Position numbers and translations under genes: made by a program. Below, one piece after another: positions 1 through 64,000 of a DNA stretch of 64,000 bases. This stretch comes from Vulcanimicrobiota bacterium (lineage in GTDB: Bacteria; Vulcanimicrobiota; Vulcanimicrobiia; Vulcanimicrobiales; Vulcanimicrobiaceae): positions 448,001 to 512,000 of the forward strand of contig CAWCIZ010000003.1 in NCBI GenBank assembly GCA_963795855.1, given 5' to 3'. Within the stretch, counting starts at the first letter, position 1, and each line of letters starts with the position of its first letter. The notes beneath the pieces were generated by a model. That model searched no databases and was not told the DNA's origin. It saw nothing but the letters and a program-made list of their open reading frames with translations.

Positions 1-678
1 GGAGCGACGGTCGCCCAAAAATCCGCCGCGAAGCCCGCGTGCGCGAAGAGCGCGCCGAGCGCTCCGAGCATCAAAGCGTTGAAGACGATCAGATAAAGCG
101 TTCCCAACCCGAGCGTCACGATGCCCGCCGCGAAAGCTCAGGAATGCGACGCGCACGTTGTTGGTGATGATCAGCGAGGACATCATCGCAGAAGCATTCG
201 GCGTGAACGCAAAGTTCGAGTCGTGCAAGCTTTTCGTGATGTGCCCCGGGACGATCGACTCCGGCAGAAGCGCGTAAGCATTGGACGGATCCTTGGCGAC
301 GATGCCATAGGCGACTGCGGCCCAAAGCACCGTCAGGGCGATGCATAGGCCGATGTAGGGCAGCGATCGGCGAAACTCCGCGGGAAACGTTTGAGCGAAG
401 AACCGCGCGATTCGCGCGCGTCCCGTTTCCACGGTCGAACCGTACACGTACGAATGCGCGCGCGCCGTGAGCCGGTTGAGATAATGTACGACTTGCGGAT
501 CGAATCCGTGGCCTTGCGCGTACGCGAGGTCGGACGTGGTCCACCTATACAGCCGGCCGAGTTCGAAGAGTTCGGCCGCCGGCAGCCGCTTGAGGCCGCC
601 GCGCCCAGCGCGCGAAAGCAGTTCCTCGAGCCGTTCCCAAGCGGCCCCGCGTCTGCGCAAGAACGTTCGCTGCTCCAT
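1..678 (-). CDS. Stage II sporulation protein M (SpoIIM/DUF95) family membrane protein, runs off window start; apparent frameshift near 134
   Basis: Manual translation from ATG at 678: MEQRTFLRRRGAAWERLEELL...LGRLYRWTTSDLAYAQ...YLNRLTARAH...IITNNVRVAFLSF, then in the shifted frame AAGIVTLGLGTLYLIVFNALMLG. Typical SpoIIM-family pattern; divergent from an RDD gene as usual. Confidence 0.8.
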   Translation of the reverse strand, partial: MEQRTFLRRRGAAWERLEELLSRAGRGGLKRLPAAELFELGRLYRWTTSDLAYAQGHGFDPQVVHYLNRLTARAHSYVYGSTVETGRARIARFFAQTFPAEFRRSLPYIGLCIALTVLWAAVAYGIVAKDPSNAYALLPESIVPGHITKSLHDSNFAFTPNASAMMSSLIITNNVRVAFLSFRGGHRDARVGNALSDRLQRFDARSARRALRARGLRGGFLGDRRS

Positions 679-743
679 GTTAAGCAGCGCTTCGCCTTGG
701 ACCGGAGCTTGTCCTGAACGCGACGAAAGACGATTACTCGCAT

Positions 744-1487
744 ATGGATCGATCGGTCAGCGTCAGAACGCCCGAAAGTATTTCGTTCTCGTACGAGCTC
801 GCCGGTCTCGGGAGCCGCTTCTTGGCGCTCGCGTTCGACATGTTCGTTCAGGTCGTGCTGTTCTTCGGGATTCTTTGGGCGATCACGCTGATCGCTTCGC
901 ACGCCGGCCCCCAGCAGCGTCACGGCGCACCCGGCGCGGGGGCGGCGGAGTCGTTCGGCATCGCAATTATCGTCACGATCGTATTCGTGCTTTTTTTCGG
1001 CTACTTCATCGCGTTCGAAGGCTTGTGGAACGGCGCCACGCCGGGGAAGAAACTGCTGGGAATCCGCGTAGTGCGCGACGGCGGTTATCCGCTCGATCTC
1101 GGCGCCTCCTTCATCCGCAACGTCATCCGAATCGGTGAATTAGCGCTCGCGTTCTACGCGGTAAGCGCCCTGATCACGCTGCTTTCGCCGGAAAACAAAC
1201 GGCTGGGCGACATGGCTGCCGGCACGCTCGTCGTGCGCGACTCACGCGTGCAGCAATTGCACGCGATACTGGAAAAGGCCGAGGTACCCGAAGCGCGAGC
1301 TGCCATGCTGAGCCAAGACGAGCACGCGATTATCGATCGCTTCATCGCGCGCCGCTCCGCGATGGCGCCGCAAGCGCGGCGCGAACTCGCGTTCCGAATC
1401 GCGGATCGCGTGCGCAAACGCGTCTCGAGCGATTTGCAGCGCTTGGACGACGAAGATCTTTTGGAGCGCCTCAGCGTTTCTTCGTGA
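744..1487 (+). CDS. RDD family membrane protein
   Basis: AGLGSRFLALAFD...GATPGKKLLGIRVV...RLGDMAAGTLVV signatures. Confidence 0.9.
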   Translation: MDRSVSVRTPESISFSYELAGLGSRFLALAFDMFVQVVLFFGILWAITLIASHAGPQQRHGAPGAGAAESFGIAIIVTIVFVLFFGYFIAFEGLWNGATPGKKLLGIRVVRDGGYPLDLGASFIRNVIRIGELALAFYAVSALITLLSPENKRLGDMAAGTLVVRDSRVQQLHAILEKAEVPEARAAMLSQDEHAIIDRFIARRSAMAPQARRELAFRIADRVRKRVSSDLQRLDDEDLLERLSVSS

Positions 1488-2460
1488 GCCGCGCGAGCAA
1501 ATCGCGAGCGAAGATCATCGCTTCGTTCTTCGTGCTTTCGTACAGCGATTTCGCTTGCCCGCTGCTCATCTCCCGGCCGTGCTCGTAATAGAAGGTCACG
1601 CCTTCGCCGACGACGATCGTTCCAGCATAGGCGATGGCGCCTTTGATGGCGATGCCGGCGATTGGAATGAATCCTGAAAGTTCGCGCGCGAGGGAACGCC
1701 AACCGAATCCGCCGCCGATCACGGGCAGCAATTGCCACATGCGCTGCACGTCGGGATCTTTTCCGTATGCCGCCTCGATGTGCAGCAGCAGCATCATCTG
1801 AATTCCGGTGATCGCCATCATGTCGCCCGCGGATGCAAAAACGCCCATAACCAAGCCGATCACCGGAATATGATCGACGACGGCGCTTGCGAGTGCAACT
1901 TTCAGCGCGTTGTTCGCGGCGTCTCGCGTAAGCTTCGCGGCGACGCTTTCGCGCATCGGAGGCAGGCATCGCCCGACGGCGATCTCGATGCCCTTGCACA
2001 GATCGACGATGTGCGGAAAGACGCGGCCGCGCAGCGCATCCCGGGAAATGGCGGGGACGGTGTATTCCGCAAATTGGCCGCGCGGCGGGGGTGCGGATGG
2101 TCCTGAAGGCTGCGCGGCGTCGTCGACCGTGATCGCGATAATCGGCAAGTTCAGCGCGCGCAGCGGCGACATCGTCGTGCCCGAAACGTCCCCGCCGCGG
2201 CCGAGAAACAGCACCACGCGCGCTTCCGCGGCGACGGTCGCCTGCGCCATGCCGGGAACGATGGTTTCCAAGCATGCCGCGGCGTCGAGCGGAACCGAAT
2301 CGTCGGCATGCCCGGACAGCAGAAACGTGCGCATCGCGGCGACCAGCGCGGGATCCCCGCAGAGATAGAACCGAAACGGTTTGCGCACGTTCGCGTGCAC
2401 CGTCTTGACGTCGATGCCTTTGCGAACGAGTCGCAGGATGTCGCCGGTCGCCGCTGCCAT
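1471..2460 (-). CDS. DUF697/YcjF-like protein with N-terminal alpha/beta domain
   Basis: C-terminal IPVIG...DMMAITGIQMMLLLHIEAAYG...IPIAGIAIKGAIAYAGT resembles the DUF697 helical domain. Confidence 0.6.
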   Translation of the reverse strand: MAAATGDILRLVRKGIDVKTVHANVRKPFRFYLCGDPALVAAMRTFLLSGHADDSVPLDAAACLETIVPGMAQATVAAEARVVLFLGRGGDVSGTTMSPLRALNLPIIAITVDDAAQPSGPSAPPPRGQFAEYTVPAISRDALRGRVFPHIVDLCKGIEIAVGRCLPPMRESVAAKLTRDAANNALKVALASAVVDHIPVIGLVMGVFASAGDMMAITGIQMMLLLHIEAAYGKDPDVQRMWQLLPVIGGGFGWRSLARELSGFIPIAGIAIKGAIAYAGTIVVGEGVTFYYEHGREMSSGQAKSLYESTKNEAMIFARDLLARLTKKR

Positions 2461-2465
2461 GCTTC

Positions 2466-4514
2466 TTACGTACCCGCGGCTTGGCGCCGTGTTACACCGT
2501 TCGGGTGCTGTTCGCTCTGCGGGCTGTCCGTGTAATCCAAGTAGATGAGGCCCAGGAAGATTTCGAGCGCCTCGGCGTGCATACCGCGTGCGTTGGCCAC
2601 GTCTACGATGCTGCGGTGGGTCTGATGGGATTCGCGAATGATCGCCTGCGGCGTCGTCTTCATGTCGGCGGCGACGATCGAGGCGGCGGTGAGTTCGCCC
2701 GGCGTCACGTTGTCGTGCAGCATGTCCAGGTAGCTCAGGTCGTCCACGTTCCAGCGCACGTTAATCGCCTTTTGCAGGGTTGAATAGCGCTGCGCCGAGC
2801 TCCCCAGGCCAAGCAGCGTGATGCGCGCCGAGAGCTGGCGAGAACGCGCCATGTTGTACAGCTGCGCCGCTTGCGATGCCGACACCGCGGCCTGCCCGAG
2901 CGATTGCTGCGCCTTCTGCATGTACGGCACGAGCGACTCGTAGTCCATCTGACTGATGTCGTTGAAGTAATTGAGATTCACTTGCTGCAGGCGCTTGATG
3001 AATGCGTCGAGATCGCCCAGCCCGTCATCGAGCTGCATTGCGGAGGCACGTCCCGCGTCGACCGCGCGCTCCATGTCGCCGTCGGCCGTGGTGAGATCGC
3101 TCAGCATCTCCGGATACGACGGCAGAATAGCGATCGTGTCCGAGGGAACGGGCGTCATGTGCAGCGGAGATTTCATTTGCGCGAGAATATCCGCGTTTTC
3201 TTTGAGCAGGCCGCTCGGAGTATTCGTCTTCGGGTCGAGCGAGCCGACGTTGTCGATTGCTTGCGATGAATCTTCCAGCGCGCTATTGATCGACCGCGCC
3301 ATGCCGGACAGGCTGCGTTCGACCGCTTGCAGACGCGAGCCCGGCTTGATCTCGATGCGGCTGAAGTCGGGGATTTCGTATTCGATCGTCTGCAGACGGT
3401 TCTGCAGCGATTTGAGTTGGTTGCGGCCTTCGTCGTGCCGCGCGCCGATCTGCGCCGCGGCCTGCGATTGCACGCCGCCCGCTTGGGCAAGCTGTTCCTG
3501 CAGCGAGGCCAGATTCGGACGCGTGAGATCGACTCGCCGGACTTCCATCGCGCGCAGAGCTTCGATCCGTGCCTGCGCGGCGGCTTTGACTTGCGGGGAA
3601 CCGCTCTGCGCGAGTTCGCCCAGCGTTTGTTCGCTGCGGCTCGTCAACCCCAATGCGAGCTGCGTCTGCCCTAGAGCGAGCAGCGCCTGCTGATTGTTCG
3701 GATCTTTCTTCAGAATGTCGCCGAGTTCGATGCCGGCGACGCTGTATCGCGCTTCGTCCAAGTCGTGCAGCGCCCAGACGAGTCGTTGCGGCGCGTTCGT
3801 CTTCGTCGGATCCAACTCCGGGTAGCCGAGCAGATGCGCGACGCGCTGCGCGCCGCCGGGGTGATCCTGGAAATACTTGCTGACGATGTCGTTGTGATCC
3901 GCGTCAAGCGCCATCAAATGCTGCTGCATCGAGAGCATCGCCTCGGGGTCGTAACCCGCGCGCGACATCAGGAGCAATCCGTACCGGTCGGCCTGCAGTT
4001 CGTCCAGGCGAGACATCTTCGCGATCGCACCCGCCTGCAAGAGGTTGCCGAAGTTGTAGATGAAGGGCGAAAACAGCGAGGCTATTCCGAGAAGCAGGCT
4101 CAAAATGTTCGCTTTGGTCTGCAAGGTCACGGCATGTCGCCGCTCGATGTGGCCGGTTTCGTGACCGATCACACCCGCCAGTTCGTCGTCGGACTGCACG
4201 AAGTCGAGCAGGCCTTCATTCACGTAGACGTATCCGCCCATCGTCGAAAACGCATTGACGTCGCTTTCGTTCAAAATTTTGATGTTGTACGGGACGTCTT
4301 TGCGGGCGGTCTCCGCCCAGAGCTTTTGCGAAATGGTCTGCACCCACTGGTTGAGCAGCGGATCCGTCTCCACGACGTTGCTCTCGACGATCTGCTGATC
4401 GTACGCGCGTCCCATCTCGATTTCGCCCTGCGTGGAAAGCGCAAGCGCAGGTGACGGGCACATGGCACCGAGCAATGAAATGATGACGGCGATCGGAATT
4501 ATGCGACGAAGCAT
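2466..4514 (-). CDS. Secreted M48 family zinc metalloprotease (BepA-like) with TPR and long C-terminal helical region
   Basis: Signal peptide; VNAF..GGYVYV; HETGH (HExxH); ELQAD; DHP motif; TPR-like segment. Confidence 0.85.
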   Translation of the reverse strand: MLRRIIPIAVIISLLGAMCPSPALALSTQGEIEMGRAYDQQIVESNVVETDPLLNQWVQTISQKLWAETARKDVPYNIKILNESDVNAFSTMGGYVYVNEGLLDFVQSDDELAGVIGHETGHIERRHAVTLQTKANILSLLLGIASLFSPFIYNFGNLLQAGAIAKMSRLDELQADRYGLLLMSRAGYDPEAMLSMQQHLMALDADHNDIVSKYFQDHPGGAQRVAHLLGYPELDPTKTNAPQRLVWALHDLDEARYSVAGIELGDILKKDPNNQQALLALGQTQLALGLTSRSEQTLGELAQSGSPQVKAAAQARIEALRAMEVRRVDLTRPNLASLQEQLAQAGGVQSQAAAQIGARHDEGRNQLKSLQNRLQTIEYEIPDFSRIEIKPGSRLQAVERSLSGMARSINSALEDSSQAIDNVGSLDPKTNTPSGLLKENADILAQMKSPLHMTPVPSDTIAILPSYPEMLSDLTTADGDMERAVDAGRASAMQLDDGLGDLDAFIKRLQQVNLNYFNDISQMDYESLVPYMQKAQQSLGQAAVSASQAAQLYNMARSRQLSARITLLGLGSSAQRYSTLQKAINVRWNVDDLSYLDMLHDNVTPGELTAASIVAADMKTTPQAIIRESHQTHRSIVDVANARGMHAEALEIFLGLIYLDYTDSPQSEQHPNGVTRRQAAGT

Positions 4515-4631
4515 GACGTCAATTACCTCTACCCGCGAGGGCGGGCGAATATCATAGGTTCTGGCACTCCCAGAACGTTGGGCGCGGCTCCTGCGTTACC
4601 AAGCGTGCTCGAGGACGTTAAAGGATTATTT

Positions 4632-4682
4632 TGTGCACGGTTTGTGGATAAGCGCAAGAACTTGTGAGAAGGCTGTGGACTT
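4632..4682. promoter_or_regulatory. Cluster of four co-oriented DnaA-box-like 9-mers upstream of minC
   Basis: TGTGCACGG 4632, TGTGGATAA 4643 (perfect reverse complement of TTATCCACA), TGTGAGAAG 4663, TGTGGACTT 4674; start-to-start spacing 11/20/11. Confidence 0.6.
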
Positions 4683-4718
4683 CGCAGGCCGAGCTTTCCC
4701 CCATCCGAATCGGGCGCG

Positions 4719-5552
4719 TTGATGGCGGTATTGCGGGGCAGGGGATTGGGTCTGGAAATCGCGCTGGGAGGATGCGATTTCGAGGGCGCCCTTGCCGAAC
4801 TGCAAAGCAAACTCGGCGAGCGTCCCGGATATTACTCCGGAACGCCGGCCACTGCCGCGCTCGGACGCACGAGCCTTTCCAACGAGCAGCTCGAGCGTTT
4901 GCGCGGCGTCTTGCAGCACCATGGCATCGCACTTGAGGCACTGTCCGGCGGTCTTGACCTTGAACCGCTCGCGACGGCGGCCGGGTTGCGATTCGCGGCG
5001 TTGGACGACGGTGGTGAAGAGCTTGCGCGGCGCCGTGCGCTGCGTCCGAAACGCGAGGTACATCTTTCGGACGCGGCGCGCTCGCTGGTTGCCGACTTCG
5101 CGGGCGCGCGCTCCGATATTGCGGATCGCCGCAAACGCGGGGAGGCAAGCGTACGCCGTGCCGCCGTCGCAACGCCCACGCCCGCCGCAGCGGTGCAGCC
5201 GGAAAGCGCGCCTGTCCCCGGCACGCTTTATCACGTCGGCACCCTGCGCGGCGGGCAGGCGCTCGCGCACGTCGGAAACATCGTCGTCATCGGCGACGTG
5301 AATCCCGGCGCGGAACTCGTCGCCGGCGGCGACATCGTCGTCTTCGGCGCGCTGCGCGGCGTCGCGCATGCGGGAGCGCAAGGCGATGCCTCGGCTCGCG
5401 TGCATGCGATCGAACTCGCGCCCACGCAGCTGCGCATCGCGGCGCTGATCGCCGCCGATGCGGGAGATCGCGGAGAAACGCCGATACACGCAGAAACGGC
5501 GTGCGTGCAAAACGATCGCATCGTCATCTATCCAAGGGAGAAAGCACCGTGA
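4719..5552 (+). CDS. minC: Septum site-determining protein MinC
   Basis: C-terminal beta-helix GTLRGGQ...GNIVVIGDVNPGAELVAGGDIVVFGALRGVAHAGAQG...PTQLRIA. Confidence 0.93.
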   Translation: MMAVLRGRGLGLEIALGGCDFEGALAELQSKLGERPGYYSGTPATAALGRTSLSNEQLERLRGVLQHHGIALEALSGGLDLEPLATAAGLRFAALDDGGEELARRRALRPKREVHLSDAARSLVADFAGARSDIADRRKRGEASVRRAAVATPTPAAAVQPESAPVPGTLYHVGTLRGGQALAHVGNIVVIGDVNPGAELVAGGDIVVFGALRGVAHAGAQGDASARVHAIELAPTQLRIAALIAADAGDRGETPIHAETACVQNDRIVIYPREKAP

Positions 5553-6340
5553 GCGCTCGCAAGATCGTTTTTACGTCCGGCAAAGGCGGCGTCGGTAAAA
5601 CGACGACGACCGTGAACGTCGGCGCGGCGCTCGCGAAGCGAGGTCATCGCGTAATCCTCGTCGACGCGGATATCGGGCTGCGCAATCTGGATTTGGTGCT
5701 CGGCTTGGAAAAGCGCATCGTCTTCGACGTGGTCGAAGTCGTCGAGGGCCGCTGTCAGTTGCGGCAAGCGCTCATTAAAGACAAGCGCTTCGAAGCGCTT
5801 TCAATTTTGCCGGCGGCGCAAACGCGCGACAAAGACGCAGTCACCGAAGAGCAGATGGCGGTGGTGATGAACGACTTGGCGTCGATGTGCGATTACGTCC
5901 TCATCGATTGCCCGGCCGGCATCGAAGCGGGATTTCGCAACGCGATCGCCGGCGCGAACGAAGCCATCGTCGTGACGACGCCGGAGGTAAGCGCGATTCG
6001 CGACGCCGACCGCGTCATCGGCAAGCTGTCCGAACGCAGCCTTCCACTGCGTTTAATCGTCAACCGCATCCGTCCGGAGATGGTGCGCAGCGGCGACATG
6101 CTCTCGGTCGAAGACGTATGCGAGATTCTTTCCGCCGAGTTGCTCGGCATCGTCCCCGACGACGAAGAGATCATCGACACGACCAACAAGGGCGAGCCGG
6201 TCGTGCTCGCGGAGGCCAGCCGTCTGCGCGTGATTTACGATAAGATCGCGCGCCGCTTGGAAGGCGAGCTCGTTCCGTTCACCAATTTGGACAGTACCGG
6301 ATTTCTCGGACGCATTTTCGGCGCGTTGAAAGCAGGCTAA
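5549..6340 (+). CDS. minD: Septum site-determining ATPase MinD (copy 1)
   Basis: GTG start overlapping the minC stop; SGKGGVGKTT deviant Walker A; DADIGLRNLD; DCPAGIE; C-terminal amphipathic helix GFLGRIFG. Confidence 0.95.
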   Translation: MSARKIVFTSGKGGVGKTTTTVNVGAALAKRGHRVILVDADIGLRNLDLVLGLEKRIVFDVVEVVEGRCQLRQALIKDKRFEALSILPAAQTRDKDAVTEEQMAVVMNDLASMCDYVLIDCPAGIEAGFRNAIAGANEAIVVTTPEVSAIRDADRVIGKLSERSLPLRLIVNRIRPEMVRSGDMLSVEDVCEILSAELLGIVPDDEEIIDTTNKGEPVVLAEASRLRVIYDKIARRLEGELVPFTNLDSTGFLGRIFGALKAG

Positions 6341-6342
6341 GC

Positions 6343-7197
6343 ATGCACGTCCTTCAGCAGTCCCAAGACGACGACGACGCCCGCAGCGCTGCCGCGCCGG
6401 TAAAATTGGGGCGCGCGATCGTCATCACGTCGGGCAAGGGCGGCGTCGGAAAAACGACCACCACCGCAAACCTGGGCACTGCGCTGGCCAAGCGCGGCGC
6501 AAGCGTCGTGCTGGTGGACGCGGACGTAGGCCTGCGCAATCTGGACATCGTGATGGGTCTGGAAAGCCGCGTGAAATATCACGTGCTGGACGTGCTCGAG
6601 GAGAAGGCCTCCATCGACGAGGCGCTCGTGCGAGACAAACATTCATCCAGGCTGCACTTGCTGGCAGCGGCGCAAACCCGCGAAAAGGACGAGGTCGAGA
6701 CCGAAAAGATGCGCGCGCTGGTGGAAACGCTGCGCGAACGGTTCGACTACGTGCTGATCGATTGCCCCGCGGGCATCGAGATGGGTTTCAAGAATGCGGT
6801 CGTCGGCGCGCAGGAAGCGATCGTTGTCTGCACCCCGGAAGTATCCGCCGTGCGCGACGTCGACCGCGTCATCGGGCTGCTCGGCAATGGCTTCTCGCCG
6901 CAGCTCATCATCAACCGCGTGCGTCCGCAGCTCGTGAAAAAGGGCAAGATGCTCTCGGTCGAGGACGTGAACTCGATTCTGCGGCTGCCGCTTTTGGGCG
7001 TCATCGCGGATGAGCCGGACGTTATCGTCTCGACCAACAAGGGCGAGCCGCTCGCACGGCGCACCGATTCCCCGACGGCCGCGGCGTACCACGCGATCGC
7101 CGCTCGTGTCGCGGGAGAAGACGTGCCGGCGCCGACGGCCGACTACAAGGAATCGTTCGTGAGCAAACTCAGTTCGTTCTTCGGGGGTCGCCGCTGA
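6343..7197 (+). CDS. minD: Septum site-determining ATPase MinD (copy 2)
   Basis: SGKGGVGKTT; DADVGLRNLD; DCPAGIE; C-terminal helix SFVSKLSSFFGG; short acidic N-terminal extension. Confidence 0.93.
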   Translation: MHVLQQSQDDDDARSAAAPVKLGRAIVITSGKGGVGKTTTTANLGTALAKRGASVVLVDADVGLRNLDIVMGLESRVKYHVLDVLEEKASIDEALVRDKHSSRLHLLAAAQTREKDEVETEKMRALVETLRERFDYVLIDCPAGIEMGFKNAVVGAQEAIVVCTPEVSAVRDVDRVIGLLGNGFSPQLIINRVRPQLVKKGKMLSVEDVNSILRLPLLGVIADEPDVIVSTNKGEPLARRTDSPTAAAYHAIAARVAGEDVPAPTADYKESFVSKLSSFFGGRR

Positions 7198-7199
7198 CG

Positions 7200-7661
7200 A
7201 TGATCGACTTTTTCAATCGCCTGTTCGGGCGCCAAACCTCCGGTGCAACCGCGAAAGAACGTTTGCGGCTCGTGCTCATGTCCGATCACCTCTCGCTTGC
7301 GCCCGAGATGATCGAGGCGATGAAACGCGATTTGGTCGACGTGATTTCCAAGTACGTCGAAGTGGACCGCGACAAAATCGACGTGCATTTCGAACACGAG
7401 GAGCAGCGCCTCGCCATGCTCGCCAACATTCCGATTACCGGAGTGAACCGGAGCGGCGGCAACGGGTCGGGCACGGCGCAGAAGCGCGAGTCTCCCGCAC
7501 CAGAAATACGCCCGTCCGAGATTGCGGAAGCGCCGGCGGTCGAAACCGAGGCATCGACGAACTCGTCGAACGGCAACGGTCAGCGTCGTCGCAAGCGCCG
7601 CAAGAGCGGCCAACATCAAAGCGGCCCCGCGCAAACGGGATCGCCTGCTCCGGCCACTTAA
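7200..7661 (+). CDS. minE: Cell division topological specificity factor MinE with C-terminal low-complexity tail
   Basis: MIDFFNRLFG..SGATAKERLRLVL...DLVDVISKYVEVD...LANIPI. Confidence 0.92.
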   Translation: MIDFFNRLFGRQTSGATAKERLRLVLMSDHLSLAPEMIEAMKRDLVDVISKYVEVDRDKIDVHFEHEEQRLAMLANIPITGVNRSGGNGSGTAQKRESPAPEIRPSEIAEAPAVETEASTNSSNGNGQRRRKRRKSGQHQSGPAQTGSPAPAT

Positions 7662-7739
7662 AAGCAAACGAACGAGCGCGTGCTAGGCGTGCTCGCTTGA
7701 AAGGGACAGCCGCGGCCATCTGCCGATAACTGATGTGGA

Positions 7740-8873
7740 ATGGCCACCATCGCACTCCCGTTCGAGACGCGGCGCTACCTGCGCAACGTCAATTGGTATT
7801 TGATCGCGTCGGCTGCGGTGCTGACGATTTTTGGTTTCGTGGCGATTCAGTCGGCGGATTTGCACTCCGCCGGAGCAGCATCGGAATACAAGAAGCAGAT
7901 CTTTTATTCGATCGTCGGCGTCGCGGTGATGTACCTGTTCTCACGGGTCGACTATCGCAATTTCCAGCAGTGGGCACCGTGGCTGTACGGTGCGAACTTG
8001 CTGATCCTCGCGTTCGTACTCAAGGGCGGACATAACGCGCTCGGCGCGCAGCGCTGGATCTCGTTGGGACCGCTCGGGACGTTTCAGCCGTCGGAGCCTG
8101 CAAAGCTCATTCTCGCAATCTTCATCGCTTGGGGATTGTGCAAGTGGCCGTTCTACCGTATCGAGGATATGGCGCGTCCCCTCCTCGCGGTTGGCGTTCC
8201 CGCGCTGCTGATCGTCAAGCAGCCCGATCTCGGAACCACGCTGGTGCTGCTCGCCATTCTTTCAACGCAGCTCTTTTTCGGTTTGGAAAAACTGCAGTAC
8301 TTCATCGCGTACGCGGTTGGGGTAGTCGGCACCGCAGCTTTTACAGTCGGCACGAACTTCATTCTCAAGCCGTTCCAAAAAGCGCGATTGCTGGTTTTCT
8401 TGAATCCCAAGGCCGATCCGCAGGGCGCCGGCTACAATCTGAACCAGTCGAAAATTGCAGTCGGAAGCGGCGAATGGTTTGGACGGGGATTGCATCACGG
8501 CACGCAGACGCAATTGAATTTCGTGCCGGAGCACTCGCGGGATTTCATCTTTACGGTCGTCGCCGAAGAGCTTGGGTTTTTGGGCGCTGTCGTGCTCGTG
8601 GTGCTTTACGTCGGCCTGCTGTTCGGCGGAATTCAAGCAATGCTCGCAGCGCGTGATAAATTCGGCTTTCTGCTGGCTGCCGGAATCGTCGGCATGTTCG
8701 CATTTCACATCATCGTCAATGTCGGGATGACGATCGGCATCATGCCGATCACCGGAATTCCCCTGCCTTTCATGTCCTACGGCGGCTCGGCGATCATCAC
8801 GAACTTTGCCGCGGTCGGCATGCTGCTGAACATCTACGCCCAGAAAGACGGCGGCATGATAGGTAACGCTTAA
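7740..8873 (+). CDS. rodA: Rod shape-determining SEDS protein RodA
   Basis: GAQRWI, FQPSEPAK, QPDLGT, GYNLNQSKIAVGSG, PEHSRDFIF, GIPLPFMSYGGS. Confidence 0.93.
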   Translation: MATIALPFETRRYLRNVNWYLIASAAVLTIFGFVAIQSADLHSAGAASEYKKQIFYSIVGVAVMYLFSRVDYRNFQQWAPWLYGANLLILAFVLKGGHNALGAQRWISLGPLGTFQPSEPAKLILAIFIAWGLCKWPFYRIEDMARPLLAVGVPALLIVKQPDLGTTLVLLAILSTQLFFGLEKLQYFIAYAVGVVGTAAFTVGTNFILKPFQKARLLVFLNPKADPQGAGYNLNQSKIAVGSGEWFGRGLHHGTQTQLNFVPEHSRDFIFTVVAEELGFLGAVVLVVLYVGLLFGGIQAMLAARDKFGFLLAAGIVGMFAFHIIVNVGMTIGIMPITGIPLPFMSYGGSAIITNFAAVGMLLNIYAQKDGGMIGNA

Positions 8874-9496
8874 CCGCACACCTGATAGACGGCGCCGAAT
8901 TCTAACCGGGCGATCGGTTTGAACCGAGCGTCGTTTTCGAAAACGTGGCGATGCACCGGCGTATGATAGACGACGAAACACTCGCCGTTGCGCCGCGCCG
9001 CGATCGCTTCAGCCACGCGCGTAAGGGTCCGTTCACCGAATGGATTGTAGAGATACGCGACGAGATCTCCGCGCGGCAGCCGAAATGCCGAAGCGTCCGC
9101 GCGGACGATGCGCAGGTCTTTGCACGCAATCGGCGCTTGCGTTCGACGCCACCGAACGAGGTTCGCCCGAGCCGTCTCGCAGAGAGCCGACGAGACTTCG
9201 ACGCCGATGACTTGCCGAAACCGGCGCAGGCTTGCGAGCATCACCACCCGGCCCATGCCGGCGCCGTAATCCACGAACGTGTAACCCTCGAGCGGTGCGG
9301 GCACCGCGTTCAGCAGCGCGCCGAACTGCGCGACCGGCGTTGCCTCGTAATGCGTCGCGTCGTCGATTGCCTCGCCGATGGCCTCGGGGTCGAGTTCGCC
9401 CAGAAAGAGCAGAGCTTCCGTCACGACCCCATGCTCGGCATCGAAGCGCTGGCCGCTGCGGCGACCGGAGGTGGTGCGCCGGAACGCGTCGTTCAT
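8870..9496 (-). CDS. Class I SAM-dependent methyltransferase
   Basis: FVDYGAGMGR motif I, IGVEVS, YLYNPF; start chosen at ATG 9496. Confidence 0.8.
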   Translation of the reverse strand: MNDAFRRTTSGRRSGQRFDAEHGVVTEALLFLGELDPEAIGEAIDDATHYEATPVAQFGALLNAVPAPLEGYTFVDYGAGMGRVVMLASLRRFRQVIGVEVSSALCETARANLVRWRRTQAPIACKDLRIVRADASAFRLPRGDLVAYLYNPFGERTLTRVAEAIAARRNGECFVVYHTPVHRHVFENDARFKPIARLEFGAVYQVCG

Positions 9497-9545
9497 CGTG
9501 AAGCGGTGATACCACAAGAACGTATAGGTGGGAATACCTACGAAC

Positions 9546-9905
9546 ATGAGCGTCGTGAACGTCCGCGAATCGAAATCCTGGTTCTCGCTGCTGCAGACGG
9601 GCGAGACCTCGCAAACGGCCGTAATGGCAATCGGACCCGGCGAGCAAAGCGGCCCCAAGCAGAACGAGCACCCAGGCAGCGAGCAAGTCCTCTACGTCAT
9701 CGAAGGCGAGCTGTTCGCCGAGATCGGCGATCGTTCGTTCGTCATGCGTGCGGGCGACTCGACGATCGTCCGGCGGGACGTGCCGCACCGGTTTACCAAC
9801 CGCACGCACCAGCCGGCGCTCACGTTCAACGTGTACGCGCCGCCGGCTTATTCAGGGAACTCCAGCAGGCTTGTCGCTCGGGCGCCGGGAACGTCTGGCC
9901 CGTGA
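9546..9905 (+). CDS. Cupin domain protein
   Basis: NEHPGSEQVLYVIEGE...VPHRFTN cupin motifs. Confidence 0.85.
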   Translation: MSVVNVRESKSWFSLLQTGETSQTAVMAIGPGEQSGPKQNEHPGSEQVLYVIEGELFAEIGDRSFVMRAGDSTIVRRDVPHRFTNRTHQPALTFNVYAPPAYSGNSSRLVARAPGTSGP

Positions 9906-9955
9906 CCCGGCGGGGCCCGCAGTTATGGTCCGCTGAGGCCACAGTAGAGTTTTTT

Positions 9956-10079
9956 CCAGAGCGTCAGGGCTCGCTAGCGTACCCGCTCGAGCGCGGCCGC
10001 CGCAGGAAATCGCACGGATTGCGATTGGATGCGAGCGCCGCTACTCGCGGAGGAGTCACCGGCCGCACTTGGCGCCTGG
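9956..10079 (+). promoter_or_regulatory. Putative structured 5' leader of the RNase E/G gene
   Basis: Nested complementary segments: 9956-9966/10070-10079, 9993-9999/10060-10066, 10008-10014/10020-10026, 10031-10035/10044-10048. Confidence 0.45.
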
Positions 10080-10100
10080 GCTGCAAAGGCTAGGTACCTA

Positions 10101-12812
10101 TTGTCGACCGAGCTGTTGATCTCGAGCGACCCGTGGGAAAATCGGGTCGCCATACTTGAGGACAAGGTCCTCGCGGAAATTTACATCGAGCGCGAAGAGC
10201 GAGTCATCGGCTCGATCTACAAGGGAAAAGTCCAGAACGTTTTGCCCGGCATGGGCGCCAGTTTCGTGGACATCGGCCTTGGCCGTAACGCCTTTCTTTA
10301 CGTCGACGACATCAACAAGACGCCGCTGAACATAGGCGACGTCGAGATCACCCAGGGCCGCAGCGGCTGGACGATTAGCGAAAAGGTCAACCGGGGCGAC
10401 GACGTCCTCGTCCAGATCGTCAAGGAACCGCGCGGGCTCAAGGGCGCGCGCATCAGCACGAACATCTCGCTGCCGGGCCGCTATCTCATCCTGATGCCGA
10501 CCGGAAAATATAGCGGCGTTTCCCGCAAGATCGAGTCCGCGGACGAACGCAACCGGCTCAAAGCCGTCATGAAGCGCATTCGCCCGGAGGGCATGGCGAC
10601 CGTCGTACGCACCGCCGCGGCGGGCGTGAGCGAAGCGGAACTCATCGCCGATCTCGGCGTGCTCATCCGCATGTGGCACGGCATTTTGGAGTCGTACAAG
10701 CGCGCGCCTTCGCCGTCGCTGCTGCACAAAGACATGAACTTGGTTTACAAAGCCGCGCGCGATTTCATCACCGCGGACGTCGACCGCGTATTCATCGACA
10801 GCGAAGACGAGTACAAGAAAGTTTGCTCGTTCCTCCAGCTGCTCGGCCCGCAGTATCTCGATCGCGTCGAGTATTATAACTCGGGCCGCTCGCTTTTCAG
10901 AGATTACAAAATCGACGACGAGTGGCAGAAGCTCATGAAGTCGAAGGTAAATCTTCCCTCGGGCGGATCGATCGTCATCGAAACGACCGAAGCGCTTACC
11001 GTGATCGACGTCAACTCCGGTAAATTCACGGGCGGGAAGAATCTCGAAGACACGATCGTCAAGACCAACGTCGAAGCGGCAACCGAAATCGCGCGGCAAG
11101 TACGCCTGCGCGACATCGGCGGCATCATCGTCTGCGACTTCATCGACATGAACGCGGAAGCGTCGCGCAATAGAGTGGTTGCGACCCTTGAAGCGGGGCT
11201 GCGGCGCGACCGTACGCGCTCGACGATTCAGTCCTTCAGCAACTTGGGGCTGCTCGAGTTCACGCGCAAACGCGTCGGAAAAGATTTGAGTTCGCAACTG
11301 CGCGGAACGTGCCCGACGTGTTCGGGCCTCGGTACCGTTTTGTCGGCGCAATCTATGGCGATCGACGCACTACGGAAGATTCGCGCGCACCAGCATGCCG
11401 ACGGGCAAATGGTGCTCGTTGAATCGGCGCCGACGGTGGCGGCGCAGCTTGAGTTCTGGTACGAAGACGAATGCCGTCACCTCGCCGAGCAGATGCACGC
11501 GCCGATTCACGTGCGCGTCGATCCGATGCTCCATCCGGAGAAGGTTCGCGTGCGCGACGTCGGCCAGCGCAACCTCAACGGGGTGCTGCGCGTCGGCGAC
11601 GAGCACGAAGTCGAATTGCTGCCCGGGCGTTTGCCGAATGCAACGTCCGCGGCTACGGTAATCGACGGACGCATCGTCGAGGTCGAGAACGCCGCGAACA
11701 TGGCCGGTCAAACCGCGCGGATCAAACTGATCGACGTCGACACGGATTCCGCCCTGGCGGAGCTGGCTGCAGCTGCGCCCGGTGAACGGAAAAAACGGCG
11801 CCGCGGGCGTGGTGGAAAGCGCGACCTCACGCCCGCGGAGCAGGCGCAAGAGCTTCGCGAACTCGCCGAAGAGGCGGCGAAGTTCGGCACGTCGCGGCCG
11901 CCAATCGGCATTACAACGATTACCGAGGAAGAGGAGCGCGAAGACAAGGCCGTCGTCGCCGAAGAGAAAGCCGAACGCGCGCCTGAAGCGATCGTGATCG
12001 CCGAAGGCGAGGTCCGTGAGGGCGAAGGGCGGCATCGCAAGCGTCGCCGGCGCCGGCGCGGGCGCGGAGGTCTCGCGCAGGCCGCGCAAGCCGGTATTTC
12101 GGCCGAAAGCGCGCAAGCGCAGATCGAAACCGAGGACGAGGACGAGGCCGAGACCGAGACCGAGACCGAGGAAACGCGTCACGTCGGCCAGCCGGTCGAA
12201 GGCGAAGGCGGACGCCGCCGGCGGCGCCGCCGCCGCCGTCGACGCGGTCACGGCGCGCCTGTCGAGGGCGCGATTTCCGCGGCACCATCCGCCGTACCGG
12301 ATCGCCACATCTTCCGCGTCGGCGCCGACGGGAGTGCGGAGCCAACCGGTCAGACCGCTCCGCGTGAGCCCGGCCGCGCGATCGCGCCGTGGAATCGTAA
12401 GGCACAGCCTCCGGCGGTCGAGCCGCCGCCGCCGCACCTTCGCGCACCGGAAGAAAACGCCAAGCCGACCAAACCGGCGCGCCGGCGCCGGGCGGTGCCG
12501 GAATCGAGCCGGGCGGTAATGGGCGGCGAGCTCTCGTCGACGCGAACGGCCGCGCTGCCGGCGCCGCAGCCGGCCGAGAAACCGAAGCGCACCCGCAAAA
12601 AAACTGCGGATGAGCCGGCGCCCCAAGCCGTCAAACCGAAGCGCACGCGAAAGAAGACGGCGGATGCGGGAGCCGCCGCTCCGGTGAAACGCACGACGCG
12701 CGCGCGCAAAGCCGCGGACGAGAATTCCGCAGCCGAACCTGCCGTAAAAAAGACGCGGTCTACGCGAAAGGCGTCCGGCGCGAAGCCCGCGGCGCGGAAG
12801 AAAAAGGCGTAG
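10101..12812 (+). CDS. rne: Ribonuclease E/G family with long disordered C-terminus
   Basis: IYKGKVQNVLPGMGASFVDIG (S1 domain), TEALTVIDVNSG, RLRDIGGIIVCDFIDM, Zn-link CPTC; Arg-, Glu- and Lys-rich tail; TTG start inferred. Confidence 0.92.
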   Translation: MSTELLISSDPWENRVAILEDKVLAEIYIEREERVIGSIYKGKVQNVLPGMGASFVDIGLGRNAFLYVDDINKTPLNIGDVEITQGRSGWTISEKVNRGDDVLVQIVKEPRGLKGARISTNISLPGRYLILMPTGKYSGVSRKIESADERNRLKAVMKRIRPEGMATVVRTAAAGVSEAELIADLGVLIRMWHGILESYKRAPSPSLLHKDMNLVYKAARDFITADVDRVFIDSEDEYKKVCSFLQLLGPQYLDRVEYYNSGRSLFRDYKIDDEWQKLMKSKVNLPSGGSIVIETTEALTVIDVNSGKFTGGKNLEDTIVKTNVEAATEIARQVRLRDIGGIIVCDFIDMNAEASRNRVVATLEAGLRRDRTRSTIQSFSNLGLLEFTRKRVGKDLSSQLRGTCPTCSGLGTVLSAQSMAIDALRKIRAHQHADGQMVLVESAPTVAAQLEFWYEDECRHLAEQMHAPIHVRVDPMLHPEKVRVRDVGQRNLNGVLRVGDEHEVELLPGRLPNATSAATVIDGRIVEVENAANMAGQTARIKLIDVDTDSALAELAAAAPGERKKRRRGRGGKRDLTPAEQAQELRELAEEAAKFGTSRPPIGITTITEEEEREDKAVVAEEKAERAPEAIVIAEGEVREGEGRHRKRRRRRRGRGGLAQAAQAGISAESAQAQIETEDEDEAETETETEETRHVGQPVEGEGGRRRRRRRRRRRGHGAPVEGAISAAPSAVPDRHIFRVGADGSAEPTGQTAPREPGRAIAPWNRKAQPPAVEPPPPHLRAPEENAKPTKPARRRRAVPESSRAVMGGELSSTRTAALPAPQPAEKPKRTRKKTADEPAPQAVKPKRTRKKTADAGAAAPVKRTTRARKAADENSAAEPAVKKTRSTRKASGAKPAARKKKA

Positions 12813-14809
12813 CGGGTGCGGGCCGGCCCGCGAAATACGCAGCATACCGTTGCTGCGTAGCTGCCAAATCGTCGCGACCGCGCAACTTTGCTCGAGCGAA
12901 TTGCGCGATCGGTTCCGGTATGCAAAAATGCGCACGATCTTCCGACTGCAAGACGCGAACGAAGCCGTAGTCCACCAGTTTCTCGAGAGCCGCCGCGGCC
13001 TCGCCCGGACGCAGCGGCGGGAATCCGCAGACGTCGCGCGCGGCGTCGGCGTCGAACGCGCGCTCGAACACGCTCAAGCGATCGAGCAGCCTTTGAGCGC
13101 GGTCGTCCAGCATGCCATACGTCCATTCGATGACCTCGCCAAGATCCAAACGCGCATGCGGCATCGAAGCGGCGAGCTCGGATACCGAGCGCGTTTTCAC
13201 GAGCGGCGCGACCAGATCGATCGCGAGCGGCAGATCTCCCAAGCGCGCGCACACGTCAAGGATTGCCGCGCGCTCGGCTGAGTCGAAAATGATTCCCGGT
13301 ACGGCTGCGGCCGCCCGCGCAGCGAAGAACGCTCTGGCGTTTTCGCGCGTGAAGGGCGCGAGGTGAAATACGCGTTCGTGGGGCGAGTCGATCGGCGCTC
13401 CGCTCGTGGCCAATATCGTCATGCGCGGCGCTTCGGCAAGCAGCGCGTCGCAAACCGGGGCAAGAGCACTGCCGAGGCGATCGCATTCGTCGAGGACGAC
13501 CAGACAATGCTTCGACGCGGCGTCCTGCAGCGTCGCGTGCACGAAGCGCGCCAGTTCGTGAGCGCTTCGTGCGGCCGTCACGTCGAAAAACCACGCGCCG
13601 TGAACGTACGCGTTCGTCAGGCGATGTGCAACAGCCAGCGCGCAATGCGTTTTACCGACGCCGGCGGGTCCGGTTAGGGTCGTCAGGCGGGAAAGAGCAA
13701 GGCTGCGCGCCAGCGCGTCCAGCTCGATCGCGCGACCGATCGTTGGTCCGGGCTGCGCCGGAAGATTTCCGTCGAAATGCGGCGATTCGTCTTCCGGGCG
13801 CGGCGTTTCGGCGATTGCGCGGTTTCCACCGGCCGATTTCGCCGCGTAGAGCGCGCGATCGACGCATCGTAGAAATGCGCGCCCTTCACCGGAGGCGGCG
13901 TTCGTATGCGCGAATCCGACGCTCGCGGTGACGATTGTATCCGGGCTTTCCGCATGGGGGATCTGGAGAGCCGCCACCGCGCGCCGCATCTGCTCCGCGA
14001 TCAGCGACGCCGTTTCGAACGAGACGCCGCCAAGAATTGCGGCGAATTCGTCGGCGCCGTAACGGCCGAAAAAATCCGTTTTGCGCGACGCGCAGATTTG
14101 CGCGGCTTGTGCCGTTTGCGCCAAGCACGAGTCGCCGGCGTCGTGACCGTACGTTGCGTTGAATTGTTTGAAGCGATCGAGATCGAGAACGATGACCGCG
14201 AGCGAACTGCCTGCATCGCGCGCGCTTTTCCATTCCGCATGGAATCGCTCTTCGAACACGGCGCGCGTCGGCGTACGGGTCACCGCGTCGACGGTCGCCA
14301 CGCCTTCCGCCCGTTCCTGAACGCCGGCCGCCAGGTAGAGGGCGCAGGTTTCCAGCAGATGGAGATCCTGCGCATCGTATGCGTGCGGCTTGTAGCTTTG
14401 AACCGACAGCACGCCGATGAATCGCGGCCCGAAGCGCAACGGCACGAAGATCGCGCTCGCAGTATCTTCTTTCGAAGCACCCGGAATTTGCAGCGGCACT
14501 TGATGCACGGGCAAATCTTCCGGCCCGGGCATCAGCAGCGCCTGGCGCGTCTGCATGACGCGATACGTTTGGGATTCGGGGAGAATCGGGACGTGCGTGT
14601 CGCGGACCATCATGCCGTGATCGTACGCGAACTCGATGTGGCCGCCGTCGTGGGACTCGAGCGCGACGAAGACGACCGAAGCGTCCACGAACTGTGCGAG
14701 CAACAGGCAGAAGCGTTCGAATAGGTCGGAAAGCGGCGCTCCGATCGAAAGCAGCTCGGCCGTCTGCCTAACCAGACTCGGTATCGCGACGGCCGCGCGT
14801 GCGTTCCAT
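12760..14809 (-). CDS. GAF-GGDEF-STAND/AfsR-like NTPase-winged-helix fusion protein (apparent frameshift just after the ATG at ~14809)
   Basis: GAF (SAIFVPLRFG..IGVLSVQS); GGDEF (DLDRFKQFNATYGHDAGD, GRYGADEF, DRALYAAKSAGGNR); Walker A GPAGVGKT; Walker B LVVLDECD; LGDLPLAIDL. Confidence 0.8.
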
Positions 14810-14868
14810 AGGCGGGGTATTCGGAGCGGGCCGCGCTCCGAACTTCCGCCTCCTTTAGCCTATCCGGC

Positions 14869-16246
14869 CTACTGCACGCCGCTGGGCGAGGGCGTCCCGT
14901 CGCTGTGCGCGATTTTATCGTTCAGGTACTGCACCGCGCGAACCAGCTGCGCGTCGTGCGTGGGGTCCCCGAATCGCGCGCCTTTGTTCTCGTCGACGGT
15001 GATATCCGGCGCGATGCCCAGGTGGTTGATGTCTCTGTTGTGCGGAGTCAGGTAGCGCGCATCCGTGATCTTGATGGCGCTGCCGTCGGGGAGCGGCAGA
15101 ATCTCCTGGACGACGCCTTTGCCGAACGTACGCGTCCCGATAATCGTGCCGACGCCGCTGTCCTGAATCGCGCCGGACGTGATCTCCGATGCGGACGCCG
15201 TGTGGCCGTTCACCAAAACCGCTAGCGGCAGCGGCGGAATCGCGGTGTTTTCCGCTTCATACGTCGTGACGTCGGAGGCGCGCGATTCCACCGAAACGAT
15301 CGGACCGGAGGCGATGAACTTGGAGCTCACGTCGAGCGCCGCTTCCAAATACCCGCCGCCGTTGTCACGCAAATCCATCACGATTGCGCGCGCACCTTCC
15401 TGCTGCAAACGATCGAGAGCGCGCGTGAGCTCGGAGCCCGTGTCGCGTCCGAATACGGTCAGCGCGACGTAACCGATTTTTCCGGGGAGCATCTTGTCGT
15501 AAACGGAAAGCTGATGTATCTCCGCGCGCACGATCGCGATGGGCTGCGCGAGCTGTTTACCCGTCGCGTTCGATGGTCAATTGCACTTGCGTGCCCGCTT
15601 TACCGCGTAAACGCGACGAGGCTTGTTCCAGCGTGAGTCCCTTGGTCGAAGCGCCGTCGATTGCGGTGATGACGTCGTCCTGCTGAATTCCCGCCTTGTC
15701 GGCCGGGCCGTCGGGCACGACGTTGCTCACGTCGATGTACTTCGTCTGCGCGTCCTGCTGAATCACGATTCCCGTTCCCGCGAACGAGCCGCCGTCCAGC
15801 CCTTGATTGAGCGCGGCGTATTCTTTCGGGTTCAGGAAGACGGTGTACTTGTCGTGCACCGAATCGAGCATTCCGGAAATCGCGGCATACGCGAGCAGGT
15901 GCGCGCTGACTTTTCCGTGAGCGAGACGCGTCGCGACGTCGACTTCATGTCCAACGGCATGCGCCGTGCGCGAAACGTTGTCGCTCGCAAAAATCGGCGG
16001 CAGAGAACCCTTCACGCCCGCCGTCATCAATTCGTGCGCCATCTCGGTGCGAGCGCCGTCGACGATGCTTTGCGCGTCGGTCTTCTGATAGAAATCTGAG
16101 CGCAGTTTGTCGTAGCTGAATTGAATCTCGGTGGCGTCGAGCGGCGAGAGTCCCGAAACAGCGGCCGCGGCAGAACCCGCGGTGGGAAGTTGAGCGGCTG
16201 CCAGCAGCAGAGCGGCGGCAGCGGCAAGGGCGGTGAGACGCTTCAT
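14869..16246 (-). CDS. ctpA: S41 carboxyl-terminal processing protease (PDZ), copy B; frameshift near 15560 joins ORFs 15557-16246 and 14869-15531
   Basis: Signal peptide, DKYTVFL, PDZ GPADKAGI, DLRDNGGG, TASASEI, TFGKG, ARYLTP. Confidence 0.88.
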
Positions 16247-16253
16247 AAACCTA

Positions 16254-17696
16254 CTAACGTGTGAGACGCTTCAAGTATGCCTTGGCGGCGGCGAGTTGCT
16301 TGTCTTTGGCTGTATCGATGTCGGAAATATCCGGGCCTTGCGGAACGACGATATCGGGCTGAATGCCTTTGTGCTGGATGTCGCGGCCGCTCGGCGTGAC
16401 GTAGCGCTCGGTAGTGATTTTCAGCGCTCCGCCGTTCGGCATCGAGAAGATACCCTGCACCACGCCCTTGCCGAACGTCTTCGTGCCGATGAGCGTGGCG
16501 AGTTTGTAGTCCTGCAGGGCGCCCGAGGTGATTTCCGATGCGCTTGCGGTGTAGCCGTTCACCAGCACGACCGCCGGCGTGGCGCCTTGCACGACGTTGC
16601 CCGTTGCGTATTGCGAATCGCGGTTTCCGTAGCGATCGATCTCCGTGACGATAACGCCCTTGGGAACGAAAAGGCTGGAGATGTCGACCGCAGCATTGAG
16701 CAGTCCGCCGCCGTTGTCGCGAAGATCGAGAATGGTGCCTTTCGAGCCGTGCGCCTTGCCGTCGAGCAGTGCTTTGCGCACTTCGGCCGCCGACGTTTCG
16801 CCGAAGTCGGAAAGGCGAATGTATTCGTACCCGTCTTCCATCTTTGCGTGGACCGTCGGCACGTGGATGATCTCGCGCGTTATGCGATATTGATGCGGTG
16901 CCTTGCGCTTGTACGGGTGCGTCGTGATCGTCACGACCGTCCCTTCAGGGCCGCGAATCATGCGCTCGACGCGGTCGAGCGTCATGCCGTGGATGGGCTG
17001 CCCGTCGATGTATTGCACGACTTCATTCCCGCGCATGCCCGCGCGAGCCGCCGGCAACCCTTCGATGGGCTGAACGATCACTTGTCCGGATTTGAGCTGA
17101 TAGATGAATACGCCGATTCCGCCGAAGTCGCCGCCGTTGAGCTGTTCGTTCAATGCGTTGATTTGTTCGGGCGAAAGATACACGGTGTACGGGTCGTGCA
17201 GCGAGCCCAGCATACCGGCGAGCGCGGCTTGCGTGAGCTGATCGCGGCCGCTCTTTCCGAGGTACTTCGCATAGTGATCCTGAGCATAGGCGAGCTGCCC
17301 GTCGAGCACGTGCAGATCGGCGGCCGCATCTTGCGAACTTTGCGCCGCGGGCAGCGCTGCCTGAACCGAAACGTGCTTCGCCTTGAGCGCGGCGCGTAAG
17401 TAGCTTTGCAGACCGGCGTGCTCGCCTTGCACGAGCGACTGCGCGTCCACCGGTTTATAGTAGACGTGCTCCACTTGGCGGTAAGCAAGCCCGAGCAATT
17501 GCTGGTCGACCACATGCGGGCCGAGCACCGCGCCCACGTCGATCGACGCGACTTTCCCGGTTTCGTCCGCTTGATCGGCGGCGGCAACTGCAGCCGAACT
17601 GTCGGCGGCGTGCTGCGCGCGAATGTAAAACGCTCCCGCGAAGGCGATGGCTATCAAAAGTACTGCTGCGAAAAACCAGCGGAGTGCGGTAGACAC
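16254..17696 (-). CDS. ctpA: S41 carboxyl-terminal processing protease (PDZ), copy A
   Basis: N-terminal TM, DPYTVYL, GGIG, DLRDNGGG, TASASEI, TFGKG, ERYVTPSG. Confidence 0.9.
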   Translation of the reverse strand: MSTALRWFFAAVLLIAIAFAGAFYIRAQHAADSSAAVAAADQADETGKVASIDVGAVLGPHVVDQQLLGLAYRQVEHVYYKPVDAQSLVQGEHAGLQSYLRAALKAKHVSVQAALPAAQSSQDAAADLHVLDGQLAYAQDHYAKYLGKSGRDQLTQAALAGMLGSLHDPYTVYLSPEQINALNEQLNGGDFGGIGVFIYQLKSGQVIVQPIEGLPAARAGMRGNEVVQYIDGQPIHGMTLDRVERMIRGPEGTVVTITTHPYKRKAPHQYRITREIIHVPTVHAKMEDGYEYIRLSDFGETSAAEVRKALLDGKAHGSKGTILDLRDNGGGLLNAAVDISSLFVPKGVIVTEIDRYGNRDSQYATGNVVQGATPAVVLVNGYTASASEITSGALQDYKLATLIGTKTFGKGVVQGIFSMPNGGALKITTERYVTPSGRDIQHKGIQPDIVVPQGPDISDIDTAKDKQLAAAKAYLKRLTR

Positions 17697-17805
17697 CTTG
17701 AGCGAGCGATCCTTCTACATAAAGCGGGCGGCGAGTACGTACCCGCTTAGTACCCAGATTGCGCACCTCCGGTTTCGGCCGCGGCCGCCGGAGGAACCCC
17801 TGCCG

Positions 17806-18996
17806 CTAGTGCAGGTATGCGGCGGGATCGACGGGTTTGCCGTGGATGCGCACCTCGAAGTGTAGATGCGGACCCGTAGAGGCGCCTGTGGAACCGACCG
17901 CGCCGATTGCTTGGCCCCTCTGCACCTGCTGGCCGCTCGACACGAAGATCTGCGAGAGATGGCCGTATCCGGTCGCCATCCCGCCGCCATGGTCGATGAG
18001 GATGTAGTTTCCGTAGCCTCCGTACCAGCCGGCGGAAATAATCGTGCCGGATGAGGCTGCGGTGACCGTCGTGCCCATCGGCGCAGCAATGTCGAGGCCT
18101 TGATGGAACTCCATGCCGCCTCCGAAGGGATTGCGGCGATACCCAAACGGAGAGGTAATGGTGCCCGAGACCGGCCAGGCCAGCGCCCCGGGGGCGCTGG
18201 TGGTGCCGACGATGCCGGCGGCGCGCCGCCGCGCTTCCTCTTCGGCTTCGATCTCGCGCTGCCGCTCGACGATCAACGCCTCGAGCTGCGCTTCTTCACT
18301 GGCCGAGAGATCTTCGATCTCGGCAACTTCGCCCGCGACGTGCCGGCGCTGCGCGTCCGCGACGGCGACGAGATTCGCGCGTTCTTCCGCGAGCGTGTCC
18401 AGCTGATTTTTCGCGCGCTGCTGCGCCGCTTCTTGGCTTTGCAGCGTCGCCTGCGTGGACTGCAGATCGTCCTGCGCGGACGCGACCTTCGCTTCCGCGG
18501 TCTTGCGCGCGCGCACGGCGCGTTCGTTGGCCGCGATCAGCAGGCGCAGGTCTTCCCAACGTTCGACGAAATCCGTGAACGATTTTGACGCCAGCAGGAC
18601 GCTGAAATAGCCCATGTCTCCGTGTTCGTACACGTCGACGAGCCGGCGTTTGAGGAGATCGTCGTGGAGTTTGAGCGTCGTCTGCGCCGCCGTGAGCTGA
18701 ATGGTGTTCCACCAAAGCTTGCGCTGCGTGCTGCTTTCTTGCGTTGCGAGATCGTCGAGCCTCGCGCTCACGCCGGATATTGCCGCGTTCGTTTCATCCA
18801 GCTGCGCCTGCAAACCGGTAACGCGTACCGTGGCCGCGTGCAATTCGCCGCGCTTTTGGTGCAGCTGCTCGTGCAATTGCGCGGTTTTCCGGCGCTGTGC
18901 TTCGATGCGCGCGTTCAGGCTGGAAGGCATCGCCGTTGCGGGAAAGACCGTCGTCAGAAGCAGCGCCGCGAGGGCGCACCGAAAGCTCGCGTTCAT
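17806..18996 (-). CDS. envC: Coiled-coil M23 peptidase, EnvC/CwlO-like FtsEX partner
   Basis: Signal peptide, long coiled coil, [30 protein letters not shown] (Zn ligands intact). Confidence 0.85.
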
Positions 18997-19943
18997 TTTC
19001 TGCGTTTGTCCTTTACGTAAACGGAACCGCCGATCGACTTGGCGTAACGCTTGAGTTCGGCGGCGGATTCGCCGATCTGCGCGTAATTTTCGAGTTTGCG
19101 CTGGTCGTTCGAGACGATTGCGACCGAAAGCGACATGATCGGATACCGGTTGAGCGTGCCGCGCCGGTCTCGAGTTTCGATGAACCCTTGACGCAAGTCT
19201 TGCACCTTGTACAGCTTTCGGATGTCCCGATCGAACGTGTCGATGATCTCGCGCGCGATCTCTTCCGCGCGTTCGGGCAGCGTCACGATGATGAAATCGT
19301 CGCCGCCGATGTGGCCGACGAAGTCTTGCGTGGTCCCGCGCCGGCGGACGGCGTCGACTCCGCTGGAGGCGACGAGTTGAATGGCTTCGTCGCCGTGCGT
19401 GAAGCCGTACACGTCATTGAACGCTTTGAAATTATCCAGATCGAGATAGAGGACCGCGAAAGGCTCCTGGTCGTCGATGCGGCGCCGCAACTCCGCTTCG
19501 ATCGCGAGATTGCCCGGCAAACGAGTGAGCGGCGAAAGCGAAGAGTCCACTTCGACGCGGCGGATCTTCGTCCTGACCCGCGCGAGCAGCTCTTGCGGAC
19601 CGAAGGGCTTGGTGATGTAGTCGTCCGCCCCCGCGTCGAAGCCGGCAAGTTTGTCTTCGACTTCGGATTTTGCCGTCAGCATGATGATAGGAACGTGCGT
19701 GTTCGACGGATGGCGGCGAACCCGGCGCGCCACTTCGTAGCCGTCCATCGACCGGCATCATGACGTCGAGCACGATGAGATCGGGCTGCATCGAATCCAA
19801 GAATCCGCAGCGCTTCGTCGCCGTTCGCCGCGGTCGTGACGTCGTAACCTGCGAGGCTCGAGATTGGTTTGGATGATCTTGCGCAGATTGCGATCGTCGT
19901 CTACGACCAGAATGCGTTTGCTGGCCTCGTCGAAGGGGTTCAC
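18993..19943 (-). CDS. Response regulator receiver-GGDEF diguanylate cyclase (frameshifts near 19750-19860)
   Basis: ILVVDDD...[16 protein letters not shown]...IIMLTAK...DDYITKPF, then [31 protein letters not shown] start overlaps the kinase stop. Confidence 0.88.
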
Positions 19944-20980
19944 CGGACGGGAAGCCTCAACGTGAACGTCGTGCCGCCGGCGACCTCGCTGCGCACGTCG
20001 ATCGTTCCGCCGTGCGCGCGCACGAGCGCGTGAACGATGTAGAGCCCGATGCCGCTTCCGCCGATTTTCGCCGCGCTTTGCGCTTCCGCGCGGTAAAAGC
20101 GATCGAAGATGTACGGAACGTCCGCCTCGGCGATTCCGATGCCGCGATCGCGAATGGTCACCGTGGTCTGCTCGCCGTTTGCAGACGCGGTGACGTCTAC
20201 GTCGCCGCCGCCCGGCGAATATTTGAACGCATTTTCGAGCAGGTTGCGAAAGATGTCTTGCAATCGCTCCGGATCTCCCGACACCGTAACGCCGTCGCAC
20301 CGGCGGCGGACCGGGTGCAGCACCGGATCGTGGTGCAGTTCGTGCAGCGCGCCGCCGATCAGCGCGTCGACCGAAACCGTCGTGCGACGCCGCAGCATCT
20401 GCCCCGAGTCGACGCGCGTGACGAGAAGCATGTCGTCGACGAGCCGCGAGAGCCGGTCGGCTTGCTGCTCCACAACGCCGAGAAATTCGTTGCGTTGCGA
20501 TTCGTACAGCCGCGGGTTGGCGCGAAGCGTTGCCGTGTAGGCTTTGATCGCGGCAAGCGGCGTTTTGAGTTCGTGCGAAACCGTGCTCACCAGCTCGTTT
20601 TTGAGTTGTTCGATCTCTTCGACGCGATGCTTTGGAGCAAACGCGAGAAGCCAGCCTTCGATGGCGGCGCCGCGCTTGAGCGCAACCGAACGGGCATGCA
20701 CGCTTACGGCTTCGCCGGCGGAGTCACGCAGCGCGAGGGCGTGCGTCTGCGGACCATCGGCGTTCGTGCAGATCGCGGATGCATTGCTTTCGTGCAGAAG
20801 CGACTCGACGTCGGAGCCGATTACACTTTCGGCGGAGTGGCCGAGCAGCGTTTCGGCCGCCGCAGTAAAACCGCACGATGTGACGGCGCTCATCGAGCTG
20901 GACGACGCCGTCGGCCGCAATCTGCATAACCGCGGCCAAGACCGCCTTGAGTGCGAGCAGTTCGTCGAGGAGATCGCGGT
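19940..20980 (-). CDS. Cytoplasmic PAS-domain sensor histidine kinase (frameshift near 20875; exact start uncertain)
   Basis: PAS-like AAETLLG; VSHELKTPL H-box; NLLENAFKYS; DRGIG; GSGIGL; no TM segment visible. Confidence 0.85.
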   Translation of the reverse strand, partial: TAISSTNCSHSRRSWPRLCRLRPTASSSSMSAVTSCGFTAAAETLLGHSAESVIGSDVESLLHESNASAICTNADGPQTHALALRDSAGEAVSVHARSVALKRGAAIEGWLLAFAPKHRVEEIEQLKNELVSTVSHELKTPLAAIKAYTATLRANPRLYESQRNEFLGVVEQQADRLSRLVDDMLLVTRVDSGQMLRRRTTVSVDALIGGALHELHHDPVLHPVRRRCDGVTVSGDPERLQDIFRNLLENAFKYSPGGGDVDVTASANGEQTTVTIRDRGIGIAEADVPYIFDRFYRAEAQSAAKIGGSGIGLYIVHALVRAHGGTIDVRSEVAGGTTFTLRLPVR

Positions 20981-21866
20981 TTACGTCCGCAGATAACGTC
21001 CGACTGCTATCCACGAAGCGACGACGCCCACTGCTGCTCCCACACCGAACAGCTGCAGAACGAGCGGCACCGCGTCCACATGTGCGCCGCTCGAGTTGCA
21101 GCCACGGCAGTGCGAGCGCCAGCTTCGGCACGAGCATGCCGCGCGCCACCGCGAGAACCCCGACCGCGAGCAATGCGCCGAGCACGCCGTCGATGAGGCC
21201 TTCGCAAATGAACGGCAAGCGGATGTACATGTTCGTGGCGCCGACGAGCTGCATGATCGAGATTTCGCGGCGGCGGGCGAACACCGTCAGACGGATCGTG
21301 TTGGAAATGATGATGCCGGCAACGACGATGAAGAGCGCAATCAGCGCGATGCCGACGCGGCGCGCGACACCCGCGAGCTGAAGCAGCCGCTGCACGACGT
21401 CTTGGCCGTAATCGACGCTTTGAACGTTCTGCAGTTTGCGGATCGCGGCAGCGACCGCGGGCACTTCTTCGGGTTGCCGCACGCGAACGCGGAACTTATC
21501 CGGCAGCGGATTTTCGGTGAGGATCGACGTGTCGATCTGCCCTTTCATCCGGTCGCGCAGTTCGTGCAGGCCTTCGTTCTTCGGAACGAATGCCGTGGAC
21601 AGGATGCGGTCGTCTTTCGCGAGCGCGGTGCGGACGCCGTCCATCTTGCGCGCGCGTTGCGTCGCGGCTGCATGTAGACCGAGATCGTGATTTGGCTCAT
21701 GACGTCGCTGGCCAAGTGCGCGATGCTCGTCCGCGCGTACAGAAAAACGCCCGAGCAGAACGATCGTCACGGCGACCGTGCCGATTGCCGTCGCCTGCAT
21801 TCCGGCGTTACGAGTGAAGTTGCGAAAAACTTCACCCAGAAAGAATTTGATCTTGCCCCAGTCCAA
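20981..21866 (-). CDS. ftsX: Cell division permease FtsX (several frameshifts)
   Basis: [20 protein letters not shown]...[10 protein letters not shown]...[38 protein letters not shown]; ends GRYLRT*. Confidence 0.9.
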
Positions 21867-22546
21867 GGAAGTAATACCCTCGCTCTTCGTCGGTGACGAT
21901 GCGGCCGTTCTCCAGACGAACGACGCGGCGGCGCATGCGATCGACGACCGCTTGATTGTGCGTGGCGACGACGACCGTCGTGCCTTTGAGGTTGATGCGG
22001 CCCAGCAATTCCATGATGTCGGTCGTGTTGGCCGGGTCGAGGTTGCCGGTCGGCTCGTCGCAGAGCAGCAATTTCGGATTGTTGACGAGCGCCCGCGCGA
22101 TTGCCGTGCGCTGCTGCTCGCCGCCGGAAAGTTCGTCCCGGATACATCCGGCTCTTGTGGCGAGAGCCCGACCAAATCCAGGCAACGCGGGACCTGCCGC
22201 ATCACGTCGCTTGCGTGTGCGCGCCCGTCACTTGCAGCGCGAATGCCACGTTTTCCCACACCGTTTTGTCGGTGAGAAGTTTGAAATCTTGGAATACCAC
22301 GCCCAGATGCCGGCGAAGCGTCGGAATGCGACTGCGCCGCAGCCGGTCTACGCGGATGCCGTCGACGGTGATTTCACCGCTGGACGGAACCATTTCGCGA
22401 TAGAGCAGCCGCAGGAGGCTGGATTTTCCGGTTCCGGAGTGCCCGACGAGGAAGACGAAGTCGCCTTTACCGATCTCGAGATCGATGCCGTCGAGGGCGC
22501 GCACTCCGTTCGGATACACGAGAGAGACGCCGCGTAATGAGATCAT
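21832..22546 (-). CDS. ftsE: Cell division ATP-binding protein FtsE (frameshifts near 22140-22210)
   Basis: [40 protein letters not shown]. Confidence 0.9.
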
Positions 22547-22595
22547 CGCTGCAAAAGGGTTTTTCAGAGCGCCCGTACGGATACCTCTGCCAATT

Positions 22596-23745
22596 ATGAA
22601 TTTTGACTTAACCGACGAACAGAAGGCCATCCGCGGGACCGTCCGAGAGTTCGCAGTGGAGCGCGTTGCACCGCGGGCCGAAGAAATGGACCGCGAGGAA
22701 GCGTTTCCATACGATCTCGTTACAGAGATGGCGGAACTCGGCCTGATGGGTCTGCCCTTTCCCGGAAGAATACGGCGGCGCCGGCGCCGACACGGTGAGT
22801 TACGCGCTCGCCGTGATGGAACTTGCGCGCGTCGACGCGTCCACCGCGATTACGATGGCCGCGCACGTTTCCTTGGGAGCAACCCCATTTTATCTTTTCG
22901 GCACGGAAGCGCAGAAACAGAAGTACCTCGTGCCGCTCGCTCAAGGAAAAATGCTCTGGGGCTTCGGCCTGACCGAGCCCAACGCGGGCAGCGACGCCGG
23001 CAACACGCAGACGAAGGCGCTGCTCAAAGACGGCAAGTGGGTCGTCAACGGCACGAAGGCGTTCATCACCAACAGCGGTACGGACATCACCGGCGGAACG
23101 ACGATCACCGCGGTGACGGGCAGCCGCGACGGCGGCAAAGCGGAGATCTCGAATCTGATCGTCGAGCAGAACACGCCCGGCTTTGCGCGCAGTAAGAAGT
23201 ACAGGAAGATGGGCTGGCGCGCTTCCGACACCCGCGAGCTTTCCTTTGTAGACGCGCAAGTGCCCGAAGAGAACGTGCTCGGCAAGCGCGGCGACGGCCT
23301 GAAAAATTTCCTCACTATCCTCGACGGCGGACGCATCTCCGTTGCGGCGCTCTCCGTGGGGCTTGCCCGTGGGGCGTACGACGAAGCGCTCAAATATGCG
23401 AAAGAACGATCGGCGTTCGGCCGCTCGATAAGCAAGTTCCAAGCGATTCAATTCAAACTCGTCGACATGCTCACCGAAATCGAGCACGCCGAGCTGATGG
23501 TGCTCAAGGCCGCCTGGGAGAAAGATGAAAAGCGCGAATTCGCGCAAACCGCGAGTTACGCCAAACTCTTCGCCGCCGAACTCTCGCATCGCGTCGTCAA
23601 CGAAGCGGTGCAAATTCACGGCGGCTACGGCTTCATGGACGAGTATCCGGTATCGCGCATGTACCGCGATCAGAAGATCAACGAGATCGGCGAGGGCACG
23701 AACGAAGTGCAACGCCTCGTGATTGCGCGGATGATGGGATTGTAG
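22596..23745 (+). CDS. Acyl-CoA dehydrogenase (frameshift near 22760)
   Basis: MNFDLTDEQ..., LTEPNAGSD, NGTKAFITN, RSAFG..ISKFQAIQFKL, QIHGGYG, IGEGTNEVQR. Confidence 0.92.
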
Positions 23746-24055
23746 ACTCGTTTACATTTTGTTTGCAGAGTTTGATTGTCCGCTGCGGCCCTCGCAGTTT
23801 GCACGAAAAACGTAAACGAGTGCTTGTAGTGGCGAACTGTAGCCGCCATTGGGACACATCGCCTTATAGGCGCGGGGTGCGTCCCGTTCGGCGAACTGCG
23901 ACATTTTCGGACAAAACAGGACGTTTTCTACAAAACTTCGTTCTTCTGAAAATGCGCAGTAGCGGTGAGTTTTCCATGGACGGAAAACTCACCAGCGGTC
24001 GCCGAACGGGACGCACCTCGTACCTATAAGCGCCATATCTTCCGTGTTCCGCTAC
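23742..24055 (+). repeat. Highly structured intergenic element (nested inverted repeats); candidate ncRNA or REP/REPIN-like non-autonomous element
   Basis: Stems 23746-23767/23800-23821, 23828-23834/23844-23850, 23851-23857/24044-24050, 32-bp 23863-23894/23999-24030, 23895-23911/23945-23960, perfect 12-bp 23964-23975/23982-23993. Confidence 0.75.
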
Positions 24056-24783
24056 GCTTGCACGACCGTCGCCCAGCCGGAGTATAAACCGCCGAACTCC
24101 TCCGCGAGCGTCGTAAGCGCGGTGCGCATTTCGGTGATTTTGAACGGGTCGATCGTGTCGTTCTTGCTGCATCGCACGGCGTTGACCGCATCGTCTATCG
24201 CAATGTCGTATCCGTGATCCGCCATGGCTCGAGCGAACGTATCGCGTTTTTCCGCGTCGTCGAACCGGATCGTGTGTTCGATCGGGCGCGCGCGTTCGAA
24301 GTCGTCGCCGGCGTCGAGCAGCGCTTGCAGCGCCTTCATGTCGTTTGCGAACGCCAGCTGATGTTCGTCGGGATAAAGATACGCGCTGTAGATGCTCCAC
24401 GCGGGATCCGAAGCGGAAAGCGCGCGGTAGCGGTATTCCGCGTGAAAGCCCATCACTTCCGCAACGATCTCCGAAGCGTCGTCCACCGGCGGGCCGTAAT
24501 AGTGAAAAGTGCGCATGCCGCGGCCGGTGACGCGCCCGACTTCGATGACGCCGCGCGGCCGGAACGCAGCAGCCAATTCTTCTTCGATATTTTGCAACGC
24601 GCGGTACTCGTTTTCGCCGGTCATGCCGTGTTCGTCCGGCTCGCGTAGCGCGACGGCGACAGTGTAGGCAGAGGGCTTCTCCGGCATCGGCGCTTGCGTT
24701 TTCAGCGCCAAATCCACCGCAATCGAGATCGGCGAGCCCTCCATGCGGGCGAAATAGGACGACCAGTCAGCCATGCGAGTCAT
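24052..24783 (-). CDS. DUF695 domain protein with C-terminal RraB-like domain
   Basis: VGRVTGRGMRTFHYY, DPAWSIYSAYLYP (DUF695-like); RPIEHTIRF...LAEEFGGLYSGW (RraB-like). Confidence 0.7.
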   Translation of the reverse strand: MTRMADWSSYFARMEGSPISIAVDLALKTQAPMPEKPSAYTVAVALREPDEHGMTGENEYRALQNIEEELAAAFRPRGVIEVGRVTGRGMRTFHYYGPPVDDASEIVAEVMGFHAEYRYRALSASDPAWSIYSAYLYPDEHQLAFANDMKALQALLDAGDDFERARPIEHTIRFDDAEKRDTFARAMADHGYDIAIDDAVNAVRCSKNDTIDPFKITEMRTALTTLAEEFGGLYSGWATVVQA

Positions 24784-24854
24784 GTTCCCCGAAGGAAGCA
24801 CCGGTGCTTGCGGGAAGGCTCCGGTGCCGGGAACGTGCCCCGCAGGAGCATTCC

Positions 24855-25394
24855 ATGTATCGTCGTTTTCTTGTAACCGTCGTTTTGGCGGCCGCGGCCG
24901 CGGCGCCGGCGCTCGCGAGTTTGACCGTAGGCGCGACCGCGCCGAACTTCAGCGCTCAGGCGTCGCTCGGCGGGAAAGTGTTTACGTTCAATCTCGCCGA
25001 CGCCCTCAAGCAGGGCCCCGTCGTTCTCTATTTTTACCCCGCGGCATTCACGAAGGGCTGCACGATCGAAGCGCACACGTTTGCCGACGCGATGCCGCAG
25101 TTCAAGGCGCTGCACGCAACCGTAATCGGCGTTTCGCACGACACGATCGACACGCTCAACAAATTCTCGGTGAGCGAATGCCGAAGCAAATTCGCAGTTG
25201 CCGCGGATCCTTCGTTGACTGTCGCCAAACAGTACGACGCGGTACTGCCGCAGGCGCCGACCTACGCGAATCGCACTTCTTACGTGATCGCGCCGGACGG
25301 AAAAATTCTGGCCACGCTTACGGATCTGATGCATCCGCAGCAGCACGTGCAAAGCGCGCTGGCCGCGCTCAAGCAGTACGAGAGTCGTCGGTAA
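24855..25394 (+). CDS. Exported peroxiredoxin (BCP/PrxQ family)
   Basis: Signal peptide; VVLYFYPAAFTKGCTIEA (PxxxTxxC); RTSYVIAPDG. Confidence 0.88.
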   Translation: MYRRFLVTVVLAAAAAAPALASLTVGATAPNFSAQASLGGKVFTFNLADALKQGPVVLYFYPAAFTKGCTIEAHTFADAMPQFKALHATVIGVSHDTIDTLNKFSVSECRSKFAVAADPSLTVAKQYDAVLPQAPTYANRTSYVIAPDGKILATLTDLMHPQQHVQSALAALKQYESRR

Positions 25395-26559
25395 ACAGTT
25401 TGGTTTGACGTCCGCGCGGTTTTGCCGGCTCCGCATCGAGCGCGGTGATTTCGCGTGCCGCCGTTTCGATTGCGGTCAGCTCGGGGAGTTCCGCGTCGGG
25501 CAGTGAGGCCAGCTCTTTGATCTTCCGCCCTTGCGGCAAGATGCGGCTTTCCATCGAGCCGACGGCTTTGTTGTACGCTTCGGTCGCCTTCTGCAAACTC
25601 GAACCAATCGTCGCGAAATGCGCGACGAACGCACGCATGCGGTCGTAGAGCACGCGCGCCGCCTCCGCTATTTTCTTTGCGTTCTCTTCCTGCTGGCGGT
25701 GCTGCCAGCCTAGTGCGTAGGAACGCAGCAGCGCCATGAGCGTGAGCGGGCTTGCGATGTAGACGTTTTTGCCGGCTCCATATTCGACCAAGTCCGGATT
25801 CTCGGTGCACGCGGCGCTCAGAAACGCTTCCCCGGGAACGAACATGACGACGAAATCCGCCGAGCCGTCGACCCGCTGATAGTTGCGTCTCGCGAGCAGA
25901 TCGACGTGGTTTTTGAAGGCGGCGGCGTGTCCGCGCATCTTGTCGCGGCGGCCCGATTCCTCGGGAGCTTCCACTGCGTCGAGATACGCATTGAGCGGAA
26001 CTTTCGCGTCCACGAAGATCATGGAATTTCCGGGCAGCGCGACCGTCATGTCCGGGCGCCCGCGCTCCTCGCCCACGTCGAACGTCTGCTGCTCGGTGTA
26101 ATCGCAGTAGGCTTCCATGCCTGCGAGTTCCACGACGCGGCGCAGCTGCATTTCGCCCCATTTGCCTCGCGTCGTCGGATTGCGCAGAGCGGATGCGAGC
26201 TGTGAAGCCGCCGTTTCCATCTTTCCGCTGCGCTCGATGAGGCCGGCGATTTGCTCGCGCAGCCCTTCATATGCGCCGATGCGGTCTTTCTCGATGGATT
26301 TGACGAGCGCGTCGAATTCGGAAAGTTTCTGCTGGACGGGCGCGACGACGGCGGTGAACCGTTCGTTCGCGAGCGTCAGAAACGTGTCGCGCTGATTCTC
26401 CGCGATGCGCGCGCTCGTTTCATGGAGGTCGTTCTTGAGGCGTTCCGCAAGCGTTTCCACGTTCGTACGCTGCAGCGCGCGCAGCAGCACCCACATGACG
26501 GCAGCGCCGAAAGCCAGACCGGCGAGCAAGGCCAGAAGCGTCGAAAGCGAGAGCGTCAC
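25369..26559 (-). CDS. rmuC: DNA recombination protein RmuC
   Basis: N-terminal TM, RGKWGEMQL, RPD..V.LPG...VDAKVPL, DFVVMFVPGE, SPLTLMALL. Confidence 0.92.
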   Translation of the reverse strand: MTLSLSTLLALLAGLAFGAAVMWVLLRALQRTNVETLAERLKNDLHETSARIAENQRDTFLTLANERFTAVVAPVQQKLSEFDALVKSIEKDRIGAYEGLREQIAGLIERSGKMETAASQLASALRNPTTRGKWGEMQLRRVVELAGMEAYCDYTEQQTFDVGEERGRPDMTVALPGNSMIFVDAKVPLNAYLDAVEAPEESGRRDKMRGHAAAFKNHVDLLARRNYQRVDGSADFVVMFVPGEAFLSAACTENPDLVEYGAGKNVYIASPLTLMALLRSYALGWQHRQQEENAKKIAEAARVLYDRMRAFVAHFATIGSSLQKATEAYNKAVGSMESRILPQGRKIKELASLPDAELPELTAIETAAREITALDAEPAKPRGRQTKLFTDDSRTA

Positions 26560-26758
26560 TCCAATGGTATTCGCTTCAACTCTTCAAATACTTGGCGAGA
26601 AAGGCCACCGTCCCGTTTTGCAGGCCGGACCGCGGGGTATGCGAAGCTTGCACCAGCTCGTTAAGGTATCGTCGCAGCAATCGTACGCGTCGAACCTTGG
26701 CGATTCTCGCGCGCGCGGCCGGCGCAGAACGCGCATGCAGACTATGTAGGAGGAAGTA

Positions 26759-27475
26759 ATGAATCGCGGATCCTTCATCGCCTCGTCCGCTTCGCTCGCG
26801 GCGCTCGCAACCGCGAGCGGGACTGCAGCGGCGCAATCCGTCCCGGGAGGCAGCCATTTCGTCGAACGCGCCTCGGACTTCGATATGGCCGCGTTTCACA
26901 GCCTCGTCGGAAAACCGGCCGACGTGCGCATCGTCATCGAAGCCGTGTCATGGCATGCGGCGCTGCTCAACAACGTCAAAAACCTGCTGAACGGGCTGCA
27001 ATTCGGTTACGGCGTCTCACCCGCCAGAATGGCGGTCGCGATCGCCCCGCACGGCGCGGCCAGCGCTCTGACGTACGGCGACTACGTTTGGAGCAAGTAC
27101 AAAATCGGCGACTATTTCAAGTATCAGACGGCCGCGGGCGCCCCGATTACCTCGAACGCGTTCCTGACGCCGGCGAAAGCCCTGGGTCCTTCCACCGATC
27201 CGGACGATGAAAACGGCATGTACCAGGATACGTCGATTCAAACGCTGATGAAACGCGGCGTGATTTTTCTCACCTGCCACACCGCGGTCGAAGAACAGTC
27301 GCGCGGCTTGGTGAAAGCCGGAAACGCGCCGGCTGGCATGACCCCATCGCAAGTAGCGGACGACATTTTGACGCATCTGATCCCCGGAACGCACGTAGTG
27401 CCGAGCATGGTCGCGACGATCGCCGTCCTGCAGCAGCACTTCCACTATGGCTACATGACGATCGACTTCACCTAA
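26759..27475 (+). CDS. Exported (Tat-like signal) DsrE-like protein, putative sulfur carrier or thiosulfate-metabolism protein
   Basis: SD AGGAGG; MNRGSFIAS...AAA signal; LLNNVKNLLNG...AIAPHG...RGVIFLTCH...VVPSMVATIAVLQ DsrE-like pattern; abuts tsdA. Confidence 0.6.
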   Translation: MNRGSFIASSASLAALATASGTAAAQSVPGGSHFVERASDFDMAAFHSLVGKPADVRIVIEAVSWHAALLNNVKNLLNGLQFGYGVSPARMAVAIAPHGAASALTYGDYVWSKYKIGDYFKYQTAAGAPITSNAFLTPAKALGPSTDPDDENGMYQDTSIQTLMKRGVIFLTCHTAVEEQSRGLVKAGNAPAGMTPSQVADDILTHLIPGTHVVPSMVATIAVLQQHFHYGYMTIDFT

Positions 27476-28281
27476 TGCGAACCTCGGCGCTCCTCGCTGC
27501 GGCGATCTTCTGTTTGGCGTTGGCCGCTTGCGGCGGCAACGGGTCTTCGCAGGCTCCGCCCGCGGCGCAGGCAACTTTCGATCCGCAAGCCGTGCCAAGC
27601 GATCGCGTCGGCGACCTCGTGCGCTACGGGCACGAACTCATCGTCAACACGCGCGCGCATCTCAAACCGTACGTCACCGCAAATATGGATTGCGCGGCTT
27701 GTCACGTGAACGGCGGAACGAAGGCGCGCGGCGGATCGTTCGTCGGCATCGCCGCGCAATTTCCGCAGTGGAATACGCGCGCCAAGCGCGTCATCTCGCT
27801 GCAGGACCGGCTGGCGGAGTGTTTCCTGTACAGCATGAACGGGCATCCACCGCCGTTTTACAGCCGGGAGATGGAAGCGATGGTTGCGTACGTCACCTAT
27901 CTCTCCCGCGGCGCGAAAATCGGCAGCAAACCGGACCCCGCGGTGCGGTTAGCGAAAATCACAGCACCGCGAGCCCCGAATCCCGTGCGCGGCGCGCAAC
28001 TATTCTCACAAAAGTGTTCGTCGTGTCACGGAGCGAACAGCGCCGGCTCCGCGGCGTTTCCGCCGTTATGGGGAAAGACGTCGTTCAACAACGGCGCGGG
28101 CATGCATCGCGTGACGACGATGGCGGGGTTCGTGCGGTACAACATGCCGCAAAATGCGCCGGGAACGCTCACGGATCAACAGGCGTATGACGTTTCGGCC
28201 TACGTGCTTTCGCATTCGCGTCCGAAATTCGACAAGCAGCGCGCCGTCGCGTTTCCGGCCACAAACGCGGGATACTTTTAG
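27475..28281 (+). CDS. tsdA: Diheme c-type cytochrome thiosulfate dehydrogenase TsdA-like lipoprotein
   Basis: Lipobox LAAC; CAACH and CSSCH heme motifs; RLAECFLYSMNG with active-site Cys; PPLWG..SFNNGAGM; NMP. Confidence 0.82.
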   Translation: MRTSALLAAAIFCLALAACGGNGSSQAPPAAQATFDPQAVPSDRVGDLVRYGHELIVNTRAHLKPYVTANMDCAACHVNGGTKARGGSFVGIAAQFPQWNTRAKRVISLQDRLAECFLYSMNGHPPPFYSREMEAMVAYVTYLSRGAKIGSKPDPAVRLAKITAPRAPNPVRGAQLFSQKCSSCHGANSAGSAAFPPLWGKTSFNNGAGMHRVTTMAGFVRYNMPQNAPGTLTDQQAYDVSAYVLSHSRPKFDKQRAVAFPATNAGYF

Positions 28282-28284
28282 CGC

Positions 28285-29257
28285 ATGCTTCCCGGGCTGG
28301 TCTTGTGCGCCGCGTTAGCCGCGGCGGCTTTCGCGTTGGGCCGCGCAGTTCCGATGGTCGGCGGTCCGGTGTTCGGCATCGTCATCGGCGTCATCATCGC
28401 CGCTCTTCGTAAACCGCCGCCGGTGGTTGCGCAAGGCATAGCGTTTTCCGCAAAACAGCTGCTTCAACTCTCCATCGTGCTGCTGGGCTTCAATCTCCAA
28501 CTGCGGGAGGTGGTCGGCGCCGGTTTGCGCTCGCTGCCCGTCATGCTCGGAACGCTCGTCATCGTCCTGTGCATCGCGTACTTCGCCGGAAAACTGCTCG
28601 GACTGGATCGCGATCTTCGGCGGCTGCTTGGGATCGGAACGGCGATATGCGGCGGTTCTGCGATTGCCGCCCTCGCAAGCGTGATCGACGTGAACGAAGC
28701 GGATGTGGCGTATGCGATCTCCGCGGTTTTTTTGTTCAACGTCGCCGCGGTCCTCACGTTTCCCGCAATTGGGCATCTGCTCAGCCTCTCGCAGCACGCG
28801 TTCGGCTTGTGGGCCGGCACGGCGATCAACGACACGTCCTCGGTCGTTGCCGCCGGCTTCGTTTACGGCCACGCGGCCGGAACCCAAGCCGTCATCGTCA
28901 AGTTGACGCGGACAACGCTCATCGTGCCGATCGTGCTCTTCTATGCGGGCAAACGTTTGTGGGATTCGCGCGGCGCTGCGGGAGTCGACTGGATGAAAAT
29001 CGTGCCGTGGTTCATTCTGTGGTTCGTCGCAGCCGCGGTCCTGAACACGATAGGAGTCGTGCCCCCGGCGCTGCACGCGGCGTTCGCCGGGCGTCGCGCT
29101 GTTTCTCATCGTGATGGCGCTTACCGGCGTGGGGTTATCAGCCGATCCAAAAGCGATTCGCGCCGCCGGTGTACGGCCGCTCGTTCTCGGAGGCATTTTA
29201 TGGGCGTGCATCGCCGCGAGCAGTTTGGCGATCGCGCACCTCACGCATGCGACGTGA
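28285..29257 (+). CDS. YeiH/putative sulfate exporter (PSE) family transporter (frameshift near 29090)
   Basis: LGIGTAICGGSAIAA, GLWAGTAINDTSSVVAAG, IVKLTRT, VPWFILWF. Confidence 0.88.
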
Positions 29258-29262
29258 ATGCG

Positions 29263-29400
29263 CTACGCGTAGGTGTCGACGTTGCGTCCTATGCCGCGAG
29301 CGTTGAAATACCGCACGACCGCAGTAACGCGCACGGTGCGCAGCGGACGGGTCCGCTTCGCGGGCGGCGCGAACTTCGGTTTGAGGGCCAGCGGGAACAT
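29263..29400 (-). CDS. Possible 45-aa basic small protein
   Basis: ATG-TAG ORF MFPLALKPKFAPPAKRTRPLRTVRVTAVVRYFNARGIGRNVDTYA fills the gap exactly; TATAAC about 10 nt upstream. Confidence 0.3.
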   Translation of the reverse strand: MFPLALKPKFAPPAKRTRPLRTVRVTAVVRYFNARGIGRNVDTYA

Positions 29401-29430
29401 GGTCCGCGCGTTATACCCTGAATTCGCGCG

Positions 29431-30339
29431 TTATGGTGCCGAGCGCTCCCCTGCAGCAACCTTCGAAAACGTCGAAATGATGTGATGCCGGAAGCGCTGC
29501 GCCAATTCCGGCTGATAACGCCCCGGTTCCCAGAGTACTCCGATGCTGCGGCGGCAAATGGGTTCGGTGATGCGCAGTTGCGGCGGCGCGCTTTCCGCCG
29601 GCGAACTTGCCGCGGGAATTATCGCAACGCCCAGACCGACGGCGACCAAACCGCGAAGCGTTGCGATTTCCTCGCCTTCGAACGCAGTCTTCGGCGCGAA
29701 GCCGGCTCGCGCGCAGAACGCATCGGTTAGGGTGCGCAGACCGTACCCTTCGCGCAGACAAACGAACGTGTCGTCGCGCAATTCCGCGAGGCGCACCGTT
29801 TTGCGCTTCGCGAGCCGGTGATCGTTCGGGACAACAAGGAACAATTCTTCGGAAGCGAGTTCGATCGATTCGATCCGCTCGCTGGTCGGCGGTACCGGAG
29901 AGACCAGCGCCAGATCGACGTCGCCCGCCTCTAATTCTTCGAGAATGATGTGCGAGGCGTTCTGCAGCAGCTGAAACCGCGCGCGCGGATGCTGCCGGCG
30001 AAAACTCGCGATCAGGTCCGGCACGACGCGCGTTCCGAGCGCATGCGCGAATCCGAACGCAATCACGCCCGCGTCGCGGTCCGCCAAATCGGTGAGTTCC
30101 CGGCGTCCCTCCTCGATGGCCCCGAGCGCGCGTTCGACGTGACGCAAGAACGCTTCACCGTACCGGTTCAGCTTCACCGATCGGCCGCGATGATCGAAGA
30201 GCGCGATGCCGAGATCGCGTTCCAGGCGGGCCATCGCCCGGCTGAGTGCCGGCTGCGTGATGGCGACTTCCTCCGCGGCCTGGGTCACGTGCTGGGTGCG
30301 TGCGACCACGCGAAAGTACTCGAGCTGCTGCAGTTCCAT
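29431..30339 (-). CDS. LysR family transcriptional regulator
   Basis: MELQQLEYF...HVTQAA...TQPALSRAMARLERDLG..LFDH HTH; substrate-binding domain. Confidence 0.95.
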   Translation of the reverse strand: MELQQLEYFRVVARTQHVTQAAEEVAITQPALSRAMARLERDLGIALFDHRGRSVKLNRYGEAFLRHVERALGAIEEGRRELTDLADRDAGVIAFGFAHALGTRVVPDLIASFRRQHPRARFQLLQNASHIILEELEAGDVDLALVSPVPPTSERIESIELASEELFLVVPNDHRLAKRKTVRLAELRDDTFVCLREGYGLRTLTDAFCARAGFAPKTAFEGEEIATLRGLVAVGLGVAIIPAASSPAESAPPQLRITEPICRRSIGVLWEPGRYQPELAQRFRHHIISTFSKVAAGERSAP

Positions 30340-30497
30340 GGTACCGGCACTTATGCCTTAGAGAGCATGAATTTTCCTCGAAACCAGCATTGGAAGGCAC
30401 CGGATTTGAGGGTACGATGAGGGTGCCCCGGCGCAACCCGCTAAACAGTGGGGTTCCGGGTTTTTCAGAGAGCTTCGAGTTGAGGGGTTAGGCGCCG

Positions 30498-33400
30498 GTG
30501 CCGGACACGATGGTTCAAGTTACGCTTCCGGAGATGGGGGAGTCGGTCACCGAAGGCTCCATCGTGGAGTGGCGCAAGAAGGTCGGCGATTTCGTTGCTG
30601 AAGGCGACGCGCTCGTCGAAGTGACGACCGACAAAGTCGACGTCGAGGTGCCGGCAACGGTTTCGGGCGTCATCAAGCAGATTCTCGCAAGCGAAGGAGC
30701 AACGGTCGGCGTCGGCGCGGTGCTTGCAGAGATCGATACGTCGGTGAAAAGCAACGGCGCTGCAGTTTCGCAGGCCGCACCGGAACCAAAACTCGTCATC
30801 GTCGCGCTGCCTGAAATGGGTGAATCGGTCACCGAAGGTTCGGTCGTCGAATGGCAAAAGCGTCCCGGCGATTTCGTGAACGAAGGCGATCCGATCGTGA
30901 ACGTCACCACGGACAAGGTCGACGTCGAAGTGCCGGCGACTGCAGCCGGCGTGATTACGAAAATTCTCGCCGCGGAAGGCGCGACCGTGGCGGTCGGCGC
31001 GCCGCTCGCCGAAATCGACGCAAACGCTGCGCGCCCGTCGAACACTGTGAAAGGAAACGGCGCACCCGCGCGTCCCGCTCCGGTTTCGAAAACTCCTCAA
31101 GCATCGGCGACCGTGACCGCCGGCGGCGACGTGTATGCAACGCCGCAAGCGCGCCGCGCCGCACGGAAGATGGAGATCGACGTAGCGCGGGTGAAGGGAA
31201 CCGGACCGAACGGACTCGTGCTGCGCAGCGACGTCGACGCGCAAGGTCCGGCGCTGCCGAAGGCCGCAGCCAGCGCGGCCGCGTCGCCGCAATTGCCGGC
31301 CGTTTCGGCCGGAGCGAAGGTTACGCCGCTCAAAGGGCCCGCGGCTGCGCTTACGGGCTACATGGAGCAGAGCCTCACGATTCCGACCGCCACCAGCTTC
31401 CGTACGCTGGCGGTCGACGTGCTCGACGCTCGCCGTAAAGAACTGAACGCCGCGATCAAAGCTGCCGGGCGCAGCGAAAAAATTTCATTCACGCACGTGA
31501 TCGCATACGCGCTGGTGCGCGCGGCGCACGAACTGCCGTTCATCACCCATCATTTCCGGCGCGACGGCGATCGCCCCGTGCGCGTCGAGCCCGGCGTCCA
31601 TCTCGGTCTCGCGGTGGACGCGGAACGCAAAGACGGGTCGCGATTCCTCGTGGTGCCGGTGATCAAGAATGCAGATGCCCTCGACTTCGCGCACTTCCGC
31701 GCAAAATACGAAGAACTCGTGGGCTTGGCGCGCGAGAACAAATTGACGGCGGACGATCTGCAAGGCGCTTCGTTCACCCTCACCAATCCGGGCGGCATCG
31801 GTACCGCGGCCTCCGTACCGCGCTTGATGGCCGGACAGGGCGCGATCATCGCTGCCGGAGCGATAGGCTATCCGCCTGGTTTTGCCGGCGCGAGCGAAAA
31901 CGCGATCAAATCGATCGGCATCAGCAAGATCATGCAGATGACCTCGACGTACGATCATCGCGTCATTCAAGGTGCGCAGTCGGGCGAATATCTGCGGCGC
32001 GTCGATGAACTGCTGCAGGGCAAAGACGAGTTCTACGAGAGTGTCTTCGCTGGACTCGGCGTACAAGCCGGCCCCGCGCCGAAGGCGGCGCCGAGTGCCG
32101 CGATCCCCGCGGTCCAACCGGCCGCGCAAGCGGAAGGCGCCGCGCCATCCGATGAAATGCTGCGCGCCGTCGCAGCCGGCATGGCGATCGTCGCGGCATA
32201 CCGCACGCACGGTCATCTCGCGGCGAATCTCGATCCGCTCGGCACGCCGCCGATCGGCGATCCCTCGCTCGAGCCCGGCAACTGGGGCCTCACGCCGGCA
32301 TTGCAATCCGCGATTCCCTCATCGGTGCTGCGAGTGAAGGTGCCCGGCAATACGCTCGCCGACGTGCTGCCGCGTTTGCGCGACACCTACAGTTCGACGA
32401 TCGCGTATGAAGTGGAGCACATCGCGAACACGGAGCAGCGCGAATGGCTTCGCGACGTCATCGAGTCCGGCAAGCATAAAGTGCCGCTTTCGAACGAGCG
32501 CAAAATCGAGTTGCTGCGACGCTTGACGCGTGTCGAAGTCTTCGAGCGCTATCTGCGAAAGACGTTCCTCGGGCAGAAGACGTTTTCGGGTGAAGGCCTG
32601 GACGTGATGGTGCCGATGATCGAGGAGATGCTCGAGTTGCTTGCGCAGGATGGCACGTCGCACGCAGTGCTCGGCATGGCCCACCGCGGTCGACTGGCGA
32701 CGATCGCGCACGTCGTCAACATGCCGTACGAAGAGATTTTGACGGAATTCGAAGCGGCGCACGAGCGCGGCGAAGTCGGCGCGGACGACGTGACCGGCGA
32801 CGTGAAATACCACCACGGCGCAAACGGCGTGTATCGCGGACGCGAGGGCAACGCCATCGCCGTGACGCTGGCGAACAATCCGAGTCATTTGGAAGCGGTC
32901 GATCCGGTCGTGGAAGGCATCACGCGCGCTCTGCAAACCGATCACGCGCACGCGATTCCCGCGCAAGACGCGCGCAAGGCAGCGCCGCTGCTGATTCACG
33001 GTGACGCCGCGTTCATCGGTCAAGGCATCGTTTCGGAGGTTTTCAACCTGCAGTCGCTGCCGGATACGAAACGGGCGGCACCATTCATATCATCGCCAAC
33101 AATCAAGTCGGCTTCACCACCGATCCGCGCGATTCGCGCTCGACGCGCTATGCGTCGGATCTGGCGAAGGGCTTCGACGTGCCGATCGTGCACGTGAACG
33201 CCGACGACGTCGATGCGTGCATTTGGGCGGCGAATTTGGCCGTGGAGTTCCGCAAGCGCTTCGCGCGCGACATGCTCATCGAGATCATCGGCTACCGCCG
33301 ATTCGGCCACAACGAGCAGGACGAACCGGCGTACACGCAGCCCGGTATGTACGATCGCATCAAAAACCATCCGACCGCGCGCGAGTTGTTCGCAAATAAA

Positions 33401-34723
33401 CTCGTCGCGCAAGGCGCGCTCGGCAAGGATCAAGTCGAGGAACTCGCTGCGGAAGCTACGGCGCGGCTGCAGGAAGCGCACCGCACGGTCAAAGGCAAGC
33501 GCGACATAGCGGGCATGCTCGCCAAGATCGATTTGAAGGCTCCACTGGATGCGGCGCATTTGGAAAAAGTCACGAGAGAGCAATTGCTCGCCTGGAGCGA
33601 CGAACTGATCGGCGCGCCCGAGGGTTTTTCCGTCAACAAAAAACTGCAGACGCAGTTCGAGCGGCGAAAAATTTCCATACACGAGAAAGGTGTGATGGAT
33701 TGGGGCATGGCGGAAGCGCTCGCATTCGCTTCGCTGCTCTCCGTCGGTACGCCGGTGCGCATCACGGGCCAGGACACGGAGCGCGGTACGTTCAGCCATC
33801 GACACGCCGTGCTGCACGATCCCAAAAGCGAAACCGATTACGTTCCCTTGCAGCATTTACGAGGGGCTAAAGCCTCGTTCGAAATCCATAACAGTCCGCT
33901 TTCCGAGTATTCGTGCCTGGGCTTCGAATACGGCTACAGCGCGTCCGTTCCGAAAGCGCTCGTGTTGTGGGAGGCGCAATTCGGCGACTTCGACAACGGC
34001 GCGCAAATCATTATCGATCAGTTCATCACGGCGGGACAAGCGAAGTGGGGGCAGACGGCGCGCCTTACGCTGCTGCTGCCGCACGGCTACGAAGGCATGG
34101 GCCCGGAACACTCGAGCGCGCGTTTGGAACGCTTCCTGCAACTCGCCGCGGAAGGAAATCTGCGCGTCGCAAACCTCTCGACCGCTACGAACTACTACCA
34201 TCTGCTGCGTCAGCAGGCGACAATGCCGCAACCCGTTCCGCTCGTCGTCATGACGCCGAAGTCGCTCCTGCGTCAGGAATCTGCAGGCGGGCGCATCGAC
34301 GAGATGGCTTCGGGCAAGTTCCAGCCCGTGATCGACGATCCGAACGCCAAGGACAAGAGCGTTGTCGAACGGCTGCTTCTTTGCACGGGAAAGATCTACC
34401 ACGATCTGGTCCAGCACGACTTGCACGCGCAGCTGAAGAAAACGGCAATCGTGCGCATCGAACTGCTCTCACCGCTGCCGTACATCGAGATCAACGACGT
34501 CATCGCGACCTATCCGAATCTCAAGAAGCTCGTGTGGGTGCAGGAAGAACCGAAGAACATGGGCGCGCGCGCCTACGTTCGTCGCCGGCTCATCGAGCGC
34601 AAGCGCGATACGCTCGAAATCGATTACGTCGGCCGGCCGTACCGCGCGTCACCCTCCGAAGGCTATCCCGGCGCGCACGCAGTCGAACAAGAGCGAATCC
34701 TCAAAGAAGCGCTGACCGAATAA
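30498..34723 (+). CDS. kgd: Multifunctional 2-oxoglutarate dehydrogenase: two lipoyl domains + PSBD + E2 catalytic + E1 (frameshift near 33065)
   Basis: Two PEMGESVTEG...VTTDKVDVEVP lipoyl domains; YATPQARRAA..GTGPNG PSBD; TYDHRVIQGAQSG; GMAHRGR, DVKYH, NPSHLE, HGDAAF, GHNEQDEP, RGTFSHRH, WEAQFGDF, PHGYEG..PEHSSAR. Confidence 0.92.
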
Positions 34724-34747
34724 CATGCGAGCGTCCCGGCGGCAAGC

Positions 34748-35128
34748 GTGAGCGATCGGTACGAACGCGGCGAGCAACTCATGCGGCAGATCGACGGGGA
34801 CTCGGTCACCGATAATTTGATCGCCCGCTATCAGGACTTGGCGCCCGACTTCACGCGCTATCTCGTGGAGTTCGCGTTCGGCGAAGTGTATGCACGCGAA
34901 GGCGATCTTAGAATGCGCGAGATCGTGGCGATAGCATCGCTTGCGACGATGGGCGGCTGCGATTCGCAACTCGAAACGCACGTTCACGGCGCGTTTCGCG
35001 TCGGCTTGTCGGAGTCGGAAATCGTGGAAACCGTATTGACGCTCATCCCGTACATCGGTTTTCCGAAAGCGCTCAATGCCATGAGCATCGTCAAACGAGT
35101 AGCGGACAAGCGCTCGGCGAGAAGCTGA
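34748..35128 (+). CDS. Carboxymuconolactone decarboxylase (CMD/AhpD-like) family protein
   Basis: EFAFGEVYARE...REIVAIASL...QLETHVHGAFRVG...YIGFPKALNA. Confidence 0.85.
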   Translation: MSDRYERGEQLMRQIDGDSVTDNLIARYQDLAPDFTRYLVEFAFGEVYAREGDLRMREIVAIASLATMGGCDSQLETHVHGAFRVGLSESEIVETVLTLIPYIGFPKALNAMSIVKRVADKRSARS

Positions 35129-35152
35129 ACGCGCGGGCGGGTACATCACAGC

Positions 35153-35434
35153 ATGGCGGTTTTTGGCCGTGCTTTCACGGCAGCACTAGCAGCAGCGCTC
35201 CTCGCTCGCGCGGGCCTGACGATTTCTTGGAATACGCGCGGTGCGGCCGCACCGCATGCCGCTTCCACCGCTCAACCGGTGCGAACCGCCGTCGTATCCG
35301 CCGTGCGAGGAACGCACGTGCTGCTGCGCTTGAGCGACGGCACGACGCGCCTTTTCTTCGCGAACGCTGCGCAGGCGCGCGAACTAGCCGGGCTCGTCGG
35401 TACCGTTATACGGTTCCGGCCTTCTACTCCATGA
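35153..35434 (+). CDS. Small hypothetical exported protein
   Basis: 93-aa ORF with hydrophobic N-terminus and a short beta-rich domain; fills the gap. Confidence 0.5.
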   Translation: MAVFGRAFTAALAAALLARAGLTISWNTRGAAAPHAASTAQPVRTAVVSAVRGTHVLLRLSDGTTRLFFANAAQARELAGLVGTVIRFRPSTP

Positions 35435-37575
35435 GTTTCATGGTGAAATAGGTCCAGCCCAGCGCGCTGGTTTCCGCTGTTTCCTTCAGGTTTGCTCCCG
35501 CCCCGTGTCCGCCTTCGGTCACTTCGTAGAAAAGATACGGCACGTGCATCGCCGCCAGTTTCGCCGCGAATTTTCGCGCGTGTTGCGGTCCGACGCGGTC
35601 GTCCTTTGTCGTGGTCCAGATAAACGGCTCCGGATATGCGACGCCGGCTCTGAGATTTTGGTACGGCGAAATCTTCTGCAGAAATGCGCGTTCCGCCGGC
35701 ACGGAAACGCTGCCGTACTCGCCGACCCACGACGCGCCCGCTTCGATTTGTTCGTACCGCAGCATGTCGAGCAGCGGCACTTCGATTTGCACGGCGTTCC
35801 ACATCTCGGGATGCTGGGTGAATTCAACGCCCATCAGAAGGCCGCCGTTCGAACCGCCGACGATGCCCAGATGGCGCGGATCGGTGATCTTGCGCGTCAC
35901 GAGATCGCGTCCGACCGCGTAGAAGTCGTCGTAGATGCGCTGACGATGCGTTTTCAAGCCCGCTTCATGCCAAGCGGGACCGAATTCTCCCCCGCCGCGA
36001 ATGTTCGCGAGCACGAACACGCCGCCGCGCTCCAGCCAGAGCTTGCCGGTGGTCGCGGAGTAAAAGGGCGTTTCCGATATTTGAAATCCGCCGTACGCGT
36101 TGATGACGGTCGGATTCATACCATCAAAGCGCATGCCTTTCGGGCGAACGATGAAGTACGGAATCTTCGTGCCGTCTTTCGACGTCGCTTCGTGCTGTTC
36201 GACCAGGTCGTTCGACGCATCGAACTGGGCCGGCAGGGCTTTCACCCGTTCCCGTGCTCCGCTCGATGCATCCGCCAAGTACAGCGTCGTTGGAGTGAGA
36301 AAGCCGCTCACGGTGAGAAACACCCGATTGTCCCGAATGTTCGAATCGACGACGTCGATTGAAGCGTTGTCGGGAAAATTCAGACGCCGCAGCGTCCATC
36401 GGTTCGCAGCCGCCGGCGAATAGACGAACGCTCTTCCGCGCACATTTTGATAGACAGTCAATACCAGGTCGTTCTTCGTGACGGAGACGCCGTTCAGCGA
36501 CTCCCGCGCACCGGGCACGTACACGAGTGCCGGATGAAGGTCGGCGGGATGCGCGGCGGCCGCAGCGAGATCGACCGAAACGAGCGAGCCTTGTTTGAAG
36601 ACTGTACCGTGTGCGTTCCAGTCTTGATTGAGTGAGAGCAGCAGTTGGTCGTCGACCAAGCCGCTCACGTCGAGCTTCATCGGGACGTTGAGTCTTTTCA
36701 ACGCCCGTGCGCGTCACGATGTAGTGCTCGGTCTGGAAAAACGTCACGCCGCGCTCGACGAACGCCGCTGAGTGTCCGCTCCCGTCGTACAGCGTGAACG
36801 GATTCACGCTCACGTCTTGCGTCTTGCCGCGGAAAATTTCGACGGCTGATGAAAGCGGCTGTCCGCGGCGTAATCGTTTGACGACGTACGCGTAGCCGGA
36901 GTGCGTGAGCTGACCCGGCTGCCAAGGACGCGACACGAGCAGTGTGTCGGCGTCGACCCATGCGGTGGTCTGCTTTGCGCGCGGCAGAACGAATCCGTGC
37001 GGCGCGAAGCTGCGCGTTGAAAGGTCGAACTCGCGCATCGTCACGGCGTCTTCGCCGCCGTCCGAGAGCGAAATCATGCAGCGCCGTTCCTGCGGCTCGG
37101 CGCAGTCGGCGCCTTTCCACACCCAGTTTGCGTGTTCGCGCTTCGCGAGCGCATCCAAATCGAGTACGGTCGTCCAGGACGGCGAAGCGCTCCGGTAACT
37201 TTGCAGCGAGGTGCGCCGCCAAATCCCCCGCACGTGATTGGCGTCCTGCCAAAAGTTGTAGACGGCGCCGCCGAGTATTTGCGGATACGGGATGCGGTTT
37301 TCCGACTGATCGATGCGAAGCGCGTCCTGATAGAGCTTGCGGTAGTGCGGATCGCCCTGCAGAACCGGCAACGATCGCGCGTTTTGCGCGTGCACCCACG
37401 CCATCGCGCGCGCGCCGTCTTTTTCTTCCAGCCAAAGGAATGGATCGGTTCCGTTCATGCTCGCCGGCAACGCCCGTGCCACCGTTCTTTGCGCGGGCGC
37501 CGCCCATGCGGCCGCACCCAGCGCGAATGCCGACAGCAGCGCGGCGACGCCAAGTGTCCGCGACAGGTTTTTCAC
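35424..37575 (-). CDS. Prolyl oligopeptidase (S9A), secreted (frameshift near 36700)
   Basis: SD GGAGG and GTG start; DPFLWLEE; YGGF; NIRGGGEFG; GGSNGG nucleophile; DDRV; GGHG. Confidence 0.92.
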
Positions 37576-37592
37576 TTGGTCTACCTCCGCTC

Positions 37593-38133
37593 TTACCAGT
37601 CGAAAGATGCGAGGAGCGCCTCTATCGTGCCTGCACTGCGGAAGAGATCGGCGCTTTCGGACGGAACGAAACCTTCGCGCAAAAATTTTGCGAAGAGTGC
37701 CAACAATTCGTCGTAGTATCCGCCGGCGTTCAGCAGACCGATCGGTTTGCCGTGAATATGCAACTGCGCCCACGTCAGGATCTCGCAAAACTCGTCCATC
37801 GTGCCGTAACCGCCCGGAAGTGCGACGAATGCGTCGCTCAGATCCGCGATCAGCGCCTTGCGCTCGTGCATGCTGCCGACGATATGTAATTGCGAAAGGC
37901 CCGCATGCGCGATCTCCTTGCTGCTGAGCGCCTGCGGAATGACGCCGATCACTTCACCGCCGGCGGCGAGCGCCTCGTCGGCGATTACGCCCATCAATCC
38001 GACGCGTCCGCCTCCGTAGACGATTCCGATATTGCGTGAAACGAGATGCCGCGCGACGTTCGCCGCAAGAGCCGCGTAGACTCTCGCGGTTTCCGGTACG
38101 CGCGCCGCAAAAAATCGCCATGCGCCTTTCCAT
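37593..38133 (-). CDS. LOG family nucleotide phosphoribohydrolase (TIGR00730-like; frameshift near 38085)
   Basis: IFCGA; VYGGGRVGLMG; MHERK; PGGYGTMDE. Confidence 0.9.
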
Positions 38134-38184
38134 GACGCGCGCGTTTGGCGGGGCGCGTCCCGCAGCCTGCCGAAGGCGCGGAAC

Positions 38185-38433
38185 GTGAAGAACCGCGTGC
38201 CCGATGACGGTGTCGTGCGCGTCATGCGCGAGCGGCGCCGCGCAGGCGTCATGACGATCGTCACGGGATTACCGCAGCGAGAGCTCGAGGAAACGGCGAA
38301 GACGCTCAAGCGTTTGTGCGGCAGCGGCGGAACGGCGAAGAACGGCGTCGTCGAAATTCAAGGCGACCATCGCGACAAAATCGTCGAGCTTTTGCAAGCG
38401 CAAGGCCGCGCCGTGAAAAAAGCCGGAGGATGA
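38185..38433 (+). CDS. yciH: SUI1/YciH translation initiation factor-like protein
   Basis: DGVVRVMRERRR...TIVTGL...LKRLCGSGGTAKNGVVEIQGDHR. Confidence 0.88.
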   Translation: MKNRVPDDGVVRVMRERRRAGVMTIVTGLPQRELEETAKTLKRLCGSGGTAKNGVVEIQGDHRDKIVELLQAQGRAVKKAGG

Positions 38434-39728
38434 GCGAAGCGGACGTACGCGAGCCGCCCGGACCGGGCATGTGGGAAACGTACCGCCGCTTGCGCAACAC
38501 GCCGCTGCGCGCGTTCCCAACGTTTCTGAGCGAACTGCAGCAAACGTACGGCGACGTAGCGGCGTTCCGCGTGCCGTGGCGCCGTTTCTACTTCGTCAAC
38601 GATCCGGCCGCCATAAAAGACATTCTCGTCACGCAGCAGCACGCGTTCGTCAAGTCCGAAGGCACGCGCGCGATGCGCGAGCTGCTCGGCGAGGGGCTGG
38701 TGACGAGCGAAGAACCGTTGCACCGGCGCATGCGGCGCATCGTGCAGCCGGCGTTTCATCGGGAACGCGTCGCGGGATACGCGGAAACCATGCGCGAGTA
38801 CGCGCGGCAATGGCGCGCGCCGCAAGGCGCGTTCGACATGCACGCGGAGATGATGGAGCTGACGCTGCGGATCGCCTCGCGCACGCTATTCGGCGTGGAC
38901 GCCGGCGCGCAGGCGGATCGCGTCGGCGCGGCGCTGCACGAAGTGGTCACGGTATTTCCGGACGTGTTGGGCCCGTTCGGCGCAATAAAACGCCGGCTGC
39001 CGGTGGCACCGACGCGCCGCTTTCGCAAAGCGCGGCGCATTCTGGACGCCATCGTGCTCGAGTTGATTGCGGTGCGGCGTAAAAGCGGAGAAGACCGCGG
39101 CGACGCGCTTTCCATGCTGCTCGCATCGCGAGACGAAGAAACGGGCGAAGGACTCAGCGACGCGCAGGTGCGCGACGAAGTCATGACGCTGTTCGTCGCC
39201 GGGCACGAGACGACCGCGAACGCGCTGACGTGGACGTGGTATCTGCTCGCGCGTAATCCGAACGTCCGCGAGCGTCTGGCGGGCGAGCTTTCAACGGATG
39301 CGCAAACGCCGTATCTCGACGCGGTTTTGAACGAGTCGCTGCGTTTATATCCGCCGGCGTGGATCCTCGGGCGCGATGCGCTGCGCGAAACGCATACGCA
39401 AGGCTGGCGAATCCGCAAGGGCGCTACGGTGCTCATGAGTCAGCTCGTCCTGCACCGGTCGCCGCTCTTTTTCGACGAGCCCGATCGGTTCATGCCGGAA
39501 CGCTGGCTGCGCGACCTGCGCCTGCCCGCCTTCGCGTACTTTCCGTTCGGAGGCGGCGCGCGCAAGTGCCTCGGCGATCAGTTCGCGTGGGCCGAGGCGC
39601 GGATAGAACTGGCGGATCTCGTGCAGCGCTATCGCTTCGAACTGGCGTCGTCCGCGGCGCTCGAACCCGATCCGATCATCACGCTGCGTCCTCGCGGCCC
39701 GGTCGTTATGCGCGCGCGCTTAGCTTAG
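38430..39728 (+). CDS. Cytochrome P450
   Basis: AGHETT, ESLR (ExxR), PERW, FGGGARKCLG heme ligand; ATG overlaps the yciH stop. Confidence 0.95.
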   Translation: MSEADVREPPGPGMWETYRRLRNTPLRAFPTFLSELQQTYGDVAAFRVPWRRFYFVNDPAAIKDILVTQQHAFVKSEGTRAMRELLGEGLVTSEEPLHRRMRRIVQPAFHRERVAGYAETMREYARQWRAPQGAFDMHAEMMELTLRIASRTLFGVDAGAQADRVGAALHEVVTVFPDVLGPFGAIKRRLPVAPTRRFRKARRILDAIVLELIAVRRKSGEDRGDALSMLLASRDEETGEGLSDAQVRDEVMTLFVAGHETTANALTWTWYLLARNPNVRERLAGELSTDAQTPYLDAVLNESLRLYPPAWILGRDALRETHTQGWRIRKGATVLMSQLVLHRSPLFFDEPDRFMPERWLRDLRLPAFAYFPFGGGARKCLGDQFAWAEARIELADLVQRYRFELASSAALEPDPIITLRPRGPVVMRARLA

Positions 39729-39907
39729 CCGCCGCCGGACGCCCTCTGCCGGAACCGCTCGAAAGATCGCCATCCAGGCGATCTTTCTGCTTCTCTGCTT
39801 TTTTGCGACGGCGAAGCCTTGAAGAAACCATCCATGGTTTGCGCAAAAAAGTCAGAGATTCCAGCAGAGGACGTCCGACGCCGTCTAAGCTAAGCCTGTA
39901 ACGGTTC

Positions 39908-41281
39908 TTAAGCCAGTACGAGCTGTTCGTCACCCGCGCCGGATTTGTGCAGCGCCTCGCGAATCATCTGCTCCTGAATCTCTCGCACGGCCCAGCGCGC
40001 CTGCGCGTCCGCCGAGAGTTTGTCGATCGGATCGAAGTAGAGAAACGCTTTTCCGGGTTTGACGCTGGGCGCGGCGTACACCGCGATGCCGTTGTCGCGG
40101 TCGTAGTACTCGTAGCTGTGCACGTCGCGCTTGCCGCCGCCGCCCGGCGCGTCGCAAACGAACGTCGGCGAGTTGAAACCGGCGGTGCTGCCGCGCACGA
40201 ACTTCTCGATGTCGGTTGCGGTTTTGATGGTGGTGCGCAGCTCTTCAACGCCCTTGACCATATCGTGCATGTAGACGTAGTACGGATGCACGTTCACATG
40301 GCCCAAACGTTTGACGAGCAGACTGCATGCGTTCCGGCGTATCGTTCACGCCGCGGATGAGTACCGACTGATTGCGGACGAAGATGCCGCGTTCGAAGAG
40401 CATGCGCATCGCGATTTCCGTGATCCAAGTAATCTCTTCGGGCGCGTTGTAGTGCGTATGCAGGACGACGTCTTTGCCGAGCGTGCGCCCGCGATCGACG
40501 ATTGAGGTCAGCGCGTCCAGCCACTCCTTGTGCGTGATGATTTTCATCGGCATGATCGCCGGGCCTTTGGTGGCAAAGCGCATGCGCCGCACGTGCGGGA
40601 TGTCGAGCAGCGCGTTTCCGATGAGTTCGATGTTCTTCGGCGGCAGCTGATACGTGTCTCCGCCGGAGATCACGATGTCTTCGAGCTCGGGACGCTCCGA
40701 AATGTATTTGAACGCGTCCTGCCACTGCTTGGGCGTCTTCGCCAGTTCTTTCTTGTCGACGTTTTCCGTGTCCGGACCGATCGCGTACTGCGCGTGCAGA
40801 ACCGGCAATACACCGGGCAAGTGTTCAGCGGAAGAAACAGCGCCTTGTCGACGTAGCGGTGAACGAGACCGGGAACGGGCGAGTCGTCCTGTTCGTGCAG
40901 CGAATCCAGCGTCAAGCGCGGATGATCCGGCAGCAGCGTGCTGGCGACCGGAATGAATTGCCGGCGAATCGGATCGTTGTACGGATCGTTCCAGTCGATG
41001 AGCGACATTGCGTACGGCGAAACCCGCACCGCCATCGGCGCGCGGCGGAAGCCGGTTTCCGCGTCTTTGATGAACTCGGAGGACGCGAGGCTCTTGATGG
41101 TCTCGAGCAGTTCTTCCGGCGTCTTGACTGCATGCTTCTGCTGCCACAAATGATCGAGAAACGTGGCTTCGTCCACGTCCTTGTATGCGGGAACATGGCG
41201 CCAGAACTCGCCTTGTTTGAGATTTTTGTACTGCAGCGTTTCCAGCTGCACCGGCGGCTTTTTGTGCTCGATCTCGTTCAT
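39908..41281 (-). CDS. kamA: KamA family radical SAM lysine 2,3-aminomutase (frameshifts near 40790 and 40320)
   Basis: DPIRRQFIP, VPGLVHRY, CPVYCRFC, ISGGD, NQSVLIRGVND, PYYVY, DAPGGGGK. Confidence 0.85.
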
Positions 41282-41290
41282 GACAGCCTC

Positions 41291-42362
41291 TTAGGTCTCA
41301 CGGCTCGCGCCGTATTTGGAGTTGAAATACCGGTGAATTTCGGGATGGTCGCGCAGCGTCTGCAGCGCGCACTCGGCGTGTCCGGCCGCGTAGCCGTTGC
41401 CGATGATCATGGTCACGTCTTTGCCCACGCCTTCCGCACCGAGCGCGGCGGCGGTGAACGACGTCGACATCGAAAAGAAATAGACGGTGCCGTTCTGTTT
41501 CGTGCACAGAATCGAAGCAAGTTCGGTTCCGGGAACGTTGACGCAGTTCACCACCAAGTCGGCCAGATCGGGCGCCGCGTCCGACATGCGTTGCGATAGC
41601 GAGAGTGCGTCGCGCGCGTCCGCTTCGATCAGCGCGTCGACGTAGCCGCTGCGCGCGAGCAGGCTGCGCCGCAGGCGTCTGTGCGTCCGGCGCTATCCCG
41701 ATCACGCGGCCGTGCGGGCCGGCCTGCGATTTTGCTTGCGCGCAGGAAAGCATGCCCGATTTGCCGTCGGCGCCGATGACGACGACCGTCATGCCGGGCT
41801 TGGTCATGCGCCGCACCTGCGCGGGCGCGCCCGCTACGTCGAGAACGGCGAGCGAAACGTTGTCGTCGATATCATCCGGAAGCCTGGCCCAAAGACCGGA
41901 TTCGAACAAGATCGCTTTGCCGCGTATCCAAACACGGCCCGTTTCCACGTCGACGTGCGTCACCGACTCCAGATACAACGGCGTGAGCGTCAACGAGACG
42001 AGCGACGCGATGCGGTCGCCGGCGCGCACACCGGCTTTGTCGCGCAGACGCTCGCCAATCTCGAGCACGCGCCCGATGAACATGCCGCCGCTGCCGGTGA
42101 CGGGGTTGTGCTGTTTGCCGCGCTCGCGAACGATGTCCGCGATATGCACCGCGATACGCTCGGCGTCGCCGTCGCAGCAATCGCGAATCTGTTTGAAGGA
42201 TGCGGAGTCGACGTTCAGCGTTTCCACGTCGCAGAGAATCTCGTTGTCGAACGCGACGGGCGTGTTGTCGATCTTGCGCGCGTTCTGCGGCATCGCCCCC
42301 GGCGGATCGATGACGCGATGCGTGCCGAGCGCATCGGCGCCGCGATTGGAAGCCACGGTCAT
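41291..42362 (-). CDS. kdd: L-erythro-3,5-diaminohexanoate dehydrogenase (frameshift near 41660)
   Basis: GTHRVIDP, LNVDSASF, RGKQHNPVTGSGGM, SLVSLTLTPL, LDVAGAPAQ, FFSMSTSFTAAALGAEGVGKD. Confidence 0.88.
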
Positions 42363-42844
42363 TGAACCGAGATGCCTCCGCGCTCGAACGGCGTCGACAA
42401 AACGATCGTGGTCTTCGTGCGTGCCATGCCCTTCACGGATTTCAGACGCGAGAGCAGCGAGTCGAGATGACCCGTCGAACGCGTCATCACTTTGAGCACG
42501 AAGGACTCCTCGCCGGCCACGCTGTGCACTTCGAGGATCTCCGGCATGTCCGCGAGCGTGCGCGTGAACTCGTCGTAACTGCATTCGGGCGCCGTAAAAC
42601 AACTCACGAACGCGACGAGTTCCAATCCGAGAAGTTTGCTGTCGAGCTGAGCGGAGTATCCGCGTACGTAGCCTCGCGCCTCGAGCCGTTTGACTCGGTC
42701 GTGAACGGCCGGGGGCTTGAGACCGACGATGGAACCGAGCTCGGCAAAGGTCGAGCGCGCGTTGCGCTGCAACGCGTCGAGCAGGCGAAGGTCGAGATCG
42801 TCGACTTCGCCGGATTCGATTGCAATATTCGCTCGTTTTTCCAT
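42359..42844 (-). CDS. Lrp/AsnC family transcriptional regulator
   Basis: DDLDLRLLDALQRNAR...VHDRVKRLEARG; EVHSVAGEESFVLKV. Confidence 0.93.
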   Translation of the reverse strand: MEKRANIAIESGEVDDLDLRLLDALQRNARSTFAELGSIVGLKPPAVHDRVKRLEARGYVRGYSAQLDSKLLGLELVAFVSCFTAPECSYDEFTRTLADMPEILEVHSVAGEESFVLKVMTRSTGHLDSLLSRLKSVKGMARTKTTIVLSTPFERGGISVQ

Positions 42845-42937
42845 ATGTCCGAAAGAATCCCCGGTTAAAATACTATACCACCGACGATTTATTCGGGCAA
42901 GAGTTCGGGCTCAAGGGCGCCGAGGCGCTCGCTCGAA

Positions 42938-44582
42938 ATGCGCGCCATGCGAAGGACGCTCGCCGCTCTCGCGCTTGCCGCCACGGCTGCCTGCAGCGGC
43001 CCGCATCAGGGCGGTGCGCCCGCTCAGAGGCCTCGCGCCGCGAATTCCCTCCGCTTCGATCTCGCCGCGGACCCGGCCAATCTGAATCCGCTGTTCCTGC
43101 ACCAGGACGCGGCCTCGGTCGAGCAGCAAGTCGCACGCTTGGCTTTCCTGCCGTTTCTCGATCTCGACTCGCGCGGACGCTTCATACCTGAACTCGTCAC
43201 CCGGGTGCCGACCGTCGCGAACGGCGACGTATCCGCCGACGGGCGCACGATTATCTACCATCTTCGTCCGAACGTGCGCTGGAGCGACGGCCTACCGGTG
43301 ACCGCGAACGACGTGCTTTGGACGCTGCACGCCATCATGGATCCGAATACGCCTGTGCCGTCGCGAGAAGGGTACGATCTCATCGATCGGGCGTATGCGA
43401 AAAGCCCGCATACCGTCGTTTTTCATTTGAGACACGCCTGGGCGCCGGCGGCTACGACGTTTTTCTCCTACGGTTTCCGGCCGCAATTCGTCTTGCCGTC
43501 GCACGTTTTGAGCAAGCAGATTCCTCTGGCGCAGGCGCCGTTCAATGCCGCGCCGACCGTGGGCGACGGTCCGTTCACGTTCGTCTCGTGGAAGCGGGGC
43601 GAATCGCTGCTGTACCGTGCGAACACGCGGTATTGGCGCGGCACGCCGCACGTGCAGCGGCTCGACATCCGCGTGATTCCCGATCCGCAGACGAATTTGG
43701 TGATGCTGCGATCGGGACAACTCGACTGGAATCTCATCGCGCCCGTGCAGCAAGAAACGCTTTACGGCGCGCGCGGCGTTCGGTACGCATACGTATCGAC
43801 CGCGGTCGTCGCCGGCCTGGTGTTCAATCTTTCACATCCGCCGCTCGACGACGCGCGTGTGCGCCGCGCCATAGCGATGGGCATCGATCGCCAAGGTATC
43901 AGCAAGAAAATCACGCTTGGGCGCTACCCGGTGACGAATGCGATCCAGCCGCAATTCTCGTGGGCGTACGATCCGGCCGTCAAAGAACCGGGATACGATC
44001 CGGCGCGTTCCGATGCGCTTCTCGATGCTGCGGGTTGGCGCCGGTCGCCGAGCGGCATGCGTGAGAAAAACGCCAAGACGCTCGCGCTGGTGTACGTGCA
44101 GTTCCCGGAGTCGATGACGGGCGTGCGCGTCGCAACGGCCGTGCAAGCGCAACTCCGCGATCGGGGCATCGCGGTCGAAATAAAATCCGTCAGCAACGCG
44201 CAGACTCTTTCTGCCTTCCTCGCGCGGCGGCACGCTCGCCGCGGGGCAATTCGACATGGCGTACGTTCCCTTCACGATGGGATCGGATCCAGACGATTCG
44301 TCGATCCTCGCGTGCAATGCGCCCTCGAACTACATGCGCTACTGCAGCGCGCAGGTCGACGCGTTGGAGAAGGCGGCGCTTCGCGCCGTTTCCACGAGCG
44401 TCCGCAAACGGATTTACGCCCGGATAGAACGCCTGGTCGCGCTCGACTTGCCGATCCTGTATTTGTTCAACGCCGATTACATCTATGCGTACCGCGCGCA
44501 ACTGCGCGGGTTCGCACCGAACGCATTTCTGCCGACGTGGAATGCAGCGCAATGGTCAATCGCCTCATCGCCCGCTGGGTGA
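42938..44582 (+). CDS. Peptide ABC transporter substrate-binding lipoprotein (family 5; frameshift near 44205)
   Basis: Lipobox TAAC; LNP; LRPNVRWSDG.PVTANDV; GDGPF; DARVRRAI; LDAAGW. Confidence 0.88.
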
Positions 44583-44742
44583 GACCAAGGAAAAGCCTTG
44601 CATGCGCGTCGTCGGCGAGCGTGTCGAAGGTCCGGCAGAGGCCAAATTTTCGCTGATACTCGGCTGCGACGAGTTGCAAGGCTTCGCTTCGGGATACAGC
44701 CGCAAGCGGGTAACGGCGCGCGCTTCCCGAATTTTTTGCGGC

Positions 44743-45273
44743 ATGTTCGTCCGTGACGCGATAAGCTTCATCTTCGGGAACATCCAGATACCGCTGCTCG
44801 TCATCGCCGTTATCGTGACCATCGTCAAGCTGCGGCGCGCCAACGCCCGCCACGAGGTGATGAGCGCGGGCTACACGCTGTGGGGCGAGGTCCTGTTCTA
44901 CTGCTTCGGGCTGGGCATGGTATACGCGTGGTACTTTCACGCATTCCAGGCGGCGCGCGTCGCCCCGAGCATCGGCTGGCAGCCGAGTCCGTTCGAGTGG
45001 GAACTCGCGTGGGCGGAACTCGGAATTGCAGCGATCGCGCTGCTTTCACTGTGGCGCGGTTACTCCATGCGCCTGGCGGCGACGCTCGTACCGGCGATAT
45101 TTTTGTTCGGCGCTGCGGCGCAGCACATTCACTTGATGCTTGCCGCACACGATTACGCGCCGGGCAATGCCGGCACGATCGTGTGGTTCGGCGACATCGC
45201 GCTGCCGCTCTTTACGTTGCTGCTGGCATTTGTTTCGCGCGACGCGTACGAACGAACCGTCCGCCGGCACTAA
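44743..45273 (+). CDS. Hypothetical integral membrane protein (DUF6790-like)
   Basis: Several TM helices; SIGWQPSPFEWELAWA, HIH, APGNAG. Confidence 0.65.
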   Translation: MFVRDAISFIFGNIQIPLLVIAVIVTIVKLRRANARHEVMSAGYTLWGEVLFYCFGLGMVYAWYFHAFQAARVAPSIGWQPSPFEWELAWAELGIAAIALLSLWRGYSMRLAATLVPAIFLFGAAAQHIHLMLAAHDYAPGNAGTIVWFGDIALPLFTLLLAFVSRDAYERTVRRH

Positions 45274-45286
45274 GAAAACTGGCTGG

Positions 45287-46690
45287 TCACACGGCCTTTA
45301 CCGCGGCGGTCAACGCGTCGACGGTGGCTTTTGCGTCGCCGAAGAGCAGGGCGGTTTTCGGATTTTCGAACAGCGGATTTTCGATGCCCGCGAAACCGGA
45401 GCGCATCGAACGCTTGAGCACGACGATGTTCGCCGCTTGATCGGCGTTGAGGATCGGCATTCCGTAAATCGGCGACGACGCGACGTTTCTGGCAGCGGGG
45501 TTTACGACGTCGTTCGCTCCGATGACGAGCGCAACGTCGGTGCGCGGGAACTCCGGGTTGATGTCGTCCATGTCGTAGAGTTGATTGTACGGAACGTTCG
45601 CCTCCGCGAGCAGCACGTTCATGTGCCCGGGCATGCGCCCCGCGACCGGATGAATCGCATACTTCACCGTCACGCCGCGTTTTTCGAGCTGATCGGCGAG
45701 TTCGCGAACGCTGTGCTGCGCTTGGGCGACCGCCATTCCGTATCCCGGTATGACGACTACTTGACTTGCGTACGCGAGCATGACGGCGACGTCGTCGACG
45801 GTCGTGCTGCGAACTTGCTGCGCGCCGCCGCCGGCGGCGGCCACTTCCGTTCCGCCCGCGGCGCCGAACGCACCGAACAACACGTTGGTGAGCGGACGAT
45901 TCATCGCTTTGCCCATGAGCACCGTCAGCAGCGTACCGCTCGCGCCGACCAGCGATCCGCTGATGATCAGCAAATTGTTGTCGAGTTCGAAACCGGTAAT
46001 CGCGACGGCGACGCCGGTGAACGAGTTGAGGAGCGAAATCACGACCGGCATGTCGGCGCCGCCGATCGGGAGCACGAACAGCACGCCAAGGACAAGCGCC
46101 GCGCCGAGCATTGCGAGGTACGCCCATTGCGGAAGCGCGCCTTGCATCACGATCAGCCAGCCGCCGAAGCCGACGATCGCCAGCGCGACGGCGGCGTTCA
46201 CGACTTGCTGTCCGGGATACGTGATCGGACGCCCCGTCATCAACTCTTGCAGTTTGAGAAACGCAATGATCGAGCCGGCGACGCTGAGCGAGCCGATGAT
46301 CGCGCTCAGCACGAGCGAAACGATGACGATCCACCCCATTCCGGTGTGCGGCGATACGAAATACTCGATCGTCGAAATGAGCATCGCGGCGCCGCCGCCC
46401 GCGCCGTTGAAGAGCGCGACCATTTGCGGCATCGCCGTCATCTTCACCTTGAGCGCGGAAAAGACGCCGATAACGGCGCCGATGACGACGCCGATGAGAA
46501 TCGCCCACCAGCCGGCGGCGTGCGTGGAAACGAGAATTGCCGCGAGCGCGAGCACCATTCCGAGCATCGCGACGCGGTTCCCATGACGCGCCGTCGCGGG
46601 CGAACTCAAATAGTGCAGGCCGAGAATGAAAAGAGCGAACGCGAGGATGTCCGCGAGGTCGACGAAGGTGACTTGGCCGATCGCGGTCAT
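45287..46690 (-). CDS. pntB: NAD(P) transhydrogenase beta subunit
   Basis: MTAMPQMVALFNG, IGGADMPVVIS, PGYGMAVAQAQ, HPVAGRMPGHMNVLLAEA, GANDVVNP. Confidence 0.97.
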   Translation of the reverse strand: MTAIGQVTFVDLADILAFALFILGLHYLSSPATARHGNRVAMLGMVLALAAILVSTHAAGWWAILIGVVIGAVIGVFSALKVKMTAMPQMVALFNGAGGGAAMLISTIEYFVSPHTGMGWIVIVSLVLSAIIGSLSVAGSIIAFLKLQELMTGRPITYPGQQVVNAAVALAIVGFGGWLIVMQGALPQWAYLAMLGAALVLGVLFVLPIGGADMPVVISLLNSFTGVAVAITGFELDNNLLIISGSLVGASGTLLTVLMGKAMNRPLTNVLFGAFGAAGGTEVAAAGGGAQQVRSTTVDDVAVMLAYASQVVVIPGYGMAVAQAQHSVRELADQLEKRGVTVKYAIHPVAGRMPGHMNVLLAEANVPYNQLYDMDDINPEFPRTDVALVIGANDVVNPAARNVASSPIYGMPILNADQAANIVVLKRSMRSGFAGIENPLFENPKTALLFGDAKATVDALTAAVKAV

Positions 46691-47001
46691 TTCTTGGCAG
46701 TCTCCTTCTTCTTGAACATCTGCAGCATGCGTTCGGTGACGGCGAAACCGCCGAATACGTTAATCGTGCCGAGCGCCGTAGCGACGATCGCGAGAATCGT
46801 GAACAGCAGATTGGACTGAGCGTGGAACACGCCCGCCACGATGACGATAGCGCCGACCAGCACGACGCCGTGAATCGCGTTCGTCGCCGACATCAGCGGC
46901 GTATGCAGCGTCGTCGGCACTTTCGATATTACCTCGAATCCAACGAAGATCGCCAAAACCAAAACGGTGAGCAAACCGAAGAATTCCGTCAAATGGATCA
47001 C
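46687..47001 (-). CDS. pntAb: NAD(P) transhydrogenase alpha subunit, membrane part
   Basis: VPTTLHTPLMSATNAIHG, NVFGGFAVTERML. Confidence 0.95.
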   Translation of the reverse strand: MIHLTEFFGLLTVLVLAIFVGFEVISKVPTTLHTPLMSATNAIHGVVLVGAIVIVAGVFHAQSNLLFTILAIVATALGTINVFGGFAVTERMLQMFKKKETAKK

Positions 47002-48143
47002 GATGCTGCTCCTGCTCCGAGTGCGTCGAGCGTGGGTTTGTGCACGATTTCCCCGCTGCGGACGATCGTCGTGCCGCGCACGATTTCGTCGTCCATGTCC
47101 AGTGCGAGGGCGTTATCTTTCACGAGCACGCCGAGCAGCGCGTTGACGTTGCGTGAGTAGAGCTGCGAAGCATGATAGGGCATCGTCGACGGCAGGTTTG
47201 TTTGGCCGAGTATCTGCACGCCGTTCTTCGAGTAAACGGTTTGGTCGCGCTGCGTGAGCGCGCAGTTTCCTCCGGCTTCGGCCGCCAAATCGACGATGAC
47301 CGATCCGGGACGCATCGCCGCGACCGCTTCTTCGGTGATGAGCACCGGCGCCCGCCGGCCGGGCACGAGCGCCGTCGTGATGACGACGTCGGACGCGCCG
47401 ATTGCGTCGACCATGAACTGCCGCTGCTTGTCGAGCTGCTCGGGCGTTAGTTCCTTCGCATATCCGCCCGCGGCCTCGGCATCGACCCCGAGATCGATCT
47501 CGAGAAACGCTGCGCCCAAACTCTGCACTTGTTCCTTCACCACGGCGCGCGTGTCGTAGGCGCTCACGACGGCGCCCAAGCGCCGCGCAGTCGCGATTGC
47601 CTGCAATCCGGCAACGCCCGCTCCGAGAATGAGCACCTTCGCGGGCGGTATAGTTCCCGCGGCGGTTGTGAGCATCGGAAAGAATTTCGGCAGCGTGAGC
47701 GCGCCGAGCAGCACGGCTTTGTAGCCTGCGATATTGCTTTGCGAGCTGAGCGCGTCCATGCTTTGCGCACGCGTGATGCGTGGGATCGCGTCCATCGAAA
47801 GCGCCGTGATGCCGGCGTTCGCGAGCGTCTTGACGTATCCGGGATCGCCGAGCGGCGCGAGCAGCGCGAGCAGCACCGCGCTTTTCGGCATCGCGCCGAG
47901 AATGTCGTCCGCGGGGCGGCCAACGGTGACGACGAGATGCGCGTCGGAAAGCAACGCGGCCGAATCATCGACAATCGATGCTCCGGCCTGCGAATACAAT
48001 TCGTCCGGAAATGCGGCGCGTTCGCCGGCGCCGCGCGCGACCTTGACGACGGCGCCCGCCTTTACGAGTTTAGCGACCGTTTCCGGTACGAGCGCAACTC
48101 GCGCTTCGTTCGGCGCCGCTTCACGAGGGACCGAAACGTTCAT
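46998..48143 (-). CDS. pntAa: NAD(P) transhydrogenase alpha subunit, dI
   Basis: PRITRAQSMDALSSQ, GAGVAGLQA, GGYAKE, DLAAEAGGNC. Confidence 0.96.
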   Translation of the reverse strand: MNVSVPREAAPNEARVALVPETVAKLVKAGAVVKVARGAGERAAFPDELYSQAGASIVDDSAALLSDAHLVVTVGRPADDILGAMPKSAVLLALLAPLGDPGYVKTLANAGITALSMDAIPRITRAQSMDALSSQSNIAGYKAVLLGALTLPKFFPMLTTAAGTIPPAKVLILGAGVAGLQAIATARRLGAVVSAYDTRAVVKEQVQSLGAAFLEIDLGVDAEAAGGYAKELTPEQLDKQRQFMVDAIGASDVVITTALVPGRRAPVLITEEAVAAMRPGSVIVDLAAEAGGNCALTQRDQTVYSKNGVQILGQTNLPSTMPYHASQLYSRNVNALLGVLVKDNALALDMDDEIVRGTTIVRSGEIVHKPTLDALGAGAAS

Positions 48144-48183
48144 GCGGGCGCACGTTCAGCGCCCGTATGCGCAACCCTGCGGC

Positions 48184-48570
48184 CTAGTGCAGCAGCGGAA
48201 GCAGCAGCGCCAGAATTGCGGCAAACAGCGCCGCACCGCCGACGTGCACGACATGCTGCCGGTGCAGAACGCGATCGCCGCCGAAAAACGCGTTTAAAAA
48301 GTCGGCGAGAGAAATGACCAAACACGCAGCGACGGTAACGAGCAGCACGTCGCCCGCGCCGCGCAGCGAGGCCGCCAGCAGTATCGCACCGAGCGCGCAG
48401 TCGCGGACGCCGGTCGCGCGTACGAAGACGGCCGAACTTTTCTCCTCGATGGGCATGCCGAAGCTCTGCGCGAGCGGCGCGGGAAACGCAAGACCGAGTA
48501 CGCCGACCGCGAGCAATCCGGCTCCGGCCGCGTCCGACAGAATCGCCGGCAGCGAGTCTGGGCCGATCAC
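48184..48570 (-). CDS. DUF4267-like membrane protein
   Basis: FG.P...FVRATGVRD..LG...ADF...HVVH pattern; GTG start overlaps the FAH stop. Confidence 0.65.
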   Translation of the reverse strand: MIGPDSLPAILSDAAGAGLLAVGVLGLAFPAPLAQSFGMPIEEKSSAVFVRATGVRDCALGAILLAASLRGAGDVLLVTVAACLVISLADFLNAFFGGDRVLHRQHVVHVGGAALFAAILALLLPLLH

Positions 48571-49409
48571 GTAATGAAGATCGCGTTGCGCAGCGTGCCG
48601 ATTTTTTGAATCGATACTTCCACGACGTCGCCGTGCTGAAAAAATTCCGGCGGCGTGCGCGCGAAACCAACGCCGTCCGGCGTGCCCGTCGCGATGACGT
48701 CGCCCGGCTCGAGGGTCATGCCGCGGCTCAGGGCGGCGATGATGCGCGGAATGCGAAAGATCATCTGGCCCGTATTCGCTTCTTGCTTTTTCTGACCGTT
48801 GACGCGCAACGAGATCTGCAGACGGTGCGGATCGCCGATTTCCGCGGCGTCGACGATCCACGGCCCCATCGGACAGCTCCCGTCCAAACTTTTCCCCTTC
48901 AGCCATTGCAAGTGCGACCGCTGCAAATCGCGTGCCGTGATGTCGTTCAAGCACGTGTACCCGAAAACCGCGTCGAGCGCGGTTTCTTCGGTCGCGTCTT
49001 TCACGCGTTTGCCGATCACGACGGCGAGCTCGCCCTCCCAATCGTATTCGCGCGAAATCGCGGCTTGGAACTGCAGTTTCGCGTCGGGGTCCGCGATGGC
49101 CGTCGGCGCTTTCGAAAAGAACGTCGGGACCTCGGGAAGCTTCAGCTCTCGTCCCAAAGCGCGCGCGCCTTCTTTTGCGTGCTCCAAATAATTGCGCCCG
49201 ACGCAAAAGATGTTTTTGCGCGGACGTACCGGTGCGGCCAATTGCAGATCCGCGACGGGAAGGCGCTCGAGCGTCCGGCGCTGCGCGCGATCCGCCTCGT
49301 CCATCGCTATGTACTCGACGAGTGAATCGCAAGCAATGACGGTGATGCAGTCTCCATCGAGAACGCCCGGGCGAACGCGATCGCCATCGTAAAAGCTGAC
49401 GTATTTCAT
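48567..49409 (-). CDS. Fumarylacetoacetate hydrolase family protein
   Basis: CVGRNYLEH, DWEGEL, NDITARDLQ, GKSLD, GDVIATGTP. Confidence 0.93.
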   Translation of the reverse strand: MKYVSFYDGDRVRPGVLDGDCITVIACDSLVEYIAMDEADRAQRRTLERLPVADLQLAAPVRPRKNIFCVGRNYLEHAKEGARALGRELKLPEVPTFFSKAPTAIADPDAKLQFQAAISREYDWEGELAVVIGKRVKDATEETALDAVFGYTCLNDITARDLQRSHLQWLKGKSLDGSCPMGPWIVDAAEIGDPHRLQISLRVNGQKKQEANTGQMIFRIPRIIAALSRGMTLEPGDVIATGTPDGVGFARTPPEFFQHGDVVEVSIQKIGTLRNAIFIT

Positions 49410-49415
49410 ACAGCG

Positions 49416-49628
49416 CTACCGCCGTCGCGTTAGGTGCCACCCGCCGCAATGCCTGCACTCGTACGCGGTCAGCGCGTCGCCCATGCCGTTCGTCAGCGCC
49501 ACCGCGCGGGCGTACTCCTCGGATTCGTACGCGTCTTTGGAACGGCAGCTGCGCTCGACGTTCGCGCCGGGATCGTCGAAGAACGCAATGCGCGGTTTAG
49601 GGCTGTGGGGACGGCGTCGGTTTGGCAA
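49416..49628 (-). CDS. Small putative zinc-finger protein
   Basis: SCRSKDAY...AYECRHCGGWHLT (C...CxxC..H); start uncertain. Confidence 0.6.
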   Translation of the reverse strand: MPNRRRPHSPKPRIAFFDDPGANVERSCRSKDAYESEEYARAVALTNGMGDALTAYECRHCGGWHLTRRR

Positions 49629-50154
49629 GTGCGCGCTTTACGGCGGCGTTGATGTCGGGTAAATGTTTGGCGCTCTCAGCTTGCCGGTGCTTTTCCTGCG
49701 CCTTGATCCGCGCGTACGCTTCTTCGGTCTCGCGTTTGGCGGCATCCACCATCTTCGTCGCGGCGCCGCTGTCATTGCCCCAGTTTCCACCTTTGGAGAC
49801 TAGTGCGATTTGCCGCGACACGTTGTGCGTGTGCGGGTCGTAGTTGTAGTTCACGCGGAAAATCCCGACCTGTGCGGTTCCGTCGGGGCGGCGAATCCAC
49901 ATCTGCAGCGCGTTCCCAATCGTCATCGTGTCGAAGACGGAGTCGTGCGAGAGTTCGCCGCCCTTCACGCGCACGACCTGACCGCGTTTGTTGACTTCGA
50001 CGAGAATGCTCGAGTGCAGCGGCCGGTTCGGCATATTGGGCGTCGGAATAGGCGCGGGCGTCGCGGCACCCGCGGCCAGGGCTCCGGCCGGCGCGGCGAG
50101 CACGCAGACCGCGAATGCGAACGCGCGCCGTGTAGAAATCTTCATCGTCGCCAT
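49597..50154 (-). CDS. Hypothetical secreted protein
   Basis: Signal peptide, PTP linker, short domain and C-terminal helix. Confidence 0.6.
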   Translation of the reverse strand: MATMKISTRRAFAFAVCVLAAPAGALAAGAATPAPIPTPNMPNRPLHSSILVEVNKRGQVVRVKGGELSHDSVFDTMTIGNALQMWIRRPDGTAQVGIFRVNYNYDPHTHNVSRQIALVSKGGNWGNDSGAATKMVDAAKRETEEAYARIKAQEKHRQAESAKHLPDINAAVKRALAKPTPSPQP

Positions 50155-50221
50155 AGTTTGGTACGAGGCGGCTTTACCCCGCCGGGGCTGCGGCGTCCGG
50201 GCGTCGAAGCCGCGGGCACCC

Positions 50222-52600
50222 ATGTATCGCCGTTCCCCGCTCTTCACGTTCGGGCTCATTGCCGCACTGCTCGCCGCATGCGTCCCCGCTTCGGCAGCGC
50301 GCCCGCTGCTCGATTACCACCGACTGGACGCGTATTTCACGCTTTTCGCGCACGATGCAAACGTCCCGTGGAAGTCGGCGACGGTCCGCTTGGACACCTA
50401 CACGAGCGCGCCCGTCGATTTCGCGGCGTATCAAGTGGATCCGGCGGATGTCATCGTCGCCGGCTCCAATACGCAGCCGCGCGCCATCGATACGCGCCGC
50501 CGCAGGCCGGTGGTCCGCTGGCGGTACACGCCGCCCGGGGGCTATCGATTTCAAAGTAACGACGTGCAGGTTCCGCTCGGTTCGCGCGAAGGGTTTTTCG
50601 TGATCGAAGCGCGGCGCGGAAACGTCGGCGAGCAGGTGTGGATCGATCGCACGCGCATCGGTTTGCTGACGAAGGAAACGCCCGGAGGCATTCTCCTGTA
50701 CGGCGCGGATCTCGGCACGGGACGTCCGCTCGCGCGCATGCGCGTTTCGTTCATCGTCGACGGCCGTTTTACGGATCGCCTCACCAACGCGAGCGGAATC
50801 GTGCTCTGGCGTTCGAGGCCGCGGCCGGTATTCGCGCTTGCGCAATGGGGCGCGAGCGTCGCATTCGTGTCGTTCTTGCCGCAGGCGCCGCTGCCGGGAA
50901 CGATCGTCGGCGTGAAGACGGATTCGGCGGTCGTGCACGGCGGCGACGAGCTGCACGTTGCGGGATTCGCGAGGTCGCGCGGCGGCGGACGTTTGCGCGC
51001 TTCGGGCGGCGAGGCATCCGTGACGTTGCGTTCGCCGTGGGGCGTCGCCGCGCAAACCGCGGTCCGATTGGACGCAGCCGGAGCATTCTCCGCGTCGCTG
51101 CACGTGCCCGAATCGAGCCGCGCGGGAGACTACAGCGTGATCGCGAGCGTGAACGGCGCGACCGCCGGCACAAGCGTGCACGTCGATGCCGACGCGAACG
51201 GCCTCTCGCTTTCGCTTGCGCCGCAATGCGAAGGCTTGGGATGCGATGCCGGCGCCGACATTCCCGTCGTCGTTCGCGCAATGCGCGGAATGCTGCCGGC
51301 GCAAGGGGTGAACGTCGACGTCGACGTCATACGCTCGCCGCACGTGTACGGCAGCGAAGCATCTTCGGATGCATGGGGCCTCTCCCGCTGGTACCGCGCC
51401 ACGCTGCGCACGGGTGCGGACGGTCGCGCACTGATCGACATCCCACGCCCGTCCGACGGCCTCGCGTCGACGTACGGCGTGCGCGTCGGCTCGGGCGGTG
51501 CGACGGCCGATACGCGAATCGCGGTGCCGACCGCTCCGATTGCGCTGCGCGTCGAACTCGAACGCGACGACATCGGAAGCGGCACGCCGGCAAGTTTCGA
51601 CGTTTTCGGAACGCGCGTTGCAACCGGCGCGCCGGCGCAAGACGTCATGGTGCGCGTGCAGCTCGTACACGGCAGCTCCATCCAGGAGCAAACCCTAAGG
51701 CTTGACGAGCGCGGGCGCGCGCACGGCGCATTTACCTCGCCGCAAGTCGGTTCTAACCTGGTCATCGCCGTCGCCGAAGCGGACGGCACGCGAGCCATGG
51801 ACGCGGCACAAGTACAAGTGGAACCGCAGACGATGGAACTGCAGAATGCGCAAGGCAGCCGAAACGTCGCCGTCACCCTCGATCGCAAACGCTATGCCGC
51901 GGGTGAATCGGCCCGCGTCGAAGGATCGCTGCCGGGAGCGCAAGGCAGCGCGCTTTTCACGCTCGAGGCGGCCGATCGAACCGATGCGCGCGTCGTCAAC
52001 GTTTCCGGCGGACGGGCGCGCGCTTCGTTCCGGATTGCGGATGCGCCCGGGGTTCTTGCCGCCGGAGCGGCGTTCGTTCGCGACGGCGCGCTGCAATGGA
52101 GCAGCGTTCCGCTTGCGGTCGATGCGCCCGGCCGGCCGATCTCGGCGAGCTTGCAACTGGACAAAAGCGCGTACGCGCCCGGCGCGACCGCGCTGGTAAA
52201 AATTGCGGACGTGCGGCCCGGAAGCGGCACCGCATTCGTGCGTATAACGAAAGGCACGCCGACGGGATCCGCTCTGTTCACGAGCGCGCCCGATCTGCTC
52301 GCAATCGGAACCACTGCGACGCAGGATACCGCCGTCGAAGGCGCTTCGTGGCATCCGTGGGTGGACTCGAGCGGCGTTCACGCGTTGATTCAAACGTTCG
52401 CGCGGCGCACCGCCCCACCCGAAGATCTCACGATGACGCAGGCCGACACTGCAAGCGTGTATTGGACGGTCGATCGCCGCAGCGGAGATTTGCTTACCGT
52501 GCCCGTTCCGGTTACGGCGGGCAAGTACGTCATTTCGCTGCTGAAAGTCGACGACGACGGCCGGGTGACCGCCGCATCCACCGATTTACTCGTCCAGTGA
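50222..52600 (+). CDS. Secreted alpha-2-macroglobulin-like (MG-domain) protein without thioester domain
   Basis: Signal peptide; repeated Ig-like strands (KTDSAVVHGGD, LDAAGAFSASLHVP..AGDY, LDRKRYAAGE, LDKSAYAPG); no CxEQ. Confidence 0.55.
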   Translation: MYRRSPLFTFGLIAALLAACVPASAARPLLDYHRLDAYFTLFAHDANVPWKSATVRLDTYTSAPVDFAAYQVDPADVIVAGSNTQPRAIDTRRRRPVVRWRYTPPGGYRFQSNDVQVPLGSREGFFVIEARRGNVGEQVWIDRTRIGLLTKETPGGILLYGADLGTGRPLARMRVSFIVDGRFTDRLTNASGIVLWRSRPRPVFALAQWGASVAFVSFLPQAPLPGTIVGVKTDSAVVHGGDELHVAGFARSRGGGRLRASGGEASVTLRSPWGVAAQTAVRLDAAGAFSASLHVPESSRAGDYSVIASVNGATAGTSVHVDADANGLSLSLAPQCEGLGCDAGADIPVVVRAMRGMLPAQGVNVDVDVIRSPHVYGSEASSDAWGLSRWYRATLRTGADGRALIDIPRPSDGLASTYGVRVGSGGATADTRIAVPTAPIALRVELERDDIGSGTPASFDVFGTRVATGAPAQDVMVRVQLVHGSSIQEQTLRLDERGRAHGAFTSPQVGSNLVIAVAEADGTRAMDAAQVQVEPQTMELQNAQGSRNVAVTLDRKRYAAGESARVEGSLPGAQGSALFTLEAADRTDARVVNVSGGRARASFRIADAPGVLAAGAAFVRDGALQWSSVPLAVDAPGRPISASLQLDKSAYAPGATALVKIADVRPGSGTAFVRITKGTPTGSALFTSAPDLLAIGTTATQDTAVEGASWHPWVDSSGVHALIQTFARRTAPPEDLTMTQADTASVYWTVDRRSGDLLTVPVPVTAGKYVISLLKVDDDGRVTAASTDLLVQ

Positions 52601-55218
52601 CGGCGCATAAACTCATGCTGCTCGACACGTACGGGCTGGTGTACCGCGCGTTTTTCGCACTGCCTCCGCTCACCACGACGCGCGGCGTGCCGATCAATGC
52701 CGCCTACGGCTTCACGATGATGCTCAACAAAATCGTCACCGAAGAGAAACCCTCGCATCTCATCGCGGCATTCGACAAAGGTCTGCCGGCGCACCGCGTC
52801 GCGATGTATCAGCAGTACAAGGCGCAGCGCGATCAAATGCCCGACGATCTGCGCAGCCAGTTTGCGCTCGTTCGCCGCATCCTGGAGACGAACCGCATTC
52901 CAATCGTCGAAATCGAAGGTGAAGAAGCCGACGACGTCATCGCGACGCTCGCGCGCCAAGCCGAAGAGGCTGGGCGTCCAACGGTCGTCGTCACGGGCGA
53001 CACCGACCTGCTGCAGGTCGTCGACGAAAAAACCACGGTGTTGATGACGCGGCGCGGGATCACGGACCTCGGGCGTTACGACATGGATGCCGTGCGCGCG
53101 CGTTACGACGGGTTGGAGCCGCGTCAGCTTCCCGATTACCGCGGTCTCAAAGGCGATCCCTCGGATAATCTTCCCGGCATCCCGGGCGTCGGTGAAAAAA
53201 CGGCAATCAAACTGATCAAAGCCGCCGGGTCGCTGGATGCGTTGGTGTCGAAACCTGCGCTGGCCGGCTCCCCGAAACTGCAAAAGCTCGTGGAAGACTA
53301 CGGCAGACAGGCGCAAGTGTGCCGCGACGTTTCCGTCGCGCGCAAGGACCTGAGCATAACGCTCGATTGGGACGACGCGCGCTACACGCCGGCAAGCAGC
53401 GGCGAACTCTACCGGTTGTACGGCGAGCTGGAATTCAAGACGCTGCTGAACAAACTCGACGTTCCGCTCGAGATGCCGCTGCTCGAGACGCGGGAGCAGA
53501 TCCGCGGCCAATACCGCTCTTTCATTGCGGCGACGGACCCGCCGGAGTTTGTGGAACTCGCCCGCGAAATCGAAGAGTTTGCGAACGCGCATCGGATTGC
53601 GTTCGCGGTGCGCGCGGACGGTGAAATCGGAATGAGTTCGGAAATCGGGTTCGGCTTGGCTTTTTTGGCCGGCGCGCTCGCTCACGATCCGGTGAAGAGC
53701 GCGTTCGAAAAGGTGTGGCTCGGCGGGCAGCGCCTCGCGGCGCACGACGTAAAAGCGGTCCTGCATCTGCTGCGCGCTCGCGGCTTCGCGCCGCGAGTCT
53801 TCGCCGACGACACGATGATCGGCGCGCACCTGCTCAACCCGTCGCGAACGTTTGCGCCAATCGAAGACGCCGCGCAAGAGTTTTTGCAGACGTCCGTCGG
53901 CGAAGACGTCGCGGCGCACGCCGACGCGGTGCTGCAACTCGGCGAAAAGATTCGCACCGAACTGGCGCAGCGCGAGCAACTCGCGCTGTACGAAACGGTC
54001 GAAGTGCCGCTCGCGCCGATCTTGGCGAAGATGGAATGGACCGGCGTGCTTATCGATCCGCGCGAACTCGCTGCGCTGGCAAAGGAGATCGACGTTTCGG
54101 CCGAGCGTCTTCAGCGAGAGATTTACGAGCTCGCCGGAGAGCAGTTCAACATCGGCTCGCCGCAGCAGCTTGGTACGATTCTGTTCGCGAAGATGTGCTT
54201 GCCCGGCGGCAAGAAGACGAAAACCGGCTGGGCGACGGGCGTCGAGATTCTCCAAGGCCTCTCGCGTGACTATCCCATTTGCGCAAAAGTGCTGGAGTAT
54301 CGCGAGGTCACGAAGCTCAAGAACACGTACGTGGACGTGATCCCGTCCCTGACCGACAAAAGCGACGGTCGCCTGCGCACGATCTTCAATCAGACTGCGA
54401 CTGCCACCGGCCGCTTGAGTTCGACCAATCCGAACCTGCAAAATATTCCCGTGCGCGGCGATCTCGGACGGCGCATCCGTCGCGCGTTCGTGGCGCCTCC
54501 GGACGGCTTCGTGCTTCTGGCTGCGGATTACAGCCAGATCGAATTACGGCTGATGGCGCATCTTTCGGGTGACGAGGCGATGCGGCGCGCTTTTCACGAA
54601 GGACAAGACATTCACGATTTTACGGCGCGTCAAATCTTCAACGTAAACGCGCACGATACGGTCGACGGCAATCAGCGCCGCATCGCCAAATCGGTCAATT
54701 TCGGATTGCTTTACGGCATGTCGGATTTCGGGCTGGCGCAGCGTTTGGAGATCGGCCGCGCCGAAGCAAAGGAGATGACGCAAGCGTATTTCGCGCGCTT
54801 TCCCAGCGTGCGCGCGTACATTCAAAGCGTCATCGAGCAGGGCCGCGAGCAAGGGTTCGTTCGAACGATACTGGGACGCAGGCGTTACATGCCGGCATTG
54901 CGCTCGAGCAACTATATGCTTCGCTCCGCGGCGGAACGCGAAGCCACCAACGCACCGTTACAAGGCAGTGCGGCGGACATCATGAAGCTCGCAATGGTTC
55001 GTATCGACGGCGCGCTCGCGCGCGAAGGTCTGCGCGCGCGAATGCTGCTGCAGATTCACGACGAGCTGATCTTCGAGGCGGACGCCGGCCGGCTGCGGGA
55101 GATCGGGGCACTCGTACGCTCGGAAATGGAGCACGTCGCCGAATTGAGCGTTCCGCTCGCGGTGACGCTCAAGACGGGGCGAAACTGGTACGACGTCGAG
55201 GAAACGGATGATTTTTAG
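52597..55218 (+). CDS. polA: DNA polymerase I
   Basis: LLDTYGLVYRAFFAL, EADDVIATL, GDPSDNLPGIPGVGEKTA, TGRLSSTNPNLQNIP, DYSQIELR, NFGLLYG, QIHDEL. Confidence 0.97.
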   Translation: MTAHKLMLLDTYGLVYRAFFALPPLTTTRGVPINAAYGFTMMLNKIVTEEKPSHLIAAFDKGLPAHRVAMYQQYKAQRDQMPDDLRSQFALVRRILETNRIPIVEIEGEEADDVIATLARQAEEAGRPTVVVTGDTDLLQVVDEKTTVLMTRRGITDLGRYDMDAVRARYDGLEPRQLPDYRGLKGDPSDNLPGIPGVGEKTAIKLIKAAGSLDALVSKPALAGSPKLQKLVEDYGRQAQVCRDVSVARKDLSITLDWDDARYTPASSGELYRLYGELEFKTLLNKLDVPLEMPLLETREQIRGQYRSFIAATDPPEFVELAREIEEFANAHRIAFAVRADGEIGMSSEIGFGLAFLAGALAHDPVKSAFEKVWLGGQRLAAHDVKAVLHLLRARGFAPRVFADDTMIGAHLLNPSRTFAPIEDAAQEFLQTSVGEDVAAHADAVLQLGEKIRTELAQREQLALYETVEVPLAPILAKMEWTGVLIDPRELAALAKEIDVSAERLQREIYELAGEQFNIGSPQQLGTILFAKMCLPGGKKTKTGWATGVEILQGLSRDYPICAKVLEYREVTKLKNTYVDVIPSLTDKSDGRLRTIFNQTATATGRLSSTNPNLQNIPVRGDLGRRIRRAFVAPPDGFVLLAADYSQIELRLMAHLSGDEAMRRAFHEGQDIHDFTARQIFNVNAHDTVDGNQRRIAKSVNFGLLYGMSDFGLAQRLEIGRAEAKEMTQAYFARFPSVRAYIQSVIEQGREQGFVRTILGRRRYMPALRSSNYMLRSAAEREATNAPLQGSAADIMKLAMVRIDGALAREGLRARMLLQIHDELIFEADAGRLREIGALVRSEMEHVAELSVPLAVTLKTGRNWYDVEETDDF

Positions 55219-55661
55219 CACGCTCGCGCTGAGCGTTGCAGCCGCGGCGTCGCCGGCAGCGATGCCGGCCCCGCAGTCGCTTGCCGTGACGACGTTGCGC
55301 GCGCCTGCAGCGGTGCTGCGGGTTCAGGTCGCGCGTACCGAAGAGCAACGCGAACGCGGATTGATGTCGGTGCGGCATCTAGCGCCGCACACGGGCATGC
55401 TCTTCGTTTTCGATAGCGATGCGCCCGTCGCGTTCTGGATGAAGGACACGCTCATTCCGCTCGACATGGTGTTCGTCGCGCCGACCGGCATGGTTCGCCG
55501 GGTCTTCCCACGCGTGCCGGTTGTTTCACCGCAGCTCGCGGACGCGCGCATTCCGCTCGAGCAAGCTTCTGCGAAATACGTGATCGAGCTCGCCGGCGGG
55601 CGAGGCTGCGTGCGACGGATTGCGTCCCGGCGCGCGCATTCGCGGCCTTCCGCCCGCTTAA
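55208..55661 (+). CDS. DUF192 domain protein (frameshift near 55600)
   Basis: VARTEEQRERGLM, GMLFVF, FWMKDTLIPLDMVFV, YVIEL. Confidence 0.85.
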
Positions 55662-55665
55662 CGCC

Positions 55666-56479
55666 ATGCCGGAACTGCCCGAAGTGGAAACCATCGTCCG
55701 CGGTCTCAAACCGGCAATCGCCGGCAAAACCATTACTTCCGCGAACGTGTCTTTAAAGAAGGTTGCCGTCAGCTCCGGCGGGTCTGCGCTTCGAACGTGC
55801 AATTGCAGGGGAACGCATCGTATCGGTTACTCGGCGCGGAAAATACGCGGTTTTCGAGCTTTCTTCTGGCCGATCGCTCGTAACCAGCCTGCGCATGACG
55901 GGGCGCTTGGTCGTTCTTCCGGCGCAAGCTCCGGCTTATCCCTATACGCACGTAGAACTTCGCTTTACCGACGGCACCCGGCTGGCGTTTGCCGACGTGC
56001 GCCAATTCGGCCGAATGCGCCTCGTGGAGCCGGGCGAGCCCTGGGACGCCGAATTGGGCCTCGAACCGCTTTCGGAAAGCTTTACTCCGGACCGCTTTAT
56101 CGGTATGCTTTCGGGGCGGACAACGCCGGTCAAGGTTTTTCTCCTTGATCAGCGGCGCATCGCCGGCGTGGGAAACATCTATGCATGCGAGGCGCTTTGG
56201 CAGGCCGGGATTCGTCCCGGTACGCCCGCGAAGCGGCTGAGTAAACCCGCCGCTGCGCGATTGCATAACGCACTCGTCGACGTTCTCCAGCGTGCCATCG
56301 ACATGCGTGGAAGCAGCGTGGACGATTACGTCGATGCGGGTGGACTGAAGGGCGGATTTCAAAACGTTCTTTCGGTTTACGGACGCACCGGAAAGAGCTG
56401 CAGCAAATGCGGCGGCTCGATAATCCGGACGGTCATCGCACAACGCGGCACGTGGTGGTGCCGCAAATGCCAAAAATAA
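55666..56479 (+). CDS. mutM: Formamidopyrimidine-DNA glycosylase (frameshift near 55770)
   Basis: MPELPEVET, RRGKY, LRMTG, LLDQ..IAGVGNIYACE, C-terminal CSKC...CRKCQ zinc finger. Confidence 0.93.
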
Positions 56480-56503
56480 AGAACTAGACGTCCCCATAGG
56501 GGT

Positions 56504-56595
56504 CCCACACGGCGACAGTCAGTGTGGGGGCGCGCAGCGCCGGACAATGCGCGAATCGCATTGTCAACAAAATATGAAAGGTTAGGAACCACAAC
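56504..56595 (+). promoter_or_regulatory. Structured leader of rpsA (two hairpins plus A-rich tract and SD)
   Basis: CCCACAC 56504/GTGTGGG 56522; GACAATGCG 56543/CGCATTGTC 56557; AGGAA at 56584. Confidence 0.5.
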
Positions 56596-57738
56596 ATCTC
56601 TACGACTGACATCGCTCCGGTGCAACACGAAGAAGAGGATCAACTCGCACTCGAGCAGCGCCTCTACGAAGAATCGCTCAAAGTCCTCGACGAAGGACAG
56701 GTTCTAAACGGAATCATCGTCGCCAAATATCAGGACGAATTGCTGGTGGACATCGGCGGTAAATCCGAAGGCATCCTGCCGTTCCGCGAACTCTCGCTGG
56801 CCATCGAGCCGAAAGAATTGAAAGTCAACGATACGTTGGAAGTCATGATCCATCGCATCGACGACCAGGACGGAACGCTGTTTCTCTCCGAGCGCCGGGC
56901 ACGCGCGCTCAAGACGTGGGAGAAAGTCATCGAAGCGCACGATCGCGACGAAGTGATCGAAGCCACGGTGACGCAGGTGGTCAAAGGCGGCGTCCTCGTC
57001 GACCTGGGTATGCGCGGTTTCGTGCCCGCGTCTCAAATTCGCCGCCAACCCGTCGGCAATCTCGACGAACTGGTCGGCAAGAAACTGCGGCTCAAGGTCA
57101 TCGATCTCGATCACAAGCGCCATCGCGTCGTGCTTTCCCAGCGTTTGGTTCTCGAAGAAGAACTCAACGCGAAGAAGCAGGAACTGCTGGGCACGCTCGA
57201 GGTCGGCCAGATTCGTGAAGGCGTAGTGGTGCGCTTGGCGGAGTTCGGCGCGTTCGTGGATCTGGGCGGCATCGACGGCCTGATTCACAATAGCGAACTG
57301 GGCTATGCCCGCATCAAGCACCCCTCGGAAGTCGTGAAGATCGGCGACGTCGTCAACGTCGAGATCATGAAGTTCGATGCCGAGGCGAAGAAGGTCAGCC
57401 TTTCGCTCAAACACGCGCTGCCCGATCCGTGGGACGAGCACGCGGACAAACTCTACGAAACGAACAAGCTCACCGCGCAAATCGTGAAAGTGACTCCAAA
57501 CTATCTCTTGGTCGAGATCGTTCCCGGCGTGCTTGCGATGGTGCCGAAAGGCGAGTTCGATCCGGCCGCGCAGTTCAGCCCGGGTCAAGAGGTCGAAGTG
57601 ACTCTCCTCACGATCAATCATGCGACCCGCCGCATCACGGCGTCGATTCAGCACGTCGCAGACGTACCTCTCGAGGAAATCGAGAAGTATGCCATCGACG
57701 AAGAAGTCGGTGCGCCCGTCGAAGCTCCGGCAGGGTAA
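56596..57738 (+). CDS. rpsA: 30S ribosomal protein S1 (four S1 domains); start may be ATC 56596 or GTG 56620
   Basis: LVDIGGKSEG, VVKGGVLVDLGMRGFVPASQ, FGAFVDLGGIDGLIHNSEL, KVSLSLK. Confidence 0.88.
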   Translation: MSTTDIAPVQHEEEDQLALEQRLYEESLKVLDEGQVLNGIIVAKYQDELLVDIGGKSEGILPFRELSLAIEPKELKVNDTLEVMIHRIDDQDGTLFLSERRARALKTWEKVIEAHDRDEVIEATVTQVVKGGVLVDLGMRGFVPASQIRRQPVGNLDELVGKKLRLKVIDLDHKRHRVVLSQRLVLEEELNAKKQELLGTLEVGQIREGVVVRLAEFGAFVDLGGIDGLIHNSELGYARIKHPSEVVKIGDVVNVEIMKFDAEAKKVSLSLKHALPDPWDEHADKLYETNKLTAQIVKVTPNYLLVEIVPGVLAMVPKGEFDPAAQFSPGQEVEVTLLTINHATRRITASIQHVADVPLEEIEKYAIDEEVGAPVEAPAG

Positions 57739-57759
57739 GCGCTCGCTGGTAAGAGTAAT

Positions 57760-57797
57760 AAGAGCCGTCGCTCTAGAAGCGTCGGCTCTTGTTCTTT
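57760..57797 (+). terminator. Putative intrinsic terminator after rpsA
   Basis: AAGAGCCG-T-CGCT-loop-AGCG-T-CGGCTCTT followed by GTTCTTT. Confidence 0.6.
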
Positions 57798-57850
57798 ATG
57801 CGCCATCTTCGCTGAGGGGCAACTGATATGGGTGCTGAGGACCATCTTCC

Positions 57851-58438
57851 GTGAGAGTGGGACTGACCGGCGGCATCGGTTCCGGGAAAAGCGAGGTCGC
57901 GCGGATCCTCGAGTCTTTGGGTGCATACGTCGTCGATACCGATAAGCTCGCCCGCCAAGCCGTAGCGCCGGGAAGTGACGGCTTGCGCCAAATCGCGCGT
58001 GCGTGGCCTTCCGTCGTTCGCGATGACTGTCTGGATCGCGCGGCGCTGGCGCAAATCGTCTTCAGCGATCCGACGGCGCGCGAACGTTTGAATGCAATCG
58101 TGCATCCGCACGTGCGGCGTTTCGCCGAGGAATGCGATCGGTATGCTCGTCCTGGGCAACTCATCGTGCACGTCGTCCCGCTGCTTTTCGAAAGCGACTA
58201 CGACGAGCGCGTCGACGCGAGCATCCTCGTCGTGGCGCCCGAAGCGGAGCGTCTTCGCCGCGTAACGCAGCGCGATCGTCTGAGTGAAGAGCAAGTTCGG
58301 GCCCGAATTGCCGCGCAAATCGATCCGGAAGAGGCGCGTTGCCGCGCGACGTACGTCGTGGAGAACGCAGCCGGTTTCCCGCAACTGCGCGAACAAGTTC
58401 GTGAGGTTTACGACGCGCTGACTCGCCAGCGAGTGTAA
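57851..58438 (+). CDS. coaE: Dephospho-CoA kinase
   Basis: VGLTGGIGSGKS, DTDKLAR, LDRAALAQIVF, LNAIVHP, VPLLFE. Confidence 0.95.
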   Translation: MRVGLTGGIGSGKSEVARILESLGAYVVDTDKLARQAVAPGSDGLRQIARAWPSVVRDDCLDRAALAQIVFSDPTARERLNAIVHPHVRRFAEECDRYARPGQLIVHVVPLLFESDYDERVDASILVVAPEAERLRRVTQRDRLSEEQVRARIAAQIDPEEARCRATYVVENAAGFPQLREQVREVYDALTRQRV

Positions 58439-58457
58439 CCCGGAAAGGCGTAAGACT

Positions 58458-58847
58458 ATGCGCGTACTGCTTTCCATTGCGGCGGCCGCCGCATTTCTCG
58501 CAGCGCCGCTCCAGAGCGTCGCCGCATCAACGCCAGTCAAGAGCGTCACGTATCGCACGTCGTACCACGAGATCGAGCCGAGGCCGAGCGCAGGAGCGTA
58601 CACCGGCAGGATGACGCTCCGTTTCGACGGCGACGGCATCGTAAGCGGCACCTATCGCGATGACTTTTCCGGTGATCTGCATACGCTAACCGGCGGCATG
58701 CGTGGGAACAGCCTCTGGTTTTCAATTGGAATGCGCGGCGGCCGCCGTTTTAACGGAACGGTTCGCGCCGACGGCACGATCACGGGATCGCTGACGCTGC
58801 AGCGCGGTCCGGCCGTCTATCAGTTCACCGCCGTTCCGGGAAGCTAA
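58458..58847 (+). CDS. Hypothetical secreted beta-rich protein
   Basis: Signal peptide; G-rich strands (GIVSGTY, FNGTV..GTITGS). Confidence 0.6.
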   Translation: MRVLLSIAAAAAFLAAPLQSVAASTPVKSVTYRTSYHEIEPRPSAGAYTGRMTLRFDGDGIVSGTYRDDFSGDLHTLTGGMRGNSLWFSIGMRGGRRFNGTVRADGTITGSLTLQRGPAVYQFTAVPGS

Positions 58848-60420
58848 CCGCGCAAAACGCGGCCGGGGCGCGCGTTGGTGAACGCTCCGTTCATCAGCAC
58901 GGCGCGGCCGTTGACGATGACGTGTTCGATTCCGGCCGGCAATTGATACGGCGCCTCGTACGTCGCGGTGTCGCGAATACACTTCAGCGTCGAAAACAAC
59001 CAGGTCGGCATAGTTTCCGACGCTGATGCTGCCGCGATCGCGAAGACCGAATATGCTCGCCGGCAGCGAAGTCATGCGGCGCACCGCCTCCACGAGATCG
59101 AGCGTCTTACGGCCGCGAACGTACCGGCCGAACACCCGCGGAAACGTTCCAAACGTTCGCGGATGCGGTACGCCGCGGGCCGTGGGACCGTCGAGCGCCC
59201 GAATCGAAGCGTCGCTGCCCACGCAGCAAAAATCGGCGGAAATCACCGTAGCCACATCGTCTTCGCACATTTTGAAGAATGCGGCGCCCACTTCGAGGCG
59301 TTCTTCACGCAGCAGCCGCACCGCCGCGGCCGCGGGCGACATGCGCCACGCACTCGCGATCTCGTCCATGCGCATGCCCGCGACACGCGCGTTTTTCTCG
59401 GAACCGACTTCCGTAACGAGCATGTCGCGCCACTGCTCGCCTTGGTGCAAACGCAGATACAATTCGATCGACGCCGCGGTTTCCGGATCGCTCAGGCGTT
59501 CGAGCGTTGCGTCGACTCCGCCGTGTCTGGCTTGCGCTGGAAGGATCGTCGCGAGTTCGGTCCAGCTCGCAATATAGGGATATACGTCGCAGTACGCATC
59601 GAGGCCGCGTTGACGCTCGCGCATCGATGCGTTCCAGCGTGCGATGCACTTTGCCCCAATTCTTCTTGCCGGACGCTTTATGATGCGAGCACTGTACGAG
59701 CACGTCCGCGCGGCGGCCGATCTCGAGCGCTTCTTCGACCGCGGGGATCAACTCGTCGCCCTCGCTGCGTAAATGTGATGCGTAACGCGGTGCGTTCGCC
59801 TCGCGTGCAGCGCATGCCATGGCAACGAGTTCGTCCGTTCCCGCATACATCGACGGTGGGTAGATGAGCCCGCTGGAAACGCCAAGCGCGCCGTGCTCGC
59901 ACGCTTCTCGAACCGCGCGCGCCTGCGCGAGTAGTTCTTCACGCTCGAGTTTCTTTTCGGAATCGCCGGCGGCGAGTTGGCGCGTCGTTCCCAAACCTAC
60001 GAGCGTCGCGACGTTCAGCGCTACGCCATTCGCTTCGACCAGCCGGAAAAATTCGTCCAGCGTTCGCCACGTAACGTCCAATCCGACGTGCGCCGCGCTG
60101 CGGCGCACGCGCTCCAAACTCGGTCCGTGCAGCGGCGCGACGGACATTCCGCAGTTCCCGCCGATTTCCGTCGTTACGCCTTGCGCGATTTTGCCGTCGC
60201 AGCGCGGCAGCGCAAGCCAAAGTTCGTCGCTGTGCGAATGCACGTCGATGAAACCGGGTACGATGGTCTTACCGCTGCAATCGACGCGCGCCAGGGCGTC
60301 GCGTTCGTGCAAATCGCCGATCAGTGCTATGCGATCTGCGACGATTCCGACGTCAGTCGTATAAGAAGAATGACCCATGCCATCGATGATTGCGGCATTT
60401 TCGAGCACCGTCGTGATCAA
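58844..60420 (-). CDS. N-acyl-D-amino-acid deacylase (D-aminoacylase), amidohydrolase family (frameshifts near 59615 and 58980)
   Basis: PGFIDVHSHSD, QGVTTEIGGNCG, SHLRSE, SHHK, DVYPY, GSD, PHPRTFGTFPR, ADLVVFD, RPGRVLRG*. Confidence 0.9.
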
Positions 60421-60446
60421 AAAGTGATAGTCCTGTCCGCTGCTTC

Positions 60447-60471
60447 GTTTAACAGGCGGTCGAGTGGGTAT
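60447..60471 (+). promoter_or_regulatory. Sigma-B/SigF-type general stress promoter
   Basis: GTTTAA-N13-GGGTAT, matching the sigma-B consensus, 40 nt upstream of a gsiB-like gene. Confidence 0.7.
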
Positions 60472-60511
60472 TTAGTCCGTGACATTTCTCACTTCGAGGT
60501 GTGAAACTAGC

Positions 60512-60760
60512 ATGGCAGTTCAAGAAAATTCCCAGGGGCCCGGCGGTGGCATGACCGTCCGAGAAGCAGGCAAGCGCGGGGGTGAACGCGTGAAGGCCAA
60601 ATACGGCACCGAGTTTTATGAAGCGATCGGTCGCAAAGGCGGCGAGGCCACCAAGGAAAAGTATGGCCCGTCCTTCTACGAGGTGATCGGACAAAAAGGC
60701 GGTCAGAAGACTAAAGCGGAAGACGTCTTAACCCTATATCTTTCCACCGGGGTCAACTAA
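60512..60760 (+). CDS. KGG-repeat general stress protein (GsiB/Em-like)
   Basis: MTVREAGKRGG, FYEAIGRKGG, FYEVIGQKGG; SD GAGGTG. Confidence 0.88.
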   Translation: MAVQENSQGPGGGMTVREAGKRGGERVKAKYGTEFYEAIGRKGGEATKEKYGPSFYEVIGQKGGQKTKAEDVLTLYLSTGVN

Positions 60761-61101
60761 TGGCAAAACCCACCAAAGGCGAGCCGGACGACAAGCAGCC
60801 GGGTGGCGAAATGTCCGTGCGTGAGGCCGGCAAAAAAGGCGGCAACACCGTGCGAGACCGGTACGGTTCGGGCTTTTACGAGGAGATCGGTCGCAAGGGA
60901 GGGCAGGCGACGCGCCAACGGCACGGAGTGGAATTCTACGAGTCCATCGGCCAAAAAGGCGGCAAGGTCGTCAAAGAAAAGTACGGACCTGATTTCTACG
61001 AGGAGATCGGTCATAAGGGCGGTCAGAAGGTCAAAAAGCTGATTGCCGAGGCTAAGAAACAGCTGGGAACGAGCGAGCCGGAAGAACGCGAAAAAGAGTA
61101 G
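60760..61101 (+). CDS. KGG-repeat general stress protein (GsiB/Em-like), second copy
   Basis: MSVREAGKKGG plus three 22-aa FYE.IG.KGG repeats. Confidence 0.9.
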   Translation: MAKPTKGEPDDKQPGGEMSVREAGKKGGNTVRDRYGSGFYEEIGRKGGQATRQRHGVEFYESIGQKGGKVVKEKYGPDFYEEIGHKGGQKVKKLIAEAKKQLGTSEPEEREKE

Positions 61102-61216
61102 TCTCAGCTTTACGGTCGCCACTCGTCCGTCGCGGTCGCCACATCAGCCCAAGGGGCGGATTAGCGACGGGGGCGCGCGGACGGGTCACCGCAAATAAAA
61201 TCCACGGGTGAGGATG

Positions 61217-61777
61217 TCAAGGTCCGGGCGCTTCAACGCCGCCGCTGATTTTTCCGAGGCGGATTGAGTTTTTGTTGAAATCGACCGTGATATCGGCAAC
61301 TTTCAGCGTCTGATCCCCGGTTCGAAACACGCACGGATGCGTAAGTTGCAGCAACTTCGTGGCGTTCACCCATTGCACGAGATCGGTGTCGAACGATTTG
61401 CTTATGCCGTCTTTCGGATGCAGCGCTTCGATCTGCACGTCGCCGGTCGCTGTAAAATCGAACGTTTGCGTATTCACCGAAACGTGCTGCGCCGCTAAGC
61501 TCAAATACGGCTTTCCTTTTTTATAGAGTACGCCGTTCTTCACGCCGTCGAGCGTCGCGAGAATTCCGTCGGGCGACATTTGCGCTTTCGTATAGTCGAA
61601 CGTCCACGAGCGCGTGCTGATACGGTTTCCCGTCACGCGCCCGCCGCGCATCGTGATGGGCTGCGCCGCGGGCGGCGGCGGAACGTCGCGTCCCGCGAGG
61701 ACGATTCCGGCAACGACCCACACGAACAGCACGCCGGCCGCGATCCAGCCGATGCGCTTCCAATTCCAGTTACGCAC
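61217..61777 (-). CDS. LptC-like beta-jellyroll membrane-anchored protein
   Basis: Single N-terminal TM followed by a beta-rich domain (FTATGDVQI, FDTDLVQW); adjacent to lnt. Confidence 0.5.
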   Translation of the reverse strand: MRNWNWKRIGWIAAGVLFVWVVAGIVLAGRDVPPPPAAQPITMRGGRVTGNRISTRSWTFDYTKAQMSPDGILATLDGVKNGVLYKKGKPYLSLAAQHVSVNTQTFDFTATGDVQIEALHPKDGISKSFDTDLVQWVNATKLLQLTHPCVFRTGDQTLKVADITVDFNKNSIRLGKISGGVEAPGP

Positions 61778-63314
61778 GGCGGCGCACCGCGGCTCCGACG
61801 GCGAGGACGAGTGCGTAAAGTGCTGCGAGCGCGTACATGACCGGGTTCGGTCCGATGCGCGCGAAAAGCGATCCGGGCGGAATACCGACGTTGCCCACGA
61901 CGACGGCCTCTTTATCCAATTGCGTTGCTTCGATCCATGCGCCGGAGGGCGAGATGATCCCGCTCACCCCGGTCGACGCCGCCTGCAGCACCCACTCGCC
62001 GGATTCGATTGCGCGCATCTGCGCGATCTGCGCGTGCTGATACGTTCCGGAGTCTTTGCCGAACCACGCGTCGTCCGTCGGTATCACCAGAAACTGTGCG
62101 CCGTTCGCAATTTGCGCGTGCACCAAATCGGCGAACGCGGATTCCCAGCAGATCAGCGGAGCAAAGCGCATGCCGCCCGCATCGACGGCGGTGTTTTGCG
62201 TGCCGTGCCCGAAGCGGCCGATGAGCGACGCGTCCGGAAGCCAAGAAAAAAGCACCGGTGCCGGCAGCGATTCCGCAAACGGCACGAGCTGCCGCTTATC
62301 GTAGACGTTGATCAGCAGTCCGTCGGGCGCGTACGTATACAGCGCGTTGTACTCCTTGAGGCGTTCGTCCGACCAATGCCGGTCGAGACTTCCAAGCGTC
62401 AGCGTGGCGTGCATGCTGCGCGCGAGATCGGCGAACTGTTTTTGCAAGCGCGCGTCGGTCTGCAACTGCGCGGTCCAGAAGTGTTTTTCTACGGGCGACA
62501 TCGCCGGCCAGTTGAAATAGTACGTGGCGTCGTCGAGATCCGTCGTGATGACGGTTTCGGGCCACACGATAAGGTGCGGGTGCAGCGGCGCGAGTTGCCG
62601 CGTCAATGCCGTATAACGCTCGACGCTGCGCGGAAGCGTTTGCGTATTCCACTTGATCGTTTGCGCGATATTGCCTTGCACCGCGGCGACGCGCATCGTC
62701 GGCACCGCGGCATGACGCGCCGGCCATGCGGAGTATGCGGCGTACCAGCCGGCGGCGACCACTGCCACGGCAATTGCGAGCGGTGTTGCGCGGCGATGCG
62801 CGATCGCATAAGCGATGTAGCCCCCTAGCAGCATGACGACGAACGTGACGCCGAACGAGCCGACGTATGCGGCGAAGACCGAAAGCGGCGTGGACGTTTG
62901 CGAATACCCAATCTGCGCGAACGGAACCGCGGCCACGCCTATCGACCGCAGCCATTCGAAGACGGTAAAGGCAGCGGCGCCCGCGATGGGCACGAGCCAC
63001 GCGGGCGCGAGCTGCGCGGCGAGTTTCGTGCACAGTGCCGTCAGCGCGAAGGCGAGCGCTTCGACGAGCGCGGGGATGAGTACGACGGCAAATGCAAGCG
63101 AGCCGACGTACGAACCGACCGTATACGTGAACCACGAAAAATTTATTGCGAAAAAGATCGTGCCGGCGAACCAAGCCGCAAAGAATGCGCGTTTCCAGGA
63201 GAGGCGCTCCCACCCCCAGAACAGGGCCGCCGCCCCAAGGGGAGCAAGCCACGGTTGCTGAGTTTTTGGGAACGCTAGCGCGAGCGCGACGGCGCCGAGC
63301 ATGCACAGGGCCAT
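61770..63314 (-). CDS. lnt: Apolipoprotein N-acyltransferase
   Basis: LALAFP, EWLRS, QGNI, IVWPE, YDKRQLVPFAE, ICWESAF (E-K-C triad), QH..IAQMRAIE; start chosen at ATG 63314. Confidence 0.92.
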   Translation of the reverse strand: MALCMLGAVALALAFPKTQQPWLAPLGAAALFWGWERLSWKRAFFAAWFAGTIFFAINFSWFTYTVGSYVGSLAFAVVLIPALVEALAFALTALCTKLAAQLAPAWLVPIAGAAAFTVFEWLRSIGVAAVPFAQIGYSQTSTPLSVFAAYVGSFGVTFVVMLLGGYIAYAIAHRRATPLAIAVAVVAAGWYAAYSAWPARHAAVPTMRVAAVQGNIAQTIKWNTQTLPRSVERYTALTRQLAPLHPHLIVWPETVITTDLDDATYYFNWPAMSPVEKHFWTAQLQTDARLQKQFADLARSMHATLTLGSLDRHWSDERLKEYNALYTYAPDGLLINVYDKRQLVPFAESLPAPVLFSWLPDASLIGRFGHGTQNTAVDAGGMRFAPLICWESAFADLVHAQIANGAQFLVIPTDDAWFGKDSGTYQHAQIAQMRAIESGEWVLQAASTGVSGIISPSGAWIEATQLDKEAVVVGNVGIPPGSLFARIGPNPVMYALAALYALVLAVGAAVRRRA

Positions 63315-63339
63315 CTCGGCCCCGCGAACGGAGGTACCG

Positions 63340-64000
63340 ATGTTCCGCAAACTGGTCTTCGTGCTTTGTGCTCTATCGCTCACGCTGGCTTCGTGCGGTC
63401 GTCAAGTTACGCCTAACCGGCCCGGAACCTCCGGAGAAGGCTTGCAGCCCGGGTACATGGAGATCAAGTTCAATACCTATCAGACGATGAATTTCAGCAC
63501 CGTCTGGTACGTCATTGCGCTGAACACCGACGGGACGGGACGCCAGCCGTATCCTTTCAACGGCAACCAGCAGCAGAATTGGCTCGGCTACTCTTTTGAA
63601 ATCATCGTGTACCAGCTTCCAGGGCAAACTGCTCCGAGCGCTTCGCTCGTGCAATTCATCACGCAGCAGGGCACGGGCGGCGGCACGATCAAAGTTCCGA
63701 CGCAGCCCCTGACTGTGGCACCGCAGCAACTGCAGACTGATTTCGAATTGTAACGGCTCGCAAACGCAGTTCTGCCTCATCATCGATCGTCACGTCTTCA
63801 GCGGCCTCGGGCAAACCGGGTCGAGCGCGACGCCGAGTGCGTCGCCGTCTCCGACGTCTTCACCGAGCGCGACGCCGTCAGCGTCGCCGACGCCTCCCGC
63901 GGTAGCGGGAACTTGGAACATCAATTGGTTCACGGTCGCACCTGCCGGCGGACCGTCGGCAGGCGGTCAAGTGATCGATGCTCCCGGTCCGCAAGGCCCG
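63340..64000 (+). CDS. Hypothetical lipoprotein with Ser/Pro/Thr linker, runs off window end (frameshift near 63740)
   Basis: SD GGAGG; lipobox LASC; SATPSASPSPTSSPSATPSASPTP linker in the shifted frame. Confidence 0.65.

Follow-up and report, generated by a model that had tools for sequence, protein, structure and literature searches.

A dispersed, covarying repeat with two CsrA-type GGA loops in the Vulcanimicrobiaceae, a probable lineage variant of TwoAYGGAY-like elements

Introduction

The TwoAYGGAY motif, catalogued since 2010 (PMC2864571), comprises two AYGGAY hairpins on a basal stem, with lineage-specific extensions and pronounced swings in copy number (bioRxiv 10.64898/2026.09.22.753630). 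Its outer stem is poorly conserved, and in the account given in PMC4333381 CsrA binding is proposed, not shown. For Pseudomonas, 68.4% divergent doublets are reported in a preprint that does not settle how mobility and regulation are connected (bioRxiv 10.64898/2026.09.22.753630). Eremiobacterota go unmentioned in its main text; its supplements and those of PMC2864571 may hold closer variants. The sponge RNAs CsrB, CsrC, RsmY and RsmZ, which also present GGA in hairpin loops matching the core of the CsrA SELEX consensus (PMC7652899), are a second point of reference. Our literature searches returned nothing on CsrA in Vulcanimicrob- taxa, nothing joining R200, REPIN and SBW25, and, on repeat noncoding RNA of Eremiobacterota, only a soil co-assembly study.

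Here we consider an intergenic locus in a window of 64,000 nucleotides from a Vulcanimicrobiota bacterium (assembly GCA_963795855.1, contig CAWCIZ010000003.1, positions 448,001 to 512,000). A preliminary description had proposed a multi-stem element of about 310 nt, either an undescribed structured RNA or a composite REPIN-like unit.

Results

The locus occupies the gap between two convergent genes, and the features of the window to which we refer are as follows.

22795..23745, + strand: left flank, acyl-CoA dehydrogenase (Pfam PF00441, PF02770)
23746-24051: intergenic gap between the convergent acyl-CoA dehydrogenase and DUF695/RraB genes
24052..24774, - strand: right flank, convergent gene for a DUF695 + RraB domain protein (Pfam PF05117, PF06877)
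23746..23821, either strand: imperfect long hairpin, unique to the locus and outside the family (z -3.2, same energy on both strands)
23828..23850, + strand: small upstream hairpin (z -2.4)
23863..24030, + strand: repeat unit, a locus-specific outer stem around a conserved branched core (by model R1 and fold z)
23863..23894, + strand: P1 5' arm, locus-specific (against 23999-24030: 29 Watson-Crick pairs, 2 G-U, 1 mismatch)
23999..24030, + strand: P1 3' arm, partner of 23863-23894
23895..23960, + strand: P2 arm, long stem 23895-23912/23945-23960 with a three-way junction on top
23913..23927, + strand: P2a hairpin, loop AGGAC, GGA at 23919-23921, first CsrA-type site
23932..23944, + strand: P2b, small hairpin with a C-TTC-G tip, missing from the variant of genome G132
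23964..23993, + strand: P3, perfect 12-bp hairpin, loop ATGGAC, GGA at 23978-23980, second CsrA-type site
39718..39895, - strand: second copy in the window (R1 match 39739-39879, 138 bits, outside the training set)

The gap is AT-richer than its flanks, as had been noticed: its GC content is 52%, that of the flanking genes 60% and 62%. It is also strongly self-complementary. On the + strand the 314 nt reach a folding energy of -155.3 kcal/mol (z -11.2) and on the - strand one of -149.5 (z -9.0), and none of 100 shuffles did as well. The 32-bp arm, with its single mismatch and two G-U pairs, and the perfect 12-bp hairpin are both present as first drawn. The extent of about 310 nt was drawn too wide, however, since the unit 23863-24030 holds almost all of the fold signal and reaches z -14.8 on its own. 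A basal stem proposed at 23851-57/24044-50 does form 7 bp, one of them G-U, but it lies outside the family and is unmatched by the model, and the two upstream hairpins, which are likewise real in the sequence, have z-scores of -3.2 and -2.4, no model match and no place in the family. The interval 23742-23862 gave no match below E 0.2 in the host's own genome or in the relatives' loci that we collected. The 9-mer at 23831-23839 is identical to 23890-23898 and occurs 92 times genome-wide; the hairpin 23828-23850 is possibly the collapsed relic of an earlier unit, on this slight resemblance. We also considered the upstream hairpin as a decayed partner unit and set that idea aside, as the model gives no match there. 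The 5' part of the acyl-CoA dehydrogenase gene is apparently frameshifted in the present assembly and full-length in relatives. In the window at 19758-23195 and 39908-41281, several conserved genes (ftsE/ftsX-like, dehydrogenase, aminomutase-like) seem to be split by frameshifts that are likely assembly errors.

The element belongs to a lineage-specific repeat family dispersed between genes. BLASTN recovered diverged copies of the core in the host's own genome and in 7 of 40 relatives, and a covariance model built from 27 copies (R1) gave 14 matches in the own genome at 13 places, 11 of them with E below 1e-15, so that the proposed multi-copy character is borne out. R1 scores 150 bits at 23874-24014, where the copy belongs to the training set. 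The second copy in the window lies between cytochrome P450-like and lysine aminomutase-like genes (named from sequence), at a site that is without the element in the relatives viewed. With the best 23-26 candidates per genome scored, R1 matched in at least 62 of 85 genomes of the host family, in none of 35 from two other families of the class and in none of 79 from 20 other families of the phylum; G061, a genome of another family with csrA and no match, is counted within the class-level and csrA tallies. Copy number varies from 1 to at least 26 matches per genome. An exact-pattern scan of 185,579 species genomes returned 41 stretches, 40 of them titled Eremiobacterota or Vulcanimicrobiota (Baltobacteraceae, Cybelea and others) and one Acidiferrales, and viral contigs gave 0 matches to one exact pattern.

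In the family fold, P1 is followed by P2 (15 bp), whose tip branches at a junction into P2a (5 bp, GGA loop) and P2b (5 bp, loop of 2-3 nt), and then by P3 (11-12 bp, GGA loop). All five helices covary. In a plain MAFFT alignment of the 27 sequences 94.6% of the cells are paired and two-sided changes occur in 42 of the 53 pairs, a level reached by none of 500 shuffles and compared with 41-50% in slid controls; a model-fitted alignment of 58 copies, which leans towards the model, gives 95.6% paired and 45/53. P2 is paired in 97.5% of cells with two-sided changes in 10 of its 15 pairs, P2a in 100% with covariation in 4 of 5 (27 sequences), and P3 covaries in 10 of 13 pairs, its GGA having an unpaired probability of 1.0 in the copy at 23863-24030. 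The long imperfect hairpin previously drawn at 23895-23960 is the minimum-energy fold of the single sequence, and the covariation of the family replaces it with a second three-way junction bearing P2a and P2b. The minimum-energy fold of the copy at 23863-24030 has its first GGA paired, and the family fold with an open P2a loop lies 3.8 kcal/mol above that minimum. Across the family the first GGA is open in the minimum fold of 76 of 129 copies, and in 112 within 2 kcal/mol.

The outer stems are biased towards one strand. Counted over 135 distinct copies, which are not independent of one another, they contain 186 G-U against 63 A-C oppositions, and this excess indicates that one strand is selected, in agreement with the earlier suspicion of selection on a folded + strand. 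G-T pairs are tolerated in folded DNA too, so the strand bias is no proof of RNA.

The outer stem is also the part of the unit that differs from locus to locus, ranging from 19 to 68 bp (median 32, 90 copies) and unique to each. Within genomes the cores are 64-89% identical (medians) and the arms 32-45%; in G024 the core identity is 89% and the arm identity 34%. On the 3' side, overlap of the arm with the end of a convergent gene, by its last 5 bases or more, is seen for 12 of 45 distinct nearby genes; for the arm on the 5' side the count is 2 of 29 (p = 0.038). At two loci (L174, L180) the codons under the arm belong to the gene itself, whose end is unchanged at the host's empty site, and at nuoK conserved gene ends recur under the overlap. 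In the copy at 39718-39895 the 3' arm covers 11 nt at the end of the convergent gene that stops at 39728, and orthologues of that gene end differently. These overlaps hint that one arm could be an inverted copy of the target, which we treat as a lead only, and a later perfecting of the palindrome would look similar. The arms were also considered as captured spacers, an idea we rejected: among the matches listed, the own genome gave only self-matches and matches of 12-24 nt at chance level.

In contrast to the variable stems, the two loops are nearly constant, and both fit C-N(0-3)GGAN-G in 115 of 135 copies. The first is mostly the 5-nt word AGGAT; ATGGAG, AGGAT, ATGGAC and ATGGAT dominate in the second. 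They fit the core of the CsrA SELEX consensus RUACARGGAUGU, and the two GGA of the element stand 59 nt apart, CsrA having a bridging range of 10-63 nt (PMC7652899). The host genome contains the gene row flgL-fliW-csrA-flagellin (names other than csrA judged from sequence), and its flagellin leader has a hairpin with a C-AGGAC-G loop together with ATGGAG across the Shine-Dalgarno sequence. At four relatives' csrA loci flagellin is the next gene in three, and all three of these leaders have the same two sites. This layout mirrors that of Bacillus subtilis hag, where CsrA binds two sites in the leader (PMC7652899). Because the loop words match the predicted CsrA sites of the host's own flagellin message, the element likely binds CsrA.

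The distribution of csrA itself is less discriminating. The gene, with Arg44 kept, is present in the host genome and in 80 of the 85 family genomes; the element occurs in 60 of the 80 genomes with csrA and in 2 of the 5 without, which is not significant (p = 0.12), and 23 csrA-bearing genomes of two other families gave no element match among the best 23-26 candidates per genome. In G132, which is 94% complete, csrA was found neither next to fliW nor anywhere else, and the genome still has 5 copies, which lack P2b and keep GGA loops in at least four. At its flagellar locus (L103:2527-3958) fliW and flagellin are immediate neighbours, without the csrA that usually separates them, and to our knowledge FliW acts only through CsrA. 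A further genome, G007 (81% complete), has copies and no csrA match. In the host genome, a divergent pair of a distinct subtype (G000:C1:391497-392119, L044) lies just upstream of flgF/flgG-like flagellar genes and about 10 kb from csrA; a same-genus genome also has a copy at this site.

Occupancy of individual sites is patchy. The DUF695 gene is found in 6 of 7 same-genus genomes, and the model finds no copy at any of the six loci. The gene meets the dehydrogenase across 13 bp in G005 and across 4 bp in G007, which provides the empty sites that had been sought, and the remaining four loci hold other inserts or other neighbours. In one soil contig 20 letters separate the two genes, and a metagenome scan for closer alleles of this site yielded 3 loci, none with the element as judged by eye. 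Other palindromic repeats of relatives lie at DUF695 or dehydrogenase gene ends (L100, L102, L206, L207), so the gap is a repeat hot spot. Among 34 relatives' copies, 29 have syntenic flanks in the host genome, at 22 sites, of which 16 are without the element, 3 intact and 3 relics; the 'empty' sites may be losses rather than gains. Some sites recur across genera (nuoD-E, nuoK-L, lpdA-lipB, purA and dnaK, named from sequence), and such sharing makes long retention with homogenisation of the core, or loss, possible. A second, unrelated repeat family in the host genome, a palindrome-rich unit of about 130 nt in two or three copies (G000:C2:354209-354362 and 357390-357660), occupies sites where relatives have the GGA element. 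At L016, L022 (the purA site) and L134 a complete unit lies beside or inside the remnant of another, which suggests insertion into old copies, both purA loci being in fragmented assemblies.

Where two units lie close together they are paired back to back. Of the 21 pairs whose units lie within 1.2 kb of each other, duplicates counted once, 20 are divergent and one is tandem, and four pairs bracket an open reading frame, encoding a glyoxalase-fold protein, a phosphoesterase, a D-Tyr-tRNA deacylase and an AT-rich product without a Pfam match. The last of these, of 171 aa (L093:809-1324 in G132), lies upstream of dnaK between two divergent units; the pair that G015 has there encloses no called reading frame. 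G024 and G137 have copies in opposite orientation at 4 of 7 shared sites. We rejected these differences as evidence of active inversion, several of the joins there being chimeric or fold-back, and the fixed divergent doublets argue against random flipping; active inversion may nevertheless occur, since copies at other shared sites differ in orientation too.

Neighbouring genes, called with our own hexamer gene caller, could be assigned on both sides of 124 copies, of which 45 lie in convergent gaps, 41 antisense and 37 sense to their neighbours, and 1 in a divergent gap. Genome-wide, the corresponding numbers among 1582 gaps are 192, 567, 551 and 272.

The possibility that this is an undescribed structured RNA stands in part. 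Rfam gives no match at the gathering level in the window, with chance-level matches below the gathering score only, and RF01731 (gathering cut-off 43 bits) has none in the window, none in 8 loci with other copies and 0 matches at E <= 10 among 124 candidates scored in the genome; the element is thus not filed as a TwoAYGGAY member. The architecture, however, is that of the TwoAYGGAY class, the two CsrA-type loops having been overlooked at first. Both have two GGA-loop hairpins closed by C-G on a long, poorly conserved basal stem, and both are dispersed with very variable copy number and an excess of divergent doublets. Unlike in TwoAYGGAY, the arm that bears the first loop is 15 bp long in the present element and includes an additional three-way junction and a third hairpin, and the simple hairpin takes the second place instead of the first when the element is compared by eye with 12 seed rows (PMC2864571); the G132 variant, without the third hairpin, is closer to the two-hairpin layout. 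The extended TwoAYGGAY form of Pseudomonadota has repeats of the 5' GMTBT type, together with a pseudoknot on the 3' side and REP arrays farther downstream; such 5' repeats are not among the 15 most enriched 6-mers upstream of 130 copies. The likeness to CsrB, CsrC, RsmY and RsmZ lies in the GGA loops, for which CsrA binding is predicted by motif. The element differs from these RNAs in having two sites per unit, many genomic copies and no promoter or terminator that we could find, and its host differs from their systems in having a FliW-type CsrA circuit.

Discussion

We think it somewhat more probable than otherwise that the family is a mobile folded repeat whose GGA strand, when transcribed, would bind CsrA. 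In outline, a non-autonomous element likely spreads into gaps at gene ends, and its GGA strand, once transcribed, likely binds a CsrA dimer through the two GGA loops and would serve as a decoy or docking site. Our working guess for the movement is a folded single-stranded intermediate in which every insertion makes its own outer stem, at times perhaps by inverted copying of the neighbouring gene end. Several observations weigh against the CsrA-binding, mobile reading: the loops are retained just as often in copies antisense to both neighbours, G132 keeps them without csrA, the association with csrA is not significant, csrA-bearing genomes of two other families gave no match, the first GGA of the copy at 23863-24030 is paired at the energy minimum, neither a Y1 transposase nor a reverse transcriptase turned up in the five genomes searched for each, and certain sites are common to several genera.

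An alternative that we consider possible, if unlikely, is that the fold acts as single-stranded DNA in transposition, with the GGA loops read by some other mobility protein and the likeness to CsrA sites secondary. The tolerance of G-T pairs in folded DNA and the retention of the loops in G132 without csrA are consistent with this, as is the even orientation to host operons (37 sense, 41 antisense) combined with equal conservation of both loops in sense (32/37), antisense (36/41) and convergent (38/45) copies. No enrichment of sigma-70 or sigma-28 consensus words was seen upstream of the copies, and equal conservation in antisense copies without a promoter signal means that operon read-through cannot explain why the loops are kept. 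Against the single-stranded DNA reading, the loops equal the host's flagellin-leader sites letter for letter, and the expected machinery did not appear: the Y1 transposase domain (PF01797) was found in none of five copy-bearing genomes that are 86-96% complete, with the control positive in 6 of 14, and RVT_1 reverse transcriptase in none of five. Clustering of the proteins flanking 135 copies, judged from sequence starts, brought out no recurring mobile gene, and the 14 own-genome copies have no evident bias against local GC skew by eye.

ERIC, Correia and REP repeats act as signals for mRNA processing or stability, and a duplex of 20-60 bp after a stop codon on either strand might here be an RNase III site or a block to 3' exonucleases, with the loops as passengers. 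The placement of the copies speaks for this: divergent gaps are avoided (1/124, against 272/1582 genome-wide), convergent gaps are favoured (45/124 against 192/1582), 55 of 90 copies lie within 15 nt of a convergent stop, and the nuo, lpdA-lipB and purA operon sites recur across genera. We nevertheless regard it as distinctly improbable, since it leaves unexplained the invariant GGA loops on covarying stems, the G-U bias of one strand and the divergent pairing.

The proposal that a RAYT (TnpA-REP) nuclease processes the element as a composite REP/REPIN unit, which we now hold to be very improbable, arose from GTAG tags before three hairpins. The tags are indeed there, GTAG at 23742, 23826 and 23959, with one more at 23839, and CTAC at 24052, with one more at 23928, and both flanking stop codons do fall within them. 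Like GTAG-family REP/REPIN sequences with RAYTs, the element is extragenic, lies near stop codons and forms inverted doublets, sometimes with genes between the units. The two outer tags are, however, stop-codon context, the acyl-CoA dehydrogenase gene ending in GTAG at empty sites too, and across 135 copies a 5'-terminal GTAG and a 3'-terminal CTAC occur in 8 each and a linker GTAG in 34. GTAG is thus not a feature of the family, whose branched unit of 140-200 nt has neither a conserved tag nor a conserved palindrome in its arms, and no PF01797 match turned up in the five copy-bearing genomes searched. A chance or decayed bidirectional intrinsic terminator, suggested by the position between convergent genes, is scarcely conceivable for a multi-copy, covarying family in which terminator scans are at chance level and, of 135 copies, 1 has a U-rich tail behind its stem on the GGA strand and 9 have one on the opposite strand, and the early view that the element exceeds what a terminator requires is upheld.

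Returning to the reading as a mobile, CsrA-binding repeat, our verdict is that the element is probably a new lineage variant of TwoAYGGAY-like elements, for which both CsrA binding and mobility are predicted from the features set out above. Since the class is already known, the surprise is moderate. A bolder version, which we put forward as speculation and think rather doubtful, is a self-propagating CsrA decoy whose movement would need neither a Y1 transposase nor a chromosomal reverse transcriptase, and which would build a fresh stem of 20-65 bp by inverted copying of the 3' end of a gene on the opposite strand. If so, back-to-back pairs would bracket and carry passenger genes, an RNA antagonist would be added to a FliW-type CsrA circuit, and a mobility chemistry so far undescribed would be common to TwoAYGGAY-like repeats. 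According to PMC7652899, the joint modulation of CsrA by FliW and RNAs is open for any species. In the accounts of TwoAYGGAY-like elements cited above, neither CsrA binding nor mobility has been shown since 2010. The present family offers a clean test case for both: a single host CsrA, with an evident target whose sites recur in the loops, near-identical cores with unrelated arms in some genomes, empty sites, and a natural variant without csrA.
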